Positions 1 through 64,000 of a DNA stretch of 64,000 nucleotides are shown here, one piece after another (the stretch's first letter is position 1; each line of letters opens with the position of its first letter). Position numbers and translations under genes: made by a program. This stretch comes from a bacterium (GTDB lineage: Bacteria > Electryoneota > Electryoneia > Electryoneales > Electryoneaceae), in assembly GCA_963675295.2 (NCBI GenBank), contig CAXXKJ010000002.1, positions 2,496,001-2,560,000 on the forward strand. The letters run 5' to 3'. Below the pieces are notes generated by a model, which did no database searches, was not told the origin of the DNA, and saw only the letters and a program-made list of their open reading frames with translations.

Positions 1-8
1 ATTCGAGC

Positions 9-932
9 ATGCGTGCGGACAAACCATTCCTCTCAATCCCTTGCCAGTTTCTGTCGCACGAACACTTCAAGCTGCAGATCCGGGACTTGATTTCAGAGTA
101 TGCGGACGTTTCCGAGCTGCGCGGGCTGGACGCCCTGTTTTCTCAAGTCGGGACGGTGTACCTCGCGGACGTTGACCAGTTGCCGTTACAGCTACAGCCG
201 ATTTTCGCGGAGCAATTGCGCAAGCGGCACAATCCGGAATCGCCGGGCGGTAATCCGCACACCGTACCTCGGTACATCGCGTCGACAAACGAGGACATTA
301 ACCTGCTCGCGACGCGGCAGTTGTTCCGTCACGATCTGTTCCTCGAAATCGCGATTCTGCAGATCGATCTGCCACCATTGCGTCACCGGCGGGAAGACAT
401 CGCGCTGCTGGCCGAGCACATCCTCGGGCAGATGGCGGCAAAATACCGGATCGAGAAGCCGGTCTTGCACATGGACACGCAGCACAAACTGGAACGGTAT
501 CCGTGGCCGGGGAATCTGTCGGAGTTGCGAACGGTGCTGGACCGGGCACTACTGAAGACGAAACGGATTATCAAGCCGGTGCACCTGTTCTTTGATGCGC
601 ACAACTGGTTCCCGATGAACACTCGGGACCGGGACGCGATCATCCGCGTGCTGAACGTGTTCGAGGAAGCGGATTTCCGGATTGGTGCGGCACCCATCGA
701 GCAGCTGATTGTCTTCCTGTTGCAGAAGGATCAGTTACAGTTCAAGGCGTCTGAGCTGGCCGAGATGCTGGATGCCCGGCCGTCAACTGCCCGCAGCTAT
801 TTGACCAATTTACGCGGGCTGGGTTTTGTAAAGAAACACGGCGACCGCAAATCGACGACGTGGAGTGTGAACCAGGCGCGGCTGCTGGGAGAGGAGCCGG
901 GCGAGAAATCGAGTCGTGACGACGAAAGCTAG
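9..932 (+). CDS. Sigma-54-interaction (NtrC-like AAA+) domain regulator with degenerate motifs and C-terminal winged-HTH; probably 5'-truncated by the window edge
   Basis: bEBP motifs RYIASTNEDI, FRHDLF, LPPLRHRREDI, YPWPGNLSEL; C-terminal ASELAEMLDARPSTARSYLTNL HTH; frame is open to the window start. Confidence 0.75.
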   Translation: MRADKPFLSIPCQFLSHEHFKLQIRDLISEYADVSELRGLDALFSQVGTVYLADVDQLPLQLQPIFAEQLRKRHNPESPGGNPHTVPRYIASTNEDINLLATRQLFRHDLFLEIAILQIDLPPLRHRREDIALLAEHILGQMAAKYRIEKPVLHMDTQHKLERYPWPGNLSELRTVLDRALLKTKRIIKPVHLFFDAHNWFPMNTRDRDAIIRVLNVFEEADFRIGAAPIEQLIVFLLQKDQLQFKASELAEMLDARPSTARSYLTNLRGLGFVKKHGDRKSTTWSVNQARLLGEEPGEKSSRDDES

Positions 933-935
933 TAC

Positions 936-996
936 CAGCCTGTGGAATGAACCTGGCTGGCGCAATACCCCCCTGATAGCCTGGCTATAGGCTGGA
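936..996. terminator. Hairpin between convergent genes (possible bidirectional terminator)
   Basis: ccagcctgtgg ... ctataggctgg inverted repeat, with an internal atagcctggctat inverted repeat. Confidence 0.35.
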
Positions 997-999
997 CCA

Positions 1000-3147
1000 T
1001 CATTTCCAGAGCAACCAGCGCACTCCCCAGATCTCGGACCGGTGCATGTTCGGATAACCGGGGATGAACTGGTACGGCGTGCTGCGAAGATTACGCACCC
1101 CGAAGTAGGCCTCGAAATTGAAGATCCGCGCGTTGAGGATGGCGTCGTAGAGGATGGCAGCGTCCTGAGTGTAGGACGATGTCTGGTACTCGCCCCAGTA
1201 GTATGCGTTCACGGTAGCCCGGATGCGCAACTGTCCTTCGTAGTAAAAGTCCATGAAGCGCAGGCTGGCCCAGCCGTACGTCTCAGGCACAGGCGCGGTC
1301 GGGGTGATCGGTTCGGCGTAGGTGAACGACCCGGCGGCGCTGATCGGACCCCAGATCGGTGTCCACGCGTACGCCGAGGTTTCGTACGTGGTGTAGTTGA
1401 CCGTGTTCTTGCGTGTCCACGCGATGTCGGATTCAACGTAGGTGATGATCTGATCCCGCCACTGACGCACGCCGCTCATCACGTAGACTTGCCTGTAGTC
1501 CGGCCAGCCCATGGTCACACCCGCACCAGCGTAGTCCGTTTTCACCGGCTTCAGGGTCGGCTCGCCGTAGTAATAGGTTGTGTAGTCGGGGACGGGGAGG
1601 ATGTCCATCCAGCGATCGGGCGTGCGCACCGACCAGTAGCCGGCCGATTCATCCAGTCCCGGGTAACGCCAACTTGACGAGACCAACCCCAGCACGCGTA
1701 GTGAATCGGTAATGCTGTAGGTTGCGGAGGCAGACCCACCGATCAGCATCGTGTCGTCCACGTCCGTCGTATCCGGTTGCAGGCTGATGGTGGAATACTC
1801 GGTGCGCAGCGATCCTTGTAGCTCGAACGGGCCGAAGGTGTATTGATCCTCCGCGCCAATTCCAGCGGTCAAGCGGCTGGCTTGTGGGTCGATGTTGTTC
1901 TTTCGGCGGTTGAACCGTGCGGCGGTCCGTTCAACGTCCGCACGGACGGCCAGGTTGTGACCGTAAAAGCCAGCAACTCCCTGCTGCGCGCGCAGCCCGA
2001 GACGGTTGCCGTCCTCGTCACCGTACCCGAACCCGCTCTGCGAACGCACATACCACGCCGCAACCTCTCGGTACAGACTGTCACCGGGTTCGCCGGAGGA
2101 GAGGCTGATATCGATGTCATTGCGGTGGAAGCTGGAGGTTTTCGTGTCGAACGCCCGTCCCCAGCGGTCACGAGTTTCCATCCATTGCGCGGATAGGACT
2201 CCGACGTTGCGAATGGTCTGCCGTCCTCCAATGCGCAGGTGGCTGGTGTTGGCGACGGTATTGGCGTAGCGGCCTTGGAATTCGGCGATGTTGACCCCGA
2301 TGTGGTAGGCGAAGGCGTCCGTCAACTGGTTGGCGATACGCCAGTCCGCACGTCCGAGCCCGTACCAGCCTTGACGGTAGACGATCCGTGTGACCGGCAC
2401 GCGTTCATAGACGTACGGTTGCACGAGGTTGATCGTCGGACCGCTGGACATGCGGTATCCTGTCGCGGCGGGCTCGTACTCGGCGATCTGGATCTCTTCC
2501 GGGACAAAGGTGCTGAAGTTCGTCGCGCCGGTGAGCGGATCGTCGAACGGCCGCCCACGGAACCAGACGCCGACGTCACGCGGCGATCCACCGGCCGGGA
2601 CAACATAGAACGGTTGCCCGTAGATGTCCGGATGACGTGGGAAAAGGCCCGGCGCGGTGGTGATTGCCTGTCCGGCGTCACGAAAGGTGTGACGTTGGAA
2701 CTCGCGGTTGGTCAGCTTGAACGAGGTCTGCGAGCGGGTAACGGGTGCCGTCGAATCCGGCGGGATAATGGGGGGCAGCGGTTCCGGAAGCACCACCAGC
2801 GAATCGAGTGCGGCGGCGCTGTCGGCGGGCAGCGTCTCTCCGATCACCCGCAACGTATCGCCGGTCACCGAATCTACAACTACAGATTCCACCTGCAACG
2901 AATCCACCAGCAAGCTGTCGGACACACTGTCCGGTTTGACGACAACTGTGGAATCAGCCGGAGTGGTGGGGTTGCTGGACGGCGGCGGTTCCTGCCCCTG
3001 CGCCAGGTGCATCAGCAGCAGCAACGGGAGCAGCACCGAGAGCACAGAGACAAGCCGGAACCTGCGCCGGATTGATGTGTGCACGGTACGTTTCGCCGGG
3101 GATTCCGGCCCGTGGGTGGACGGTGTTGTGGATTCGTGAGTCCGCAT
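1000..3147 (-). CDS. Outer-membrane beta-barrel protein with TonB-receptor-like plug (putative porin)
   Basis: Signal-like hydrophobic stretch, D/S/T-rich linker, plug-like segment (VWFRGRPFDDPLTG), amphipathic strands, aromatic C-terminal strand WGVRWLLWK. Confidence 0.65.
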   Translation of the reverse strand: MRTHESTTPSTHGPESPAKRTVHTSIRRRFRLVSVLSVLLPLLLLMHLAQGQEPPPSSNPTTPADSTVVVKPDSVSDSLLVDSLQVESVVVDSVTGDTLRVIGETLPADSAAALDSLVVLPEPLPPIIPPDSTAPVTRSQTSFKLTNREFQRHTFRDAGQAITTAPGLFPRHPDIYGQPFYVVPAGGSPRDVGVWFRGRPFDDPLTGATNFSTFVPEEIQIAEYEPAATGYRMSSGPTINLVQPYVYERVPVTRIVYRQGWYGLGRADWRIANQLTDAFAYHIGVNIAEFQGRYANTVANTSHLRIGGRQTIRNVGVLSAQWMETRDRWGRAFDTKTSSFHRNDIDISLSSGEPGDSLYREVAAWYVRSQSGFGYGDEDGNRLGLRAQQGVAGFYGHNLAVRADVERTAARFNRRKNNIDPQASRLTAGIGAEDQYTFGPFELQGSLRTEYSTISLQPDTTDVDDTMLIGGSASATYSITDSLRVLGLVSSSWRYPGLDESAGYWSVRTPDRWMDILPVPDYTTYYYGEPTLKPVKTDYAGAGVTMGWPDYRQVYVMSGVRQWRDQIITYVESDIAWTRKNTVNYTTYETSAYAWTPIWGPISAAGSFTYAEPITPTAPVPETYGWASLRFMDFYYEGQLRIRATVNAYYWGEYQTSSYTQDAAILYDAILNARIFNFEAYFGVRNLRSTPYQFIPGYPNMHRSEIWGVRWLLWK

Positions 3148-3271
3148 CGCGCAGAATATACATGCGGCTGTATCCTGATGCTGCTTGCTGAGGTCTCGCG
3201 GGCACGCCCCGAGCGGCAGAAAACAAAGAACGGGCGGGGGCGAACAGGTCTCCGAGTGGGTCGGGAACAGC

Positions 3272-3300
3272 TTGACTCTTTGGTAGTGGAATCCTATACT
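3272..3300 (+). promoter_or_regulatory. Sigma70-type promoter of groESL
   Basis: TTGACT-17 nt-TATACT immediately upstream of the CIRCE. Confidence 0.8.
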
Positions 3301-3310
3301 TTCGCCCTTG

Positions 3311-3337
3311 TTAGCACTCGCCTCGAATGAGTGCTAA
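3311..3337 (+). promoter_or_regulatory. CIRCE element (HrcA operator)
   Basis: Perfect TTAGCACTC-N9-GAGTGCTAA upstream of groES. Confidence 0.97.
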
Positions 3338-3469
3338 CAGAAAAGCTAGTTCATACATTTCATATAGTTACGACGAACCGCAGTCTTGGTAAATCGGTCA
3401 CCGACTCATTTCCCGGGTGGATTCGTCAAAAAAGTGCAAACCGATTCGATTGATGGAGGAAGCATCACG

Positions 3470-3769
3470 ATGAACGTGCGTCCGATTGACGAGCGTGTGT
3501 TGCTCAAGGTAGTGGAGAAGGATGAAAAGACCTCCGGCGGCATCATCATTCCGGATACCGTCAGCAAGGAACGTCCTCAGATCGGCGAAGTCGTTGCCCT
3601 CGGTGATGACATCGTCAACAAGGATCTCGAGCGCAAGCCGCTGTCGCAGATTGTCAGCGTTGGCGACCAGGTGCTGTTCGCGAAGTACGGCGGCACGGAA
3701 GTCACTGTTGACGACGAAGAGTTCCTGTTGGTCAACCGCAGCGACATTCTCGGTGTGATCGAGAAGTAA
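3470..3769 (+). CDS. groES: Co-chaperonin GroES
   Basis: MNVRPIDERVL...TSGGIIIPDT...VGDQVLFAKYGGTEV; GGAGG RBS before the ATG at 3470. Confidence 0.97.
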   Translation: MNVRPIDERVLLKVVEKDEKTSGGIIIPDTVSKERPQIGEVVALGDDIVNKDLERKPLSQIVSVGDQVLFAKYGGTEVTVDDEEFLLVNRSDILGVIEK

Positions 3770-3873
3770 CTTTGCCACCCCGTTCATTTTCGGATTGTTT
3801 CCCCGGATTGAAGTCCGCGGAAGTGATGAACGACAAAGAGATGTAGTTAAGAAAGTCTAAGGAGATAGAAAAG

Positions 3874-5508
3874 ATGGCTCACAAGATCCTTGCTTTTGAT
3901 CTCGAAGCCCGCAATGGTCTCAAGGCTGGTGTCGACCAGCTCGCGAGGGCAGTGAAGGTTACCCTCGGCCCGCGTGGCCGCAATGTTATTCTCGACAAGA
4001 AGTTCGGCGCCCCGACCGTCACCAAGGACGGCGTTTCGGTTGCGAAGGAAATCGAGCTCGAGGATCCGATTGAGAATATGGGCGCCCAGATGGTGCGCGA
4101 GGTTGCCTCGAAGACCTCGGATGTCGCTGGTGATGGTACCACCACCGCGACCGTGCTCGCCCAGGCGATCCTGAGCGAAGGTCTGCGCAACGTCGTCGCC
4201 GGCGCGAACCCGCTGATGCTGAAGCGTGGCATCGACAAGGCTGTCCGTGTCGTGGTTGACGAGCTGCACAAGCAGATGGTTGAAGTTGGTGGCAGCAAGG
4301 ACCGCATTGCGCAGGTCGGCGCGATTTCCGCCAACAACGACAGCGAAATCGGCAACCTGATCGCCGACGCGATGGAGAAGGTTGGTAACGACGGCGTGAT
4401 CACCGTTGAAGAAGCCAAGTCGATCGAGACGAGCCTCGAAGTCGTCGAAGGCATGCAGTTCGATCGTGGCTACCTGAGCCCGTATTTCGTCACCGATCCG
4501 GACAACATGGAATCGATCCATGACGATCCGATGATCCTGATCTACGACAAGAAGATCAGCGTGATGAAGGACCTGCTGCCGATCCTCGAGAAGGTCGCGC
4601 AGATGGGCAAGGCGTTGATCATCATCTCGGAAGACGTCGAAGGCGAAGCGCTTGCGACGTTGGTCGTGAACAAGATCCGTGGCACCCTGAAGATCGCCGC
4701 CGTCAAGGCTCCGGGCTTCGGTGACCGCCGCAAGGCGATGCTTGAGGATATCGCGATCCTGACCGGTGGCCGTGTGATCAGCGAAGATGCCGGCCTGAAG
4801 CTGGAAAACACCCAGCTCAGCGACCTCGGTTCCGCCAAGCGCGTGACCATGACCAAGGACAACACGACGATCGTCGAAGGTGCCGGCGAAGCTTCCGACA
4901 TCCAGGGCCGCATCGAGCAGATCAAGAAGCAGATCGAAGCGACCACGTCCGACTACGACCGTGAGAAGCTGCAGGAACGTCTCGCGAAGTTGGCCGGTGG
5001 TGTTGCCGTGCTGAACATCGGCGCCGCCACGGAAGTCGAGATGAAGGAGAAGAAGGCGCGTGTTGAAGACGCCCTGCACGCGACCCGTGCGGCGGTGGAA
5101 GAAGGCATCGTCGCTGGTGGTGGTGTTGCCCTGATCCGTGCGCAGAAGGCCCTTGAGGGTCATAAGTTCGATGGTGACGAAGACACCGGCCGGATGATCA
5201 TTCTGCGTGCGATCGAAGAGCCGCTGCGTCAGATCGCTGGCAACGCTGGTTTCGAAGGCGCTGTCGTCGTGCAGAAGGTACGCGAGAACGCATCCGCGTC
5301 TTATGGATTCAACGCGCTGACCGGCGAATTCGAAGACATGATGGAAGCGGGCATCATCGACCCGACCAAGGTCACCCGTTCCGCGCTCGAGAACGCCGCG
5401 TCGGTCGCCAGCGTGCTGGTGATGAGCGAAGCGGTTGTTTACGAAGCGAAGGAAGACAGCCCGGCTCCGGCGATGCCAGCCGGTGGCATGGGCGGCGGGA
5501 TGTACTAA
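3874..5508 (+). CDS. groEL: Chaperonin GroEL
   Basis: [25 protein letters not shown] tail. Confidence 0.99.
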
Positions 5509-5555
5509 GCTACGTTTCGGCGAATGTTAAGTATTCGCCAAGTATCGCCTGAATG

Positions 5556-5591
5556 CAAAGGACCGATCCGTACAGGGTCGGTCCTTTTGTT
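5556..5591 (+). terminator. Rho-independent terminator of groESL
   Basis: aaaggaccgatc-loop-ggtcggtcctttt. Confidence 0.8.
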
Positions 5592-6074
5592 GCAGATCCC
5601 GAGACCGGTAGCAGTTCTGAAACGGATGGCAGAACGGTTATAATCACAGTTGCTACGACGCCTGTAGTGGTTGATAAATCCCATGAATTCCATGGAGGTC
5701 GCTGATTGTACAAGTCGCCTAGCGATAAAATCGAAACGTGAAGCCAGGAAATCCTCGCAATTCTTAAAGCTTGGAAATGTACAAGAAATAGCGAAATACC
5801 TTCTTAAGTTTTCGGGATACGTTTTACAGAGTGTCCCGCTTCTTATGTCTGAAACACGAAAGATCCGGAACATTGTGGTACTTCATTTGCAATACGGCTC
5901 GAAGAGTCGAAAACACGAATGTGTGACGCAAGACACTTGGATCTGCGCTGCGTTCGGTGTATTGTTGGTTCTGTAAGTTAGGAATGCCTATCAGAGGACC
6001 CGGCGCTCACCGGACTGATATGGTCGATCAACGTAGAACCTGCCACGGCGCAGGGATTTTTGGAGGATGTTACG

Positions 6075-6908
6075 ATGAAGAAACTGAGTGTGTTTTCTTT
6101 CCTTGTGCTGCTGTTGGGCTTGTCGATCCTGCCGGTTTCGTCGTTCGCGGAGACGAATCCGCAGACTGAAACGGCGTGGGCGGGTGAGTATGAATTCCCG
6201 GGCAGTAACTGGGCGCTGTATTTCACCAAGATGATCCATTGCAACCCCGGTTGCGCGAATCTCGATACCTACACGCTGTGGGGCGGCCAGAACATCAATG
6301 TTGGCACGGTCAAGGTGATCAACCAGCCGTTCGGGAACGACATCTTTGTCCAGATCGAAACCCACGATGGGTGGAAGATGATCGAAACGCATGTTGGTTT
6401 CGGCAACGATCTTGAGGACATCCCCCAGAACGGTGGCGGCAACCCGATCCCCGGCCAGTTCCAGATCAATGAAACTCATGATCCTGGCGTCACGATCGTG
6501 ACGTACCAGATCCCGGTACCGGATGGCTACTGCGGTTTTGAAGGCTACATCGCGACGCATGCCGTCGTGCAGCAGGGTGGCAATGTCCAGTCGCAGCGCG
6601 GCGAGCAGATGGATGTCTTTGCGGCGTCCGAGTCGCTGCCGGCGACGTACGAACTGGCGCAGCCGTACCCGAACCCGTTCAACGCGTCCGCGACAGTCAG
6701 CGTGAACCTGCCGGAAGCGGCTCCGCTGACGGTTGAAGTGTTCAGCGTGACCGGTCAGAAGGTTGCGACGTTGGCCAATGGCGTGGTTGGTGCCGGCCAG
6801 CATGAGCTGCACTTCAACGCGACGAACCTCGCTAGCGGTGTGTACTTTGTGCACGCGATGGTTCCGGGTCACCTGAACGAGATGAAGAAGGTGATGCTGG
6901 TTCGTTGA
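6075..6908 (+). CDS. Secreted protein with T9SS type-A-like C-terminal sorting domain
   Basis: Signal peptide MKKLSVFSFL...; C-terminal YPNPFN...VFSVTGQKV...LASGVYFV...KKVMLVR. Confidence 0.85.
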   Translation: MKKLSVFSFLVLLLGLSILPVSSFAETNPQTETAWAGEYEFPGSNWALYFTKMIHCNPGCANLDTYTLWGGQNINVGTVKVINQPFGNDIFVQIETHDGWKMIETHVGFGNDLEDIPQNGGGNPIPGQFQINETHDPGVTIVTYQIPVPDGYCGFEGYIATHAVVQQGGNVQSQRGEQMDVFAASESLPATYELAQPYPNPFNASATVSVNLPEAAPLTVEVFSVTGQKVATLANGVVGAGQHELHFNATNLASGVYFVHAMVPGHLNEMKKVMLVR

Positions 6909-6943
6909 TACGGCGAAGTTGCACAAACGCAGAAGAAACAACG

Positions 6944-6979
6944 ATGCCACGGGTTACGATCCGTGGCATTTTCATTTTT
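6944..6979 (+). terminator. Rho-independent terminator
   Basis: atgccacgg-loop-ccgtggcat followed by a T-rich tract. Confidence 0.75.
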
Positions 6980-6996
6980 GGTACCGATTCTTTTCC

Positions 6997-7271
6997 TCAG
7001 ACCGTAGTCCTCAGTAGTCAATCGTCAGTTGTCAGTGTGTGCCCCGACCAGCTTGCTGGTCGGGATTGTCCGCTGGTAGCCAAGTAGGTCAGGCCCGCAT
7101 TGTCGGAACGCCAACAGGGGCATGATGCCGTTTTGACCGGTTGATCAACTTGAATCCAGATCCTTCATCCGATACTGCCGGATTCAGGATGACACCCTGC
7201 CTGCGATGCGTGTTCAGGGATTCATGCCTCGCGGCCAATAGATCGAAGTCCGTAGACAGCAGTCCGCAGCC
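6997..7271. repeat. Intergenic cluster of heptamer arrays and REP-like palindromes
   Basis: TCAGTNN-type array 6997-7038; palindrome cccgaccagc-tt-gctggtcggg 7043-7064; agatccttc...caggatgaca unit 7158-7194; degenerate 7-mer array 7237-7271. Confidence 0.55.
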
Positions 7272-7282
7272 CATGATTCGGT

Positions 7283-8722
7283 TCATTTTTCCCAATACGT
7301 CTTTGTCAGCAGCACGAGCACGGTGTACAGCTCGAGACGGCCGGCGATCATCAGGAAGGAGAGGATCCACTTGGCGAGCATCGGCATGTGGGCGTAATTC
7401 TCGGCGGGTCCGACCTCACCCAAGCCCGGGCCGATGTTGCTGAGGCAGGCGATGGTGCCGATCATCGAGGTCATGTGGTCGACGCCGAGCAGTGCCAGTG
7501 CGAAGGTTCCTGTCGCGAACAGCAGGGCGTAGAGCAGGAAGAACGCGAGCACATTCTGCACGATGTTCGCGCTCAGCACTTTGCGTCCCATGCGAATCTT
7601 GTAGATCGTGTTCGGATGGATCAGACGATGCAGTTCGATCCGTGCCTGTTTAAACAGGATCATCACGCGCACGGCTTTCATCCCGCCGCCGGTGGATCCG
7701 GCCATCCCACCCATCAGCATCAGCGCGACCAGCAGGATTTGCGGGAAAAAGTGCCACAGCTCGAAGTCGGCGGTGGCGTAGCCTGTCGTGGTGCCAATGG
7801 ATACGGTCTGGAAGGCAGCTTCGCGCAGGGCGAGGAGGAACGGCAACCCGTCCAGCAGACGGAACCCGGTTATAACCAGGCTTGCGATCACCATCACGCC
7901 GAGGAAGAAGCGGAATTCGACACTCTGCCAGTACCGTTTGATCTGCCCGCGCATGGCGTAATAGTGCAGGCTGAAGTTGACCCCAGCGATGAACATGAAC
8001 AGTGTGATGATCCAGTCGAAGTAGGCCGACTGGTAGTGCCCGATGGAGGCGTTTTTCGTCGAAAACCCGCCGGTCGCCATGGTGCCGAACGCATGGCACG
8101 CGGAGTCGAACCAGTCCATCCCGCCGAGCATCAGCAGGCCGATTTCCGCAGCTGTGAGGATAACGTAAACCACCCAGAGGATTTCAGCAGTCCCGCGGAT
8201 GCGTGGGGTAAGCTTGTCTGCGGTTGGTCCGGGCGATTCAGCTTTGAACATCTGCATCCCGCCAACGCCGAGAAACGGGAGGATGGCGATGGAGAAGACG
8301 ATAATCCCCATGCCGCCGATCCAGTGGGTGAAGCTGCGCCAGAAGAGGACGCCGTGCGGCAATCCCTCGATCTCGGTCAGGATTGACGCTCCGGTGGTGG
8401 TGAAACCGCTGGCGGATTCAAAAAATGCGTTGGTGACGGAGGGAATCGCGCCGGTAAACAGGAACGGTAGCATCCCAGCGAGACTGATTGAAAGCCAGCC
8501 GAAGGTGACGACGGCAAACCCTTCGCGGATATCGAGGTCGCGGTGTTTGCGGTTGAACCAGATGAACGCGAGACCAGTCAGCGCGGTGACGCCTGCCGCG
8601 GCGAGAATGCCGAGCGCGTCACCGTCTCCATAGATCAGTGCCACTCCGACCGACAGCAGCATCGATGCGGCGACGAAGACGAGGATAAAACCGATGGTTC
8701 GTAATGTGGCGCGATAGTTCAT
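7283..8722 (-). CDS. trkH: Trk potassium uptake membrane subunit
   Basis: FESASGFTTTGAS, HWIGGMGI, ATGGFS, GSTGGGMK, GRLE motifs. Confidence 0.96.
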   Translation of the reverse strand: MNYRATLRTIGFILVFVAASMLLSVGVALIYGDGDALGILAAAGVTALTGLAFIWFNRKHRDLDIREGFAVVTFGWLSISLAGMLPFLFTGAIPSVTNAFFESASGFTTTGASILTEIEGLPHGVLFWRSFTHWIGGMGIIVFSIAILPFLGVGGMQMFKAESPGPTADKLTPRIRGTAEILWVVYVILTAAEIGLLMLGGMDWFDSACHAFGTMATGGFSTKNASIGHYQSAYFDWIITLFMFIAGVNFSLHYYAMRGQIKRYWQSVEFRFFLGVMVIASLVITGFRLLDGLPFLLALREAAFQTVSIGTTTGYATADFELWHFFPQILLVALMLMGGMAGSTGGGMKAVRVMILFKQARIELHRLIHPNTIYKIRMGRKVLSANIVQNVLAFFLLYALLFATGTFALALLGVDHMTSMIGTIACLSNIGPGLGEVGPAENYAHMPMLAKWILSFLMIAGRLELYTVLVLLTKTYWEK

Positions 8723-8725
8723 TGC

Positions 8726-8760
8726 AGAGGAATGAGGTATGAGGTATGAGGCCTGAGGTA
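8726..8760. repeat. Heptamer tandem array (TGAGGNN x5), left arm
   Basis: agaggaa tgaggta tgaggta tgaggcc tgaggta. Confidence 0.9.
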
Positions 8761-8770
8761 AAACATCGGA

Positions 8771-9145
8771 TCACCCTTTTTCAATCTCTAACCGAGCACC
8801 GAAAGATCGAATATAACCACGTAACGTTTTGATTGTTTCAGTGATCATTGTATTGATCTGAGAAAAAACAGCTTCTTCCGTGAACTTCAACCTGTAGGCC
8901 AGGGACCACTGGTACTCGACCTCGCGAAGTGAAGCAAAAGCTGTGTGAAGGAATCGCAACGTATCTTGATCTGTCGGTCTGCCAAAGCCCTCTACGATAT
9001 TAGACGGAACCGAAACAGCTGCCCTTCGAATTTGTGAGACAAGTCCAAACCTTTCATCCGACGGAAACTGCCTGGTTGCCTGATAGATCTCGACTGTGAG
9101 AGTGTCTGCCAGCTGAAACGCCTTTAGTGAACGATGATCTCTCAT
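8771..9145 (-). CDS. Four-helix-bundle protein (23S rRNA intervening-sequence protein family, Avd-like fold)
   Basis: FPSDERFGLVSQIRRAAVSVPSNIVEG family signature; strong AAGGAG RBS; visibly AT-richer than its neighbours. Confidence 0.92.
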   Translation of the reverse strand: MRDHRSLKAFQLADTLTVEIYQATRQFPSDERFGLVSQIRRAAVSVPSNIVEGFGRPTDQDTLRFLHTAFASLREVEYQWSLAYRLKFTEEAVFSQINTMITETIKTLRGYIRSFGARLEIEKG

Positions 9146-9162
9146 TATGGATCTCCTTTCTT

Positions 9163-9197
9163 TTCCTCACGCCTCACACCTCACACCTCATACCTCA
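9163..9197. repeat. Heptamer tandem array (NNCCTCA x5), right arm, inverted relative to 8726-8760
   Basis: ttcctca cgcctca cacctca cacctca tacctca. Confidence 0.9.
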
Positions 9198-9203
9198 AGC
9201 CTG

Positions 9204-10550
9204 TCATTCAAACAGCTTCATCGCTTTACGGCTGGCGTCCGGCGTACAGAACAACACAACACGGTCTCCTACATAGATTTTGGTGTCTCCGACCGGGATG
9301 ACACCCTGGCGTTCGTGCTCGACCGCTACCACGATCGAGCCGGCAGGGAACTTGATGTCCCGGATCTCTTTGCCGACGACCTTGGAATCTGCGCTGACCT
9401 GGAACTCGAGTGCCTCGGCGTTGACGGCTGCCATATGGCGCAGCGAAACGATACGTCCGAAACGGATGAACTTGAGGATCGCGTTCGAGGTCAACAGGCG
9501 CGGGTTGATCGCTATTTCGAGCCCGATGGTACGGATGATCGGGGGATAGGCGGCGTTGCTGGTCAACGTGATAGTGCGCGGGACTTCGAGATGCCGGGCG
9601 AGCAGACTGGTGACGATGTTGTCTTCGTCATCGTCGCTCAGCGCGGCGAAGATATCCATGTCGATGATGCCTTCGCGACCGAGCAGGTCGATATCAGACA
9701 TCTCACCGATCACGACCTCGGTTTCGGACAGTTCTGCGGCGGCTTCCTCACCGCGTACCGGGTCGGTTTCTACCAGTTTGACCTGCAGGTCCTTGAACTG
9801 CTCGAGCTCGGCCGCGACCATGCGTCCGATGGAGGTCGCGCCGTAGAGCATGACGCGGTGGCTGGTGTCGACGGTGTGCCCGGCGAGGCGAAAGACCTCA
9901 TTCAGGTGTTCGGTGCGGGCGGAAACATAAACATCGTCCCCGAGCAGGATGTGATCCTGTCCGCGTGGAATGATGGTTTCGCCGTCACGGCTGATGGCGA
10001 CGAGACGGAACGACAGCTTGTCCTGCTGCACGTCAATTTCCATCAGCTGCTTGCCGATCATCGGCGAATCTGCCTTGATTTTCAGGCCGACAATGGCGAT
10101 GTGCTGTTCGCAGAAGGTGATCATTTCCAGCACCTGCGGGTAGCGCACGAGCCGGACAATTTCCTTCGTCGCCTCGTGTTCCGGGTGAATCACGAGGTCA
10201 ATACCGAGATCGGAGGAATCGAGGAACGACTGTTCGGAGGAGAATTCGCGATTACGTACACGGGCGATCTTGGTCTTCACTCCGAACTGTTTCGCAATCA
10301 TGCAGGCAAGGATGTTGACCTCATCGACGGTGGTGACCGCGATGATCATGTCCTTGTCCTGAATTTTCGCCTCACGCAGCACGGACGGACTGGTGCCCGC
10401 GCCCTCGATCGCCATGACGTCGAGCTGTTCCTCGATCATCGCGATACGGTGAGGATCCTGGTCAACGACGGTGATATTGTGGTTTTCCCGGCTCAGAAGA
10501 CGAGCGAGGTGCGAACCGACTTCACCGGCGCCGATGATCAGGATATTCAT
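9204..10550 (-). CDS. trkA: Trk potassium uptake NAD-binding subunit
   Basis: MNILIIGAGEVG, two RCK_N/RCK_C pairs; start 1 nt after the serS stop. Confidence 0.96.
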   Translation of the reverse strand: MNILIIGAGEVGSHLARLLSRENHNITVVDQDPHRIAMIEEQLDVMAIEGAGTSPSVLREAKIQDKDMIIAVTTVDEVNILACMIAKQFGVKTKIARVRNREFSSEQSFLDSSDLGIDLVIHPEHEATKEIVRLVRYPQVLEMITFCEQHIAIVGLKIKADSPMIGKQLMEIDVQQDKLSFRLVAISRDGETIIPRGQDHILLGDDVYVSARTEHLNEVFRLAGHTVDTSHRVMLYGATSIGRMVAAELEQFKDLQVKLVETDPVRGEEAAAELSETEVVIGEMSDIDLLGREGIIDMDIFAALSDDDEDNIVTSLLARHLEVPRTITLTSNAAYPPIIRTIGLEIAINPRLLTSNAILKFIRFGRIVSLRHMAAVNAEALEFQVSADSKVVGKEIRDIKFPAGSIVVAVEHERQGVIPVGDTKIYVGDRVVLFCTPDASRKAMKLFE

Positions 10551-10551
10551 C

Positions 10552-11832
10552 TCAGACTCCAGCAATCTGGTCGAGTCCACCCATGTAGTTCTGCAGGGCG
10601 GCGGGGATCCGTATCCGGCCTTCCGGCGTCTGATACGTTTCCATGACAGCCACCATCAGGCGGCTGGTGGCGAGTCCGGAACCGTTTAAAGTGTGCGGCA
10701 GTTCCGGTTTGCCGTGATCGCCGGCACGGTAACGCAGGTTCATCCGGCGGGCCTGGAAGTCGCGAAAGTTGCTGACGCTGCTGACTTCGAGCCAGGATCC
10801 CGTTCCCGGCGCCCAGACTTCGATATCGAAACAGCGGGCCGCTCCGAACGACATTTCCCCGCAACACAGGTCGAGTACACGATAACGCAGCTTGAGCCGT
10901 TCCAGAATTTCGGTCGCATGGCCGAGGATTTCCAGCTGTGTCTGCTCGGATGTTTCCGGCTCGACGATCTGCACCAACTCCACCTTGTTAAACTGATGCA
11001 CGCGCAGCAGACCGCGTGTATCCGCGCCGTACGCTCCCGCCTCACGGCGGAAACAGGCGGAATATGCGGTGTATTTCAACGGCAACATGTCACCGTCGAC
11101 GATCTCATTGCGGTGCATGTTCGTGATCGGCACTTCGGAGGTCGGGATGAGGAACAGGTCATCCTTCTCCATCAGGTACATGTCCTCTTCCAGCTTTGGC
11201 AACTGGGAGGTACCGAACGCGGAGTCGCGGTTGACAGCAAACGGGACGTACAGTTCGTTGTAGCCGTGCTCACCGGTCTGAATGTCGAGCATGAAGTTGA
11301 TCAGCGCCCGTTCCAGCCGTGCGCCCTTGCCGACGTACAGCGGCCAGCCACCGCCGGTGATTTTCGCTCCACGGGGCATGTCGAGGATGCCGAGACCTTC
11401 CGCCAGCGCGAGGTGATCCTGCAGTTTGAAGTCCGGTGCTGGCTCATCAGGCGTCCATTCACGGACTTCCAGATTTTCGGCTTCGGTCAGGCCTTCGGGC
11501 GCGTTCGGATCGGGCTCAGCAGGCCAGTTGGAGAGCAGTTTGTCCAGCTCGGCGCGAACGTCGCGTTTCTCGTCATCCAACGCGGCAGCCTGTTCGCGCA
11601 AGCTGCGGGCGTGATCCATCTCTTCCTGCGCGTCGCGGCCGGCTTTTTTCGCCATGCCGATCGCCTTGGACGCCTTGTTCAGCTCGGCCTTGAATTCATC
11701 TCCGCGCTGTGTCATCTCGCGCCAGCGAGCGTCGAGTTCGAGAGCCTTGGCGGTGTCGGCGTCAAAACCCTTTCGGGCAATGGCGGCCTTGACATCGTCG
11801 GAGTTCTGGCGCAGGCGTTTTATATCATGCAT
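10552..11832 (-). CDS. serS: Serine--tRNA ligase
   Basis: LIPTSEVP, CFRREAG, RVHQFNKVE, HTLNGSGLA; likely start MHDIKRLR. Confidence 0.98.
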   Translation of the reverse strand: MHDIKRLRQNSDDVKAAIARKGFDADTAKALELDARWREMTQRGDEFKAELNKASKAIGMAKKAGRDAQEEMDHARSLREQAAALDDEKRDVRAELDKLLSNWPAEPDPNAPEGLTEAENLEVREWTPDEPAPDFKLQDHLALAEGLGILDMPRGAKITGGGWPLYVGKGARLERALINFMLDIQTGEHGYNELYVPFAVNRDSAFGTSQLPKLEEDMYLMEKDDLFLIPTSEVPITNMHRNEIVDGDMLPLKYTAYSACFRREAGAYGADTRGLLRVHQFNKVELVQIVEPETSEQTQLEILGHATEILERLKLRYRVLDLCCGEMSFGAARCFDIEVWAPGTGSWLEVSSVSNFRDFQARRMNLRYRAGDHGKPELPHTLNGSGLATSRLMVAVMETYQTPEGRIRIPAALQNYMGGLDQIAGV

Positions 11833-11926
11833 CGGTAAATCGTCCTGAATGTTGTGGGGCTTGTGATCCCCATCCGTGAAAACGGCAGCCAGTGGCTGCC
11901 GGGAAGTCGCTGAAGTGTAACGGTCG

Positions 11927-13345
11927 TCAGTGCCCTTTCCCGGCAAGAACGACGGCAAATGTATGCATTAGAATCTTCATATCAAGGCCGATCGACATAT
12001 TCTCGATATAGAACAGGTCGTACTGGAGTTTCTCGCGCACGTCCGATTCGGTCACATCATAACCCCGCCGAACCTGCGCCCAGCCTGTGATGCCGGGTTT
12101 AACGTTGTGCCGCCTGTTGTAAAATGGGATCCGTTCGACGAACCTCTCAACGAAGATCCGCCGTTCCGGTCTCGGTCCGACGAGGCTCATGTCGCCTCTC
12201 AGCACGTTCCACGCCTGCGGTAATTCATCAATCCGCCATGCCCGCAGCACACGTCCGAGCGGTGTGATCCGTGGATCATCGTTCGTGGCCCAGACGGCAC
12301 CGGTTTTCTCTTCCGCATCCTGGTACATGCTACGGAATTTGTAAAGCTTGAATTCCCTTCCGCGCAATCCAACCCGGCTTTGTACGAACAGCGCCGGCCC
12401 GGGCGAAGTTACCCGGATGATGATACCGATTGCCAACAACACCGGCAGACCGAGAGTCAGCACCAGCAGCGAGACGAACAGGTCGACGATTCGTTTCAGC
12501 ACGACCTGTGTTGGATTCATTGGCGCGAGGAAGACTTCCAGCAACGGCAGTCCGTACAGCTCGCGGCTCTTCGCCATACCGACCAGGATCTGGAAGAAGT
12601 CGGGGACGATCATCACCCGCAACCCGCGCCAGTGGGCGACTTCGATGATTTGTTCGGCTTGTTCGCGCTGTTCCGGTTCCATCGCGATCAGCACGTATTC
12701 CAGGTCCGGATGCTGGTCGATGAACGCTCCAAGCTTGCTTATAGCGATCGCGGGGACATCCTCAGGGGACTCGTCCTCAGGCAGCGTGGCGACAGCCTGC
12801 ACCGCATGGCCGAACTCGGGAGAGACGGTCAACTGTTTCAGCAGCTTCTGTCCGCGTGGCCCGAATCCAGCGATGACGGAACGGAACTGCCCGATACGCC
12901 GCAGGTACAGCGAGCGAATCCAAGTGCGGAACAGGGCGTGCGCCGACCCGGACGCGAGAATCACCAGCAGACCGTAGGTGAGCAGCACCAGGCGGCTGGT
13001 GGTGAACGGATTTTCCGACCACGTGACAATGAAGATGATCACCAGGCCGATGACAACGGCTTTGATGATCTCGATGAATGCTTCGAAGCGTGAAATGCTG
13101 GTTTTACGGCTGTACAATCCGCGCAGAGTGTAGACGATCAGCCAGTAGGCCATCGGCACCAGCGAGAGGATCATGTACTCCCACGAGAGGACGCTGAAGC
13201 CCGGCACGAGCGGGTCGTTGAACAGGTCGGTCTCAAACCGAAGCGACCAAGTGAGGAAAAGGGCGACCTGGAACGCGAGGAGGTCCAGGAGGATCAGAGC
13301 CGGCGCACGGTGCCGGATGATCCAGTTCAGCGTACGCGATCCCAT
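11927..13345 (-). CDS. Polyprenyl-phosphate glycosylphosphotransferase (WcaJ/WbaP-like initiating transferase)
   Basis: N-terminal TMs; KFRSM, DPRIT, IDELPQ, MSLVGPRPE, VKPGITGWAQV. Confidence 0.93.
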   Translation of the reverse strand: MGSRTLNWIIRHRAPALILLDLLAFQVALFLTWSLRFETDLFNDPLVPGFSVLSWEYMILSLVPMAYWLIVYTLRGLYSRKTSISRFEAFIEIIKAVVIGLVIIFIVTWSENPFTTSRLVLLTYGLLVILASGSAHALFRTWIRSLYLRRIGQFRSVIAGFGPRGQKLLKQLTVSPEFGHAVQAVATLPEDESPEDVPAIAISKLGAFIDQHPDLEYVLIAMEPEQREQAEQIIEVAHWRGLRVMIVPDFFQILVGMAKSRELYGLPLLEVFLAPMNPTQVVLKRIVDLFVSLLVLTLGLPVLLAIGIIIRVTSPGPALFVQSRVGLRGREFKLYKFRSMYQDAEEKTGAVWATNDDPRITPLGRVLRAWRIDELPQAWNVLRGDMSLVGPRPERRIFVERFVERIPFYNRRHNVKPGITGWAQVRRGYDVTESDVREKLQYDLFYIENMSIGLDMKILMHTFAVVLAGKGH

Positions 13346-14484
13346 GACGAGAACGATCCGAGCTTGAATCCGTCAATGGAACCTTGATACGCTGCGTGCA
13401 ACATCAGCACCGCGTAGTAACTGTGGGTGAGGATCGGCACAGACTTGTAGCGGCCCAATCCCCGACCGAGAATGGCGAGGAATCCCAGTATGGTGCTGCT
13501 GAAAAAGAAGAATCGTTGCAGGGCGTCAGATCGCCCGAGCAACAGCTTGATGGTTGCGGAGACCAGCATCGCGAGGAGCAGGAACGGCGCACCCCAGCGC
13601 AGGATCTTGTGGCTGATGGTGAGCCACGCCAGCCGTGGAAAGCGGAACGGGTTGAGCACCCAGCGGAACTTGATGATGCCGGCGACGGACTGCTGCACGA
13701 TCCGCATCTTGCGCCGGTGTTCGATCTCGAGGTCCGGTTCCTCGACCTGTTCCCGGCAGATCGCGTTCGGGGCGAACACGGTGCGGTAGCCCTTTACCGC
13801 AATCAGCATCGGCTGCCAGAAATCCTCGTACACGTCTGGCGGCAGGTCGACGAACATGCTGCGTCGGACGGCGTAGATCGATCCCATCGCTCCCAGCGCA
13901 CCGCCTGAGGCCGATTCGGTCTTCTTGTAGAACAGTTCAATGCTGTTCCAGAAAAAACCCTCCGTCGCGCTACGTGAATCACCCTTGTCGAGATAAACGT
14001 GATTCCCGGCGACGCTGCCGACTTTCGGGTCCTGGAACGGTCGCACCAGCTCGCGAAGCGCGTCGTTGTCGAACGGTGTGTTGGCGTCAGAAAAGACGAG
14101 GATCTCGCCCTTGGCGTGTTCACGGACCGCGCGTCGTTGCGCCTCGGTTTTGCCGACGTTTCCGTATTCCGCGAGGAACACACCCTGGTCGGCGAAGCTG
14201 CGTACCACGTTCGGCGTATCGTCGGTGCAGCCGTTGGCAGCGACAATGACGGTGTACTTGTCTTTCGGGTAGTCGAGGGCGACGCTGTTGGCGATTTTAT
14301 CACCGATGACGTCCGCTTCGTTGCGAGCGGCGATAATCATCGTGATCGTGGGCAGTTGATCGTCCGTCTGATCGGCGTAAAAGGGCTCACCTTTACGACG
14401 TGCGCTGACAAGGAGAATCGCCGGGAAAAGGATAAACTGGTAGGCCAGCAGTGCAATTGGCATGTAGAACAGCCATGTCAGCAT
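13327..14484 (-). CDS. Glycosyltransferase family 2
   Basis: IIAARNEA, FSDAN (DxD-like), ED motif, C-terminal TMs. Confidence 0.9.
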   Translation of the reverse strand: MLTWLFYMPIALLAYQFILFPAILLVSARRKGEPFYADQTDDQLPTITMIIAARNEADVIGDKIANSVALDYPKDKYTVIVAANGCTDDTPNVVRSFADQGVFLAEYGNVGKTEAQRRAVREHAKGEILVFSDANTPFDNDALRELVRPFQDPKVGSVAGNHVYLDKGDSRSATEGFFWNSIELFYKKTESASGGALGAMGSIYAVRRSMFVDLPPDVYEDFWQPMLIAVKGYRTVFAPNAICREQVEEPDLEIEHRRKMRIVQQSVAGIIKFRWVLNPFRFPRLAWLTISHKILRWGAPFLLLAMLVSATIKLLLGRSDALQRFFFFSSTILGFLAILGRGLGRYKSVPILTHSYYAVLMLHAAYQGSIDGFKLGSFSSWDRVR

Positions 14485-14487
14485 GGT

Positions 14488-15702
14488 TTATCCTTGAAGT
14501 GTGACCGTTTTCCCGGGCCGATACGTTGGAACAGCAAGATCTTGATAAACTCGCAGCAAGTCCACTCTGAACCGCTCCCAGTTCCATTCGTCGCGCGCGT
14601 GTTTCCACGCCTGCCGTCCCATGGCCCGGGTGCTTGTCGGGTCGAGGATCATCTCCCTGATGCAATGATACAACCGTTGAGCGTCAAATGGGACCACTCG
14701 TCCCATGCCACGCTCCTCGATTTCCTGCTTCGCGAGCGGCATGCTGGCGCAGACCACCGGGGCGATTCCCCGGCTGGCGTAGCTCATCAATTTATTTGCC
14801 GGCCAGATGCGGGAGCTGTGTTCGTCCTCACGCAGAGCGACGACACCAATGTCCATGGTGTCCAGCAAATCTGGAAGTTCCGGGCGATTCACCCAGCCGG
14901 ACAACTTGACACGGTCCCGCAGTCCGGTCCGATCCGCCCAGAGGTCGAACCAGTGGCGGTCGTTTTCGTTGAGGAAGTCGCCTGCGGTCTGGAGGATCAG
15001 CTCCGGGAATTCCGCTGCCAGTTTTTCGAATGCTTCCAGCAGCAGATCCATCCCGCGATTCAAGGTAAAGTAACCCTCATGGCCGAGCACGCGCACCTTG
15101 CCCCGGCGTGAAATCGGTTTCTCTCGAATCTCCGGCGCGGTTAGCACAGTGCGGACGCTGATGAACGGATTCTGCCACAGGTAGTATTTCTGTTCCAGCT
15201 TGTGCGCGGTGATGACGGCATCCACATGCCGCGTGACCATGTACTGCTCGTATTCGAGGAAGCCGTGTACGATTAAACGACGCAGCAGCCGGTTGTTCAC
15301 TGCCGCGGCATAAAAGTATGGCCAGGCTTCATGGGCGTCGAAGATCAGCTTGGCGTCATGCCCCTGGCGAATGCGTCGGCTCTTGGCGTGCGCTCCGGCA
15401 AACAGGGCGGCGTCGCCCTCATGCGCGTGATACACATCCGCTTCCTCCGCGAACGCCAGTTTCAGCAGGGAATAGAGGGTGTAGGCTTTCCGTAACGGTC
15501 CGTTGAACTTCTTTTCATATGTGACGATACGGATACCGTCCTCTTCGAACCGTTGCGGCATGGTGCCGGGATTCGGCGCGATGATGGTGACCTGGTGCCC
15601 GGCGTCGCGCAATGCTTTTGCTTCAAGGTGAAACATGCGCCCGTCAAACGGATGGTGCTGAGCGCACAGTTTCACGATCCGATATCGTTTCATATCGCTC
15701 AT
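14488..15702 (-). CDS. Glycosyltransferase family 4
   Basis: HPFDGRMF, DVYHAHE, IFDAHE, PANKLMSY. Confidence 0.88.
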   Translation of the reverse strand: MSDMKRYRIVKLCAQHHPFDGRMFHLEAKALRDAGHQVTIIAPNPGTMPQRFEEDGIRIVTYEKKFNGPLRKAYTLYSLLKLAFAEEADVYHAHEGDAALFAGAHAKSRRIRQGHDAKLIFDAHEAWPYFYAAAVNNRLLRRLIVHGFLEYEQYMVTRHVDAVITAHKLEQKYYLWQNPFISVRTVLTAPEIREKPISRRGKVRVLGHEGYFTLNRGMDLLLEAFEKLAAEFPELILQTAGDFLNENDRHWFDLWADRTGLRDRVKLSGWVNRPELPDLLDTMDIGVVALREDEHSSRIWPANKLMSYASRGIAPVVCASMPLAKQEIEERGMGRVVPFDAQRLYHCIREMILDPTSTRAMGRQAWKHARDEWNWERFRVDLLRVYQDLAVPTYRPGKTVTLQG

Positions 15703-17135
15703 TTCGCCACCTTCAGCTGCCGGTCTTCTTCATCCTGCAGCTTTTCGAGCAGCACCGTCGCCGAAGCCGCGAGTAGCATCCAGATGAAGATGAAGCGATA
15801 GTACAGCATGCCGGTGTTGAAGATGCCCACGAACATCACTCCGCTGATGGTGGAGGCGTACGTAATGCCAAGCAACTGAATCAAGCGATCGTTTGCCTTG
15901 AGATACAGCCGGAAGCTCTGGATCCAGATACCGATATAGACAGCGACCATCAGGAACACCATTGGCCAGCCGCCCTTGTAATATGCCATGCCGTACGAGA
16001 TGTCGAAATAGTAGAAGTAGTTCATGGTGTGCACCCAGTTGTTCAACTGACCGCCACCGAGCCCCAGCCATCCCTGGCTGCCGACTTCCTGGATTGCGTT
16101 TCGAAAGTCCCATACACGTGACAGGAACGATTCGTCCGTCATGCTCTGCACGTCTTCCCAGCGGGTCAACAGAACGCTAAGGTCGGCGTTCAGCAGATAG
16201 GCCGCGCCGAAGAGCAGGCCGGCAAAAAGCGCCCCGATTCCAAGGATCAGGATTAGCCACAGGGTTAACGTCCGCGGTGTGAAGCCCTTGCGGAACACAA
16301 AGAGTGTGAAATAGACAAACGCGATAATCACGGCAGCCAGCCACAACGAGCGCTGCTGCGAGAGGAAAACGTGGATCATCGTGATCAGGATCAGGCCGGC
16401 GCCGAGAAATCGGGTCCAGGTTGTCTTTCGCGTGAGGAAAAAGGTCATCGCGAGCGGCACGGTCAGCATCGTGATCTGTGGCTGCCGGTTGAGTGTACGA
16501 TTCAACACGAGGCTGAGGATGTCGGTGTAGTGAATCATGATCAACGAGGCGGTTTCGAACGCCGCGCCGATGCCCAACGCCAGCAACAACCAGTTCCAAT
16601 TCACCATGTTGCCGTGCAGCCGGAACCGTCCCCGCCAGAAGAAATAGGCGAAGAACATGCAGAGGTACGAAATCTCCCAGGTCATGAACTTCAACGGATT
16701 CCCGATCGCCATCCCGCGCAGGTAGGTGAAGGTGCACCAGGCAAGGAACAGCAGAATCAGTTTGCCGAGGAAGTCCGGTCGTGGGGGAGAGTTGTCGATC
16801 GGGTTCGGGTTGACCGTGCGGTCCGCGTAATGCAGGATCACCATCGCGGTAAACGCCGGCATGAACGTCATGATGTGATAGAAGACCGGGTAGTATTCCT
16901 GGTCACTCTGGTTCGACGTCAGCACCATGAAGGCGAGGTAACCAGCAGGTAACAGCCACGGCTTCCACGCGCCCCAGACAAAGAACACCAGCCCGGCAAT
17001 CAGCGCGAAGGCGTAGGATTGACCTCGCATGACGTGAACCGTCGTTGCCGCAGCTGCGAGCAGCAGCAACGCGATTCCGGCGGTGGTCAGAAAGGTGCGG
17101 GTGGAGTTGTCCTGAACTGTCGCCGCGTGCGTCAT
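15699..17135 (-). CDS. O-antigen ligase / Wzy-like polytopic membrane protein
   Basis: Many TMs, SQQRSLW motif, periplasmic loop SFLSR...WLGLGGG; polysaccharide-cluster context. Confidence 0.75.
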   Translation of the reverse strand: MTHAATVQDNSTRTFLTTAGIALLLLAAAATTVHVMRGQSYAFALIAGLVFFVWGAWKPWLLPAGYLAFMVLTSNQSDQEYYPVFYHIMTFMPAFTAMVILHYADRTVNPNPIDNSPPRPDFLGKLILLFLAWCTFTYLRGMAIGNPLKFMTWEISYLCMFFAYFFWRGRFRLHGNMVNWNWLLLALGIGAAFETASLIMIHYTDILSLVLNRTLNRQPQITMLTVPLAMTFFLTRKTTWTRFLGAGLILITMIHVFLSQQRSLWLAAVIIAFVYFTLFVFRKGFTPRTLTLWLILILGIGALFAGLLFGAAYLLNADLSVLLTRWEDVQSMTDESFLSRVWDFRNAIQEVGSQGWLGLGGGQLNNWVHTMNYFYYFDISYGMAYYKGGWPMVFLMVAVYIGIWIQSFRLYLKANDRLIQLLGITYASTISGVMFVGIFNTGMLYYRFIFIWMLLAASATVLLEKLQDEEDRQLKVAK

Positions 17136-17136
17136 C

Positions 17137-18363
17137 TCAGGACGAGCCCCCCGAACGGGTCGGTTTCGCCGAACTCCAGAAGCGGCTGGGCTTCAGCAGC
17201 GTAATGGTGTCGTGGATGTAGCGGTGACGTTCCGGGTCTTCCAGCTTCAGCCGTTCCATGGACTCGTTAAACAACAGGATCGGATACAGCACGAGGAAAC
17301 TGGCGAACAACCACGCGAGCACGATGAATGCACGCCGCGGGCGGCTTTTCTTTTCTGGCACCTGGCCATGGTCGAGGATGAAAATGTTGCTGTCCTCGCG
17401 CATTTCCATGATCCGTGCCTGCTCGAACTGCGGCAGCAGAAATTCGAGGATTTGCGACTGCATCTCGACTTGACGCATGCGGCGGAGGTATTCCAGTCCC
17501 TTGGTCGGGGCGGTGTCCAGCTCGATGAAGATGTCCTGCGCTTCGTTTTCCTGGCTGCGTTCCAACTGGTTGTACTGGCGTCGCAAAGCCTCCACTTCCT
17601 GCTTCGCCTGGATCACCTGGGAGGAGGAGGATGGCAGCGTGGCGGCAGCGACCTCGTAGGCGACTTCTGCCATCGCAAGTTCGCGATAGACCGCGCTGAT
17701 CGCCTCGACCGATACACGCAGTTGGTCTTCCAACGCGAAGACGCCGCTCTCTTCCTGGAAATCTTTCAACGATTCTTCCGCCGCGGCGAGATCCTCGTAG
17801 TTTTTATCCAGCCGGCGTTCGATGAACTCGCGCTGGTTGCGAGCCTGCGCGCGGGAGATCTCTGTAAACCGGGTGCGAGCGTAGTCAACGATAAAGTTCA
17901 CCGTTTCCGCAGCCAGTTCCGGAGTTTCCTCCTCAGCGTTTACGATCAGCAGCCCGACCTCGTTGACTTCCCACCCGATCAGACCCTCATAGCGTTCGTA
18001 GGCAGCTTCCCGGTTTTTCAGCTCGTGTTTTTCCATCCAGCCGAAATGATCGATCGTCGTGTCGCGCAGCTCACGGCTGTCGAGAATCGACAGTACGAGG
18101 TTCATCTCGTCCGAATAGGTTCCGGCGACATTGAGTGCGCCCTGGGCGAGCGACGGCAACAGGCTGGAGAGTCCGAACGAATCGGACGGTGGAGGCAGCA
18201 GGCGCGCCTTGCTCATGAAATATTTCTGCGTGAGCAAGGCGTAGCTGACCGATGCAATCAGCATGATCATCAGGTACAGCACGAAAATGCGCCGGTACTT
18301 TAACAGAACCGCAACGTGATCCCAGAAGGTCATTGCGCGGTTCCGAACAGGTGACTCGTTCAT
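17137..18363 (-). CDS. Wzz/Wzc-like polysaccharide chain-length determinant (no kinase domain)
   Basis: Two TMs flanking a coiled-coil periplasmic domain; VPEKKSRPRRA motif; start could be up to 18420. Confidence 0.85.
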   Translation of the reverse strand: MNESPVRNRAMTFWDHVAVLLKYRRIFVLYLMIMLIASVSYALLTQKYFMSKARLLPPPSDSFGLSSLLPSLAQGALNVAGTYSDEMNLVLSILDSRELRDTTIDHFGWMEKHELKNREAAYERYEGLIGWEVNEVGLLIVNAEEETPELAAETVNFIVDYARTRFTEISRAQARNQREFIERRLDKNYEDLAAAEESLKDFQEESGVFALEDQLRVSVEAISAVYRELAMAEVAYEVAAATLPSSSSQVIQAKQEVEALRRQYNQLERSQENEAQDIFIELDTAPTKGLEYLRRMRQVEMQSQILEFLLPQFEQARIMEMREDSNIFILDHGQVPEKKSRPRRAFIVLAWLFASFLVLYPILLFNESMERLKLEDPERHRYIHDTITLLKPSRFWSSAKPTRSGGSS

Positions 18364-18534
18364 GTCGGTGATCAGCTCCGAGTGAACAGGTGAGATGCGT
18401 GTCCTGGCCGTAATGGACAACCACGATGAAAGCGGAAAGTAGCTGTCAAAATGGAAGGGTGCAAGGCAGCGTCCCGTTGCGTTTTGCCAGACAAGATACC
18501 CATTGCGGTGTAGCTTGTTCCCATAAACGTGTGA

Positions 18535-20184
18535 TCAGTCCTCTACCGGTTTCATCAGCAGCTTCGGCAGAAACATCAGCAACAGAGCACCCGGAATCAG
18601 TCCGATCCACGGCGACATGCCGAGCCCGGAGGGCAGGTAGCCGAACACAATCGACACTCCCGCCGCCAGCAGGGCGTAGGGGATTTGCGTACGCACATGC
18701 TCAATGTGCTTGCAGCCGCTGGCCATCGAGGAGAGGATCGTCGTGTCGCTGATCGGGCTGCAATGGTCGCCGAATGTGGCCCCGGCGAGTACCGCGCCGA
18801 CAGTTCCGAAGAAGACTCCGTGTACCGGATCGCCCGCGTGCCCGCCAAGACTGGCCATCTCGTACGCTAACGGAATCGCGATCGGGATCAGGATCGCCAT
18901 CACGCCCCATGAGGTCCCGGTGGAAAACGCGATCAGCGCCGCGATCAGGAAGACAACCATCGGTAGCATGGATGGCGCAAGATTGCCGGAAACGAGGTCA
19001 ATAACGTATTCCGCCGTGCCGAGGCGGTCGGTAATGTCGCCCAGCGACCACGCCAGCAGCAGGATAACCATCGCCGGCATCATGGCCTTGACGCCGTCGA
19101 TCAGTGCGTCGGAGACATCGTGAACCTTGATCGTGCCGGGATAAACGGCGAGAATGGCCGCGCTGACCATGCCGAAAAATGAGGCGGCGAGCAACACCTG
19201 GGCGGAATCGGCTGCGCCGAGGATTTCGAACAGGGCCGCGTCCGTACCCGCTCCAGCGCGACCGGAGAGGTAGAGGCCGGCGAAAGTCGTGACGATCACC
19301 AGTCCCACCGGTACCAGGGCCAGCAAGACACCGTATTTGCCCGCTTCCGCGCTGTCCAACGTCTTGCCGGTGTCTTCGGCGGAAGTGTCGTTTCCTTCAA
19401 GCGCCAGCTTCTCCGTGGCCAGCATTGGGCCGAAATCTCGTTTCCACCACGCCACTGCGCCGACAAGAATCAGGGTGAAGATGCTGTACGTCGTGTACGG
19501 AATGGATTGCAGGAAAATGAGGTAGCCGTCCTGAACACTAGGCAGGTGCGCGGTCGCCTCCTCGATAAGACCGATCTCAAATCCAACCCAGGTGGAAATC
19601 ACGGCGATCGAGGCAATCGGCGCTGAGGTTGCGTCAACGATATACGCCAGCTTGGCACGGCTGATTTTCAATCGGTCGGCGTAGGGACGCATGGTGTTGC
19701 CGATCAGCAACGTATTGGCGTAGTCGTCGAAGAAGATGATCAGACCCATCAGCCAGGTGACGAGCATCCCACCGCGCCGCCCTTGGGTCATCTTCTGCAA
19801 CGCCTGGACAATCCCCGCCATGCCTCCGGATTTGGCGAGCACGCCGACCATCGCGCCGAGCATCAGGCTGAAGAGGACGATGGCGGCGTGACCGGGATCG
19901 GCCAGCGCGCTGAGGAACAGGTCGGTGGGGAGCAGCAGCAACGCATCGCCGGGCGAACCGTTTGTCAGCAGGAAGGCGCCGACCAGAATTCCCAGCAACA
20001 AGGATCCAATCACTTCACGCAGCAGGATTGCCAACCCGATGGCGATCAGGGGTGGCAGCAGGGAGGTCCAGGTGGGACCGCCGGAATCGCTGACTCCGGT
20101 CGCGGCGAGCAGTGGAGGAATCGCAACAACGCAGAGCGAGAACAGGAGCAAGGCGATAAATAGACGGCGGCTGGTGTGTACCAT
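18535..20184 (-). CDS. Na+/H+ antiporter NhaC-family protein
   Basis: IFFDDYAN, FSTGTSWG, GDHCSPISDTTILSS. Confidence 0.9.
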   Translation of the reverse strand: MVHTSRRLFIALLLFSLCVVAIPPLLAATGVSDSGGPTWTSLLPPLIAIGLAILLREVIGSLLLGILVGAFLLTNGSPGDALLLLPTDLFLSALADPGHAAIVLFSLMLGAMVGVLAKSGGMAGIVQALQKMTQGRRGGMLVTWLMGLIIFFDDYANTLLIGNTMRPYADRLKISRAKLAYIVDATSAPIASIAVISTWVGFEIGLIEEATAHLPSVQDGYLIFLQSIPYTTYSIFTLILVGAVAWWKRDFGPMLATEKLALEGNDTSAEDTGKTLDSAEAGKYGVLLALVPVGLVIVTTFAGLYLSGRAGAGTDAALFEILGAADSAQVLLAASFFGMVSAAILAVYPGTIKVHDVSDALIDGVKAMMPAMVILLLAWSLGDITDRLGTAEYVIDLVSGNLAPSMLPMVVFLIAALIAFSTGTSWGVMAILIPIAIPLAYEMASLGGHAGDPVHGVFFGTVGAVLAGATFGDHCSPISDTTILSSMASGCKHIEHVRTQIPYALLAAGVSIVFGYLPSGLGMSPWIGLIPGALLLMFLPKLLMKPVED

Positions 20185-20300
20185 GACGGTCGTTTTCCCT
20201 GTGTTTGCGACACTCCGGGGATCTCATGGGGTCACAAGCCGTGTTGCACGGTTTTGCGACACGGCCTATATTCCAAATCTATCCCGAAAATGGCAGGGCG

Positions 20301-22886
20301 ATGGTTCTTTTTCGGCGTGCGTCCAGTACGATCCTGGCACTTCTGATTGTTTTCATCCTGGCGACTCTTGGACCCGCATATGCGGCGTTCCCATACCTCT
20401 CTGCGCCTTCCGGCCAGGTATACGATCCGGAATATGGGTTCCTCACCGGCGCGGATACCACTCAAACCCTCTCCTTATCGGGTTCCTGGCAACTGAATGA
20501 CGGCTCGGACGAGTGGCTGGAAGTGCAGGTTCCGGGAAGCTGGCCGACAGGGCAGGGTGATGTCATTCTCCGCCGCCAGTTCAATTTGCCGCAGGACTGG
20601 GCGTTCAACCATCACCGGATCGTGTTCTGGGGTGTTCGTGCGAACGCCGCAGTAACACTCAACGGCCGCCTGTTGAAGACCAGCGAGGGTGACTGGCCAC
20701 GTGTCATCATCGACCTGCCGGCCGACCTGCTACGGTTTGACCGTCCCAACGACCTCCAGGTCGAATTGGACGATCGGCTGTCCGCCAGGGAATCCATCCC
20801 GTTGAAGCCCAAGCTGTACGATTCCCAGTCGTGGTCCGGGATCTTCGGGGATGTGCTGCTGTTGTCCGGCCCGCCGGTGACGGTGGAGGATGTGCACTGG
20901 GCGACTGAGATCAACGAGGAACGTTCCCGCGCCGACTGGACCCTCGGTGTTGACCTGCGCTTGCACGCGAGCACGGAAGAGGACAGCACCAGCACGGTCA
21001 AGCTGTCTGTCCGGGCAGAGATCCAGGCTCCGGGCGATTCCACACGCCGAGCGACCGATCCAGTTGAGATCGAACTGAACTCGCTGGAAACGCAGTCGGT
21101 GTCGTTGTCCGGAAACGTGCGCGATCTGCAATTGTGGTCCACCGCGCAACCGCGTCTGTATACGGTGTATATCGTCGTCACTCTCGGCGAATCCGAGTTC
21201 TCCGTCCCGGTGCGAACCGGCTTCCGACAGATTCGCTGGGCGGACGGGCAAGCGTACCTGAATGGCCAGGCACTGGAAATCCGTGGCATTGACTATCGTC
21301 AGGAGACGGTCGATGGTGGCGGCGCGATAAACGTGCGCCAGATCGAATCCGACCTGACACGGATCCGTAACCAGGGATTTAACCTCGTGCGGATCGTCGG
21401 CGGCGTGCCTCATCCGGCAACGTATTCTTTATGTGATCGTATCGGGCTGATGATACTGCCGGGCACGGGCCTGCGTGCTGTGCCGAACGATCTGTTTGTC
21501 GACGAGGCTTTCAACAGCCGTTTCGAAACGATGCTGCGGCGTGAGATCGAGAGTAATGATCATCACCCGAGCGTGGTGGGGTGGGAGCTGCTTGACTGGG
21601 CGGAGGCGACGCCGGAGCTGTTCGATGTCGCGGACCGCTTCCGTTCCCGATTGCTCGCTGAATCGGACGTTCCGTTGATGATCGGCTTCGCCAGCGATAT
21701 CGCCCGTGATCTGCCCGCCGGCATTGTCGGCATGCGGCATCGGGTGCCATATCGTTTTGGCGAACGCCTGACCCCGCAATCGAGTCCGCACGGCACATGG
21801 ATGGTCGCCGGGTTGGGTGCGTTGGCCAGTCCGCTGCAATTGGCGGAAGATTCGTTGCAGAGTGAAATCCGGCAGTCGGATGCGCTGGTGCGTCAGATCA
21901 ACGCCGTCCGTGAAATGCCGGTCGCTGGTTTCATCATTGACGGGTTCAACGACCGAACGGCGGCGCTTCCGTTGCTGATCGCCGGTGCGCAGCAGGATCC
22001 GGGTGTGATCCGGCGCGGTCTGGTCACCGAACAGCGGGAAGAACGGATTGCGTGGCAACGTGTCGGCGACCTGCTCGGCCAGGTGCGTATCGATGTTCCG
22101 GTGGTGGACGTCAGCACCAGCCAGTTCCCGGTCGAATTCCCGATTGCGACGTTGATCGTCGGCGGCTTGCTGTTGCTGGTGATGCGCCAGAACAACGTGT
22201 TCCGCCACAATTTGCGCCGGGTTTTCGCGCACACCCACGGCTTCTTCGTCGATATCGTCGAACGCCGCTACTTCCAGGGTGGGCAAACGTTCTTCATCGC
22301 GATCATCTTCGCTGCCGGGCAGGCGGTGCTGCTGGCATCGCTGTTGAACCACTCCCGGTTTGAATTCGGGTTGGACTACCTGTTTACGCTGCTGTTCCCA
22401 TTCCCGCAGGCAAAAGCGCTGATGGTGTACGGTGCGTGGCATCCGGTTCACGCGGTGTTGGCATTTACCGCGATCATACTGGTGTTGTGGCTGCTGGGGG
22501 CGTTTCTGTTGCGGATTCTGTCGATACCGTTCCCGGGGCAGTTCCGGTTGCGGCATTCGATTGCGCTGACCTTCTGGTCAGCGACTTGCTTCTTCCCGTT
22601 GATTCCGCTGGGCCTGTTTTTCTACCGGCTGCTCGATTTTCCGTGGTTTCAATGGGTGCAGATTCTTCTCTTTGTCACCTTCTGGTACTGGTTCCTGACA
22701 CGGATGGTGAGTGTGATCCGTGTTGGTTTCCGTGCCAGTTCACGTACAGCCTGGTTGTTAATACTCATCCTGATTGCGATTGGCGCGGGCACGATCACCA
22801 CGGTGTACCGTGGCGGCTTCGCGATCACCGACTACGTTCGTTACTACTCCGACGTTATCCTGCCCTGGCTATCGGGGCAAGCGTAA
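20301..22886 (+). CDS. GH2-like (beta-galactosidase/glucuronidase fold) protein with C-terminal multi-TM domain; catalytic motifs degenerate
   Basis: SLSGSW, VPGSW, LWSTAQPRLY, GFRQI, LNGQALEIRGI, HPSVVGW; about 6 C-terminal TMs. Confidence 0.75.
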   Translation: MVLFRRASSTILALLIVFILATLGPAYAAFPYLSAPSGQVYDPEYGFLTGADTTQTLSLSGSWQLNDGSDEWLEVQVPGSWPTGQGDVILRRQFNLPQDWAFNHHRIVFWGVRANAAVTLNGRLLKTSEGDWPRVIIDLPADLLRFDRPNDLQVELDDRLSARESIPLKPKLYDSQSWSGIFGDVLLLSGPPVTVEDVHWATEINEERSRADWTLGVDLRLHASTEEDSTSTVKLSVRAEIQAPGDSTRRATDPVEIELNSLETQSVSLSGNVRDLQLWSTAQPRLYTVYIVVTLGESEFSVPVRTGFRQIRWADGQAYLNGQALEIRGIDYRQETVDGGGAINVRQIESDLTRIRNQGFNLVRIVGGVPHPATYSLCDRIGLMILPGTGLRAVPNDLFVDEAFNSRFETMLRREIESNDHHPSVVGWELLDWAEATPELFDVADRFRSRLLAESDVPLMIGFASDIARDLPAGIVGMRHRVPYRFGERLTPQSSPHGTWMVAGLGALASPLQLAEDSLQSEIRQSDALVRQINAVREMPVAGFIIDGFNDRTAALPLLIAGAQQDPGVIRRGLVTEQREERIAWQRVGDLLGQVRIDVPVVDVSTSQFPVEFPIATLIVGGLLLLVMRQNNVFRHNLRRVFAHTHGFFVDIVERRYFQGGQTFFIAIIFAAGQAVLLASLLNHSRFEFGLDYLFTLLFPFPQAKALMVYGAWHPVHAVLAFTAIILVLWLLGAFLLRILSIPFPGQFRLRHSIALTFWSATCFFPLIPLGLFFYRLLDFPWFQWVQILLFVTFWYWFLTRMVSVIRVGFRASSRTAWLLILILIAIGAGTITTVYRGGFAITDYVRYYSDVILPWLSGQA

Positions 22887-24359
<1,473 letters not shown>

Positions 24360-24367
24360 GGTGATAA

Positions 24368-24422
24368 GCGGTTGTCGGTACTCGGTAATCGGTTTTTGGT
24401 AACTGAATACTGCGACCGACAG
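24368..24422 (+). repeat. Heptamer array (TCGGTNN x5) folding back on a degenerate inverted copy
   Basis: gcggttg tcggtac tcggtaa tcggttt ttggtaa then ctgaatactgcgaccgacag. Confidence 0.6.
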
Positions 24423-24450
24423 TCCAGGTGTGGTGATCGAGGATCGATTA

Positions 24451-24476
24451 TTACCACGGACTAAAGTCCGTGGTAA
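24451..24476. repeat. REP-like perfect palindrome
   Basis: ttaccacggact-aa-agtccgtggtaa. Confidence 0.65.
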
Positions 24477-24518
24477 GCTTAGTGGCGCTAAGGCAGGGAC
24501 GACCGAAGCCACAACGAG

Positions 24519-24542
24519 AAAAAGGGAACCGTGGGGTTCCCT
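24519..24542 (-). terminator. Terminator of rpsT
   Basis: Minus strand: agggaacc-loop-ggttccct followed by a T run. Confidence 0.65.
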
Positions 24543-24578
24543 GAATTGCAGGACAACAGGCTGTTCAAGCTTGAGGGC

Positions 24579-24839
24579 TTAGGCAGCACTCATCGACTTG
24601 ACCAGCTTCGTCAGACGCGACTTCTTGTCGGCCGCACGCTTTTTGTGGATAATGCCCTTACCGGCGACACGGTCAAGAACCTTGCTGGCATCACGCAATG
24701 CCTGCTGCGCAGCTTCGGGGTCCTGAGCTTCGCGCACCTTGCGGATGGCGACACGCATCTTGGTCCGGTAGGCACGGTTACGAGCGTTCTGACGGGCGGA
24801 AGTCCGCATCCGTTTTTCACATGACTTATGCTGTGGCAT
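24579..24839 (-). CDS. rpsT: 30S ribosomal protein S20
   Basis: MPQHKSCEKRMRTS...KGIIHKKRAADKKSRL. Confidence 0.97.
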   Translation of the reverse strand: MPQHKSCEKRMRTSARQNARNRAYRTKMRVAIRKVREAQDPEAAQQALRDASKVLDRVAGKGIIHKKRAADKKSRLTKLVKSMSAA

Positions 24840-24895
24840 TCTACTTCCTGTACGATGAATCTCGTTTCAACTGTAGCGGGGGAATATACAAGACC

Positions 24896-25672
24896 ATGTC
24901 CGACCAGACAAGAGACACCTACGAGCAGCTCGCTCTGCGTCTCGCCGCCGCGAAACGGGTATGTGTGCTCACCGGCGCCGGCGTGTCACGCGAAAGCGGT
25001 GTGCCGACATTCCGGGAAGCGGACGGTCTCTGGAACAAGTATCGCCCCGAAGAACTGGCGAATGTAGACGCTTTTTTGCGGAATCCCGAGCTGGTCTGGG
25101 AATGGTACTCCTGGAGACGAGAGCTGATCGGCGAGGTCGGTCCGAACCCCGGCCACTATGCCCTCGCGGAAATCGAGAAGTTGGTACCGCATTTCGTGTT
25201 GGCGACGCAGAATGTGGACAATCTGCACCGTGAAGCGGGCAGTGTGAATGTCGTCGAGTTGCACGGCAACATCATGCGCAACAAGTGCCAGAAGTGTGGT
25301 GTGGTGTTCAAAGAGGGAGATCCGGAGAACGAATTTGTCTTCGAAAAAGGAACTCTCCCGGTTTGCAGGTGTGGAAAGAAAGGGCTGCTCCGTCCGGACA
25401 TTGTCTGGTTCGGTGAGATGTTGCCGGAGGAAGCGATTCAGCGGGCTTGGGAAGAGGCCGGGCAGGCTGACGTTTTCCTCAGTGTGGGGACCTCGACGGT
25501 TGTGTACCCCGCTGCGGCTCTCCCGTTTACCGCGAAGCAGGCCGGAGCGTATCTTGTTGAAATCAATCCGAACCCGACTGAGTTGACGCCGCTGGCCGAT
25601 CTTGTCTTTGCTGAACCGTCCGGCGAGGCGTTGCCGAAAGTGGTCGCTAAACTGCGTGAACTGCAGGCATGA
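24896..25672 (+). CDS. cobB: NAD-dependent protein deacylase (sirtuin, class III)
   Basis: TGAGVSRESGVPTFR, TQNVDNLH, HGN, zinc Cys pairs, RPDIVWFGE, VGTS. Confidence 0.95.
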   Translation: MSDQTRDTYEQLALRLAAAKRVCVLTGAGVSRESGVPTFREADGLWNKYRPEELANVDAFLRNPELVWEWYSWRRELIGEVGPNPGHYALAEIEKLVPHFVLATQNVDNLHREAGSVNVVELHGNIMRNKCQKCGVVFKEGDPENEFVFEKGTLPVCRCGKKGLLRPDIVWFGEMLPEEAIQRAWEEAGQADVFLSVGTSTVVYPAAALPFTAKQAGAYLVEINPNPTELTPLADLVFAEPSGEALPKVVAKLRELQA

Positions 25673-28600
25673 GCCTGCCGATGTGGAAGCCAGTGTTGCC
25701 GATGATCCCGCGTTTCCGGTCCACCGCGATTGCCATCCTGCTGTTGTCGCTGATGTCGTTGACATTGGCTGGCTGCAGCTATTTCAACGCGTTCTACAAC
25801 ACCAAGCGCGCGTTCTCCGAAGGGGAGACCAAGCGTGAACGATCCACCGACCTCAACTCGCGGCCATCCGAGTACAATGACGCTGTCGAGGCCGGGTCGC
25901 GTCTGCTCGAGATGTACCCGGAGTCGAAGTATGTCGATGATACCTTGTTCATCATGGGGCAGGCGTATTACTGGCTGCAGGATTACCACAAGGCCCGCCG
26001 CAAGTTTGAAGAGCTGCTGAGCAATTATCCGGACTCACCGCACGCCCTCGAAAGCAACATGTGGCTCGGACGGGTGCAGGTGCAGCTGAAGAAGCGCCAG
26101 GAAGCGACCGCGTTGCTGCGTGGCGTGATTGCTGATACCGATGATCCGTATCTCGTCGGCGAATCCCGCTTCGCGTTGGCGGAACTGTATTACGTCGACT
26201 CGTTGTTCGTGAAGGCGGCGGAGGAATTTATCCGCATTCCGGAGATTTCGGACGATGACGAGCTGATCGGCAAAGCGTTATGGCGAGCCGGCGAGTCGTT
26301 GTTCCGGGAAAAACGGTACGTCGAAGCGGCCGAGGAGCTGAAGCGTGCGCTCAAGTACGACCTGACACCGAGCATGCGATTTCAGACACGGCTGCTGTAT
26401 GGCCAGTCGCTGCGGGAGTCCGGCGATCCGGAAGGCGCGCTGGAGATTTACAACTCGCTGCTCAAGGACAAGCGATACTTTCAGGAACACGGCAAGGTTC
26501 GTGTGCAGAAGGGCCTGGCGCTGAACGACATCGGCCAGCGTGAGGAAGGCTTTGACGAGTGGCAGAAGACGATTCTCGACCATCAACGCAGCGACGAAGC
26601 CGCGCAGGCCTATTATGAAATGGGCATGGTGCATCTTGGGACGTTGGGCGAACGTCCGGAAGCGAAGGAGATGTTCGACAAGTCCCGCACGGAGAAAGCG
26701 CGCAGCAAGTATTCGATGAAGGCTGACTCGATGTTGACGATGCTGAACCGTGTCGATGACCTCAACCTCAGCCGTGTCCGCACCCGTCACCGCATCGACT
26801 TCACCGAGCAGTGGGTCGCCAATCCAATCAGCCCGGATGACACCCTCGCGTTCGAGAATGCCGAGTTCTACGACTCCCTCGCCATCGACAGCCTGAAGCT
26901 GATTCCGTTATGGAAGAAGGCGTGGTGGGACAGCACGGTTGTGATCGAGGATACGACCACCGTTGACACCCTTTCCGCCGACAGTCTTGCGTTGGACACT
27001 CTCACCTTGGACAGTCTGGCAACAGACAGCCTCGCCGTGGATAGTCTTTCCAGCGATAGTCTGACACAGGCACGGCTGGCGAGTGATGCGCTGGTTGCGG
27101 ATCTGCTGGCAGCAGATAGTGCGCAGGCGGCGGTTCGTGAAGACGAACTGATCGACTTCTCCGGTCAATCCTTGTCTGCGGAGCAAATGAACGCCGCAAC
27201 GGACGATTCATTGGCAATGGCGGAAGCGGTTGTGGCAGGTGATACGTTGCAGGTAGCCGATGAAGGCGGACCAAGTCCACAGCTGAATCCGATGGGGGAG
27301 TATCAGCAATCCAGCCGGGATTCCGTCACCCACCGGCGGATGGAGATGGACCCCGATGACCTGTTCGGCAATCCGGGTACGGTGATGATGGAGGGCGAGC
27401 CCTCGTCGCCACGTCTCGATTCGTTGCGCCGTGCCGAGATGATGCGTCACAACAACCCGTACGCGATGCCGGATGAGAGCCAGCGTCCGCCGGGGATGCC
27501 GGAAGAGGAGTGGCAGCGTGCGCTCGAGCAGCGGCGCATGATAATGGAAGGGCAGATGGGTCCGGGAGGTCCGATGCGTCCGGGTCCACCGCCGCCGGGC
27601 GAGACCGGTGGTCCTGACGACCGGACCAACCTCAACGCCGGCAAGGAGCAGCAGTCCGGTCTGCCGGGACAGCCTCCGGCAGCGCCGGAACCGGACGTCG
27701 AAATCATCAAGGTGTTCGACATCCAGCCGGTGCTGGACAGTTTGGCGCAGTTCCGGGTCGATTTGCAAGATGCGCGCTTCCAGCTTGGCGAAATCCAGCT
27801 GTTCGACCTCGAACAGCCGGACTCCGCACGGGTGATCTTCCGTGAACTGACGGAACCATCCAACGTGGACAGCGTCCGCGCCCGTGCGATGGTGGTACTG
27901 GCGTATATCGAAAAGCTCCAGGGTGACACGACAGCCGCTGATTCGATCCTGTTGCAGGTTGCTGAGGAATTTCCGGGCACGCGGCAGGGCAACCGGTTGA
28001 TCGAACAACTGGGGATGGTTAAGGAGACTCCGGCTACTCCCGCCGAGCTGGCGTACCGGGAAGCCGAGCGCTTGCTGTTGGATGACGATTCAACGCAGGA
28101 AGCATACACTCAGTACCGCTGGGTCAGCGACACCTATTCCGATTCGGAGTGGGCACCGCGCGCGATGTATGCCGCGGCGTATATCGCCGGTCATTACCTC
28201 GATGACGGCGAAACCGCTGAGGAACTGCTGACCACGCTCATTGACGATTACGGGGCAAGTATTCAGGCGCAGAAGGCGCGCGAGAAGATTTCCGCGTTTG
28301 ATGCGATCCGTTTCGCCAGTGATGTGGATACGGTCGGAATGGCGGAGGAGTTCGCCGACATTGACGCGTTCGGCGAGGATGAGGTCGACGAAATCGCGCA
28401 GATCATTGGTGGCATGCAGGCGTTGTCATCCACGCTTGAAGGACGCAACCTGCTGCCGGCCGAGGTAATTCAGGGGACCGGCGGGGAGGTATTGCTGCGG
28501 TATATCGTCAACACCGACAACACCGCGAGTAACTTCAAGATCGTGATGGAGGACCCGCCGGGCAGCGGTCTCGGACGTGCGATGGTCGCCGGCCTGGAAG

Positions 28601-28716
28601 CGGTTGAGTTCCGTGCTGCGCGTGTGGAAGGCGAGCCGGTTGCGTCGAAGGTGGAACGGCGGTACACGTTGCCGCTCGATGCTCCGCCGAACGTTCGCCC
28701 ATTGCCGAAGCGGTAA
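25669..28716 (+). CDS. Large TPR lipoprotein (SprE/PorW-like N-terminus) with low-complexity linker and C-terminal TonB_C-like domain
   Basis: Lipobox LAGC, many TPR-like repeats, D/S/T- and Pro/Met-rich inserts, C-terminal GEVLLRYIVNTD...FRAARVEGEPV. Confidence 0.75.
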   Translation: MSLPMWKPVLPMIPRFRSTAIAILLLSLMSLTLAGCSYFNAFYNTKRAFSEGETKRERSTDLNSRPSEYNDAVEAGSRLLEMYPESKYVDDTLFIMGQAYYWLQDYHKARRKFEELLSNYPDSPHALESNMWLGRVQVQLKKRQEATALLRGVIADTDDPYLVGESRFALAELYYVDSLFVKAAEEFIRIPEISDDDELIGKALWRAGESLFREKRYVEAAEELKRALKYDLTPSMRFQTRLLYGQSLRESGDPEGALEIYNSLLKDKRYFQEHGKVRVQKGLALNDIGQREEGFDEWQKTILDHQRSDEAAQAYYEMGMVHLGTLGERPEAKEMFDKSRTEKARSKYSMKADSMLTMLNRVDDLNLSRVRTRHRIDFTEQWVANPISPDDTLAFENAEFYDSLAIDSLKLIPLWKKAWWDSTVVIEDTTTVDTLSADSLALDTLTLDSLATDSLAVDSLSSDSLTQARLASDALVADLLAADSAQAAVREDELIDFSGQSLSAEQMNAATDDSLAMAEAVVAGDTLQVADEGGPSPQLNPMGEYQQSSRDSVTHRRMEMDPDDLFGNPGTVMMEGEPSSPRLDSLRRAEMMRHNNPYAMPDESQRPPGMPEEEWQRALEQRRMIMEGQMGPGGPMRPGPPPPGETGGPDDRTNLNAGKEQQSGLPGQPPAAPEPDVEIIKVFDIQPVLDSLAQFRVDLQDARFQLGEIQLFDLEQPDSARVIFRELTEPSNVDSVRARAMVVLAYIEKLQGDTTAADSILLQVAEEFPGTRQGNRLIEQLGMVKETPATPAELAYREAERLLLDDDSTQEAYTQYRWVSDTYSDSEWAPRAMYAAAYIAGHYLDDGETAEELLTTLIDDYGASIQAQKAREKISAFDAIRFASDVDTVGMAEEFADIDAFGEDEVDEIAQIIGGMQALSSTLEGRNLLPAEVIQGTGGEVLLRYIVNTDNTASNFKIVMEDPPGSGLGRAMVAGLEAVEFRAARVEGEPVASKVERRYTLPLDAPPNVRPLPKR

Positions 28717-28810
28717 CGGTTTTCATACCATGCAGTACCCTTTCAGCCGTGTTTGCCTGCAAGCACGGCTTTCACGTGAGATCGATCCGGGTCGATACGG
28801 AACAATTACG

Positions 28811-29617
28811 ATGAAATTCCTTGAGGATGCGGTCGTCGTCAGCAACCGGGAAATCCGTCCCGGGATCTGGTCGATTTGGCTGCGCAGTCCGCGGATCTGT
28901 GCCGCTACGCAACCGGGCCAGTTTGTCCATGTCAAGGTGGATGCGACATTGACCCCGCTGCTGCGGCGTCCGTTGAGCATCGGACGGGTGCACGGCGATC
29001 AGCTCGAACTGGTCTGGCGTGTGGTCGGTTCCGGCACGGACATGCTGACGCACATGCAGGCTGGAGCGTCGCTGAACCTGCTCGGCCCGTTGGGGCAGCC
29101 GTTCAGCCGAAATGTTGACGTGTCGCACCGGGTGCTCGTCGGGGGAGGCCTTGGCCTGCCGCCGCTGGTGTATCTCTATGAATGGTTTCATGAACATGAG
29201 ATGCCCGCAACGTTGCACCTCGGTGTTCGTGGCCAAGCGGACATCCCTTTGGCGGACGATGATCCGTTGCTGGACGAGATCAAGATTACCGCGGAAAATG
29301 GGGAGGGGTTCCGCCAAGGGCTGGTCACAGAACCGGTACTGGAACAGTTGCAGAATTTGAAAGACGGCGGATCGTTGAACACGACGGCTCTGTACAGTTG
29401 CGGGCCGTGGGGATTGGTCAACGCGTTGCAGCGTACGATCCCTCACACGGAACTGGCGCTGGCCGAGGTTTCGCTCGAGCAGCAGATGGGCTGTGGCGTA
29501 GGAGTCTGCCAGGGTTGCGCGGTGATTGTCGATGGTGGCGACACACCTTACCAGCTGGTCTGTAGTGACGGACCCGTTTTTCCGTTGGCGGCGGTTCATC
29601 CGCCCGGAGTTGCGTAA
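28811..29617 (+). CDS. pyrK: Dihydroorotate dehydrogenase electron-transfer subunit
   Basis: PGQFV, RRPLSI, GGGLG, MGCGVGVCQGC...VCSDGP. Confidence 0.93.
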   Translation: MKFLEDAVVVSNREIRPGIWSIWLRSPRICAATQPGQFVHVKVDATLTPLLRRPLSIGRVHGDQLELVWRVVGSGTDMLTHMQAGASLNLLGPLGQPFSRNVDVSHRVLVGGGLGLPPLVYLYEWFHEHEMPATLHLGVRGQADIPLADDDPLLDEIKITAENGEGFRQGLVTEPVLEQLQNLKDGGSLNTTALYSCGPWGLVNALQRTIPHTELALAEVSLEQQMGCGVGVCQGCAVIVDGGDTPYQLVCSDGPVFPLAAVHPPGVA

Positions 29618-29667
29618 CTTGTGGTTGTTAAAGAGAGTATCGTTCACCTGAACGGCGACAAATCAAC

Positions 29668-30624
29668 ATGACGGCTACTGCTTCACCCGATCTCAGTGTC
29701 ACACTCGGTTCGCTGAACCTGCACAACCCGTTGCTGGCGGCGTCCGGCTGCTTTGGCTACGGCACGGAATACGACGACGTCGCCGACCGTGACAACCTCG
29801 GCGGCTTCATCACGAAGAGTATTTCTCTGGCACCGTGGAAGGGCAATGACCCGCCGCGTCTGACCGAGGTGTCGCCTGGCCTGTTGAACAGCATCGGGCT
29901 GGCGAATATGGGCGTGGAGAAGTTTTCACAGGAGGTCGCGCCACAGATCGTGCAGGGGAAGTCGAAGGCGATTGTCAGCGTGGCGTGCAAGGTGATGGAG
30001 GAGTACGAGGAGGTTGTTGCGCGGCTTGAGGATGTCGAGGGCATTGCAGGTTACGAGCTGAACATCTCCTGCCCGAACGTGAAAGAGGGCGGGATGGCGT
30101 TCTGCCTCAATCCGAACATTACCGAAGAGCTGGTTTCCCGGGTTCGGAAGCGCACGAAACGCTGGATCACGACCAAGCTGACGCCGAACATGACCTCGGT
30201 GTCGCAGGGTGCGCTGGCCAGCGAAGCCGGTGGGGCGGACGCGGTCAGCCTGATCAATACGCTGGTCGGGATGGCGGTGGACTGGAAGTCGCGCCGTCCG
30301 AGGCTGGCGACGATCACCGGTGGCTATTCCGGCCCGCCGATCAAGCCGGTGGCGTTGGTGAAGGTGTGGGAAGTCTGGAACGCGGTCAAGATTCCGATCG
30401 TTGGCATCGGCGGTATTACAAACTGGAAAGATGTCGTCGAATTCATGATCGTTGGCGCGTCGGCCGTGCAGATCGGGACGGCTCTGTATGCTGATCCGAA
30501 CCTGCCGGAGAAGATCGCGGCGGATTTACGTGAGTACATGCGCAACGAGGGGGTGACATCGTTGAGCGAGGTAACTGGCAGCTTGAAGACGGACCGTGGG
30601 GCGATGGTTGGAGTGCCGGCGTGA
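29668..30624 (+). CDS. pyrD: Dihydroorotate dehydrogenase B catalytic subunit
   Basis: ASGCFG, NSIGLAN, ELNISCPN, KLTPN, GGYSGP. Confidence 0.96.
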   Translation: MTATASPDLSVTLGSLNLHNPLLAASGCFGYGTEYDDVADRDNLGGFITKSISLAPWKGNDPPRLTEVSPGLLNSIGLANMGVEKFSQEVAPQIVQGKSKAIVSVACKVMEEYEEVVARLEDVEGIAGYELNISCPNVKEGGMAFCLNPNITEELVSRVRKRTKRWITTKLTPNMTSVSQGALASEAGGADAVSLINTLVGMAVDWKSRRPRLATITGGYSGPPIKPVALVKVWEVWNAVKIPIVGIGGITNWKDVVEFMIVGASAVQIGTALYADPNLPEKIAADLREYMRNEGVTSLSEVTGSLKTDRGAMVGVPA

Positions 30625-31115
30625 GTGTGCGAACACGCGCATATCAGATCACCCTCACCGTTATCCTCCTGGCTAGCGGACTGTTCTTGTCCGGTTGCAC
30701 CGCCTACCCGGTGTACCGTGACACGCGCAGTCGTGGCTACGATCCGGTGCCGCGTACCCAGCAAAGGCGTGCACCGGAACAGCAGCAAACGCATCCAACG
30801 ACCACGACCGGTGAAGTGCTCACCGGTTTTGCCAGTTATTATGGGCCGAAATTTGTCGGCCGGCCGACGGCGAACGGGGAGATCTTCGATCCGAGGCAGA
30901 TGACGTGCGCACATCGTACGTTACCGTTCAACACGATGCTCAAGGTGACGTTGATCAGCTCGGGCAAGTCGGTGGTTGTGCGGGTGAATGATCGAGGTCC
31001 GTACGCGAAGGATCGCATTCTCGATCTCAGTGAAGCAGCAGCGGAGAGTATTGGATTGAAGGCTGTGGGCGTGGGGTACGTGCAGGCGGAAATACTCGAA
31101 GGAGACAGTGAATGA
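30621..31115 (+). CDS. rlpA: Septal ring lytic transglycosylase RlpA-family lipoprotein
   Basis: Lipobox LSGC; ASYYG, TANGE, AHRTLPF, VNDRGP, LDLS. Confidence 0.93.
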   Translation: MSVRTRAYQITLTVILLASGLFLSGCTAYPVYRDTRSRGYDPVPRTQQRRAPEQQQTHPTTTTGEVLTGFASYYGPKFVGRPTANGEIFDPRQMTCAHRTLPFNTMLKVTLISSGKSVVVRVNDRGPYAKDRILDLSEAAAESIGLKAVGVGYVQAEILEGDSE

Positions 31116-31963
31116 GTGGGTTCTTCAAAAGCCGCACGTTCCTGTTTGTCTGGGGCATTCCGTTGGTGGTGGCCACAACCTGGTTCGGCGGCTGGTATTT
31201 CGTCGCCGGGATCAGCCTGCTGAGCATTGTCGCGTCGCTGGAGACGATGAAGGTACTCGCTCCGGGCAAGGCGACCTGGGGTGAACAGCTGCTGGTTGCT
31301 GGATTGTGTGCGGTGCTGCCGTTTGCCATAGCGCTGCACGGCATGATCGCGTTGCTGTGGCTGTACATCGCGGGGTTGCTCGGCGCGGGTTCGCTGGCGT
31401 TGTTTCGGCAGCCGGAGGATGGGTTCCGTTTCCTGATCGCTGCCACGTTCACCATGTTCTACATCGGTGTACCGTTCACCTCCGCGCTATTGCTACGTCT
31501 CGATCCGATCTGGCAGACCCACTTTCAGGGCGCTGCGATAATTGTCTACATCTGGGCAGGTGTCTGGGTGACGGATACCTTCGCCTATCTCGGCGGGCGA
31601 CGGTTCGGAAAACGTCCGCTCGCACCGCAACTATCTCCGAAGAAGACGCTGGAAGGCACGGCCAGCGGCATACTGATGGCCCTGGTGTGGACGATTCTCG
31701 CGGGGTATGCGTTGACGGATGTGCTGTCGTGGTGGGATCGTATCCTGCTCGGCGCGATCATTGGCGTGTTGTCGGTGATTGGCGATCTGGTCGAGTCGAT
31801 GCTGAAGCGTGTCGCGAAGGTCAAAGACAGTGGCACACTCTTTCAAGGCCACGGCGGAGTGCTTGACCGTTTCGACAGCCTGCTGTTCGTGCAGCCTGCG
31901 GTGTACCTCTACCTGATCGCTGCGGATGTGCTCAACTCACCGAGCCTGCCGTTGCTCAGATGA
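31112..31963 (+). CDS. cdsA: Phosphatidate cytidylyltransferase
   Basis: TDTFAY, SPKKTLEG, KDSG...GHGGVLDRFDS. Confidence 0.95.
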   Translation: MSGFFKSRTFLFVWGIPLVVATTWFGGWYFVAGISLLSIVASLETMKVLAPGKATWGEQLLVAGLCAVLPFAIALHGMIALLWLYIAGLLGAGSLALFRQPEDGFRFLIAATFTMFYIGVPFTSALLLRLDPIWQTHFQGAAIIVYIWAGVWVTDTFAYLGGRRFGKRPLAPQLSPKKTLEGTASGILMALVWTILAGYALTDVLSWWDRILLGAIIGVLSVIGDLVESMLKRVAKVKDSGTLFQGHGGVLDRFDSLLFVQPAVYLYLIAADVLNSPSLPLLR

Positions 31964-32722
31964 TCAATCGACAGTTCGAATCGGCTCCGGTTTTTTCACC
32001 TTGAGATCGAGCAAGAAACCCATCGCCAGCGTGATCATCTGATGACGTGCGGACGGGTCTCCCGGTCCGCCGAGGGTGATGGTTTCGAAATCGTCGCTGA
32101 TGAACAGCTTATGGTAGTCTTCCACGCCGAGGAAGGAACGGATGCCGTGCAGGTAACGGAGTTCGATGTAGCCACGATCACGTCCGGCGGGGAAGGACAT
32201 GCGGATACCGGCGATGAAGGACAGGTCAACGCCGTTGATGTTTGAGATTGCACGTGACCCGGTGCGCTTTTTACCCGGAATATCGAGCCCGACACCGCTT
32301 CCAGTCAGGGTACCGAAGCTGGGTCCGGCGAACAGATGCGGACGTACGTATTCCTTCGGCATCAGGTCCCATTCGAGGAAGACAGGAATTTCGACGTAAT
32401 ACATGTAGGGGTTGAATTCACGGACGGCCTGGCCGTCATCACCAATCAGCCGGTAGCCACGACGTCCGAACAGCAACTCGGAGTGCACCGCGAAATTACT
32501 GGTCAGGTTGATCGCGCCGGTGATGCCCGCCATCAGGCCGGTGTCCCATTTGCGGGTGTAGTTATCCACGTCGGTCCAGCTGCCCGTAGCGTTGCTCAGG
32601 TTGTACCCGACGACAACGCCCCAGTTGAGCGGAGTCTTTTTCCGGACGCGTGCCGAACTGGAGTCCGCGAGCGTCATGAGCAGTATTCCGATAGCCAGCA
32701 GTGTGAAACCAACCCGCTTCAC
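31964..32722 (-). CDS. Outer-membrane beta-barrel (porin family / PorT-like) protein
   Basis: GTG start with GGAGG RBS, signal peptide, YYVEIPV and LFAGP barrel motifs. Confidence 0.75.
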   Translation of the reverse strand: MKRVGFTLLAIGILLMTLADSSSARVRKKTPLNWGVVVGYNLSNATGSWTDVDNYTRKWDTGLMAGITGAINLTSNFAVHSELLFGRRGYRLIGDDGQAVREFNPYMYYVEIPVFLEWDLMPKEYVRPHLFAGPSFGTLTGSGVGLDIPGKKRTGSRAISNINGVDLSFIAGIRMSFPAGRDRGYIELRYLHGIRSFLGVEDYHKLFISDDFETITLGGPGDPSARHQMITLAMGFLLDLKVKKPEPIRTVD

Positions 32723-32924
32723 AGGTTCCTCCGTACGCTGAGGATGAACAGGACCGCGAAAGATACAACTCTGAAGCGCCGGGTGGTGGAAAGATGCAGC
32801 CGGAGGTCTCAGCGGAGTGAAGGGTTGGAGAACCTGCCGGGAACGCTGAGAGTCCTGACAATTCGTGGTATGCCGGGATGATGTGGCTCCGATCCGAGGC
32901 TCGAGGTAGAGGAGCGGGAGTGTA

Positions 32925-32953
32925 TTGCGCAAGTGGGGCTTTTCTTCTACATT
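32925..32953 (+). promoter_or_regulatory. Sigma70-type promoter of tRNA-Asp
   Basis: TTGCGC-17 nt-TACATT. Confidence 0.55.
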
Positions 32954-32976
32954 GTGCGTTCGCTGGAAACAGCTAT

Positions 32977-33051
32977 GGGGCAGTAGCTCAGTTTGGTTAG
33001 AGTATCGGCCTGTCACGCCGAGGGTCGCGGGTTCGAGTCCCGTCTGCCCCG
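32977..33051 (+). tRNA. tRNA-Asp (GTC); CCA not encoded
   Basis: Acceptor GGGGCAG/CTGCCCC, D-arm GCTCAGTTTGGTTAGAGT, anticodon loop CTGTCAC, T-loop GTTCGAG. Confidence 0.97.
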
Positions 33052-33055
33052 CATC

Positions 33056-33085
33056 AAACGCGTCCATCTCCGGGCGCGTTTTTTG
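33056..33085 (+). terminator. Terminator after tRNA-Asp
   Basis: aaacgcgtcc-loop-gggcgcgttttttg. Confidence 0.7.
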
Positions 33086-33256
33086 TTTGCACTCCTGCCG
33101 GAATTGGTCTCCCGAATCGTTTTTTTCTGTCAGTAAGTCAGCTTAGATTCCGCGAGCTGTTGGGGATGGAACGATGATTCGTGACCATCACCCCAGCTCG
33201 GTTTTCCTGCTGGAAAACCTATCTGCACGGGTAAGCCTGATTGTAAGGAGGACGCC

Positions 33257-34483
33257 ATGAGCGACGCGACGAAATCCACTCAGTTCATCGATATGGAAGC
33301 GCAGTACGGTGCGCACAACTACCATCCGTTGCCGATTGTGATTGCAAAGGGTGAGGGCGTCTGGGTCTGGGATCCGGACGGCAACAAGTACATGGACTGC
33401 CTCGCGGCGTACAGTGCGTTGAATCAGGGTTACAACCACCCGCGCGTGATGAAGGCCGCCCGTGACCAGATGGAAACCGGCGTCACCCTGACCAGCCGTG
33501 CTTTTTACAATCCGCGCCTCGGTGAGTTCCTCAAGAAGGTCACCGAGATCACCGGTCACAACCGGGTGCTGCCGATGAACACCGGCGCCGAAGCGGTGGA
33601 ATCCGCGATCAAGCTCGCGCGCCGCTGGGGGTATAGCACGAAGGGCGTAGCCGAGGGTAAGGCCGAGATCATCGTCTTCAATGGCAACTTCCACGGCCGC
33701 ACCACGACCATCGTCGGCTTCAGCTCGGATGATGACTACAAGAAGGGATTCGGACCCTTTACGCCGGGCTTCAAGCTGGTCGATTACGGCAACCTCGAGC
33801 AGTTCAAGCAGGCGGTGAACGAGAATACTGTCGCCGTGCTGATCGAGCCGATCCAGGCCGAAGGCGGCATCCTGATTCCGCCGGCGGGTTACCTCAAGGC
33901 AATCAAGGACATGTGCGAAGAGCAACAGATCCTGTTCATGGCTGACGAAATCCAGACCGGTCTTGGCCGTACGGGCAAGATGTTCGCGGTTGAGCATGAG
34001 GGTGTCAAGCCGGACGTGTTCATGCTCGCCAAGGCGATCAGTGGCGGTTTCATGCCGGTGTCGGTGGTAACGGCGGACGAAGAAGTGATGAAGGTATTCG
34101 ATCCGGGTTCACACGGCAGCACATACGGCGGCAATCCGCTCGGCGCGGCGGTCGCGACGGAAGCGATCCAGGTGCTGATCGACGAGAAGTTGCCGGAACG
34201 TGCGACGGAACTTGGCGCGTACTTCGTGGAGAAGCTGAACGCGATCAATAGCCCGCATGTGAAGGAAGTTCGTGCGCGCGGCTTGCTGGTCGGCGTCGAG
34301 ATCAAGCGTGAAAGCGGAGTCGCCCGTCCCTTCTGCGAGAAACTGAAGGAGTACGGCATCCTGGCGAAGGAGACGCACGAGAGCGTGATCCGTTTCGCCC
34401 CGCCGCTGGTGATCACCAAGGAAGAGATCGACTGGGCGCTTGAACGGATCGAGAAGATCCTGACCACCGATGCCCCGGTTTGA
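33257..34483 (+). CDS. rocD: Ornithine--oxo-acid aminotransferase
   Basis: AHNYHPLP, YSALNQG, PMNTGAEAVE, FHGRT, DEIQTGLGRTG, HGSTYGGNP. Confidence 0.95.
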   Translation: MSDATKSTQFIDMEAQYGAHNYHPLPIVIAKGEGVWVWDPDGNKYMDCLAAYSALNQGYNHPRVMKAARDQMETGVTLTSRAFYNPRLGEFLKKVTEITGHNRVLPMNTGAEAVESAIKLARRWGYSTKGVAEGKAEIIVFNGNFHGRTTTIVGFSSDDDYKKGFGPFTPGFKLVDYGNLEQFKQAVNENTVAVLIEPIQAEGGILIPPAGYLKAIKDMCEEQQILFMADEIQTGLGRTGKMFAVEHEGVKPDVFMLAKAISGGFMPVSVVTADEEVMKVFDPGSHGSTYGGNPLGAAVATEAIQVLIDEKLPERATELGAYFVEKLNAINSPHVKEVRARGLLVGVEIKRESGVARPFCEKLKEYGILAKETHESVIRFAPPLVITKEEIDWALERIEKILTTDAPV

Positions 34484-34505
34484 TCCTGAATTGACCTGAT
34501 GTTAC

Positions 34506-34545
34506 CCGTGCCGGACTGTCCTCGTGATAGTCCGGCACGGCGTTT
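34506..34545 (+). terminator. Strong hairpin after rocD
   Basis: ccgtgccggact ... agtccggcacgg. Confidence 0.6.
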
Positions 34546-34639
34546 ATCCGACACGAACTTTCCCGTATATTGGCCCCGTCCTCGTACCCTGTGAAAATCC
34601 CCGGGTACATCCTTTTTCATCGAACGTGAGACACGATAT

Positions 34640-37198
34640 ATGCGCCGTCAACACACAATCCGGGTGATGCCGTCCCTGCCCGAACCGATTGAACGTCTGC
34701 GGGAACTGGCGTTCGACCTGCACTGGACGTGGAACTACGATGCCATCGACCTCTTCCGCCGTCTCGACCCGTATCACTGGCGAGAGGTTGGGCAGAACCC
34801 GATCCGTCAGATTGCGGAACTGCCGCAGGAGAAGCTTGAGGACGCGGCGAACGATGACGCGTTCCTCAGCCTGCTCGAGAAGGTGATGGAGGAGTTCGAC
34901 GAGTACCGCAGGGACCCGTCCTGGTTCCAGGCGAAGCATCCGGAGATGCAGGACACCCGCATTGCGTACCTCTCGATGGAATTCGGGCTGCATGAGTCGA
35001 TGCCGATTTATTCCGGCGGGCTGGGCATTCTAGCGGGTGACCACCTGAAGGCAGCCAGCGACCTCGCGATTCCGCTGGTCGGTGTTGGCCTGATGTACCG
35101 CCGCGGCTACTTCCGGCAATATCTCAATGCGGACGGCTGGCAGCAGGAAAACTACCCAGTCTACGACACGTTCAACCTCCCGATCACCCAGGTGATGCGT
35201 GAGGATGGTGAACCGATGTCGTTCACGATGGATGTCGGCGGACGGAATGTCATCATCCAGATCTGGCAGCTCAAGGTCGGGCGGATCACACTGTATCTGC
35301 TCGATTCCAGCCATGTGGACAATCATCCTGAGGATCGCCGGATTACGGAAGTGTTGTACGGTGGCGATTCCGAGATGCGCATCCGTCAGGAAATCGTGCT
35401 AGGTATCGGTGGGATGAAGGCGTTGGTCGAACTGGGCATTCAGTGTAGCGTATTCCACATGAACGAGGGGCACAGCGCGTTCCTCGCCCTCGAACGTATC
35501 CGGCGCCGGATGGATGATCACCAGCTGACGTTCAGCGAAGCACGCGAAGCGACGCGTGTTTCGCACGTGTTCACAACGCATACACCAGTCCCGGCCGGCA
35601 TCGACCGTTTCAGCCAGGAATTGATGACGAAGTACTTCAAGGATTTCTGGCCGCAGATCGGGTTGGACCGGAACGCGTTCATGGATCTCGGTGGTGCGAA
35701 TCCGAACGATCCGGCGTCCCCGTTCAACATGGCGACGATGGCGATCAACCTGGCGTCCTACGTGAACGGTGTCAGCAAATTGCACGGCGAGGTGTCGCGC
35801 AAGATGTGGCGTCACCAGTGGCCGTCGCTGGATCTCAACGAAATCCCGATTGATTCGGTGACTAACGGCGTGCATGCCGCGAGCTGGCTGTCGCCGGAGA
35901 TGGTGCACGTTTTCGACCGTTATCTCGGCCCGGACTGGCAGCATGACGACGCCGACAAGGAAATCTGGAACCGGATCGAGAAGATTTCGAACGAGGAGTT
36001 GTGGCGGGCCAAGGAGCGCGCGCGGCAGCGTCTGGTGGTGTTCGCCCGTGATCGTCTCGCGAAGCAGTTGCAGCAGCGTGGCGAATCCCGCGCGACGGTT
36101 GAACAGGCGTACGACGCGCTCGACATGGAAGCGTTCACCATCGGCTTCGCCCGCCGGTTCGCGACCTACAAGCGCGCCAACCTGCTGTTCCGCGACAAGG
36201 AACGGTTGATCCGTTTGCTCCGCGACAATGATCGTCCGGTGCAGTTGATCCTCGCTGGCAAGGCGCACCCGAAGGATGAGCCGGGCAAGAACATCATCCG
36301 TGAGATCATCCACATCGCTCGCGAAGTGGGTGTGCGTGACCGGATCGTGTTCCTCGAGAACTATGACATCAACGTCGCCCGGCACATGGTCCAGGGCGCG
36401 GATATCTGGCTGAACACACCGCGTGTGCCGATGGAAGCGTCCGGCACCTCCGGCATGAAGGCTGTGCTGAACGGTACGATTCACGTGTCAACGTTCGATG
36501 GCTGGTGGGCGGAAGGCTACAGCCCGGAGATCGGCTGGACCATTGGCCACGGCGAGACGTATGACGAGCCGGAAGAGCAGGATCAGATCGAGTCGGAGCT
36601 GCTGTACGATCTGCTCGAAAAGGAAATCGTACCGCTGTTCTATCATCGCAACCAGGGCCGTGTTCCGCGCGACTGGACGGAGATGATGAAGCGCTCGCTG
36701 TTGCGCAACTGCCCGTATTTCAACACCAGCCGCATGCTGCGTGAATACACCGAGAAGGCGTACCTGCCGAACCATCAGCAGTGGAGCACGATGGTCGGTG
36801 ACGATTTCGCGTCGGCGAAAGAGCTCAGCGTCTGGAAGCAGAAGATGTACCAAGGCTGGAACGAAGTTCGTGTCGCGAATGTCAGCCTCGACAGTTCGGG
36901 CAAGCTGAAGGTTGGCGACGAAGTGCTGGTGCAGGCGGGTGTCCATCTGGGTTCGTTGAAGCCGGACGATGTCCAGGTCGAGATCTACATAAGCCGTGAT
37001 CTCGATGATGAGCATACCGAACGCATCCAGCCAATCGCGATGCAGGCGGGTGACAAGCGGGATGATGGCGCGTACGAATATTCCGGCACGTTTGCGTGCC
37101 AGCGTTCGGGCGCGTACACCATGTCGGTACGTGTGCTGCCGCATCATGATTTATTGCGCAGCCCGCACGACCTTCGCTTGATTGCGTGGGAAGAATAG
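34640..37198 (+). CDS. glgP: Alpha-glucan (glycogen/starch) phosphorylase
   Basis: YSGGLGILAGD, HMNEGH, FARRFATYKRA, EASGTSGMK. Confidence 0.96.
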   Translation: MRRQHTIRVMPSLPEPIERLRELAFDLHWTWNYDAIDLFRRLDPYHWREVGQNPIRQIAELPQEKLEDAANDDAFLSLLEKVMEEFDEYRRDPSWFQAKHPEMQDTRIAYLSMEFGLHESMPIYSGGLGILAGDHLKAASDLAIPLVGVGLMYRRGYFRQYLNADGWQQENYPVYDTFNLPITQVMREDGEPMSFTMDVGGRNVIIQIWQLKVGRITLYLLDSSHVDNHPEDRRITEVLYGGDSEMRIRQEIVLGIGGMKALVELGIQCSVFHMNEGHSAFLALERIRRRMDDHQLTFSEAREATRVSHVFTTHTPVPAGIDRFSQELMTKYFKDFWPQIGLDRNAFMDLGGANPNDPASPFNMATMAINLASYVNGVSKLHGEVSRKMWRHQWPSLDLNEIPIDSVTNGVHAASWLSPEMVHVFDRYLGPDWQHDDADKEIWNRIEKISNEELWRAKERARQRLVVFARDRLAKQLQQRGESRATVEQAYDALDMEAFTIGFARRFATYKRANLLFRDKERLIRLLRDNDRPVQLILAGKAHPKDEPGKNIIREIIHIAREVGVRDRIVFLENYDINVARHMVQGADIWLNTPRVPMEASGTSGMKAVLNGTIHVSTFDGWWAEGYSPEIGWTIGHGETYDEPEEQDQIESELLYDLLEKEIVPLFYHRNQGRVPRDWTEMMKRSLLRNCPYFNTSRMLREYTEKAYLPNHQQWSTMVGDDFASAKELSVWKQKMYQGWNEVRVANVSLDSSGKLKVGDEVLVQAGVHLGSLKPDDVQVEIYISRDLDDEHTERIQPIAMQAGDKRDDGAYEYSGTFACQRSGAYTMSVRVLPHHDLLRSPHDLRLIAWEE

Positions 37199-37219
37199 CG
37201 GACGAGAAGCTACGGGTGG

Positions 37220-37798
37220 ATGATGGCGACTGAACAGCAGATCATGGACAGCAAGCCGGTGCAGACGAAACCGCGCATCCGCTCGTTTGAGTGGTTGCCG
37301 TTCCGCAAGCGCCGCAGCACGCGCGAACAACGCATCCACTCGGTGTTGAGCGAGACACCGCTGTTCCAGGACATCGGACGCCGTGACTGGCAACTGCTGT
37401 CCAACCTGTTTCACGACCGCAAGTATGAGCAGGGCGAAGCCATCTTCGAGAAAGGCATGCCCGGACTCGGGATGTTTGTCATCCTCGATGGGGAAGTGGA
37501 CATTATCGGTGATGGGGAAGAGGACAGCCCCACATTAGCACACCTGTTGTCCGGCGATTTTTTCGGTGAGATGGCGGTGATTCAGGAGGGGGTGCGCAAC
37601 GCGACCGCTGTTGCCACCACGCACTGTGAGGTGATCGGCATTTTTCGGCCGCAGTTGCGTGAACTGCTGAAAGACCGTCCGAAACTCGGCACTCTGCTTT
37701 ATGAACGTCTGGCACGTGTGCTGGCTGAACGCCTGCGTCGTGCTGACGAAATGCTGCTCGAGCTGACTCATCAGATCGACGAGGGCGACGAAGCATGA
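37220..37798 (+). CDS. Cyclic-nucleotide-binding domain protein
   Basis: MFVILDGEV, GDFFGEMA...RNATAVA. Confidence 0.88.
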   Translation: MMATEQQIMDSKPVQTKPRIRSFEWLPFRKRRSTREQRIHSVLSETPLFQDIGRRDWQLLSNLFHDRKYEQGEAIFEKGMPGLGMFVILDGEVDIIGDGEEDSPTLAHLLSGDFFGEMAVIQEGVRNATAVATTHCEVIGIFRPQLRELLKDRPKLGTLLYERLARVLAERLRRADEMLLELTHQIDEGDEA

Positions 37799-38889
37799 GT
37801 GCTGAATCGGCTGTTCGGTCGAACCAGGGCAACCCGCTGCTACGTCGCCTGTTGGCGTTGGGCTTCGGGCTGTTCTTTCTGGTATTGCTGATCTGGACCT
37901 TCCCGCTCATCAGCGACATCGTTGGCCTGATTGTCATCTCGATTGTCATCAGCTATGCGCTGCGTCCGGTGGTGAACTACCTCGAGATGCACGGTATCAA
38001 TCGTATTGTCAGTATTCTCGTCATCTTCGTCGTGTTTTCAGGATTGATCGGTCTCGTCGCGGCATTCATGGTGCCGAACCTGATCCAACAGCTGAGTGAT
38101 TTCGGCAGAACGGTGAATCAGCTCGATTTCGCCAAGATTCAAAGCGATGTGGTCAACTGGGTTAGCCAATATATCCCGCAGGCTCGAGATATGATGTCGA
38201 TCGAGGGCGGCGGGCAGGATATGATTTTCAATCGCATGCGCGATCTGTTCGCCAGCGGTTTGGAGAAGTCGGCAAATGTGCTCGCAGGTGTGCTCAATGC
38301 ATTCACCCTGCTCAGCATGCTGCCGATTCTCGTGTTTTTCATGCTGAAGGACGGGCGGGCATTCGCGCATGGTTTCATCTCCCGCATGCCGAATCGTTTT
38401 TTCGAGATGACGCTGTCGCTGGTGTACAAGATCAACCGGGCGATTGGTGATTATATCGTCAGCGTGATCATCTCGTCGTTGTTCATCGGCATCCTGACAT
38501 GGGTTGGACTGTTGTTCATCGGGACCAAGTTCGCGCTCGCTCTCGGTGTGATTTCGGCGCTGTTCAACGTGATTCCGTTCTTCGGACCGTTATTGACGAT
38601 GCTCGTCGTGTTTGCCGTGGTGTTGCTGACGGAATCGGCGGTGTTCTGGCCGTTGATCTGGACGGCAGCGCTGATGTTCACGTTGCAGCAGGTGGAATCG
38701 TTCGTCATCAAGCCGATGTTGCTGTCGCATTCGTTGTCGATCCATCCGGCGGTGGTCGTCCTCGTGGTACTCATCGGCGGACGTTACGCCGGCGCAATCG
38801 GGATGTTTATCGCCATCCCGGTCTATTCGATCATTCACATGTTCATTGTTGACCTGTACGGTCACTTGAAGAACTACCGCATCATCTGA
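37795..38889 (+). CDS. AI-2E family transporter
   Basis: [33 protein letters not shown]. Confidence 0.9.
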
Positions 38890-38923
38890 ACCGCAGCCAA
38901 CGCGCTGCCACCATGGAACTGAG

Positions 38924-41188
38924 ATGACCCAGGACCCGTTCTCCGGCCAGATACCAACCCCGATGCCATCCGACCCGCCGGTTGACCGCGAGCTCGCGCA
39001 CGCGCACCAACTGACGGACGACGAATACGACCAGATTATCGGCCTGCTCGGCGGACGCACACCGACCTTCACCGAGCTCGGTGTCTATTCGGTGATGTGG
39101 TCGGAGCACGCCAGCTACAAGAATTCGATCCTGCAGTTGAAGACGCTGCCACGCAGCGGTGGAAAGTTGCTTGTCGCGGCGGGCGAAGAGAACGCCGGGC
39201 TGGTGGATATCGGAGATGGTCTCGCGGTTGCGTTCAAGGTGGAAAGCCACAACCACCCGAGCGCGGTAGAACCGTACCAGGGCGCGGCGACAGGCGTCGG
39301 CGGCATCCTGCGTGACGTCTTCACCATGGGCGCGCGTCCGATTGCGTGTTTGAACAGCTTGCGCTTCGGTCCGCCGGAGGATGATCGTGTACGGTACCTG
39401 GTGGACGGGGTCGTGCGTGGCATCGGCGACTACGGCAACTGTGTCGGCATTCCGACGGTCGGCGGCGAAGTGTATTTCGACGAAGCCTACCGTGGCAATC
39501 CGCTGGTCAACGCAATGGCGGTGGGGATTGTCGAACACAACAAGGTGCTGAAGGCGACAGCGGGCACCGAGCCGGGCAATCCGGTGATCTACATCGGTTC
39601 CCGAACCGGCCGGGACGGCATCCACGGCGCGACCTTCGCCAGCGAAGAATTGAGCGAAGAATCCAAGAGCCGCAAGTCGAACGTGCAGGTGGGCGACCCG
39701 TTCACCGAAAAGCTGCTGCTTGAAGCGACGTTGGAACTCGGCAACACCGACGCCCTCGTCGGGATTCAGGACATGGGCGCGGCCGGGTTGACGTGCTCGT
39801 CCTGCGAGATGGCGGGCAAGGACGGCGCGGGCATTTTCCTCGATCTCGATAAGGTCCCGAGGCGTGAAGAGGGCATGACGCCATACGAAGTGCTGCTCAG
39901 CGAAAGCCAGGAACGGATGCTGGTTGTCGCCAAACGTGGACGGGAACAAGAAGTGTTCGATATCGTCCGCCGTTGGGATCTCCAGGCGGTGGAAGTCGGG
40001 TTTGTGACGGATGATGGCCGCATGCGTGCCAGCGCGGACGGCCAGCTGGTGCTGGATATCCCGGTGGATACGCTGGTGCTCGGCGGTGGCGCACCGCAGT
40101 ATGTGCGTGAGGTCGAAGAACCCGCGCCCGCGCCGGCGTTGAGCGTCACCGAGCCGCAGGACTTCAAGAACGCGACGTTACAGCTGCTTGCCAGCCCGAA
40201 TGTCGCCAGCAAGCGGCATGTCTACCGCCAGTATGACCACATGGTTGGTGCGAGCACACGGCTCGAACCGGGCCGTGGCGATGCGGCGCTGGTCCGTGTC
40301 GCCGGCACGAACAAGGTGCTGTCCACCGCAATCGACTGCAACGGACGCCAACTTTCGTTGAATCCGCGGGAAGGTGCGCGCCAGGCGGTGGCGGAATCGT
40401 GCCGCAATGTCGCCTGTACCGGCGCGCAGCCGCTGGGCATCACCAACTGCCTCAACTTCGGCAACCCGTACAAGCCGAAGATGTACTGGACGTTTGTCGA
40501 GGCGGTCGGTGGGATGGGGGAAGCCTGCCGCGCGTTCGGGACACCGGTCACCGGCGGGAACGTGTCGTTTTACAACGAAAACCCGAGCGGCGCGGTGTAT
40601 CCGACGCCGGTCATCGGCGTTGTCGGCCTGGCCGAAGACGCAGAGAAAACCATCGGCATGGGCTTCACCCGGGAGGGCGACGCCATCTTCCTGCTCGGGC
40701 CGGATCGTGCCGGCTGGGCGGGCAGTGAGTGGCAGAATATCACCGAGGGTTCACCGTCCGGCGAACTCACGCCCATTGATCTTGAACTTGAAGCAAAGCT
40801 TCAGGAATTCCTCATCAAGAGCATCAACCGTGGCTGGATCAGCGCGGCGCATGACCTGTCCGACGGCGGTCTGGCGGTGACGTTGTGCGAGATGGCGCTG
40901 ACCAGTCCGAACCGTTCCATCGGCGCGTTACTTGAACGGGAAGAGGACGTGACTGCCTCGTGGTTGTTCGCGGAAGGCCCGTCACGGGTGGTGGTGACGG
41001 TCTCGCCAGAGGTTATGGATGACTTCGAGGAGGCTACCGAGGCGGCCGGGTTGCCCATCGAGTGGATCGGCACCACTGGCGGCCGGGGTGTTGGTTTCCG
41101 TGGCGTGTTCAGCGTGTCATTCGATGAGATGGCGGACGCCTACGACAACGGCCTCGAACGTGCGCTGGGGCTGAAGCCCAACGCCTGA
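38924..41188 (+). CDS. purL: Phosphoribosylformylglycinamidine synthase subunit PurL
   Basis: [39 protein letters not shown]. Confidence 0.98.
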
Positions 41189-41207
41189 ACCCGCATCCGG
41201 AACTGTC

Positions 41208-41882
41208 ATGGCCTCGCCCGCATTCGTCCGGCTGTTCCTTCGTCCGCGCACAACAATGCGCTGGGTGTTGGACGATGATCCCAATTTTGGTGTAACCAGT
41301 ATCTCGGTGGTTGCCGGGATCACGGCGTTCCTGCGTTCCAGCGTGCTGCACGGCCTGCACCCGATGCCCGGCCTCGTCGGCCTGCACCCTCAGCTGGATG
41401 CGATCCTCGCGTATGGTGTTGGCGCCACTCCCAACTATCCTTTATTGATTGCCGCGCTCGGCATTGCGGGTGGACTGTTTGGCGTGCTTGGTATTTACCT
41501 CGGCACACTCCCGCTCTGGATCATCGGTAAAATCTTCGGTGGGCGGGGACGGTATACCGAGGTGCGTTCGGCGCTGGCATGGTCGTTTGTACCCTATTCC
41601 TGGCTGCTACCGATGTGGGTGGGAATGGCGTTTCTTGACGGCGCACAATTGCGGCAGGGTGGGTTCGACTACACATCGTTTTTCCCGCCGGACGGTAGTT
41701 CCGTTATGCTCTGGGTAATGTTCGCTTTGGATTATGCGCTGCGCCTGTTCGCGATGGTGTGGCTGGTGCTGAAACTGAGCGTGGCTCACCGCTTCGAGAT
41801 CTGGAAGGCGATTGTTGTGTCGGCGCTCTCCGGATCTGTCCTCATCTACCTCGTGCCACGGTTCTATTCGCTCGGATTCTGA
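41208..41882 (+). CDS. Yip1-family membrane protein
   Basis: LFLRPRTT start, GKIFGGRG, about 5 TMs. Confidence 0.7.
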   Translation: MASPAFVRLFLRPRTTMRWVLDDDPNFGVTSISVVAGITAFLRSSVLHGLHPMPGLVGLHPQLDAILAYGVGATPNYPLLIAALGIAGGLFGVLGIYLGTLPLWIIGKIFGGRGRYTEVRSALAWSFVPYSWLLPMWVGMAFLDGAQLRQGGFDYTSFFPPDGSSVMLWVMFALDYALRLFAMVWLVLKLSVAHRFEIWKAIVVSALSGSVLIYLVPRFYSLGF

Positions 41883-41927
41883 CCTCGGAACAGCCAGCCA
41901 TTCACGCTCGCAATCCCCACCAGCAGA

Positions 41928-42191
41928 TTACTCTGCGTCAACATGATTGTGGCTGCCGTCGCAGAACGGCTTGTTCTTTGTGTGCTTGCACATGCACAGC
42001 GCGACAGTCTTGTCCTCGTCCAAAGTGAACTTGTGGCTGTGCAGTTCACTCTCTTCCCGGTGGGTGCCATCGCAGAATGGCTGATGGCTGCTGAACCCGC
42101 ACGCGCACCAGTAATACTCGCCGGCCTTGCATTCGATGACCGCGGGCTTGGTGTCTGCGGGACGGGGGGTGGAACGGCGGTCGATCATCAT
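41928..42191 (-). CDS. Tandem CDGSH iron-sulfur domain protein
   Basis: WCACGFSSHQPFCDGTH and LCMCKHTKNKPFCDGSH. Confidence 0.93.
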   Translation of the reverse strand: MMIDRRSTPRPADTKPAVIECKAGEYYWCACGFSSHQPFCDGTHREESELHSHKFTLDEDKTVALCMCKHTKNKPFCDGSHNHVDAE

Positions 42192-42348
42192 CTTCCTCAC
42201 GCTTGGGTTGTTGAGCAACTGTCCAAATATGCGGGCGAGTCCCGGCAGCGTCAACCGGAAGCATGGGCTCCCGCGTCGAATAGAAACGGCTGCACGCGTT
42301 CGCATGCAGCCGTTTCATCCAACACCAGGGGGTCTGGACAGGAATACC

Positions 42349-42936
42349 TTACTCAGCCTTGTCCAGCTCGGCATCGATCACGATGGTAACATCCTCACCG
42401 ACGAGCAGATTGCCCGCTTCCAGAGCCTTGTTCCAGGTCAGGCCCCAGTCGGTACGGTTGATCACCGCTTCCGCGCTGGCGGCGGCCTTGGTGGTGCCCA
42501 TGAAGTTGATCGGGTCACTCGGACCTTCGACCATCAGCTCGATCTCCTTGGTGACGCCACGAATGGTCAGGTCACCGAGCACCTTCAGCTGCTTCTGGCC
42601 GACGGCGGTGATCTTCTTGCTCTGGAAGGTTATCGTCGGATACTTCTCCGCCCAGAAAAAGTCTTCGCTGCGCAGGTGTCCATCACGCTTCTCGTTGCCC
42701 GTATCAATCGAGTTGACGTTGATCGTCACCTTGACGCTTGACTCGTTCGGATTCTCTGCGTTGTAGTTCAATTCAGCGTCGTAATCGGTGAACTCACCCC
42801 AGACGTTGGTCAAAATGTGCTTGACCTTGAACTTGACGGCGGTATGAGACTTGTCAACCAACCACTCACCAGCGACGGCACCCTGCACGGAAACCAGCGC
42901 AAACGCTACGACGAACAATGCAATGAACTTCTTCAT
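42349..42936 (-). CDS. YceI-family periplasmic protein
   Basis: Signal peptide; SIDTGNEKRDGHLRSEDFF, GDLTIRGVTK, INRTDWG. Confidence 0.93.
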   Translation of the reverse strand: MKKFIALFVVAFALVSVQGAVAGEWLVDKSHTAVKFKVKHILTNVWGEFTDYDAELNYNAENPNESSVKVTINVNSIDTGNEKRDGHLRSEDFFWAEKYPTITFQSKKITAVGQKQLKVLGDLTIRGVTKEIELMVEGPSDPINFMGTTKAAASAEAVINRTDWGLTWNKALEAGNLLVGEDVTIVIDAELDKAE

Positions 42937-43004
42937 CTCTTTCTCTCCTCGGTTGCAGTTTTCCTGAAATGGAAATGTTGCTTGGTATCGTTTTAAACTG
43001 CTTG

Positions 43005-43466
43005 TTACTTGTTTTCCACTCTGCCATGAACGCTTTCATTCAGCCGCTGATTAAGGGTTTCGAACTGCGACAGCTCGTCTTCGCTCAGCACTGAAAACGT
43101 GTCCAGCAGCAACTTGTCATGGGCCGGAAGCAGGCTGGAAATCAGCGTTTTCCCGTCATCGGTCAGTCCCACCTGCGACACTCGGCGGTCGCTTTCCACG
43201 CTGCAGCGGGTGACCAGTCCACGTTTCTCGAGATTGTCCACGACGACGGTGATATTTCCCGTTGTGCGCTGGCTGTGTTCCGCCAATTCACGCTGGTTCA
43301 TCGGTCCGTACAGGAATAATGATTCCATCACGGTGAACTGCGTCGAGCTGAGCCGGTTGCCGTCTGTGCGGAGGTCACCGTGGTGCTGCAGTGCTTCGGC
43401 GGTGCAACGCATCGACCGGATCAAATCCCGGATTCGGCTGACCTGTTTGGGACAGGCTTCCTTCAT
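43005..43466 (-). CDS. MarR-family transcriptional regulator
   Basis: VVDNLEKRGLV...DRR...LTDDG. Confidence 0.92.
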   Translation of the reverse strand: MKEACPKQVSRIRDLIRSMRCTAEALQHHGDLRTDGNRLSSTQFTVMESLFLYGPMNQRELAEHSQRTTGNITVVVDNLEKRGLVTRCSVESDRRVSQVGLTDDGKTLISSLLPAHDKLLLDTFSVLSEDELSQFETLNQRLNESVHGRVENK

Positions 43467-43489
43467 GGCACGGTCCGTTGTGTATCAAA

Positions 43490-43525
43490 GTTGAACGGTT
43501 CAACATTAGAACGTTCAATGTTGAA
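43490..43525. promoter_or_regulatory. Candidate MarR operator (overlapping palindromes)
   Basis: gttgaac-g-gttcaac and ttcaacatt-agaacgttc-aatgttgaa, just upstream of marR. Confidence 0.65.
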
Positions 43526-43625
43526 TCATATCCACGCAAGTGTTATGCCTGCCTAACTCAGAAGTTCCTGGTTGGAGAGAGGATTGAGAGGCATATGGAG
43601 CGAATGGCTAACTATGAAAGGAGAT

Positions 43626-43655
43626 AAAGGCCCTCGCAGTTGGAGCTGCGAGGGC
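43626..43655 (-). terminator. Terminator of the MFS transporter
   Basis: Minus strand: gccctcgcag-loop-ctgcgagggc-cttt. Confidence 0.65.
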
Positions 43656-43688
43656 TGGGGAATGCGTGGGAAAGCGTTGCAGAATGGA

Positions 43689-45224
43689 TCAGGCGTCCAT
43701 GTCGGCCCACTTTTTCGCCATCTGGTTGAAGATGACGAGCGCGACAATTGCGACGACACCGATGGCCGCCAGCGGTAGCCATACGGCGTATTGTGGCTGA
43801 TAAGTATCCCACAGCAGCTTGGTTGTCTGAACGGGATCCATGCCGATCACGCTCTGCAATCGATCCATGGCTTCCGGGCGTGTGACGCCGACCAGATCGG
43901 CCAGTTTGTCTGGATTGCCATCCCACAGGCCAACCTTGCCTTCGCCGACAGCGGTATGCTCGAGCAGGTATTTCTGTGCGAGCACGGCTTTGTCACCAAA
44001 GTGACCGTACAGATAGCCGGCGATCTTCGAACCGGCGAAGCCGCCGATCCCGACCGGGATGTTTACGTAGCCAAGGTACAGGCCTTTCTTTCCGGCCGGG
44101 GCGATCAGGCCGAGGTACTCGTTCTTCTTTGGTCCGGTCAGCATTTCACCGAAGGAGAACCCGGCGACACCGAGCAAGAAGATGTAGCCCGAGGTGGTCA
44201 GCCCTGCGATCAGGATACCTGCTGTCGCGACGGCCATACCGATGATCATCACGGCGAGCACGCGCATGTTGGATACAACCTTGGCCACCACCAGCATGAA
44301 AGCGACGATCAGCAGCGCGTTCAGGTTGAGCAGGATTTCCTGCGGAACCATCAGTCCGCGATCCGTGGCAACCGCCCAACTGTGGAAGAAGGGGATCGGT
44401 GAATTCTGGAACGCGTGCGCGAGGTGACCGGAATCGACCCAGTCGGTGATGAAGTTCGGGTGCAAGTCCCAGAGCTGGTACATCATCAGCCAGAAGCAGC
44501 TCATGATCAGCAGCCAGGCGACCAGGCGCGGCTCGACGATGTTCTTCATCGTGCGCACAAACACCTGGATCGGGCTTTCGGTCTTGTCCGCGCCGGACTG
44601 GAAGTCCTTGAAGGTGAACAACATGCCGTAGTTCAGCGCGGTGATCCCGGCGCCGGTGAGGAACAGCACCTGCCACGAGTATTCAGTACGAATGAACGCC
44701 GCCAGCATCGGAGCAACCGCCGCGCCGACATTCACGATCCAGTAGAAGATGCCCCAGCCAACGGACGAGTTCGACTTGGTCAGGTTCTGTGCGAGCGAAC
44801 CCTGCAGCGAAGGCTTGAAGAACGCCGTACCAGTCGCGAGCACCATGATCGCTGTGAAGAAGCCCCAGAACGAGGTCAGGTAGGCCATCATCACGTAGCC
44901 GGCGATGTTCAGCGTCACCGAGAAGAAGAGGGTCTTTTTGTAGCCATAGCGGTCGGCATACCCGCCGGTGAACATCGGCAGGATCGACTGGAACACGAAC
45001 CACCAGGCGTAAATCGTGCCTTTCTGAGCCGCGGTAAAGTGGAGGCCGTGGACCTCATCCGCCTGCATAATGTAGATCGCGACTACGGAACGGATCAGGA
45101 AATACGCCATCCGTTCGAACATCTCGATTCCGTTGAGCATCCAATAGCCCATCGGAAATCCAAACATCCAGAACCCCTCGCCGGGCTTCTGCATTGGGCC
45201 GCCGGTCTGTGCGGGTGTCGCCAT
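43689..45224 (-). CDS. MFS transporter (POT/peptide-transporter-like)
   Basis: EMFERMAY, GYADRYG, FFKP, FYWIVNVG. Confidence 0.85.
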   Translation of the reverse strand: MATPAQTGGPMQKPGEGFWMFGFPMGYWMLNGIEMFERMAYFLIRSVVAIYIMQADEVHGLHFTAAQKGTIYAWWFVFQSILPMFTGGYADRYGYKKTLFFSVTLNIAGYVMMAYLTSFWGFFTAIMVLATGTAFFKPSLQGSLAQNLTKSNSSVGWGIFYWIVNVGAAVAPMLAAFIRTEYSWQVLFLTGAGITALNYGMLFTFKDFQSGADKTESPIQVFVRTMKNIVEPRLVAWLLIMSCFWLMMYQLWDLHPNFITDWVDSGHLAHAFQNSPIPFFHSWAVATDRGLMVPQEILLNLNALLIVAFMLVVAKVVSNMRVLAVMIIGMAVATAGILIAGLTTSGYIFLLGVAGFSFGEMLTGPKKNEYLGLIAPAGKKGLYLGYVNIPVGIGGFAGSKIAGYLYGHFGDKAVLAQKYLLEHTAVGEGKVGLWDGNPDKLADLVGVTRPEAMDRLQSVIGMDPVQTTKLLWDTYQPQYAVWLPLAAIGVVAIVALVIFNQMAKKWADMDA

Positions 45225-45353
45225 GCCTTCCCTCGTCTCTCGGTGGTCGTTGGTTAGTTTGTTTATGTGGAGTGAAGCCTGAATCTAACCGCGTTTTCGT
45301 ACCGGGGCAAATCAGCAAGGCAGAAAGGTTGGAGTGGGCCGGAGCGGGTAAGG

Positions 45354-46727
45354 TCAGCTTTGTTTGTTCAGCAGAGACGGACCAAGGATCAGGATCGATA
45401 AGCCGAGCCCAATGTAGATTGGATGGACCTCCAGCGGATAGCCAGATCCATAGCTGCCGAATGTGCTCCAGATTGCAGTCACACCGCCGCTGATCAGCAT
45501 CGAGAGCAGAACACGACCACGCGGTAGTGGGCGGCTGCGGTACAACGCAGCGACCATCGGCAACAGTAACGCGGAGGTTGCGATGGAGCCGAGGTCATGG
45601 AAGATAACGATCGCTGACTGTTTCCATGCTGCGATCGAAATGGCGGCGATTGAGGCGACAATCAACCCGACGCGCGTTGGAGTGACCGTGTCGCTGACAC
45701 CGGAACGGATGCGTTTCCAGAGGTCGTGGCCCAACGTTTGTCCAGCGAGCAGCATGTAGGAGTCAACCGTCGAGAGGACCACCGAGACCAGCGAGACGAA
45801 GAAAATGCCGAGCAGGCCGACCGGGAGCAGGTGTTCGGCGAGCAGCGGGTAGGACAGCATCGCCTCGGCGTCACCGCCGAGGATCGCGCGGGCGTACAAT
45901 CCGGAGAAGGTGGTCAGGAAGTCGAAGACCAGCCAGAACGCGACTGATACCAACAGCCCGCCACGCGCCACCTTTTCACTGCGTGCGGCGTAGCAGCGCT
46001 GGTAGAAGGTCGGCTCGATCAATGTCTGCAACGCGATGAAGTACCAGACCAGGATGGCAGGCAGACCGAGCCCGCCGGTGGGCGAGAGGGAGGCGTCCGG
46101 CAGGTTGGCTTTCAAAAAGTCCCAGCCACCGTACTGGCTCGCTGCCATTATAATCAGGATAATGAAGCCGACGTACATCAGGATAAACTGCGGCAGGTCG
46201 GTGCGGATCACATTGCGGAACCCGCCGTGCAGGACATACAGCAGGCTGAATGCGCTGCCCGCGATCATCCACAGCAGCAACGACCCACCGAGGAACCACT
46301 GCAGCAACTCGCCGAGCATCAGCACATAGGCCGCCGGAACCGTGATCAGGAAGACGATGAATGTGCCGGTGATTGCGACTGGTTTGCCGTACGCGGCTTC
46401 CAGCTGGTCCGGGATGGAGAGGAACTTGCTGCGGCGGGCGCGTCCCGCGAGAAAGAACGCAAACAGCAGCGCGGCGATGTAGTAGGGCACGCCGAACACC
46501 AGCCAGTTGCTGATGCCATAGAGGTAGGAATACTCACCGACCGCGAGGATGCTGCCGTACCACGTCGACACCAGCGTCGCGACAAACGCCGGGCCGGTCA
46601 GCCGCCGTCCCGCGAGCAGGAATTCCTCCGCGCTCGATCGTTCGCGCCGTTTTGCCCGCAGCGCGATGATCAGCAGGAAGAGGAAGTAGATGGCGACAAT
46701 CGCCGTGTCGATGCTGCCAAGCCGCAT
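45354..46727 (-). CDS. Sodium:solute symporter (likely thiamine or precursor uptake)
   Basis: FLLAGRRL, TDLPQF, YQRCYAA, LSTVDS; lies downstream of the TPP-regulated receptor. Confidence 0.85.
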   Translation of the reverse strand: MRLGSIDTAIVAIYFLFLLIIALRAKRRERSSAEEFLLAGRRLTGPAFVATLVSTWYGSILAVGEYSYLYGISNWLVFGVPYYIAALLFAFFLAGRARRSKFLSIPDQLEAAYGKPVAITGTFIVFLITVPAAYVLMLGELLQWFLGGSLLLWMIAGSAFSLLYVLHGGFRNVIRTDLPQFILMYVGFIILIIMAASQYGGWDFLKANLPDASLSPTGGLGLPAILVWYFIALQTLIEPTFYQRCYAARSEKVARGGLLVSVAFWLVFDFLTTFSGLYARAILGGDAEAMLSYPLLAEHLLPVGLLGIFFVSLVSVVLSTVDSYMLLAGQTLGHDLWKRIRSGVSDTVTPTRVGLIVASIAAISIAAWKQSAIVIFHDLGSIATSALLLPMVAALYRSRPLPRGRVLLSMLISGGVTAIWSTFGSYGSGYPLEVHPIYIGLGLSILILGPSLLNKQS

Positions 46728-46733
46728 AAATAG

Positions 46734-46768
46734 ACAGTCGTCAGTGGTCAGTGATCAGTAGTCAGTGA
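46734..46768. repeat. Heptamer tandem array (TCAGTNN x5)
   Basis: acagtcg tcagtgg tcagtga tcagtag tcagtga. Confidence 0.8.
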
Positions 46769-46771
46769 AAC

Positions 46772-46835
46772 AAAAAAAGCGGCGACCCGGGGGCATCGCA
46801 TGGGGGACGACTGCCCCCGGATCATGGTGTGCCGC
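46772..46835 (-). terminator. Terminator-like hairpin between the TonB receptor and the symporter
   Basis: Minus strand: gcggc...ccgggggca-loop-tgcccccgg...gccgc-TTTTTTT. Confidence 0.6.
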
Positions 46836-46961
46836 GTGTAACGTGTCATCAAGGCCCGAGTTGATGCCCGCGGGAGCTGGGCTACCGCGGCCTATCCATC
46901 GGTATCGGGTCCGCGTCAGCGAGCTGACACGGGCACGTTCAAGATGGACCATTGCAATCGC

Positions 46962-49454
46962 CTACAACGTCACTTTGATACCAGCGAAGTAGTGTCGCGG
47001 GGCGGCGGGGATGACGTACACACCCCACGCATCCGCACTGCCGGCGATGTTGTACTCCTCATCGAACAGGTTGCGCACGTGCAACGACAGCTCTACCGAC
47101 GGTGCGCTGGCGTAATTGAACAATGCGCGCGACCCATTCGGCCCGATCACCGCCAGACGTGCCTGCAGGTCAACGCGGGTGTACGCGTCAAGCGATCGAT
47201 CCTGGTCAGCGATATCGAGCGACGTCGGGTTGGAGAAGTTGCGTTCCGATTCGATCAAATTTTCGGTATTGGCGACAAAGCGTTCGCCGAAATAATGCGC
47301 GCTGACACGGAAATCATACCACGCGCGTCTAACACCGAACGCGAGGTTGAAAATCTGCTCCGGCGCGTTGATGATCTGCTTGTCGGAGAGGTCCAGCTCG
47401 GCGACCAGCGTGGTGAAGCTGGCATTGTCGTAGAACAGGACATCGGTGGTGTAATCGAGGAACCGGTTCTTTGAGAGAGTAGCGTTTCCTTCCGCGAACA
47501 GGCCGTTATCCCACTGGTAGCGGGCAGCGAGTTCGAAACCGAGGCGCTGTGTGCGGCACGCGTTCTCAATTACCGGCTGGCCGAGCACGTCATACTGGCC
47601 GATGTCGACGATCTCGTCCTCAACGTTCATCAGGTACCCGGTGAGGCCGAGGAACCAGTTACGGCGTGACCATTCCGCGCCGAGTTCGAAATCGTCCAGG
47701 GTCTCCGGCTTGATCTCCGGATCACGGTTAAAATTGTTGTTCGGGTAACGAATCACCGGGTAGCCGGTCTCAGCCCAGTAGTGGTCTTTCAGGCGCGGTT
47801 CGCGGGTGATGCGGCTGTAGCTGCCCCAGAAGCGAATGTCACCGGGTGCGAGGTACGACGCGCCGAGTCGCGGCATGACGAACGTGTACGGCTGGGTGAA
47901 GGTCTTCGCGTTGAACTTGTCGTTGAGCACCTCGTACTCGATGTTCGCGAGCTGCACCGCGCCGGTGACGGAGAGTTGCGGGGAAAGCTGCCACTTGTCC
48001 TGTACATACCCCGAGATGATGCGTTTCCGGCCTTCGTAGTCATACCAGATGTGGTTCGGCGTGGTACCATCCGGCAGTACCGATCCCCAGAGCAGTTCGC
48101 CGTAGCGGCGGCTGCGGTGGCTGATGAACTGGCCGCCGATATCGACGGTATGATCGCCGGTATTCCACGTCAACCGTGGTTGCCAGCCGCCCTGGTTGTT
48201 GTTCACGTGTTGCCGCGCAACCATATCGCCAATGGCGAGCGAGTCCGGCGCGTCCAGCGACCAGAAGTCCCAGCCGTAGCCCCACCAGGACGGGTAGTAG
48301 ACATCGAAGTAGCCGTTGCCCTGGATGTAGAACAACGTGTTTTGCAGGCGGATGCTGTCGTTGATGTCCCACGTATTATGCAGCTGATAATGGGGCTGGT
48401 AGTAGTTGTCGGTCTCGTCGTAATTGCCCAGCTCGGGGTAGGATAGCGGGTTCTGGGTGCGATCCTGTGCGAGCTGTTCGCGAGTGACGCCGGAGTGCGC
48501 CATCCCGTTCTTGATCGGACCACCGAAGAGCACGAGGCGTGTGGTCATATTCTCGTCCACCCGTGCGCCGCTGAGGTAGTAGCTGAAGTAGTCAGCCCAG
48601 GAATCGTCGCGGTAGCCGTCCGAAGTGATCCGTGAGAATCGAGCGTTGAGGAAGTACTTCTCTCCGATCGGGCCGGACTGCAGGTTGACCGAACCGCGCT
48701 GGGTGTTGTAGCTGCCGAGGCCATATTCGGCGGTGAGTGCGGGCTTTCGGCTGAAGGTGGAGGTTTGCACGTCAATCGTGCCACCAACGGCAGGCAGGCC
48801 GAGCAGGGCGGACCCGGCACCACGCTGCACCTGCACGTCTTCCACATTCGCGCCGAAGTCAGCGAGATCAACCCAGTAGACGTAAAAGTCTTCCGGATCG
48901 TTGAGCATCACGCCATTCAGCAGCACGCTTACCCGTTTGAAATCGAATCCGCGCAGGCTGAGGTAGCTGTAGCCGAGGGCGTTGCCGGCGTCCGTGGTCG
49001 TGGTCAAACTGGGAATGCCTTCGAGGGCGACGGGCAAGTCCTGGGCGTAGTAGCGGAGGTCCAGTTCATCGGAGGTGATGTTGGTGAACGGGACCGTCGC
49101 GGTCTTGCGTTCGACACGGTCGATGGTGAGTGTGACATCCTCGCCGAGATACGCTTTCGGGCGCAGCTCGACGCCGATCACGGTCGTCTGGTCGGTGTTC
49201 AGGGTGAACGTTTCCGGCCAATAGCTGACGTGGCTGACGGTCATCGTGAACGCGCCGCCCGGCACACCGAGCAGGGTGAACTGCCCGTCCGCGTCGGTGG
49301 AAGCGCCGAAGGAAACGGTGGATACCAGCACGCTGGCATTTACGACCGGTTCGCCGGTTGCCTGGTCGACCACCGAACCGGTTACAGTTGCGGCCGAAGA
49401 CACGGATACAGCGAAGAGCAGAGACAGGAATACAGCGGTCAAGAGGGTACGCAT
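46962..49454 (-). CDS. TonB-dependent receptor (probable thiamine uptake)
   Basis: Signal peptide, carboxypeptidase-regulatory-like N-domain, plug (LSLRGF...LNDPED...VQRG), C-terminal RNLFDEEY...GIKVTL; TPP riboswitch upstream. Confidence 0.92.
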   Translation of the reverse strand: MRTLLTAVFLSLLFAVSVSSAATVTGSVVDQATGEPVVNASVLVSTVSFGASTDADGQFTLLGVPGGAFTMTVSHVSYWPETFTLNTDQTTVIGVELRPKAYLGEDVTLTIDRVERKTATVPFTNITSDELDLRYYAQDLPVALEGIPSLTTTTDAGNALGYSYLSLRGFDFKRVSVLLNGVMLNDPEDFYVYWVDLADFGANVEDVQVQRGAGSALLGLPAVGGTIDVQTSTFSRKPALTAEYGLGSYNTQRGSVNLQSGPIGEKYFLNARFSRITSDGYRDDSWADYFSYYLSGARVDENMTTRLVLFGGPIKNGMAHSGVTREQLAQDRTQNPLSYPELGNYDETDNYYQPHYQLHNTWDINDSIRLQNTLFYIQGNGYFDVYYPSWWGYGWDFWSLDAPDSLAIGDMVARQHVNNNQGGWQPRLTWNTGDHTVDIGGQFISHRSRRYGELLWGSVLPDGTTPNHIWYDYEGRKRIISGYVQDKWQLSPQLSVTGAVQLANIEYEVLNDKFNAKTFTQPYTFVMPRLGASYLAPGDIRFWGSYSRITREPRLKDHYWAETGYPVIRYPNNNFNRDPEIKPETLDDFELGAEWSRRNWFLGLTGYLMNVEDEIVDIGQYDVLGQPVIENACRTQRLGFELAARYQWDNGLFAEGNATLSKNRFLDYTTDVLFYDNASFTTLVAELDLSDKQIINAPEQIFNLAFGVRRAWYDFRVSAHYFGERFVANTENLIESERNFSNPTSLDIADQDRSLDAYTRVDLQARLAVIGPNGSRALFNYASAPSVELSLHVRNLFDEEYNIAGSADAWGVYVIPAAPRHYFAGIKVTL

Positions 49455-49514
49455 GGCGCCAATCTCCCAAAAATATGGTTTCGCCGTCGGGGAGTTTGGC
49501 TTGTGAAATGAGTA

Positions 49515-49540
49515 AACCCACACGGGTTGCTGTGTGGGTT
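49515..49540 (-). terminator. Attenuator hairpin (TPP riboswitch expression platform)
   Basis: Minus strand: aacccacac-loop-gtgtgggtt followed by a T-rich stretch. Confidence 0.55.
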
Positions 49541-49574
49541 CGTCGCGGCAATGCACATCTACAATGCTTGTCGC

Positions 49575-49664
49575 GCCGAATCCCTACGCCGGTATTACCC
49601 GGATCAGGTTCGTCGGGTGTGATCTCAGGTCCGCATTTTTGAGTTGCGAACCACCCCGAACGGC
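49575..49664 (-). ncRNA. TPP riboswitch
   Basis: Minus strand: GGGGTG...CTGAGA..ACACCC..GAACCTGATCCGGGTAATACCGGCGTAGGGA. Confidence 0.96.
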
Positions 49665-49727
49665 GTTAGACAGAACTTACAAGGGACGAGCCGGGCGGAC
49701 AAGTGCCTGCCTCGGTCGCTGCTCGAA

Positions 49728-50990
49728 TCAGAGGGCGGGCAGCACCTTCCCGCGCACATCTCCGAAGCCGACACGGTACCCATCGCCCTGGCAATAGCCG
49801 CTCATAACCACGGTATCGCCGTCCTGCAGGAACTTGCGGGTCTCACCGTTCGGCAGCTCGAGCGGCTCGGTACCACGCCAGGACAATTCGAGCATCGATC
49901 CGCGCTGGTGCTTCTCCGGGCCACTGATAGTGCCGGAAGCGAGCAGGTCGCCGGTGCGCAGGTTGCAGCCGGTGACGGTGTGATGGGCGAGCTGCTGCGC
50001 CGGGGTCCAGTAAAGATAGTTGAGGTTGGACTCAGCGATGCGATGCGGCTGTTCCATGCCCTCGGCCTGGAGCAGCACGTCCAGTTTGATGTCCAGCGAC
50101 CAGTGGTCTTTCGGTTTAAGGTAGTCGAACGGTTCCGGGTCCTGCTTGGGACCGGGCACGCGGAACGGGTTCAGCGCGTCCAGAGTGACCACCCACGGAC
50201 TGATCGAGGTGGCGAAGTTCTTCGCGTTGAACGGGCCAAGCGGTTGATACTCCCACTTCTGGATGTCACGTGCGGACCAGTCGTTTACGATCACGAATCC
50301 GAAGATGTAATCCTCAGCCTGGTCGATCGGGATCGGGTGTCCGAGTTCATTGTTGCCGGCGGTGAAGAAACCCATCTCGAGCTCGAAGTCGAACAGGCGG
50401 CACGGAGTGTAGACCGGTGTGTCGCTGTCCGCCGGTAGCACCTGCCCCCACGGACGGTGGACATCCTGCCCGCTGACGATGATTGAGGATGCGCGTCCAT
50501 GATATCCCACCGGCAGATGCAGGTAGTTCGGCATCAATGCGTTCTCCGGCCCACGGAACATCGTACCGACGTTGAACGCATGGTGTTTCGATGAATAAAA
50601 ATCCGTGTAATCGCCGATTTTCACCGGAAGATGGAGTGTGACTTCATCCATCGCATGAAGAGCTGCGCGCCGCAGTTCAGCGTTGTCCTTAAGATCCGGA
50701 TCCTCGCCGGTAAGCAACGCCTGGATGGTAGCGCGAGCCTCCAACCATGCCGGACGGCCGAGGTCCATGAACGGGTTCAACGAGTCCTGCGCGAACACGC
50801 TCTTATGGTTTAGCTCCGGACCGTTGAACAGGTTGGCTGCCTCGAGCACGGCGAGGTCGAGCACCTGATCGCCGATCGCGACGCCGACACGTGGCGAATC
50901 ACCGATCTTGATGGTGAAGATGCCGTAGGGCAGGTTTTCAACCGGGAAATGGCTGTCCTTCGGGATATCGATGATGCAAGGCAATGGCAT
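49728..50990 (-). CDS. fahA: Fumarylacetoacetase
   Basis: [53 protein letters not shown]. Confidence 0.96.
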
Positions 50991-51037
50991 GGGGAAAAGT
51001 TCCGTGTTTAAAGGTGTCTCGTTGCCGCCAGAACGGT

Positions 51038-52078
51038 TCAGCGCAACAACTTGAGATCGACGAGATCCTCGCGGGGTTCGTCGAAGCTGCAACTGCCGTA
51101 AGAAATGAACTGCGCCGCCCGCGCTTTCTCGAGCTCATCCAACGGTACCGACAGGTTGCGCCAGGTGAACGTGTTGTCATTGAGCGTAAACGCGGACGGG
51201 TCTTCGTCGCTGATGATCTCGATCAATTGCTGAACGTTGAGCTTGTTTGTCCGTCCCAGCAGCGCAGCGCCGAAAACGTTGAGGAATCCGTGCATCTTGC
51301 CGCCGAATTCCGGATAGTACTCCCGCACCGGGTGATGCAGGCCGGCAGTGGCCTTGAACGGGATCTCGCAACGGATTACGTGCGACAGGGCGGAGGCGAC
51401 CACCTCGGGTGCCGGGACTTCCTGCGGATAAACACCGCCGCAACGCAGTTTGAAACCGAGGTGAATCCGTTCGTCCTCGGGCTGTTTATTGTACCACTGG
51501 ATCGCGGTCGCGGCGTGGTCGAACAGATCATCATGGGTGGACTGGAAGTCGTCCTTGAACGTCACCTGCCACGGGATTTCGAAGAACAGATCCAGCGAAT
51601 GGCCGAGTGTATCCAGAGTTGAGCGTTCCACCAGCTCGAAGAACGGCAGCATCTTCTCCGGATTGTCGGGTGCTTTCCCGGGCACTGGAAGGCGCGCTTC
51701 GATCATTTCAATGCGTACCTTCTTACCGTGCTTGCTTTCGAACGAGCGGATCCGTTCCAACGTGCTGTGATAGTTGTCGAGAAAGGAATCGTAGCCGGTG
51801 CCACCCTTGAGGGTGACCGAGAAGCGGAACGGCGGCCGTTCATTGAACAGGTCGGCGTACGCGTCCAGTTCCTGCAGCGCGGTGGACGGTACGATGAAGC
51901 GGGACAGCATCCACGCGTCCTGCTCCGAGCGATAGCGCGCGAAGTTCAGCAGCGCCTGATGCAGCGGCAGGGCGGTCGGGGGAAACATCCCGGCATAATC
52001 GATCAATCCGGACATGAACCGTTGCGCGGCCGGAATTTGTTGATCTACCGTGTACTTTGGAAGCTGTGTCGGACTCAT
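51038..52078 (-). CDS. Hypothetical protein with enzyme-like motifs, upstream of fahA
   Basis: [39 protein letters not shown]; start uncertain (52078-52108). Confidence 0.8.
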
Positions 52079-52361
52079 GGTCAGATCCATACCTTGGACT
52101 CGTTTCAATTGAACGCGTCATGAAACTGTGTTCGACAGGTGACCGGAAAGTAGGTGTCCCTCACTTTGCCCGCAACCGGCTGCATGGATGCGGACAGGGA
52201 ACAGGGGACGTGAGCGTGGGGTGTAGACAACAGGTGTCGTTGTCACCCCACACGAGTCGCAGAGCTTCTGTTACGATCTCCGAGCCATCGTCACGCACGG
52301 AGTCAGATTAGATCCATGTGAATACGTCAGTTAGCTTATCATCAACTCCACAGGCGCGAAC

Positions 52362-52377
52362 TGGCAACACCTTTGCA
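52362..52377 (+). promoter_or_regulatory. Candidate sigma-54 (-24/-12) promoter
   Basis: TGGCAAcacctTTGCA with canonical GG-N10-GC spacing, ~70 nt upstream of 52447. Confidence 0.55.
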
Positions 52378-52446
52378 TGAGGGCAAGACGGAAAGAAGTG
52401 GGAAGGTTCGCTTCAGGGTTCCCTCCCGGCACAGCGAGGTGGAAAG

Positions 52447-53265
52447 ATGCTTCGACCGTATCGACACGCACTGATTGTACTGCTCAGCCTGATGTTGGCT
52501 GGATCCGTTCCGGCCCAGGTGAGCGAAGACGTGAATGGGCATGGTACCATCGACTGGTCTGACCAGGTGGTACGTGCCACCGGGATCTCCGTGCAGGGTG
52601 GAGTCGGCGGACGTGCCGGCCAGATCCGTGCGGCGGAGCTGGATGCTCTGCGTCAGATTCTGGAGACGGTCAAAGGGATTCGCGTTAACAGCGAAACCAC
52701 GGTTGAAGAGTACATGCTGAGTTCGGACCGCATCCAGTCCCGGATTGAGGGTGTGGCGAAGAACTTTCAGCGTGCCGGCGATCCGGTTTACAAGCCGGAC
52801 GGTTCCATCGAGCTGACGGTCGAGATGAACATGGCCGGGCCGGGGCAGTTGTACGCCGAAGTGTTTACCAACGGCAGCTCGACGGCGGGATCTCTTTACG
52901 GGACCAGCACCTCGCTGGGCTCGGGCGTGTACACCGGACTGATTGTTGACGCGCGAGGCCTGGGCATTCGTCCCGCGCTGGCGCCGTCCATCCTCGACCA
53001 ACAGAACCAGGTCATCTACGGCGAACGGTATGTCGAGCGGCAATGGCTGGTGCAGCATGGCATGGTGGAATATGCCCGCGACCTCGCGACCGCGCGTGCC
53101 AACGATCGTGTCGGCTCCAACCCGCTGGTGATCAAGGCGGTGGACGCGAGCGGCGCGAACCGTACCGATGTCGTCGTGTCCAGTGAAAACGCCCGTCTCC
53201 TGCACGCCGTCGAAAAGCACCTCACCTTCCTGCATCAGGCACGTGTTGTCTTCATCGTGGACTAG
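52447..53265 (+). CDS. Secreted LPP20-like hypothetical protein
   Basis: Signal peptide; IDWS...VRATG, RAAELDALRQILETVKG, YTGLIVDARG, RVGSNPL. Confidence 0.7.
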   Translation: MLRPYRHALIVLLSLMLAGSVPAQVSEDVNGHGTIDWSDQVVRATGISVQGGVGGRAGQIRAAELDALRQILETVKGIRVNSETTVEEYMLSSDRIQSRIEGVAKNFQRAGDPVYKPDGSIELTVEMNMAGPGQLYAEVFTNGSSTAGSLYGTSTSLGSGVYTGLIVDARGLGIRPALAPSILDQQNQVIYGERYVERQWLVQHGMVEYARDLATARANDRVGSNPLVIKAVDASGANRTDVVVSSENARLLHAVEKHLTFLHQARVVFIVD

Positions 53266-53271
53266 GAGTTG

Positions 53272-54423
53272 ATGATGAACCGCTACAGAATCGCACTCGT
53301 ACTCCCTCTGCTCGTGTTGCTCGCCGCCTGCGGCCCGAAACCGGAACGCAGTGAGTCAGTGCTGGATAATCCGGAATATCACGTCAGCCAGGGCCTGAAA
53401 CACCTGCAGCAAGGCACGTTGGACCAGGCGGAAGCCGAATTCGCCCGCGCCAACGAGCTGGACCCGAAATTCGCCCATGCGTGGGCGGGGATCGCGCTGG
53501 TTCGTGCGCAACAGGGCCAGATTGACGAAGCCGAAGACCTCGCCAACGAAGCGGTCGATAAGTCGAAAAAAGACCCGTTTGTCTGGGCGGCACGTGGCCG
53601 TGTCTACAGCCTGATCACCGAGCCCGGCGACTACGACGGCGACATTGACGATCAGTTCGAAAAGGCTGTCGATCTCGACGCGGACTTCGACCTCGCGTGG
53701 TACTGGTGGGGCCTCGCGAAGAAGCGGGCGTGGGATTTTGATGATGCTGGCGCGAAGTTCGCCCAGGCGATTGCGTTGCGTGGCGAATGGATCGCCGAAG
53801 CAGACGCCGCCTACGCTGAGGTGCAGGACATCCTGCGCGCGGCACCGGCGAGCCGGATCGGAGTGAAAATCGCGCAGGTGGACACGTTGGATCGTGCGGA
53901 TCTGTCCGTCCTGTTCCTCGAGGAACTGAAGCTGGCGGAAGTGATGGAACGGACGATGGGGGTTACGGTCGACCCGAAGTACGTCCCGCCGAAAGACGCG
54001 AACCTGTTGCCGCCGGAGACGGAAGGGAAGGACATGAGCCTGGTTCCGCAGGATGTGCGCGGGCACTGGGCCGAGACTTGGATTCTGCAGGTGATCGATC
54101 TGGGCGTGATGGAGATTGCACCCGACCGCAAATTCTACCCGGATCAACCGGTCACCCGTGGCGAATTCGCCCTGTTCCTGCAGAACATCATGGCCAACGT
54201 GTTACACGACGAAACATTGCCGACGAAATACATCGGTGAGCCGACCCGGTTCAAGGATATGCGCAGCGGAACGGCGACCTACAACGCCGCGGCGTTGGCT
54301 GTGGATCGCGGGTTCATGGACGCCGACATCATGGGCCGGTTCCAGCCGGACGGGTATGTCACCGGGGCGGAGGCGTTACTAAGCATCCGCGCATTCCAGG
54401 ATCATCTGGAGTACGAATTCTGA
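53272..54423 (+). CDS. TPR lipoprotein with C-terminal S-layer-homology-like domains
   Basis: Lipobox LAAC, TPRs, DVRGHWA...FYPDQPVTRGEF, FKD...FQPDGYVTGAE. Confidence 0.8.
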   Translation: MMNRYRIALVLPLLVLLAACGPKPERSESVLDNPEYHVSQGLKHLQQGTLDQAEAEFARANELDPKFAHAWAGIALVRAQQGQIDEAEDLANEAVDKSKKDPFVWAARGRVYSLITEPGDYDGDIDDQFEKAVDLDADFDLAWYWWGLAKKRAWDFDDAGAKFAQAIALRGEWIAEADAAYAEVQDILRAAPASRIGVKIAQVDTLDRADLSVLFLEELKLAEVMERTMGVTVDPKYVPPKDANLLPPETEGKDMSLVPQDVRGHWAETWILQVIDLGVMEIAPDRKFYPDQPVTRGEFALFLQNIMANVLHDETLPTKYIGEPTRFKDMRSGTATYNAAALAVDRGFMDADIMGRFQPDGYVTGAEALLSIRAFQDHLEYEF

Positions 54424-54518
54424 CGCTGCTCGGTCTGATGTCGTTTAAGCAGGCACTCCAGTTAGGGTGGCGTTCGATGCTGGTGAGGACTCCGTGAACA
54501 ACCGCGAGAACTCGTCTC

Positions 54519-54547
54519 TTGACACGTTACCCGGGAATGCTTACCAT
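54519..54547 (+). promoter_or_regulatory. Sigma70 promoter of tRNA-fMet
   Basis: TTGACA-17 nt-TACCAT. Confidence 0.75.
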
Positions 54548-54560
54548 TGCAGTCACGCAT

Positions 54561-54637
<77 letters not shown>

Positions 54638-54646
54638 AGAAATAGA

Positions 54647-54680
54647 CGGGACTTCCAAGAGTTTGGGAGTCCCGTTTTTT
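54647..54680 (+). terminator. Terminator after tRNA-fMet
   Basis: acgggactt-loop-gagtcccgtttttt. Confidence 0.75.
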
Positions 54681-54776
54681 GTTGCCGATTTCCCCGTTCC
54701 AACCATTATTCCAACCTGCGAGGTTGAAATCGGGGCAATCGGAGCACGAATCGGTGCCGTAGTAATCGGACGGAAT

Positions 54777-54980
54777 TTACACCTTGGGATCTATACGTTT
54801 TCCGGCAATCCAATCTTCCACATCCTGAAGATCGTACCGAACGGCACGCCCGAATTTCAGGTAGGGCAATCCCCGATGCTCATGCCGGTGTTTCTGCAGA
54901 GTTTTTGTCGAAATACCTAGCATGGACGCAACTTCACGTTCGGTGATGAAGTTTCTTGGGGGTTTAACTGGCTTCATCAA
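54777..54980 (-). CDS. Excisionase/AlpA-like HTH protein
   Basis: ITEREVASMLGISTKTLQKHR...GLPYLKFGRAVRY; AAGGAG RBS. Confidence 0.88.
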   Translation of the reverse strand: MMKPVKPPRNFITEREVASMLGISTKTLQKHRHEHRGLPYLKFGRAVRYDLQDVEDWIAGKRIDPKV

Positions 54981-55032
54981 TGTTTATCTCCTTCAATGCT
55001 GGTTGACCCCCTGAAGTGAAAATGCGGTTCCC

Positions 55033-55296
55033 TTAACCAAGCGCATTGCGTAAGCAAGCCTCAAGCGCTTCTTTCGTGTCCCAGCGAACAACAGCTTCAC
55101 CGGTTTCTGTGTCGATGTAGGTGTTCGAACCGCACAGCACAACGCGCCCTCCCGCCGCTTTCTCCGCAGCTTGTTCATCGCCTCCATGTTTTTGCAGCAG
55201 TGCTTCCCACTCCGGCACGTTCATCAGAATCGGTCCCTGTGGGGATCTTGCTTGTTCCAGCAATTCAAGTCGTCTCCATTGGGACACTTTCATCAC
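55033..55296 (-). CDS. Hypothetical protein
   Basis: Start overlaps the upstream stop; RRLELLEQ motif typical of small phage-element genes. Confidence 0.55.
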   Translation of the reverse strand: MMKVSQWRRLELLEQARSPQGPILMNVPEWEALLQKHGGDEQAAEKAAGGRVVLCGSNTYIDTETGEAVVRWDTKEALEACLRNALG

Positions 55297-55772
55297 GTTT
55301 TCCCACCACGTTCAGCCTTTGCTTCCAGCGCAGCCAACCGTTCTTCAAACTGTTGCGCTTCCAGCGTTCGGCTAACGCCATCCAGCAACGTAGACATCGC
55401 TTGTGCTTCCAATGGCGCCAACAGCCCCGAGGCGACAGCTTCGATGACAGCAGATTTTGCAGCCAGCACATCGGCGGCTGTTTCAACCTTTGGCAGGTCA
55501 AACGAAACCGAGCGTTCTTTTCGTGGCGGCACAAGTCTTTCCAAGCATAGTCGCAACGCTGCAACGTCACCACGAAGCGCCATGTCTACGGCTTTTTGTG
55601 CAAGCTTCTGAGCTTGTCCATCAATCAGGTTTTCAGCGAGTATTGTCGCCCGGTGCTTCGAACCAACAGGACGGCCACCCGGATTGCCGCTTTGGCCGGG
55701 TTTCCATGCCGTCCTGGGTGGCTTCCGTTTCTGGGGTGTCTGTTGACCACCTGTATTAGCAGACTTCTTCAT
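55293..55772 (-). CDS. DUF5681-like protein (terminase-small-subunit-like N-terminus)
   Basis: WKPGQSGNPGGRPVGS; ALRGDVAALRLCLERL; EERLAALE. Confidence 0.8.
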   Translation of the reverse strand: MKKSANTGGQQTPQKRKPPRTAWKPGQSGNPGGRPVGSKHRATILAENLIDGQAQKLAQKAVDMALRGDVAALRLCLERLVPPRKERSVSFDLPKVETAADVLAAKSAVIEAVASGLLAPLEAQAMSTLLDGVSRTLEAQQFEERLAALEAKAERGGKT

Positions 55773-55979
55773 CGGTTCAATCCTTTACTTGTTCAACGCC
55801 TACTATCCCGTCCATCTGTCCGCTTCCGGGCTAAGTTGTACTCATATACGACGATAGCCTCGGACAGGCAGTTGTCCGCGCTTGTCCGTTTGTGCATCAC
55901 CACACGGACTGCCCGGGGGTGAAGCGATCTGCAGTTGCGGACAGGGACGGACACGAGGGTGTCCACACGTATCTCAAGA

Positions 55980-57815
55980 CTATGATTCATCATCACCCCG
56001 TTCTGGACAGCCGGACAGGGTATAAAGTCCCTTGCCAGCTTTTTCCACCGAGCCATCTTTGCACAACCGATCGAGCCGTTTGCGTGCCGCGTCTTTACCG
56101 ATATCCAGGTATTCCGCCACATCGGCGGATTTCACAGGTACGCCCAGATGACGAAGTGCATCGACAACTTCCTGCCGTTGTTCGGTCGCCGCCAGCTCAA
56201 ACGCCTTGCCGATAACCTTCCAGCCACCTTCCTCGATGCGATCCAGTGCGTAGGTGTTTTCCGCAACATCGCGGCCCGTGACGTGCAGCAGTGCGCCTTG
56301 TTCGCGTCTTGGATCACGGTTCAGGATGATGATGGTATCTGCTGCACCGGTGAGGCCGTACGTCCCGGAAGCGTCGGCAAAGGGATTGTTGTACGTCTGT
56401 TCTTTTCGGGTGTGATGTACGACGACGACTGCAATTCGTTTGTCAAGCGCAATTTTATGCAACCGCGCAAGCAGATCGGTCTCCACCTGGTAGGGGGTAT
56501 CCCTGCCGGTCTGCGGACCACGGATTCTACCAAGCACGTCAAGCACGACCAGTGTTGTCTCCGGGTGCGTGGACAAGTGGCGGAGGATTTCGTCCTCAGC
56601 ACCCGTTTCCCCGGCGTCACCCTTGATTTTGCCGGTTAACGGGGGAAGGTCGAGTCTGAAGTACAGGTTGGCGGGGGCAGGTGTACCGTCCGCAAGTACG
56701 GTGCGTATGCGTTCCTGCAGCCGACGCTTGCCATCTTCGAAAGCACCGTAGAATACGTGCCCGGGTTCAACTTCTTTCGATCCCAATGCCAATCCGTCTT
56801 TTGCAACAGCAACGGCAATATTCAGTGCGGTATAAGACTTGCCGATCTTCGGCGGCCCAGCAAGGATTGTCAGCCCCTCGGGCAGGATTTCAGGGATAAT
56901 CCATCGAAGCGGTGGAATCTCTTCTTTCATCAGTTCCTCGGCGGTGAAACCACGGTTTCTATCGTTTGGATCAGGGTGATCGCGCCATTCCGGCAGGTGT
57001 TCAGGGTCGAAGTCCAAAGCGCGATTCAGGATGTCGTCCAGCATCTCCGTGATCGCTTGCGGTTCGAGTCCATCACGTGCTCGGTCGTTAGCCCAGTCGG
57101 ATACATCGCCACCCTTGCCTTTGGACGAGTTGAACGGAGGCACAACTCTCACCCGCGCACCTGAATCGTGAAGCTGTTTCGCATGGGTCAGTTGTCGTTT
57201 CAGGCCGGTATCATCGTTATCACATAGGATTGTGACGTTCCTGCCCGCCAACGTCTCCAGGTGATCGTCCCTCAGTTCAGCGATCCCGCCATACGGTGAC
57301 GTGGTGGCAAGCTGAAATCCGAGGCTCTTCATCGTTTCCGCGTCGCGAGCGCCTTCGGTGATGAAGACTTCCGACTCCCGATCCTTTAGCAGCCAGGGAA
57401 GGCCGTAAAGGGGAGGAGTCTCTCCTTTGGGGAGCTTTCGATCCCATTTGTACTTGGCGTTGGGATTATTCACCCGTATCTGTCTTGCGAAAACCGAGTC
57501 ATCAACGCGATGGTAAATGAAAGTTGGTTGGTTCGCAGTCAGGGCTCCCGCACCGTTCAGTTTCGCCTCAGGCATCAGGTCGCGTCTGGACAATCCGAGT
57601 GCAGCAGCGATGCTGTCCTCGGAGCAGTCCTGCGAAAAACAGGTCAGGTGTACGCCACCGGCCTCGTTTTCGACAACGGAACAGGATGTCGGGTTGCTGC
57701 CACCATGCGCAGGGCATGGGAAACGGAAGCCGTTTTTCTGTGGAGTGACCTTCAGACCATTTGCTTCAACGGCTTGCCGGACCTTAGCAAGTGGGGAGTG
57801 TGGGGTGGGTGTCAT
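55980..57815 (-). CDS. Primase-helicase (Zn-finger, TOPRIM, RecA-type AAA_25, C-terminal HTH)
   Basis: CPAH...CFSQDC; ITEGARDA; DNDDTG; Walker A GPPKIGKS; VVLD; HHTRK. Confidence 0.88.
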   Translation of the reverse strand: MTPTPHSPLAKVRQAVEANGLKVTPQKNGFRFPCPAHGGSNPTSCSVVENEAGGVHLTCFSQDCSEDSIAAALGLSRRDLMPEAKLNGAGALTANQPTFIYHRVDDSVFARQIRVNNPNAKYKWDRKLPKGETPPLYGLPWLLKDRESEVFITEGARDAETMKSLGFQLATTSPYGGIAELRDDHLETLAGRNVTILCDNDDTGLKRQLTHAKQLHDSGARVRVVPPFNSSKGKGGDVSDWANDRARDGLEPQAITEMLDDILNRALDFDPEHLPEWRDHPDPNDRNRGFTAEELMKEEIPPLRWIIPEILPEGLTILAGPPKIGKSYTALNIAVAVAKDGLALGSKEVEPGHVFYGAFEDGKRRLQERIRTVLADGTPAPANLYFRLDLPPLTGKIKGDAGETGAEDEILRHLSTHPETTLVVLDVLGRIRGPQTGRDTPYQVETDLLARLHKIALDKRIAVVVVHHTRKEQTYNNPFADASGTYGLTGAADTIIILNRDPRREQGALLHVTGRDVAENTYALDRIEEGGWKVIGKAFELAATEQRQEVVDALRHLGVPVKSADVAEYLDIGKDAARKRLDRLCKDGSVEKAGKGLYTLSGCPERGDDES

Positions 57816-58114
57816 GCTGCCTCCGGGAGGGAATGGTGGTGGGATTGGCCATGGGTGCTGGCCAGGTAGAAGAACCGCAGGACACGGTTCATGATTGGGA
57901 TGGGGTGGAGTACAACCTTCAATTCACCGTGACGGTGCATGGATAGCAGCGCCTGCTGCACGATCTCGGTTGTGAATCCAGCATCACGGAGTTCATGCCA
58001 CAGGCAGGCTTCTCCGGTCAATCTGCGACGTCGCAGTTCATCGCGGATAGCCTGGACACAACGTCGGACTTGTTCGTGGTTCAGGTGATCTGACAAATAG
58101 ATCTGGGAAAGCAT
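57812..58114 (-). CDS. Hypothetical protein of the element
   Basis: ATGA overlap with the primase start and GGAGG RBS within its 3' end. Confidence 0.55.
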   Translation of the reverse strand: MLSQIYLSDHLNHEQVRRCVQAIRDELRRRRLTGEACLWHELRDAGFTTEIVQQALLSMHRHGELKVVLHPIPIMNRVLRFFYLASTHGQSHHHSLPEAA

Positions 58115-58904
58115 TCGAACGGACCTCGGCGACTACCCTGTCGGGTATGAAGCGTGCCGCTCACCTTGAACGGCATCACGTGCATCGCCTCGAGGTTCGA
58201 CCACCTTGCCTGCGATGCTATGTCGCTTCGCCTTGTTTTCCGTCCGAACTCGTCGGAAGGTGCTCCATCACGAATGTGTCATCCACGGGCCGAAGTGCCT
58301 ACCTGGAATGAATCCATCACGCAGCAGAGGTATGGTTAACGTGACTGAACAAATTTACAGCTCACCACATTGGGATGCAAGCACACGTGGTCGTGCTCGT
58401 CGCATCTCCTGGAGCCATATGGTGTTATCCATAAACAACCAGTGTGCCAATTTCCCATTTCCCATTGCATCACTATCCTTACCTTAATAAAAACAATGGA
58501 TAACAGTCTTCACATCCTGCGAACTGCAGAGAATTGAGATTTACCTCTAGATGTTTCAACGCTGCCAGAGGGGCTGAAGTGTTTACCAATACTGTCAGAA
58601 TGGCAGATGACCGTGTCTGTGGTGCGAAAATAGCGGGCTTCTTGTTGAGCGGAAAGCACGTCGAGAAAATCGGATTCCGAAGAGGGGACGCAAGGCTTCG
58701 TCCGGTTACGGCTCCGCCACACTATCGCGGCATAAGGAAAACGCTACCATCACAAACTTGGACTTCGATTTTAAACACGATACTTCGCGATAGAAGCCAC
58801 GCAGCATACCATTCAAGACACAAACGCCGTCAACGGGTATCCGAAGATACTCCTGACGGCGTTCTTAGAAATCAGCTATCCAGCCCTGACCAATCGCGAC
58901 AAAG

Positions 58905-59270
58905 TTACCTCACCAGCATCGCCTTCTGCACTTCGTCCTGCTTGCCCGAAACAGTGTCGCGGATAAAGTAGAGGCCGCTCGCCAGCGATGATCCGTCGAG
59001 TGTGAACTCGTATGCCCCAGCCGGGTGGCGCCTGATGCCAGCACAGTAATCCACTGCCCGGTCACGTTGTATGCGATCACTGTCAGTTCGGCTGGTTACG
59101 GCAGAGCGATGACTACCGTGTCAGAGAGATTGAACGGGTTCGGGTAAGCAGGGGAGAGTGACCAACTGGCAGGAAGATCTTCAAGTCTGCGTTCTGTCAC
59201 ACCGACATTATGGTGGAAGTAGAACGCGCCGATGTCTGTGATGGTATCGTCAGGACCGAACGGACTTTTC
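58905..59270 (-). pseudogene. Decayed 3' fragment of a T9SS-sorting-domain gene
   Basis: DIGAFYF...AYPNPFN...IALP* (in-frame stop), PAELTVIAYNVTGQ, frameshift, then YEFTLDGSSLASGLYFIR...KAMLVR*. Confidence 0.8.
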
Positions 59271-59456
59271 CGGATCACCATCGTCATTCGACATTGTCTC
59301 GGAGGCAAATCTCAAGAAATAATTTGCTTTTACGGAAACCGCTGCGTACACTGTCATATGACTAAGTCGTTTGATGTTGTCATACGACATAGTCGTACGA
59401 CAGGTCTTCAAAACCGTTAATCCCAGTCACACCTTCAAAAACGGGAGTTTGGGACA

Positions 59457-60275
59457 ATGATTTCTTCTGCAGGAAAGCCCGATTCGAAGGATGGACGTAT
59501 GCCGGTTCAAGATAGTTCTGAGTTGGAAACGCCATTTCAGAGGCCTGCACAGGTGACGAAACCGCATGATCCCTCGACACCTGCCGGGAAGATCTTCTTC
59601 GAAGCGACCCGATTGTTCGCGAAACACGGGTTCAAAGGGGCGAGCACAAGGGCGATTGCCAAAGCGGCCGGTGTAAAACAGGTGATGATCCATTACTACT
59701 TCGGCTCAAAAGAACAGCTGTACGAAGCGGTCTTGAAACACGAAGGCACGACCATGCTGGCGGTCATCTTCGGGGAAAATCCAGAAAAAAAGTCGCCCGA
59801 GGAAATGCTGGTCGACTCTCCGCTCCGTCTGATGACGGTGCTACACGACAATCCGCAATGGGCCTCTCTGTTGAGACGTGAGATTGCGGAAGGTGCTGCC
59901 CACTTGAGGAATGCATTGCGAGACGTTGCAGAACACGGTCCACTTGGTGCCAATCTGCATTTTCACAATGCCTATCAGTTGGCTGTCAAAGAGGGAAAGG
60001 CTGTTGAATTACCGATTGAAGCGGTACGTGAATGCTTGCTGGCTATCGGCTACAGCGCGATTTACCTGGCACCCCTGGTTTCGATGATCAATGAGCGCGA
60101 TATCCATGACGAAACCGTGTGGGATGAGTGGAAACTGACCCTGGGTACGATTCTGAGGCGTGGACTGTTGATTTCCCCTTCGCCATCGCAAGAGGAGGGG
60201 GATAAACTCGACTCGCGAATAGATGGTGCAATTGGTATAGAAACTCCAAGCGTCGATGGCAGATTGAATAAATGA
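59457..60275 (+). CDS. TetR/AcrR-family regulator
   Basis: ATRLFAKHGFKGASTRAIAKAAGVKQVMIHYYFGSKEQLY. Confidence 0.92.
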   Translation: MISSAGKPDSKDGRMPVQDSSELETPFQRPAQVTKPHDPSTPAGKIFFEATRLFAKHGFKGASTRAIAKAAGVKQVMIHYYFGSKEQLYEAVLKHEGTTMLAVIFGENPEKKSPEEMLVDSPLRLMTVLHDNPQWASLLRREIAEGAAHLRNALRDVAEHGPLGANLHFHNAYQLAVKEGKAVELPIEAVRECLLAIGYSAIYLAPLVSMINERDIHDETVWDEWKLTLGTILRRGLLISPSPSQEEGDKLDSRIDGAIGIETPSVDGRLNK

Positions 60276-60344
60276 CATTTGACGCTGGATGAGATAGATG
60301 TGATAAACGAATTGAATCTGATCCCGCTAAAAGGAGATAGTAGC

Positions 60345-60458
60345 ATGATCGAGAAATTTGGTTTGTATCCGCTTCTGTCAGGTGCCGTTGCGTTGCTGGG
60401 ACTGTTGCTGTTCGGAACGTGGCTTCTTATGCGTCGTACTGTACTTCATCATGAATAG
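60345..60458 (+). CDS. Small 37-aa single-TM protein (not in the ORF track)
   Basis: AAGGAG RBS; MIEKFGLYPLLSGAVALLGLLLFGTWLLMRRTVLHHE. Confidence 0.5.
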   Translation: MIEKFGLYPLLSGAVALLGLLLFGTWLLMRRTVLHHE

Positions 60459-60482
60459 GCCGTAGAAGCAGAAGGAGGTTGT

Positions 60483-61172
60483 ATGAAAGCACTAGTGTAT
60501 CGTGGAAAGGGTACATACGCCTGGGAAGATAAACCAAATCCCCCTTTGATAACCGATACGGATGCGGTTATCGCAGTAAAACTGGCAAAGATATTCAGAA
60601 CAAACCCGTCCATATGGGTCGGCGAACACGGTCATGTTAGCGACGGTTTGATTTTAGGAAATGAGGGAGTGGGTGTGGTGCTGGAAATCGGATCCAATGT
60701 TGAAGGCTTCCAGGCTGGCGATGCGGTATACATCTCAGGCACCATTGGATGCGGGAATTGTGGAGCATGCCGAAGCAAGATCTATTCGCGTTGCACTGAC
60801 GGAGAATGGGTTTTCGGAAGCCTGATTGATGGAACACAAGCTGAGTATGTGCGGGTTCCCCAGGCCGACCTGTGTCTGCGCCACATCCCGAAAAAGGCCG
60901 ATGAGGTTGCCACGGTCATGCGTTCGCAAGTATTGCCTGCATGGCTGCGAGACGGGTTTTTTGATATCAACGACAAACTCGGAGATGCAATTGTTATCAC
61001 GAATTGCACACCAAAGGAGCTTGTAGTCGAGAATTGCCAAATCATAGAACATGTTGGAGGATATTATCACCTGTGGGAAGGTGAAAAACATATATACTAT
61101 GGAAAAACCTATGAGAATGACACTACCAACCATATAACGATAGATACATTCCAAAATATAATTGCAGCATAA
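60483..61172 (+). CDS. Degenerate, truncated Zn-dependent alcohol dehydrogenase-like protein
   Basis: MKALVYRG, structural Zn CGNCGACR...C, DGTQAEYVRVPQAD; catalytic ligands and Rossmann domain missing. Confidence 0.7.
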   Translation: MKALVYRGKGTYAWEDKPNPPLITDTDAVIAVKLAKIFRTNPSIWVGEHGHVSDGLILGNEGVGVVLEIGSNVEGFQAGDAVYISGTIGCGNCGACRSKIYSRCTDGEWVFGSLIDGTQAEYVRVPQADLCLRHIPKKADEVATVMRSQVLPAWLRDGFFDINDKLGDAIVITNCTPKELVVENCQIIEHVGGYYHLWEGEKHIYYGKTYENDTTNHITIDTFQNIIAA

Positions 61173-61425
61173 GAAAAATAGTATCTGCTAATTTATATAG
61201 ATGGTTGATAATAATAAAATTAAAAGAGTGTATTAAAAGTGATTACGTGAAAAGAAAAGCGCATATGCCGTGCATTGTAGCCTCTTTCAAGAATGAGGAG
61301 TCGCTACATTCTTTACCATCAATCTTTATTCTCGCCAACATTCATAATCCGCGAGATAACGGTATTGCAAAGGAGTGTGCGCGCCAGTAATACAGCACAG
61401 CGCACTCAACGTATTGGAGATTAGG

Positions 61426-63060
61426 ATGAAACGTTTTGGATTGATTTGTCTGTTGGCAACGGTTGCGTTATTCACCTTCCAGGTTGCTGACGCACAGTTT
61501 GTTACTCCCGGTTGGGGCTACGGTATCGAAGGCGGCATCGCAAAGGGTGCCAATGGCGGCCCTGAAACGTGGCAGCCGCAATTCCGCGGTTATTTGCAAA
61601 ACAGCATCATGTCACAAATAGGTATACAGGTTGGCTTCAGTTACACGGAACTTCAAGCGACGAACATCTATTCAACGCAAACCGCAATGTTGGATGCGCG
61701 ACTTCTGTTCAGCCCCTTTCAGTTCATGAGCTCCTACCCTTATGTATACGCTGGCGCGGGAGTTTCGAAAGACTGGGGTGGTGCTGCATCAACAGAATAC
61801 TTACCGGTGATACCCGTCGGGCTTGGACTTGAAACCGCCATCGGGCAGGGACTCAGTCTGCAGTTGAACGGCGGCTACAACCTGGTCCTGTCCGACGAAC
61901 TGGATGGCCGTGTCCGCAACGATAACAACCTTAACAGCATCACAAACGGCCAACAGGATGCCTACTACAATTTGATGGTCGGTTTGGTTTACTCGGGTCC
62001 GATCAAACTGCTCGATCCTGATCGTGACGGATTGGACAGCAAGGACGAGAAACTGTACGGCACGAATCCGGACAAAGCGGATACGGACGGCGACGGACTC
62101 AACGATGGCGAAGAACACAACATTCACAACACCAATCCGCTTCTTGCCGATACGGATAAAGACGGCTTAAGCGATGGTGATGAGATCAACAGGTACGACA
62201 CAAATCCACTGGTTGCTGATTCGGACAAGGACGGCCTGGTCGACGGAGAAGAAGTGAATCTTTATCACTCGAATCCGAAGATCGCAGACAGCGACAACGA
62301 CACCCTGGCTGATGGGATGGAAGTCAAGCAGTACCGAACCGATCCGATGAAGTCAGATACGGATGGCGACGGTCTCAGTGACGCGGATGAAGTCAACAAA
62401 TACAAGTCCGATCCTGTCATGGCAGATAGTGACAACGATGGTCTGAATGATGGTAGCGAAATCGCCTACCACTCCAACCCACTGGTTGCCGATACCGACA
62501 ATGACGGTTTGAGTGACGGTGACGAGGTGAACCGGTACAAAACGGATCCGTCCAAAGCCGACACTGATGGCGATGGCCTGAGCGACGCGGACGAGCTGAA
62601 CAAACATCACACCAATCCGCTGATGGTTGATTCCGATGACGGTGGCATGAATGACGGTGCCGAAATTATGGCGAAAAGGAACCCGCTTGACGCAAAAGAC
62701 GACCTTTTCGACATGTCAAAAGGCACAAAGATCGTTTTGAACGGGATAAACTTTGATACGAACAAGTTTGCCGTTCTGTCAACATCTGAAGGGACGCTCG
62801 AAAGGGCCAGGGCTTCCATGGCAGCCAACCCGGATGTGTCAGTGACACTCTCGGGCTATACGGACAGCGTTGGAAGTGAGGACGCGAACCGGACCTTGTC
62901 GCTGAAACGTGCTCAGTCCGTCAAGGATTGGCTTGTTGCACACGGTATCCCGGCGAGCCGGATCAAGGTGGTTGGTATGGGCGAAGCGGAGCCTATCGGA
63001 TCCAACGACACCGCCGAAGGTCGTGCGCAAAACCGACGGATGGAATTCGCCGTTCTATGA
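61426..63060 (+). CDS. OmpA-family protein: N-terminal beta-barrel, ten Asp-rich Ca-binding (TSP3-like) repeats, OmpA_C domain
   Basis: Signal peptide; DxDxDGLxDxxE...T(N/D)P repeats; GYTDSVG..N..LS..RA, GRAQNRRME. Confidence 0.92.
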   Translation: MKRFGLICLLATVALFTFQVADAQFVTPGWGYGIEGGIAKGANGGPETWQPQFRGYLQNSIMSQIGIQVGFSYTELQATNIYSTQTAMLDARLLFSPFQFMSSYPYVYAGAGVSKDWGGAASTEYLPVIPVGLGLETAIGQGLSLQLNGGYNLVLSDELDGRVRNDNNLNSITNGQQDAYYNLMVGLVYSGPIKLLDPDRDGLDSKDEKLYGTNPDKADTDGDGLNDGEEHNIHNTNPLLADTDKDGLSDGDEINRYDTNPLVADSDKDGLVDGEEVNLYHSNPKIADSDNDTLADGMEVKQYRTDPMKSDTDGDGLSDADEVNKYKSDPVMADSDNDGLNDGSEIAYHSNPLVADTDNDGLSDGDEVNRYKTDPSKADTDGDGLSDADELNKHHTNPLMVDSDDGGMNDGAEIMAKRNPLDAKDDLFDMSKGTKIVLNGINFDTNKFAVLSTSEGTLERARASMAANPDVSVTLSGYTDSVGSEDANRTLSLKRAQSVKDWLVAHGIPASRIKVVGMGEAEPIGSNDTAEGRAQNRRMEFAVL

Positions 63061-63631
63061 TCGTTAAACTATAGATAATAATAACAGTCTTATATGTCAC
63101 TTAAAGGGGAGATGCACCGGACGTTTTCAATGCTCATGCATCGATATCTGGTAGTATCTCCCCTGCTTAATGGTCGACTGCGCCCAAACGAAAGGATAAA
63201 ACATGTTTTGGATACTTGCAACACTTCTATTTTTCCTCTGGTTCATAGGGTTAATCACATCTTATACAATGGGGGGATATATCCATATAATTCTTATTTT
63301 AGCGGCAATATCTATATTAATTATTTTATTTAAACGGAAACGAATATTATCTTAAAATATTTAATGCAATTTAGTTAGCATTAATTATATATTTTAAATT
63401 TAATCTATGGAATACGGACTTATAACTAAACTCACTAGTTGGTTTAACGAGATACATATAGTGATAACACATACGACTTGCTGACATGCAAGCAGGTTGC
63501 ATCAATCAAAACGATTTGTCGGTAGCAGTGAATAGGCAAAGCAGGCTCGTTACAAGCGGTGAGACAACAAAAAGCCGTCAAATCGTTTTATTGGCTACTG
63601 ATCACAGCCTTCAAGTAGAAAGGGATATACC

Positions 63632-64000
63632 ATGATAGATCAGAATATCATGTACATCATCGCACTTCTAGTGCTGGTGCTGTTTCTTATTACAGTGGCC
63701 AAAGCTACGTTTTTTACAGTTCAGCAGCGTTCTGTCACAGTCATACAGCGTTTTGGGAAGTTTGTTCGTGAAGCGGGACCTGGCATTCATACGAAGATAC
63801 CTTTCATCGACAGAATCGTCGGCCGGGTCAACATGCGTGTCCAACAACTGGATGTTGAGATTGAAACAAAAACCGAGGACAATGTCTTTGTTCGCATGTT
63901 AGTCTCTGTGCAGTATTATGCACTGCCAGATAAGGTCTACGATGCATTTTACAAGCTGGAGAATGCAAATAGGCAAATAACATCCTACGTGTTCGACGTT
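63632..64000 (+). CDS. SPFH/Band-7 domain protein (3'-truncated by the window edge)
   Basis: My translation: TM, then FFTVQQ...IQRFGKF...GPGIHTKIPFIDRI...RVQQLDVEIETKTEDNVFV...DAFYKL. Confidence 0.9.
   Translation, partial: MIDQNIMYIIALLVLVLFLITVAKATFFTVQQRSVTVIQRFGKFVREAGPGIHTKIPFIDRIVGRVNMRVQQLDVEIETKTEDNVFVRMLVSVQYYALPDKVYDAFYKLENANRQITSYVFDV

Follow-up and report, generated by a model that had tools for sequence, protein, structure and literature searches.

Inverted heptamer arrays around a PF05635 gene between trkA and trkH: a candidate intervening-sequence-type cassette in an operon spacer

PF05635 is a large protein family of unknown function that takes its name from a curiosity of 23S rRNA, and the question raised by the present locus is why one of its members should stand between two protein-coding host genes, enclosed by two arrays of tandem heptamers. 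The window is the whole 64,000-nucleotide stretch that was analysed, from a genome designated G000, and the features of interest all lie on its minus strand, where the trkA stop is followed by 6 nt, five TGAGGnn units, a 124-amino-acid ORF, five nnCCTCA units, 3 nt and the trkH ATG. The two host genes were identified by profile matches as encoding TrkA and TrkH. The first, trkA (458 amino acids, 9204..10580, NF007039, E 7.8e-132), ends in a TGA stop at 9206-9204 and is followed by the spacer CAGGCT (9198..9203), a G-rich 5′ arm of the heptamers TGAGGTA TGAGGTG TGAGGTG TGAGGCG TGAGGAA (9163..9197), a 17-nt leader that contains AAGGAG and has no promoter-like site (9146..9162), and the cargo ORF itself (8771..9145), which matches the PF05635 and TIGR02436 profiles for a four-helix-bundle protein. 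A 10-nt spacer (8761..8770) then separates the cargo stop from a C-rich 3′ arm complementary to the first, TACCTCA GGCCTCA TACCTCA TACCTCA TTCCTCT (8726..8760), beyond which the spacer GCA (8723..8725) leads to trkH (479 amino acids, 7283..8722, ATG at 8722), whose start lies 3 nt past the trkA stop in relatives. Each unit of the 5′ arm contains TGA, so stops are present in all three frames. An earlier note on this DNA had described the five-plus-five layout inside trkA-trkH, and every element of that description was recovered on re-reading, as were an AT-richer cargo (GC 0.464, compared with 0.592 in trkH and 0.579 in trkA) and the want of a visible Shine-Dalgarno sequence for trkH, nothing purine-rich being legible 5′ of its ATG. 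Scans found no promoter-like or terminator-like site in 8500-9500 and no Rfam family in 8400-9500, and no transposase is encoded within the cassette. Four sequencing runs, all belonging to a single study, contain the stretch unchanged in their DNA contigs, without joints, variants or ends; a search for RNA runs containing it found none, a result that does not bear on expression.

Pairing and folding calculations demonstrate that the two arms form a helix of approximately 35 bp. Aligned unit for unit over 35 positions, they give 29 Watson-Crick pairs, two G-U pairs and four mismatches, and the single C-variant unit (TGAGGCG) is opposite the single G-variant unit (GGCCTCA), in agreement with the stem and the facing variants that had been noticed previously. 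The duplex energy is -59.5 kcal/mol for the sense strand versus -48.2 for the antisense strand, and in a fold of 531 nt the arm-arm helix is present in both the minimum-free-energy and the centroid structure (z = -3.70), with none of 100 shuffles equalling it. The motif TGAGGNNTGAGGNNTGAGG, allowing at most one mismatch, has six matches in the window, all of them within the arms, versus 0.01 expected. With the helix closed, the trkA stop and the trkH start are brought to 6 + 3 = 9 nt from one another, close to the separation of about 10 nt that had been foreseen.

To place the arrival of the cassette, trkA was searched for and found in 30 of 41 genomes, G000 itself counted. The closest of the relatives sampled, G001, has a TrkA 96% identical to that of G000 and a junction reading GAG TAG CTG ATG AAC TAT CGC, i.e. 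a stop, 3 nt and the trkH start, and the junctions of two further genomes of the same genus are likewise empty (TAA ACG ATG in G003 and TAA TCG ATG in G002). Since the stop-3nt-ATG arrangement is shared by three genomes of the genus, a cassette of about 480 nt must have entered, or replaced, the 3-nt spacer in the G000 lineage, and these junction sequences date the entry to after the split from the closest sampled relative. The empty-site comparison suggested by the earlier note yielded three empty sites, which bears out its view of an inserted, transposase-less cassette. No target-site duplication was recognisable when the filled trkA-trkH junction was compared with the empty ones, no close donor was found among the relatives and metagenomes (best cargo identity 61%), and a check for phage carriage gave no match among 50,697 phage records.

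Occupancy also alternates at other sites, giving the sporadic presence among close relatives by which intervening sequences are recognised, with trkA-trkH empty in G001, G002 and G003. At one position between genes, G001, G003 and G007 (the last from another genus) each have a cassette, and G000 has three 5′-type units, a small loop and one 3′-type unit there, which amounts to a cargo-less arm hairpin. Only G007 has a cassette in the secY-adk spacer, and at three more sites occupied in relatives G000 shows either solitary arrays of an unrelated kind or an inverted array that encloses no cargo. On these site-by-site sequence comparisons, cassettes come and go at hot spots between genes, and they are the source of at least some of the arrays that lack cargo. 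An integron-like cassette array was considered for G027, where two PF05635 genes are 1.5 kb apart, and was rejected, the genes between them being ordinary host genes.

Framing by inverted tandem arrays was then found at all six PF05635 genes of G000, the paralogs being 45-58% identical to the trkA-trkH cargo and the arm units being nnTCAGT/ACTGAnn, the 10-mer GTAAAAGAYA, TGAGGTn (two cassettes), TGGTCTA/TAGACCA and AGGGCTC/GAGCCCA. Flank-complementarity scores of the six genes ranged from 22.5 to 39.5, whereas in a control of 651 further small ORFs called in G000, seven reached at least 13 and one at least 18. The single control ORF in the latter class is an IS200/RAYT-like gene with inverted repeats of its own. 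Beyond this genome, a multi-phylum sample was drawn from contigs of one genome per species (80 loci fetched, of which four had short flanks and 76 were evaluable), and 56 of the 76 loci beat all 20 shuffles, 46 of these 56 having arms of period 7, 8, 14 or 16. The taxa sampled include Verrucomicrobiota, Desulfobacterota, Nitrospirota, Planctomycetota, Acidobacteriota, Chloroflexota, Bacteroidota, Gammaproteobacteria and others. The same shuffle test was passed by 27 of 30 loci in five more genomes of the phylum to which G000 belongs (G019, G024, G027, G030 and G037) and by 58 of 70 evaluable loci in a metagenome sample (80 fetched, ten dropped for short flanks or N), and copies on Nostoc plasmids have arms of TCAGGAG or AGTAGGG. 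Significant arms were absent in up to about a quarter of loci (20/76, 3/30 and 12/70, respectively), and as the surveyed loci are interrelated the counts overstate their independence. The flanks of the paralogs thus carry inverted arrays as had been proposed, in distant relatives as well as in G000, and by these sequence surveys inverted tandem-repeat framing is established as an architecture of the PF05635 family across phyla. No paper combining the family with inverted heptamer arms was found in a literature search that left aside the NCBIfam and Pfam family comments; the general architecture, for which no published description was found, is wider than the single locus.

The arms have to be viewed against the wider complement of short-period arrays in G000, which comprises 337 arrays of period 7 versus two of period 8 and two of period 11, with 92 distinct units. 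The period-7 arrays are mostly solitary and intergenic, enriched between convergent genes and situated near upstream stops, and the trkA-trkH arms, as head-to-tail intergenic units of 7 nt, answer to the same STRR-like description. Two canonical classes that include the trkA-trkH arm unit account for 23 of the 337 (15 ACACCTC and 8 ACCTCAT), and of the 318 arrays left after merging, 114 contain TGAG (21.8 expected) and 46 contain TCAG (8.6 expected). A strong inverted partner within 3 kb was present for 11 of the 318, compared with two in a control, and the small number of arrays with such a partner indicates that arrays occur without cargo. PF05635 genes lie inside five of the 11 strong pairs; another four leave a gap of 62-124 nt without an ORF call, and the remaining two span 2.7-2.9 kb. 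Terminator-like hairpins lie in the gap of two cargo-less inverted pairs, one of them among the four with short gaps, and one weaker inverted pair encloses an ORF for a small membrane protein. In 100-kb samples from 12 genomes there was no clear relation between array load and PF05635 copies, with counts of 0, 0, 0, 2 and 1 in genomes without the family and 0, 2, 3, 0, 1, 0 and 3 in those with it; the load of solitary arrays is lineage-specific. The idea that heptamer arms are a feature of the cassette accordingly holds for all six PF05635 genes of G000, but not the stronger form in which the arrays would be exclusive to them. So many period-7 arrays, some in classes that include the arm unit, could in principle have produced the trkA-trkH arrangement by coincidence, as an ordinary small gene between generic heptamer microsatellites. 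This account is already contradicted by the paralog, pair and cross-genome controls, i.e. by scores of at least 18 for 6/6 paralogs versus 1/651 control ORFs, by the PF05635 genes within five of the 11 strong pairs, and by the occurrence of arms across phyla and in genomes whose 100-kb samples show 0-2 solitary arrays, and it is considered extremely improbable.

To determine what is conserved in the arms, each 5′ arm of 93 cassettes was matched with all 93 3′ arms. Its own partner was the best match for 45 cassettes and among the top three for 64, with a median arm-match score of 18.5 for own pairs versus 8.0 for cross pairs. Orthologous sites within the genus illustrate how the arms change: at the fliI-fliJ site the units are TCAGTnn/nnACTGA in G000 versus TCGGTnn/nnACCGA in G001, at the purD site they are TGAGGTn/nACCTCA in G000 and G001 versus TGAGTnn/nnACTCA in G002, and G003 carries a cargo closely related to the one at the purD site, with arms of TGAGCTG/CAGCTCA. 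These orthologous-site changes are compensated over all units, and together with the preference for the own partner this argues that pairing, rather than sequence, is conserved, so the covariation between arms that had been anticipated was indeed found. The G-U wobbles fared less uniformly. Both are present on the sense strand at trkA-trkH as reported, but the sense-strand pattern did not extend to the family, since 66 cassettes with an arm score of at least 13 gave no excess of wobbles (95 G-U-type versus 125 A-C-type mismatches, at 26 versus 25 loci). With no G-U excess, the mismatches do not point to an RNA-specific constraint and a DNA-level reading fits equally well; it looks as if slippage and conversion in the DNA keep the arms complementary.

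This leads to the possibility that the arms act in DNA, as hairpins or a cruciform or as structure-defined ends, recognised by a recombinase of the host or acting in trans, or by replication-repair, which would insert, delete and homogenise them, and that the RNA helix is a by-product. The Watson-Crick-only complementarity is in keeping with such a role, as are the turnover of cassettes at fixed hot spots between genes, the different arrays of sister species at one site, the cargo-less hairpin of G000 where three relatives are filled, the changes that spread in concert through all units of both arms, and the existence of IS200/RAYT-like genes in the genome. Conversely, the arm sequences of the six cassettes differ, so that a sequence-specific transposase is unlikely, and neither near-identical copies (the identity range of the paralogs being that given above) nor a target duplication was found. 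The orientation of the arms also weighs against it. The 5′ arm has more G than C in 104 of 114 cassettes (48/56 in the multi-phylum and 56/58 in the metagenome sample), and in 9 of the 11 strong inverted pairs of G000 the G-rich arm comes first. As the arms are inverted copies, the polarity is the same on both strands, with the G-rich arm first when read 5′ to 3′; a symmetric cruciform in DNA would not account for a fixed order of this kind, and a process running along a strand is therefore suspected. Together with the co-orientation of cassette and host genes, the polarity points to a 5′-to-3′ reading of the kind that takes place in transcription and translation. Candidate explanations for it are co-transcriptional folding without an exposed C-rich, Rho-loading arm, purine-rich stretches ahead of the cargo start, or the mode by which arms are synthesised. 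A primary role of the arms in DNA is regarded as possible but on the whole unlikely.

The operon setting of the cassettes shows the co-orientation directly. In G000 all six are co-directional with the downstream gene and occupy tight spacers, the sites including fliI-fliJ, ribF-rpsO, trkA-trkH and positions ahead of purD and ahead of xth. Of 89 cassettes that had arms and sufficiently long flanks, 71 share the direction of the gene before them and 70 that of the gene after them. Measured from the upstream stop, the 5′ arm begins at a median of -1 nt, with 51 of 71 arms falling between -10 and +15; past the 3′ arm, the downstream frame has its first start codon at a median distance of 15.5 nt. 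A stop triplet is present in the upstream-arm units in 36 out of 63 cases versus 25.3 expected, and a period of 7, 8 or 10 combined with a stop triplet places stops in all three frames. A gene for RNase III is present in the G000 genome.

The explanation favoured here, and considered fairly probable, is a promoterless, transposase-less PF05635 cassette of the 23S intervening-sequence type, situated in an mRNA operon spacer and looped out by its arms. The mobile unit would consist of the PF05635 gene and two inverted arrays of tandem heptamers, and its cargo would be read from the transcript of the host operon. In that transcript the arms would zip together and loop out the cassette, leaving the trkA stop and the trkH start at the base of the helix, 9 nt apart, an arrangement that would limit polar damage to the operon. 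By analogy with 23S intervening sequences, the long, perfect-like double-stranded RNA may be a substrate of the host RNase III. Within the same explanation, arm complementarity would be maintained mainly by concerted evolution at the DNA level, through array slippage and inter-arm conversion, rather than by RNA-specific selection, and a pentameric, Avd-like cargo would probably bind a folded nucleic acid belonging to the element that encodes it.

The cargo protein itself belongs to the family with little ambiguity, scoring 110.7 bits against PF05635 (E 5.2e-32, cut-off 33.8) and 110.3 bits against TIGR02436 (E 5.1e-32, cut-off 24), and its closest solved relative is the four-helix-bundle member 2GSC (E 3.6e-17). 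Residues R41, S45, N49 and E52 are invariant in the six paralogs of the genome and constitute the RxxxSxxxNxxE motif, as quoted in PMC3936711. Between cargo genes dN/dS was 0.02-0.15 in four of seven compared pairs, the other three having saturated dS, with trkA for comparison at dN 0.025 and dS 0.61, and on these substitution ratios PF05635 cargo genes are shown to be under purifying selection. The PDB entries 2GSC and 2RLD, both of relatives, contain five chains each, and the Xanthomonas S23p is a toroidal homopentamer, as cited in PMC4990558. In Avd, according to bioRxiv 10.1101/2023.10.23.563531, the five protomers of the pentamer all grip an 11-bp RNA stem-loop, and the RNA of the diversity-generating retroelement (DGR) needs a duplex formed by the sequences flanking its template. 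By analogy, the cargo is probably a ring-forming, RNA-binding protein, and its homology to the RNA-gripping Avd pentamer suggests that it may bind its arms.

If such binding were the chief function of the arms, these would be arrays for the cargo pentamer, which would use them for autoregulation or to protect or package the RNA or DNA that encodes it, with the protein gripping the helix. The pentamers among relatives are consistent with this, as is the account of an Avd pentamer that binds an RNA stem-loop and acts on RNA with pairing flanks, and so are the purifying selection that maintains the cargo, the constancy with which arms accompany it and the enrichment of TGAG and TCAG cores among the merged arrays. 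However, the arms of loci L003 and L004 are both TGAGGTn with cargo at 58% identity, whereas those of L122 and L123 differ at 83%, indicating that arm type does not track protein identity, and such a protein is missing beside hundreds of solitary arrays and beside at least one cargo of another kind. A chief role as binding arrays is judged rather unlikely. The operon-dwelling cassette favoured above also offers a reading of a different observation: 18 genes of the cargo's family are listed within cas loci, e.g. between cmr3 and cmr2, in PMC3936711, and these fit such a cassette as well as they fit a CRISPR function.

Among described systems the 23S intervening sequences of Leptospira and Coxiella are the closest in kind, with a PF05635 protein, a length of about 430-480 nt, complementary borders that form a stem and a sporadic, insertion-like spread. 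At trkA-trkH, too, complementary borders enclose the ORF in a stable stem. In PMC4990558, the Coxiella element is a selfish element of 428 nt with an S23p ORF and inverted-repeat borders, it is cut by RNase III in mid-stem, and three tandem GACAGAT heptamers stand 5′ of the ORF in numbers that vary between strains, so that tandem heptamers ahead of the ORF are a further likeness; an old proposal cited there has the ORF of the intervening sequence serve mobility. The differences are that the present cassette lies between protein genes rather than in helix 9, 25 or 45 of 23S rRNA, that both of its arms are tandem 7-mer arrays, and that RNase III processing, shown for the rRNA elements, is for this cassette a prediction. 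Cutting of an mRNA would also differ in its consequences from rRNA fragmentation, where the ribosome holds the pieces together. With Avd the cargo shares a homologous four-helix bundle, the pentameric barrel on an RNA stem-loop being a feature described for Avd, but it scores 25.5 bits (E 1.3e-5) against the Avd model NF033474, far under the cut-off of 80, and so is not an Avd equivalog. No DGR reverse transcriptase and no template or variable repeats were found near the cassette. The only reverse transcriptase of the genome is a type II-A retron with an NDT effector, about 1 Mb away, and it lends no support to retro-mobility by a resident reverse transcriptase, which was rejected as a candidate.

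The heptamer repeats of cyanobacteria (STRR), Xanthomonas and Beggiatoaceae resemble the arms in their period of 7, their intergenic position and their placement nearer to the end of the upstream gene. PMC4692102 describes GGGAATC arrays in Xanthomonas that are often paired convergently (70 and 75 such pairs), and PMC4679880 describes Beggiatoaceae TAACTGA repeats just 5′ of start codons; the searched parts of these two papers contain no link to PF05635 or S23. In the present case, by contrast, inverted pairs spaced by the length of a gene enclose a PF05635 gene. The cassette is similar to MITEs and integron cassettes in its small size and inverted ends, in encoding no transposase, and in an ORF that has no promoter of its own and is read from beyond the element. 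It differs from MITEs and insertion sequences in that the arm units of the six copies are mostly unlike one another, the cargos have diverged to 45-58% identity and no duplication is present, and neither attC sites nor an integrase context was found at the cassettes.

A broader and quite speculative interpretation, thought improbable at present, is that there exists a widespread and so far undescribed class of mobile elements, defined by structure, in which PF05635 cassettes are the autonomous members, and that many solitary heptamer arrays are relics or non-autonomous derivatives of such cassettes. Under this interpretation the ends of the element would be self-complementary tandem arrays of 7- or 8-mers, an Avd-like pentamer would handle the helix of its own arms, and the polarity would record how arms are made or used, e.g. 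by templated 3′-end addition or by avoidance of Rho loading. Were it true, the heptamers of the STRR type, of Xanthomonas and of Beggiatoa, as well as the arrays by which rRNA and RNase P RNA helices are lengthened, would be such relics or derivatives. Apart from this interpretation, the framing of PF05635 genes by self-complementary arms, in many phyla and within essential operons, makes a curiosity of 23S rRNA into a general class of elements with a testable design rule in which the arms pair, the G-rich one comes first and the arms start at the stop codon. The results further offer an origin for at least some bacterial heptamer repeats and a simpler account of PF05635 genes within cas operons. 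They also point to a natural route by which a gene can be placed in an operon with little polar damage, and to a possible role of the Avd fold beyond diversity-generating retroelements.

The site at G000:C2:1949387-1949442 of the source genome (G000), outside the window, which spans G000:C2:2496001-2560000, holds just a short hairpin, and in G001 and G003, of the same genus, and G007, of another genus, it is occupied by a PF05635 cassette (loci L125, L117 and L124). The hairpin is built from the same arm units as the cassette of the relatives and is probably a relic left after deletion of the cargo gene. At a further G007 locus (L120), the spacer between secY and adk is occupied by a cassette whose arms each comprise more than 20 GTCAGAG units, the start of the 5' arm directly adjoining the secY stop codon; no arrays were found in the secY-adk spacer of G000. 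Inverted heptamer-like arrays, e.g. AAATCGT ... GATTTTT, were also seen downstream of trkA in G023 and G018 (L022 and L023), which belong to two other families of the phylum; the contigs stop short of any readable content enclosed by the arrays or beyond them.

Across the whole G000 genome there were 337 tandem arrays of period 7, versus two each of periods 8 and 11. These period-7 arrays comprised 92 distinct units, with strong enrichment of TGAG or TCAG cores, and most were intergenic, with an enrichment between convergent gene pairs and a location near upstream stop codons. At G000:C2:3927028-3927619, outside the window, inverted GAGTGnn / CTCACnn heptamer arrays were observed to frame an ORF of ~120 aa with a flank-complementarity score of 15, which is not a PF05635 member and which looked hydrophobic when judged by eye; the arms can thus enclose other cargo. 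Among the 651 other small ORF calls used as controls, the only one to rival the cassettes was the gene at G000:C2:4386671-4387129, which has strong inverted repeats on its flanks (score 33). This gene and a second small gene at G000:C2:4003906-4004367 appear IS200/RAYT-like, judging by eye from their translations.

Cargo orthologues shared by G000 and G001 (pairs L003/L131 and L006/L127) gave dS values of 1.8-1.9, approximately three times the trkA value of 0.61, although the genes are small and the estimate is noisy, and dN was low in these pairs despite the high dS. Such divergence, with the same reservation as to small genes and noise, could reflect either allele replacement or an elevated mutation rate in cassettes. 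The sole reverse transcriptase of G000 (L133, G000:C2:3513528-3517076) is that of a type II-A retron, adjoined by an NDT effector gene. Within the window, positions 6060-6908 of the forward strand encode a 282 aa ORF, the C-terminal ~80 residues of which we take to resemble a type IX secretion sorting domain.

An association of the PF05635 family with CRISPR-Cas loci is described in two published studies (PMC3936711, PMC10910872). This association may be caused by cassettes lodged in cas operons, and it may be, as a guess, that repeat arms are also mistaken for arrays.
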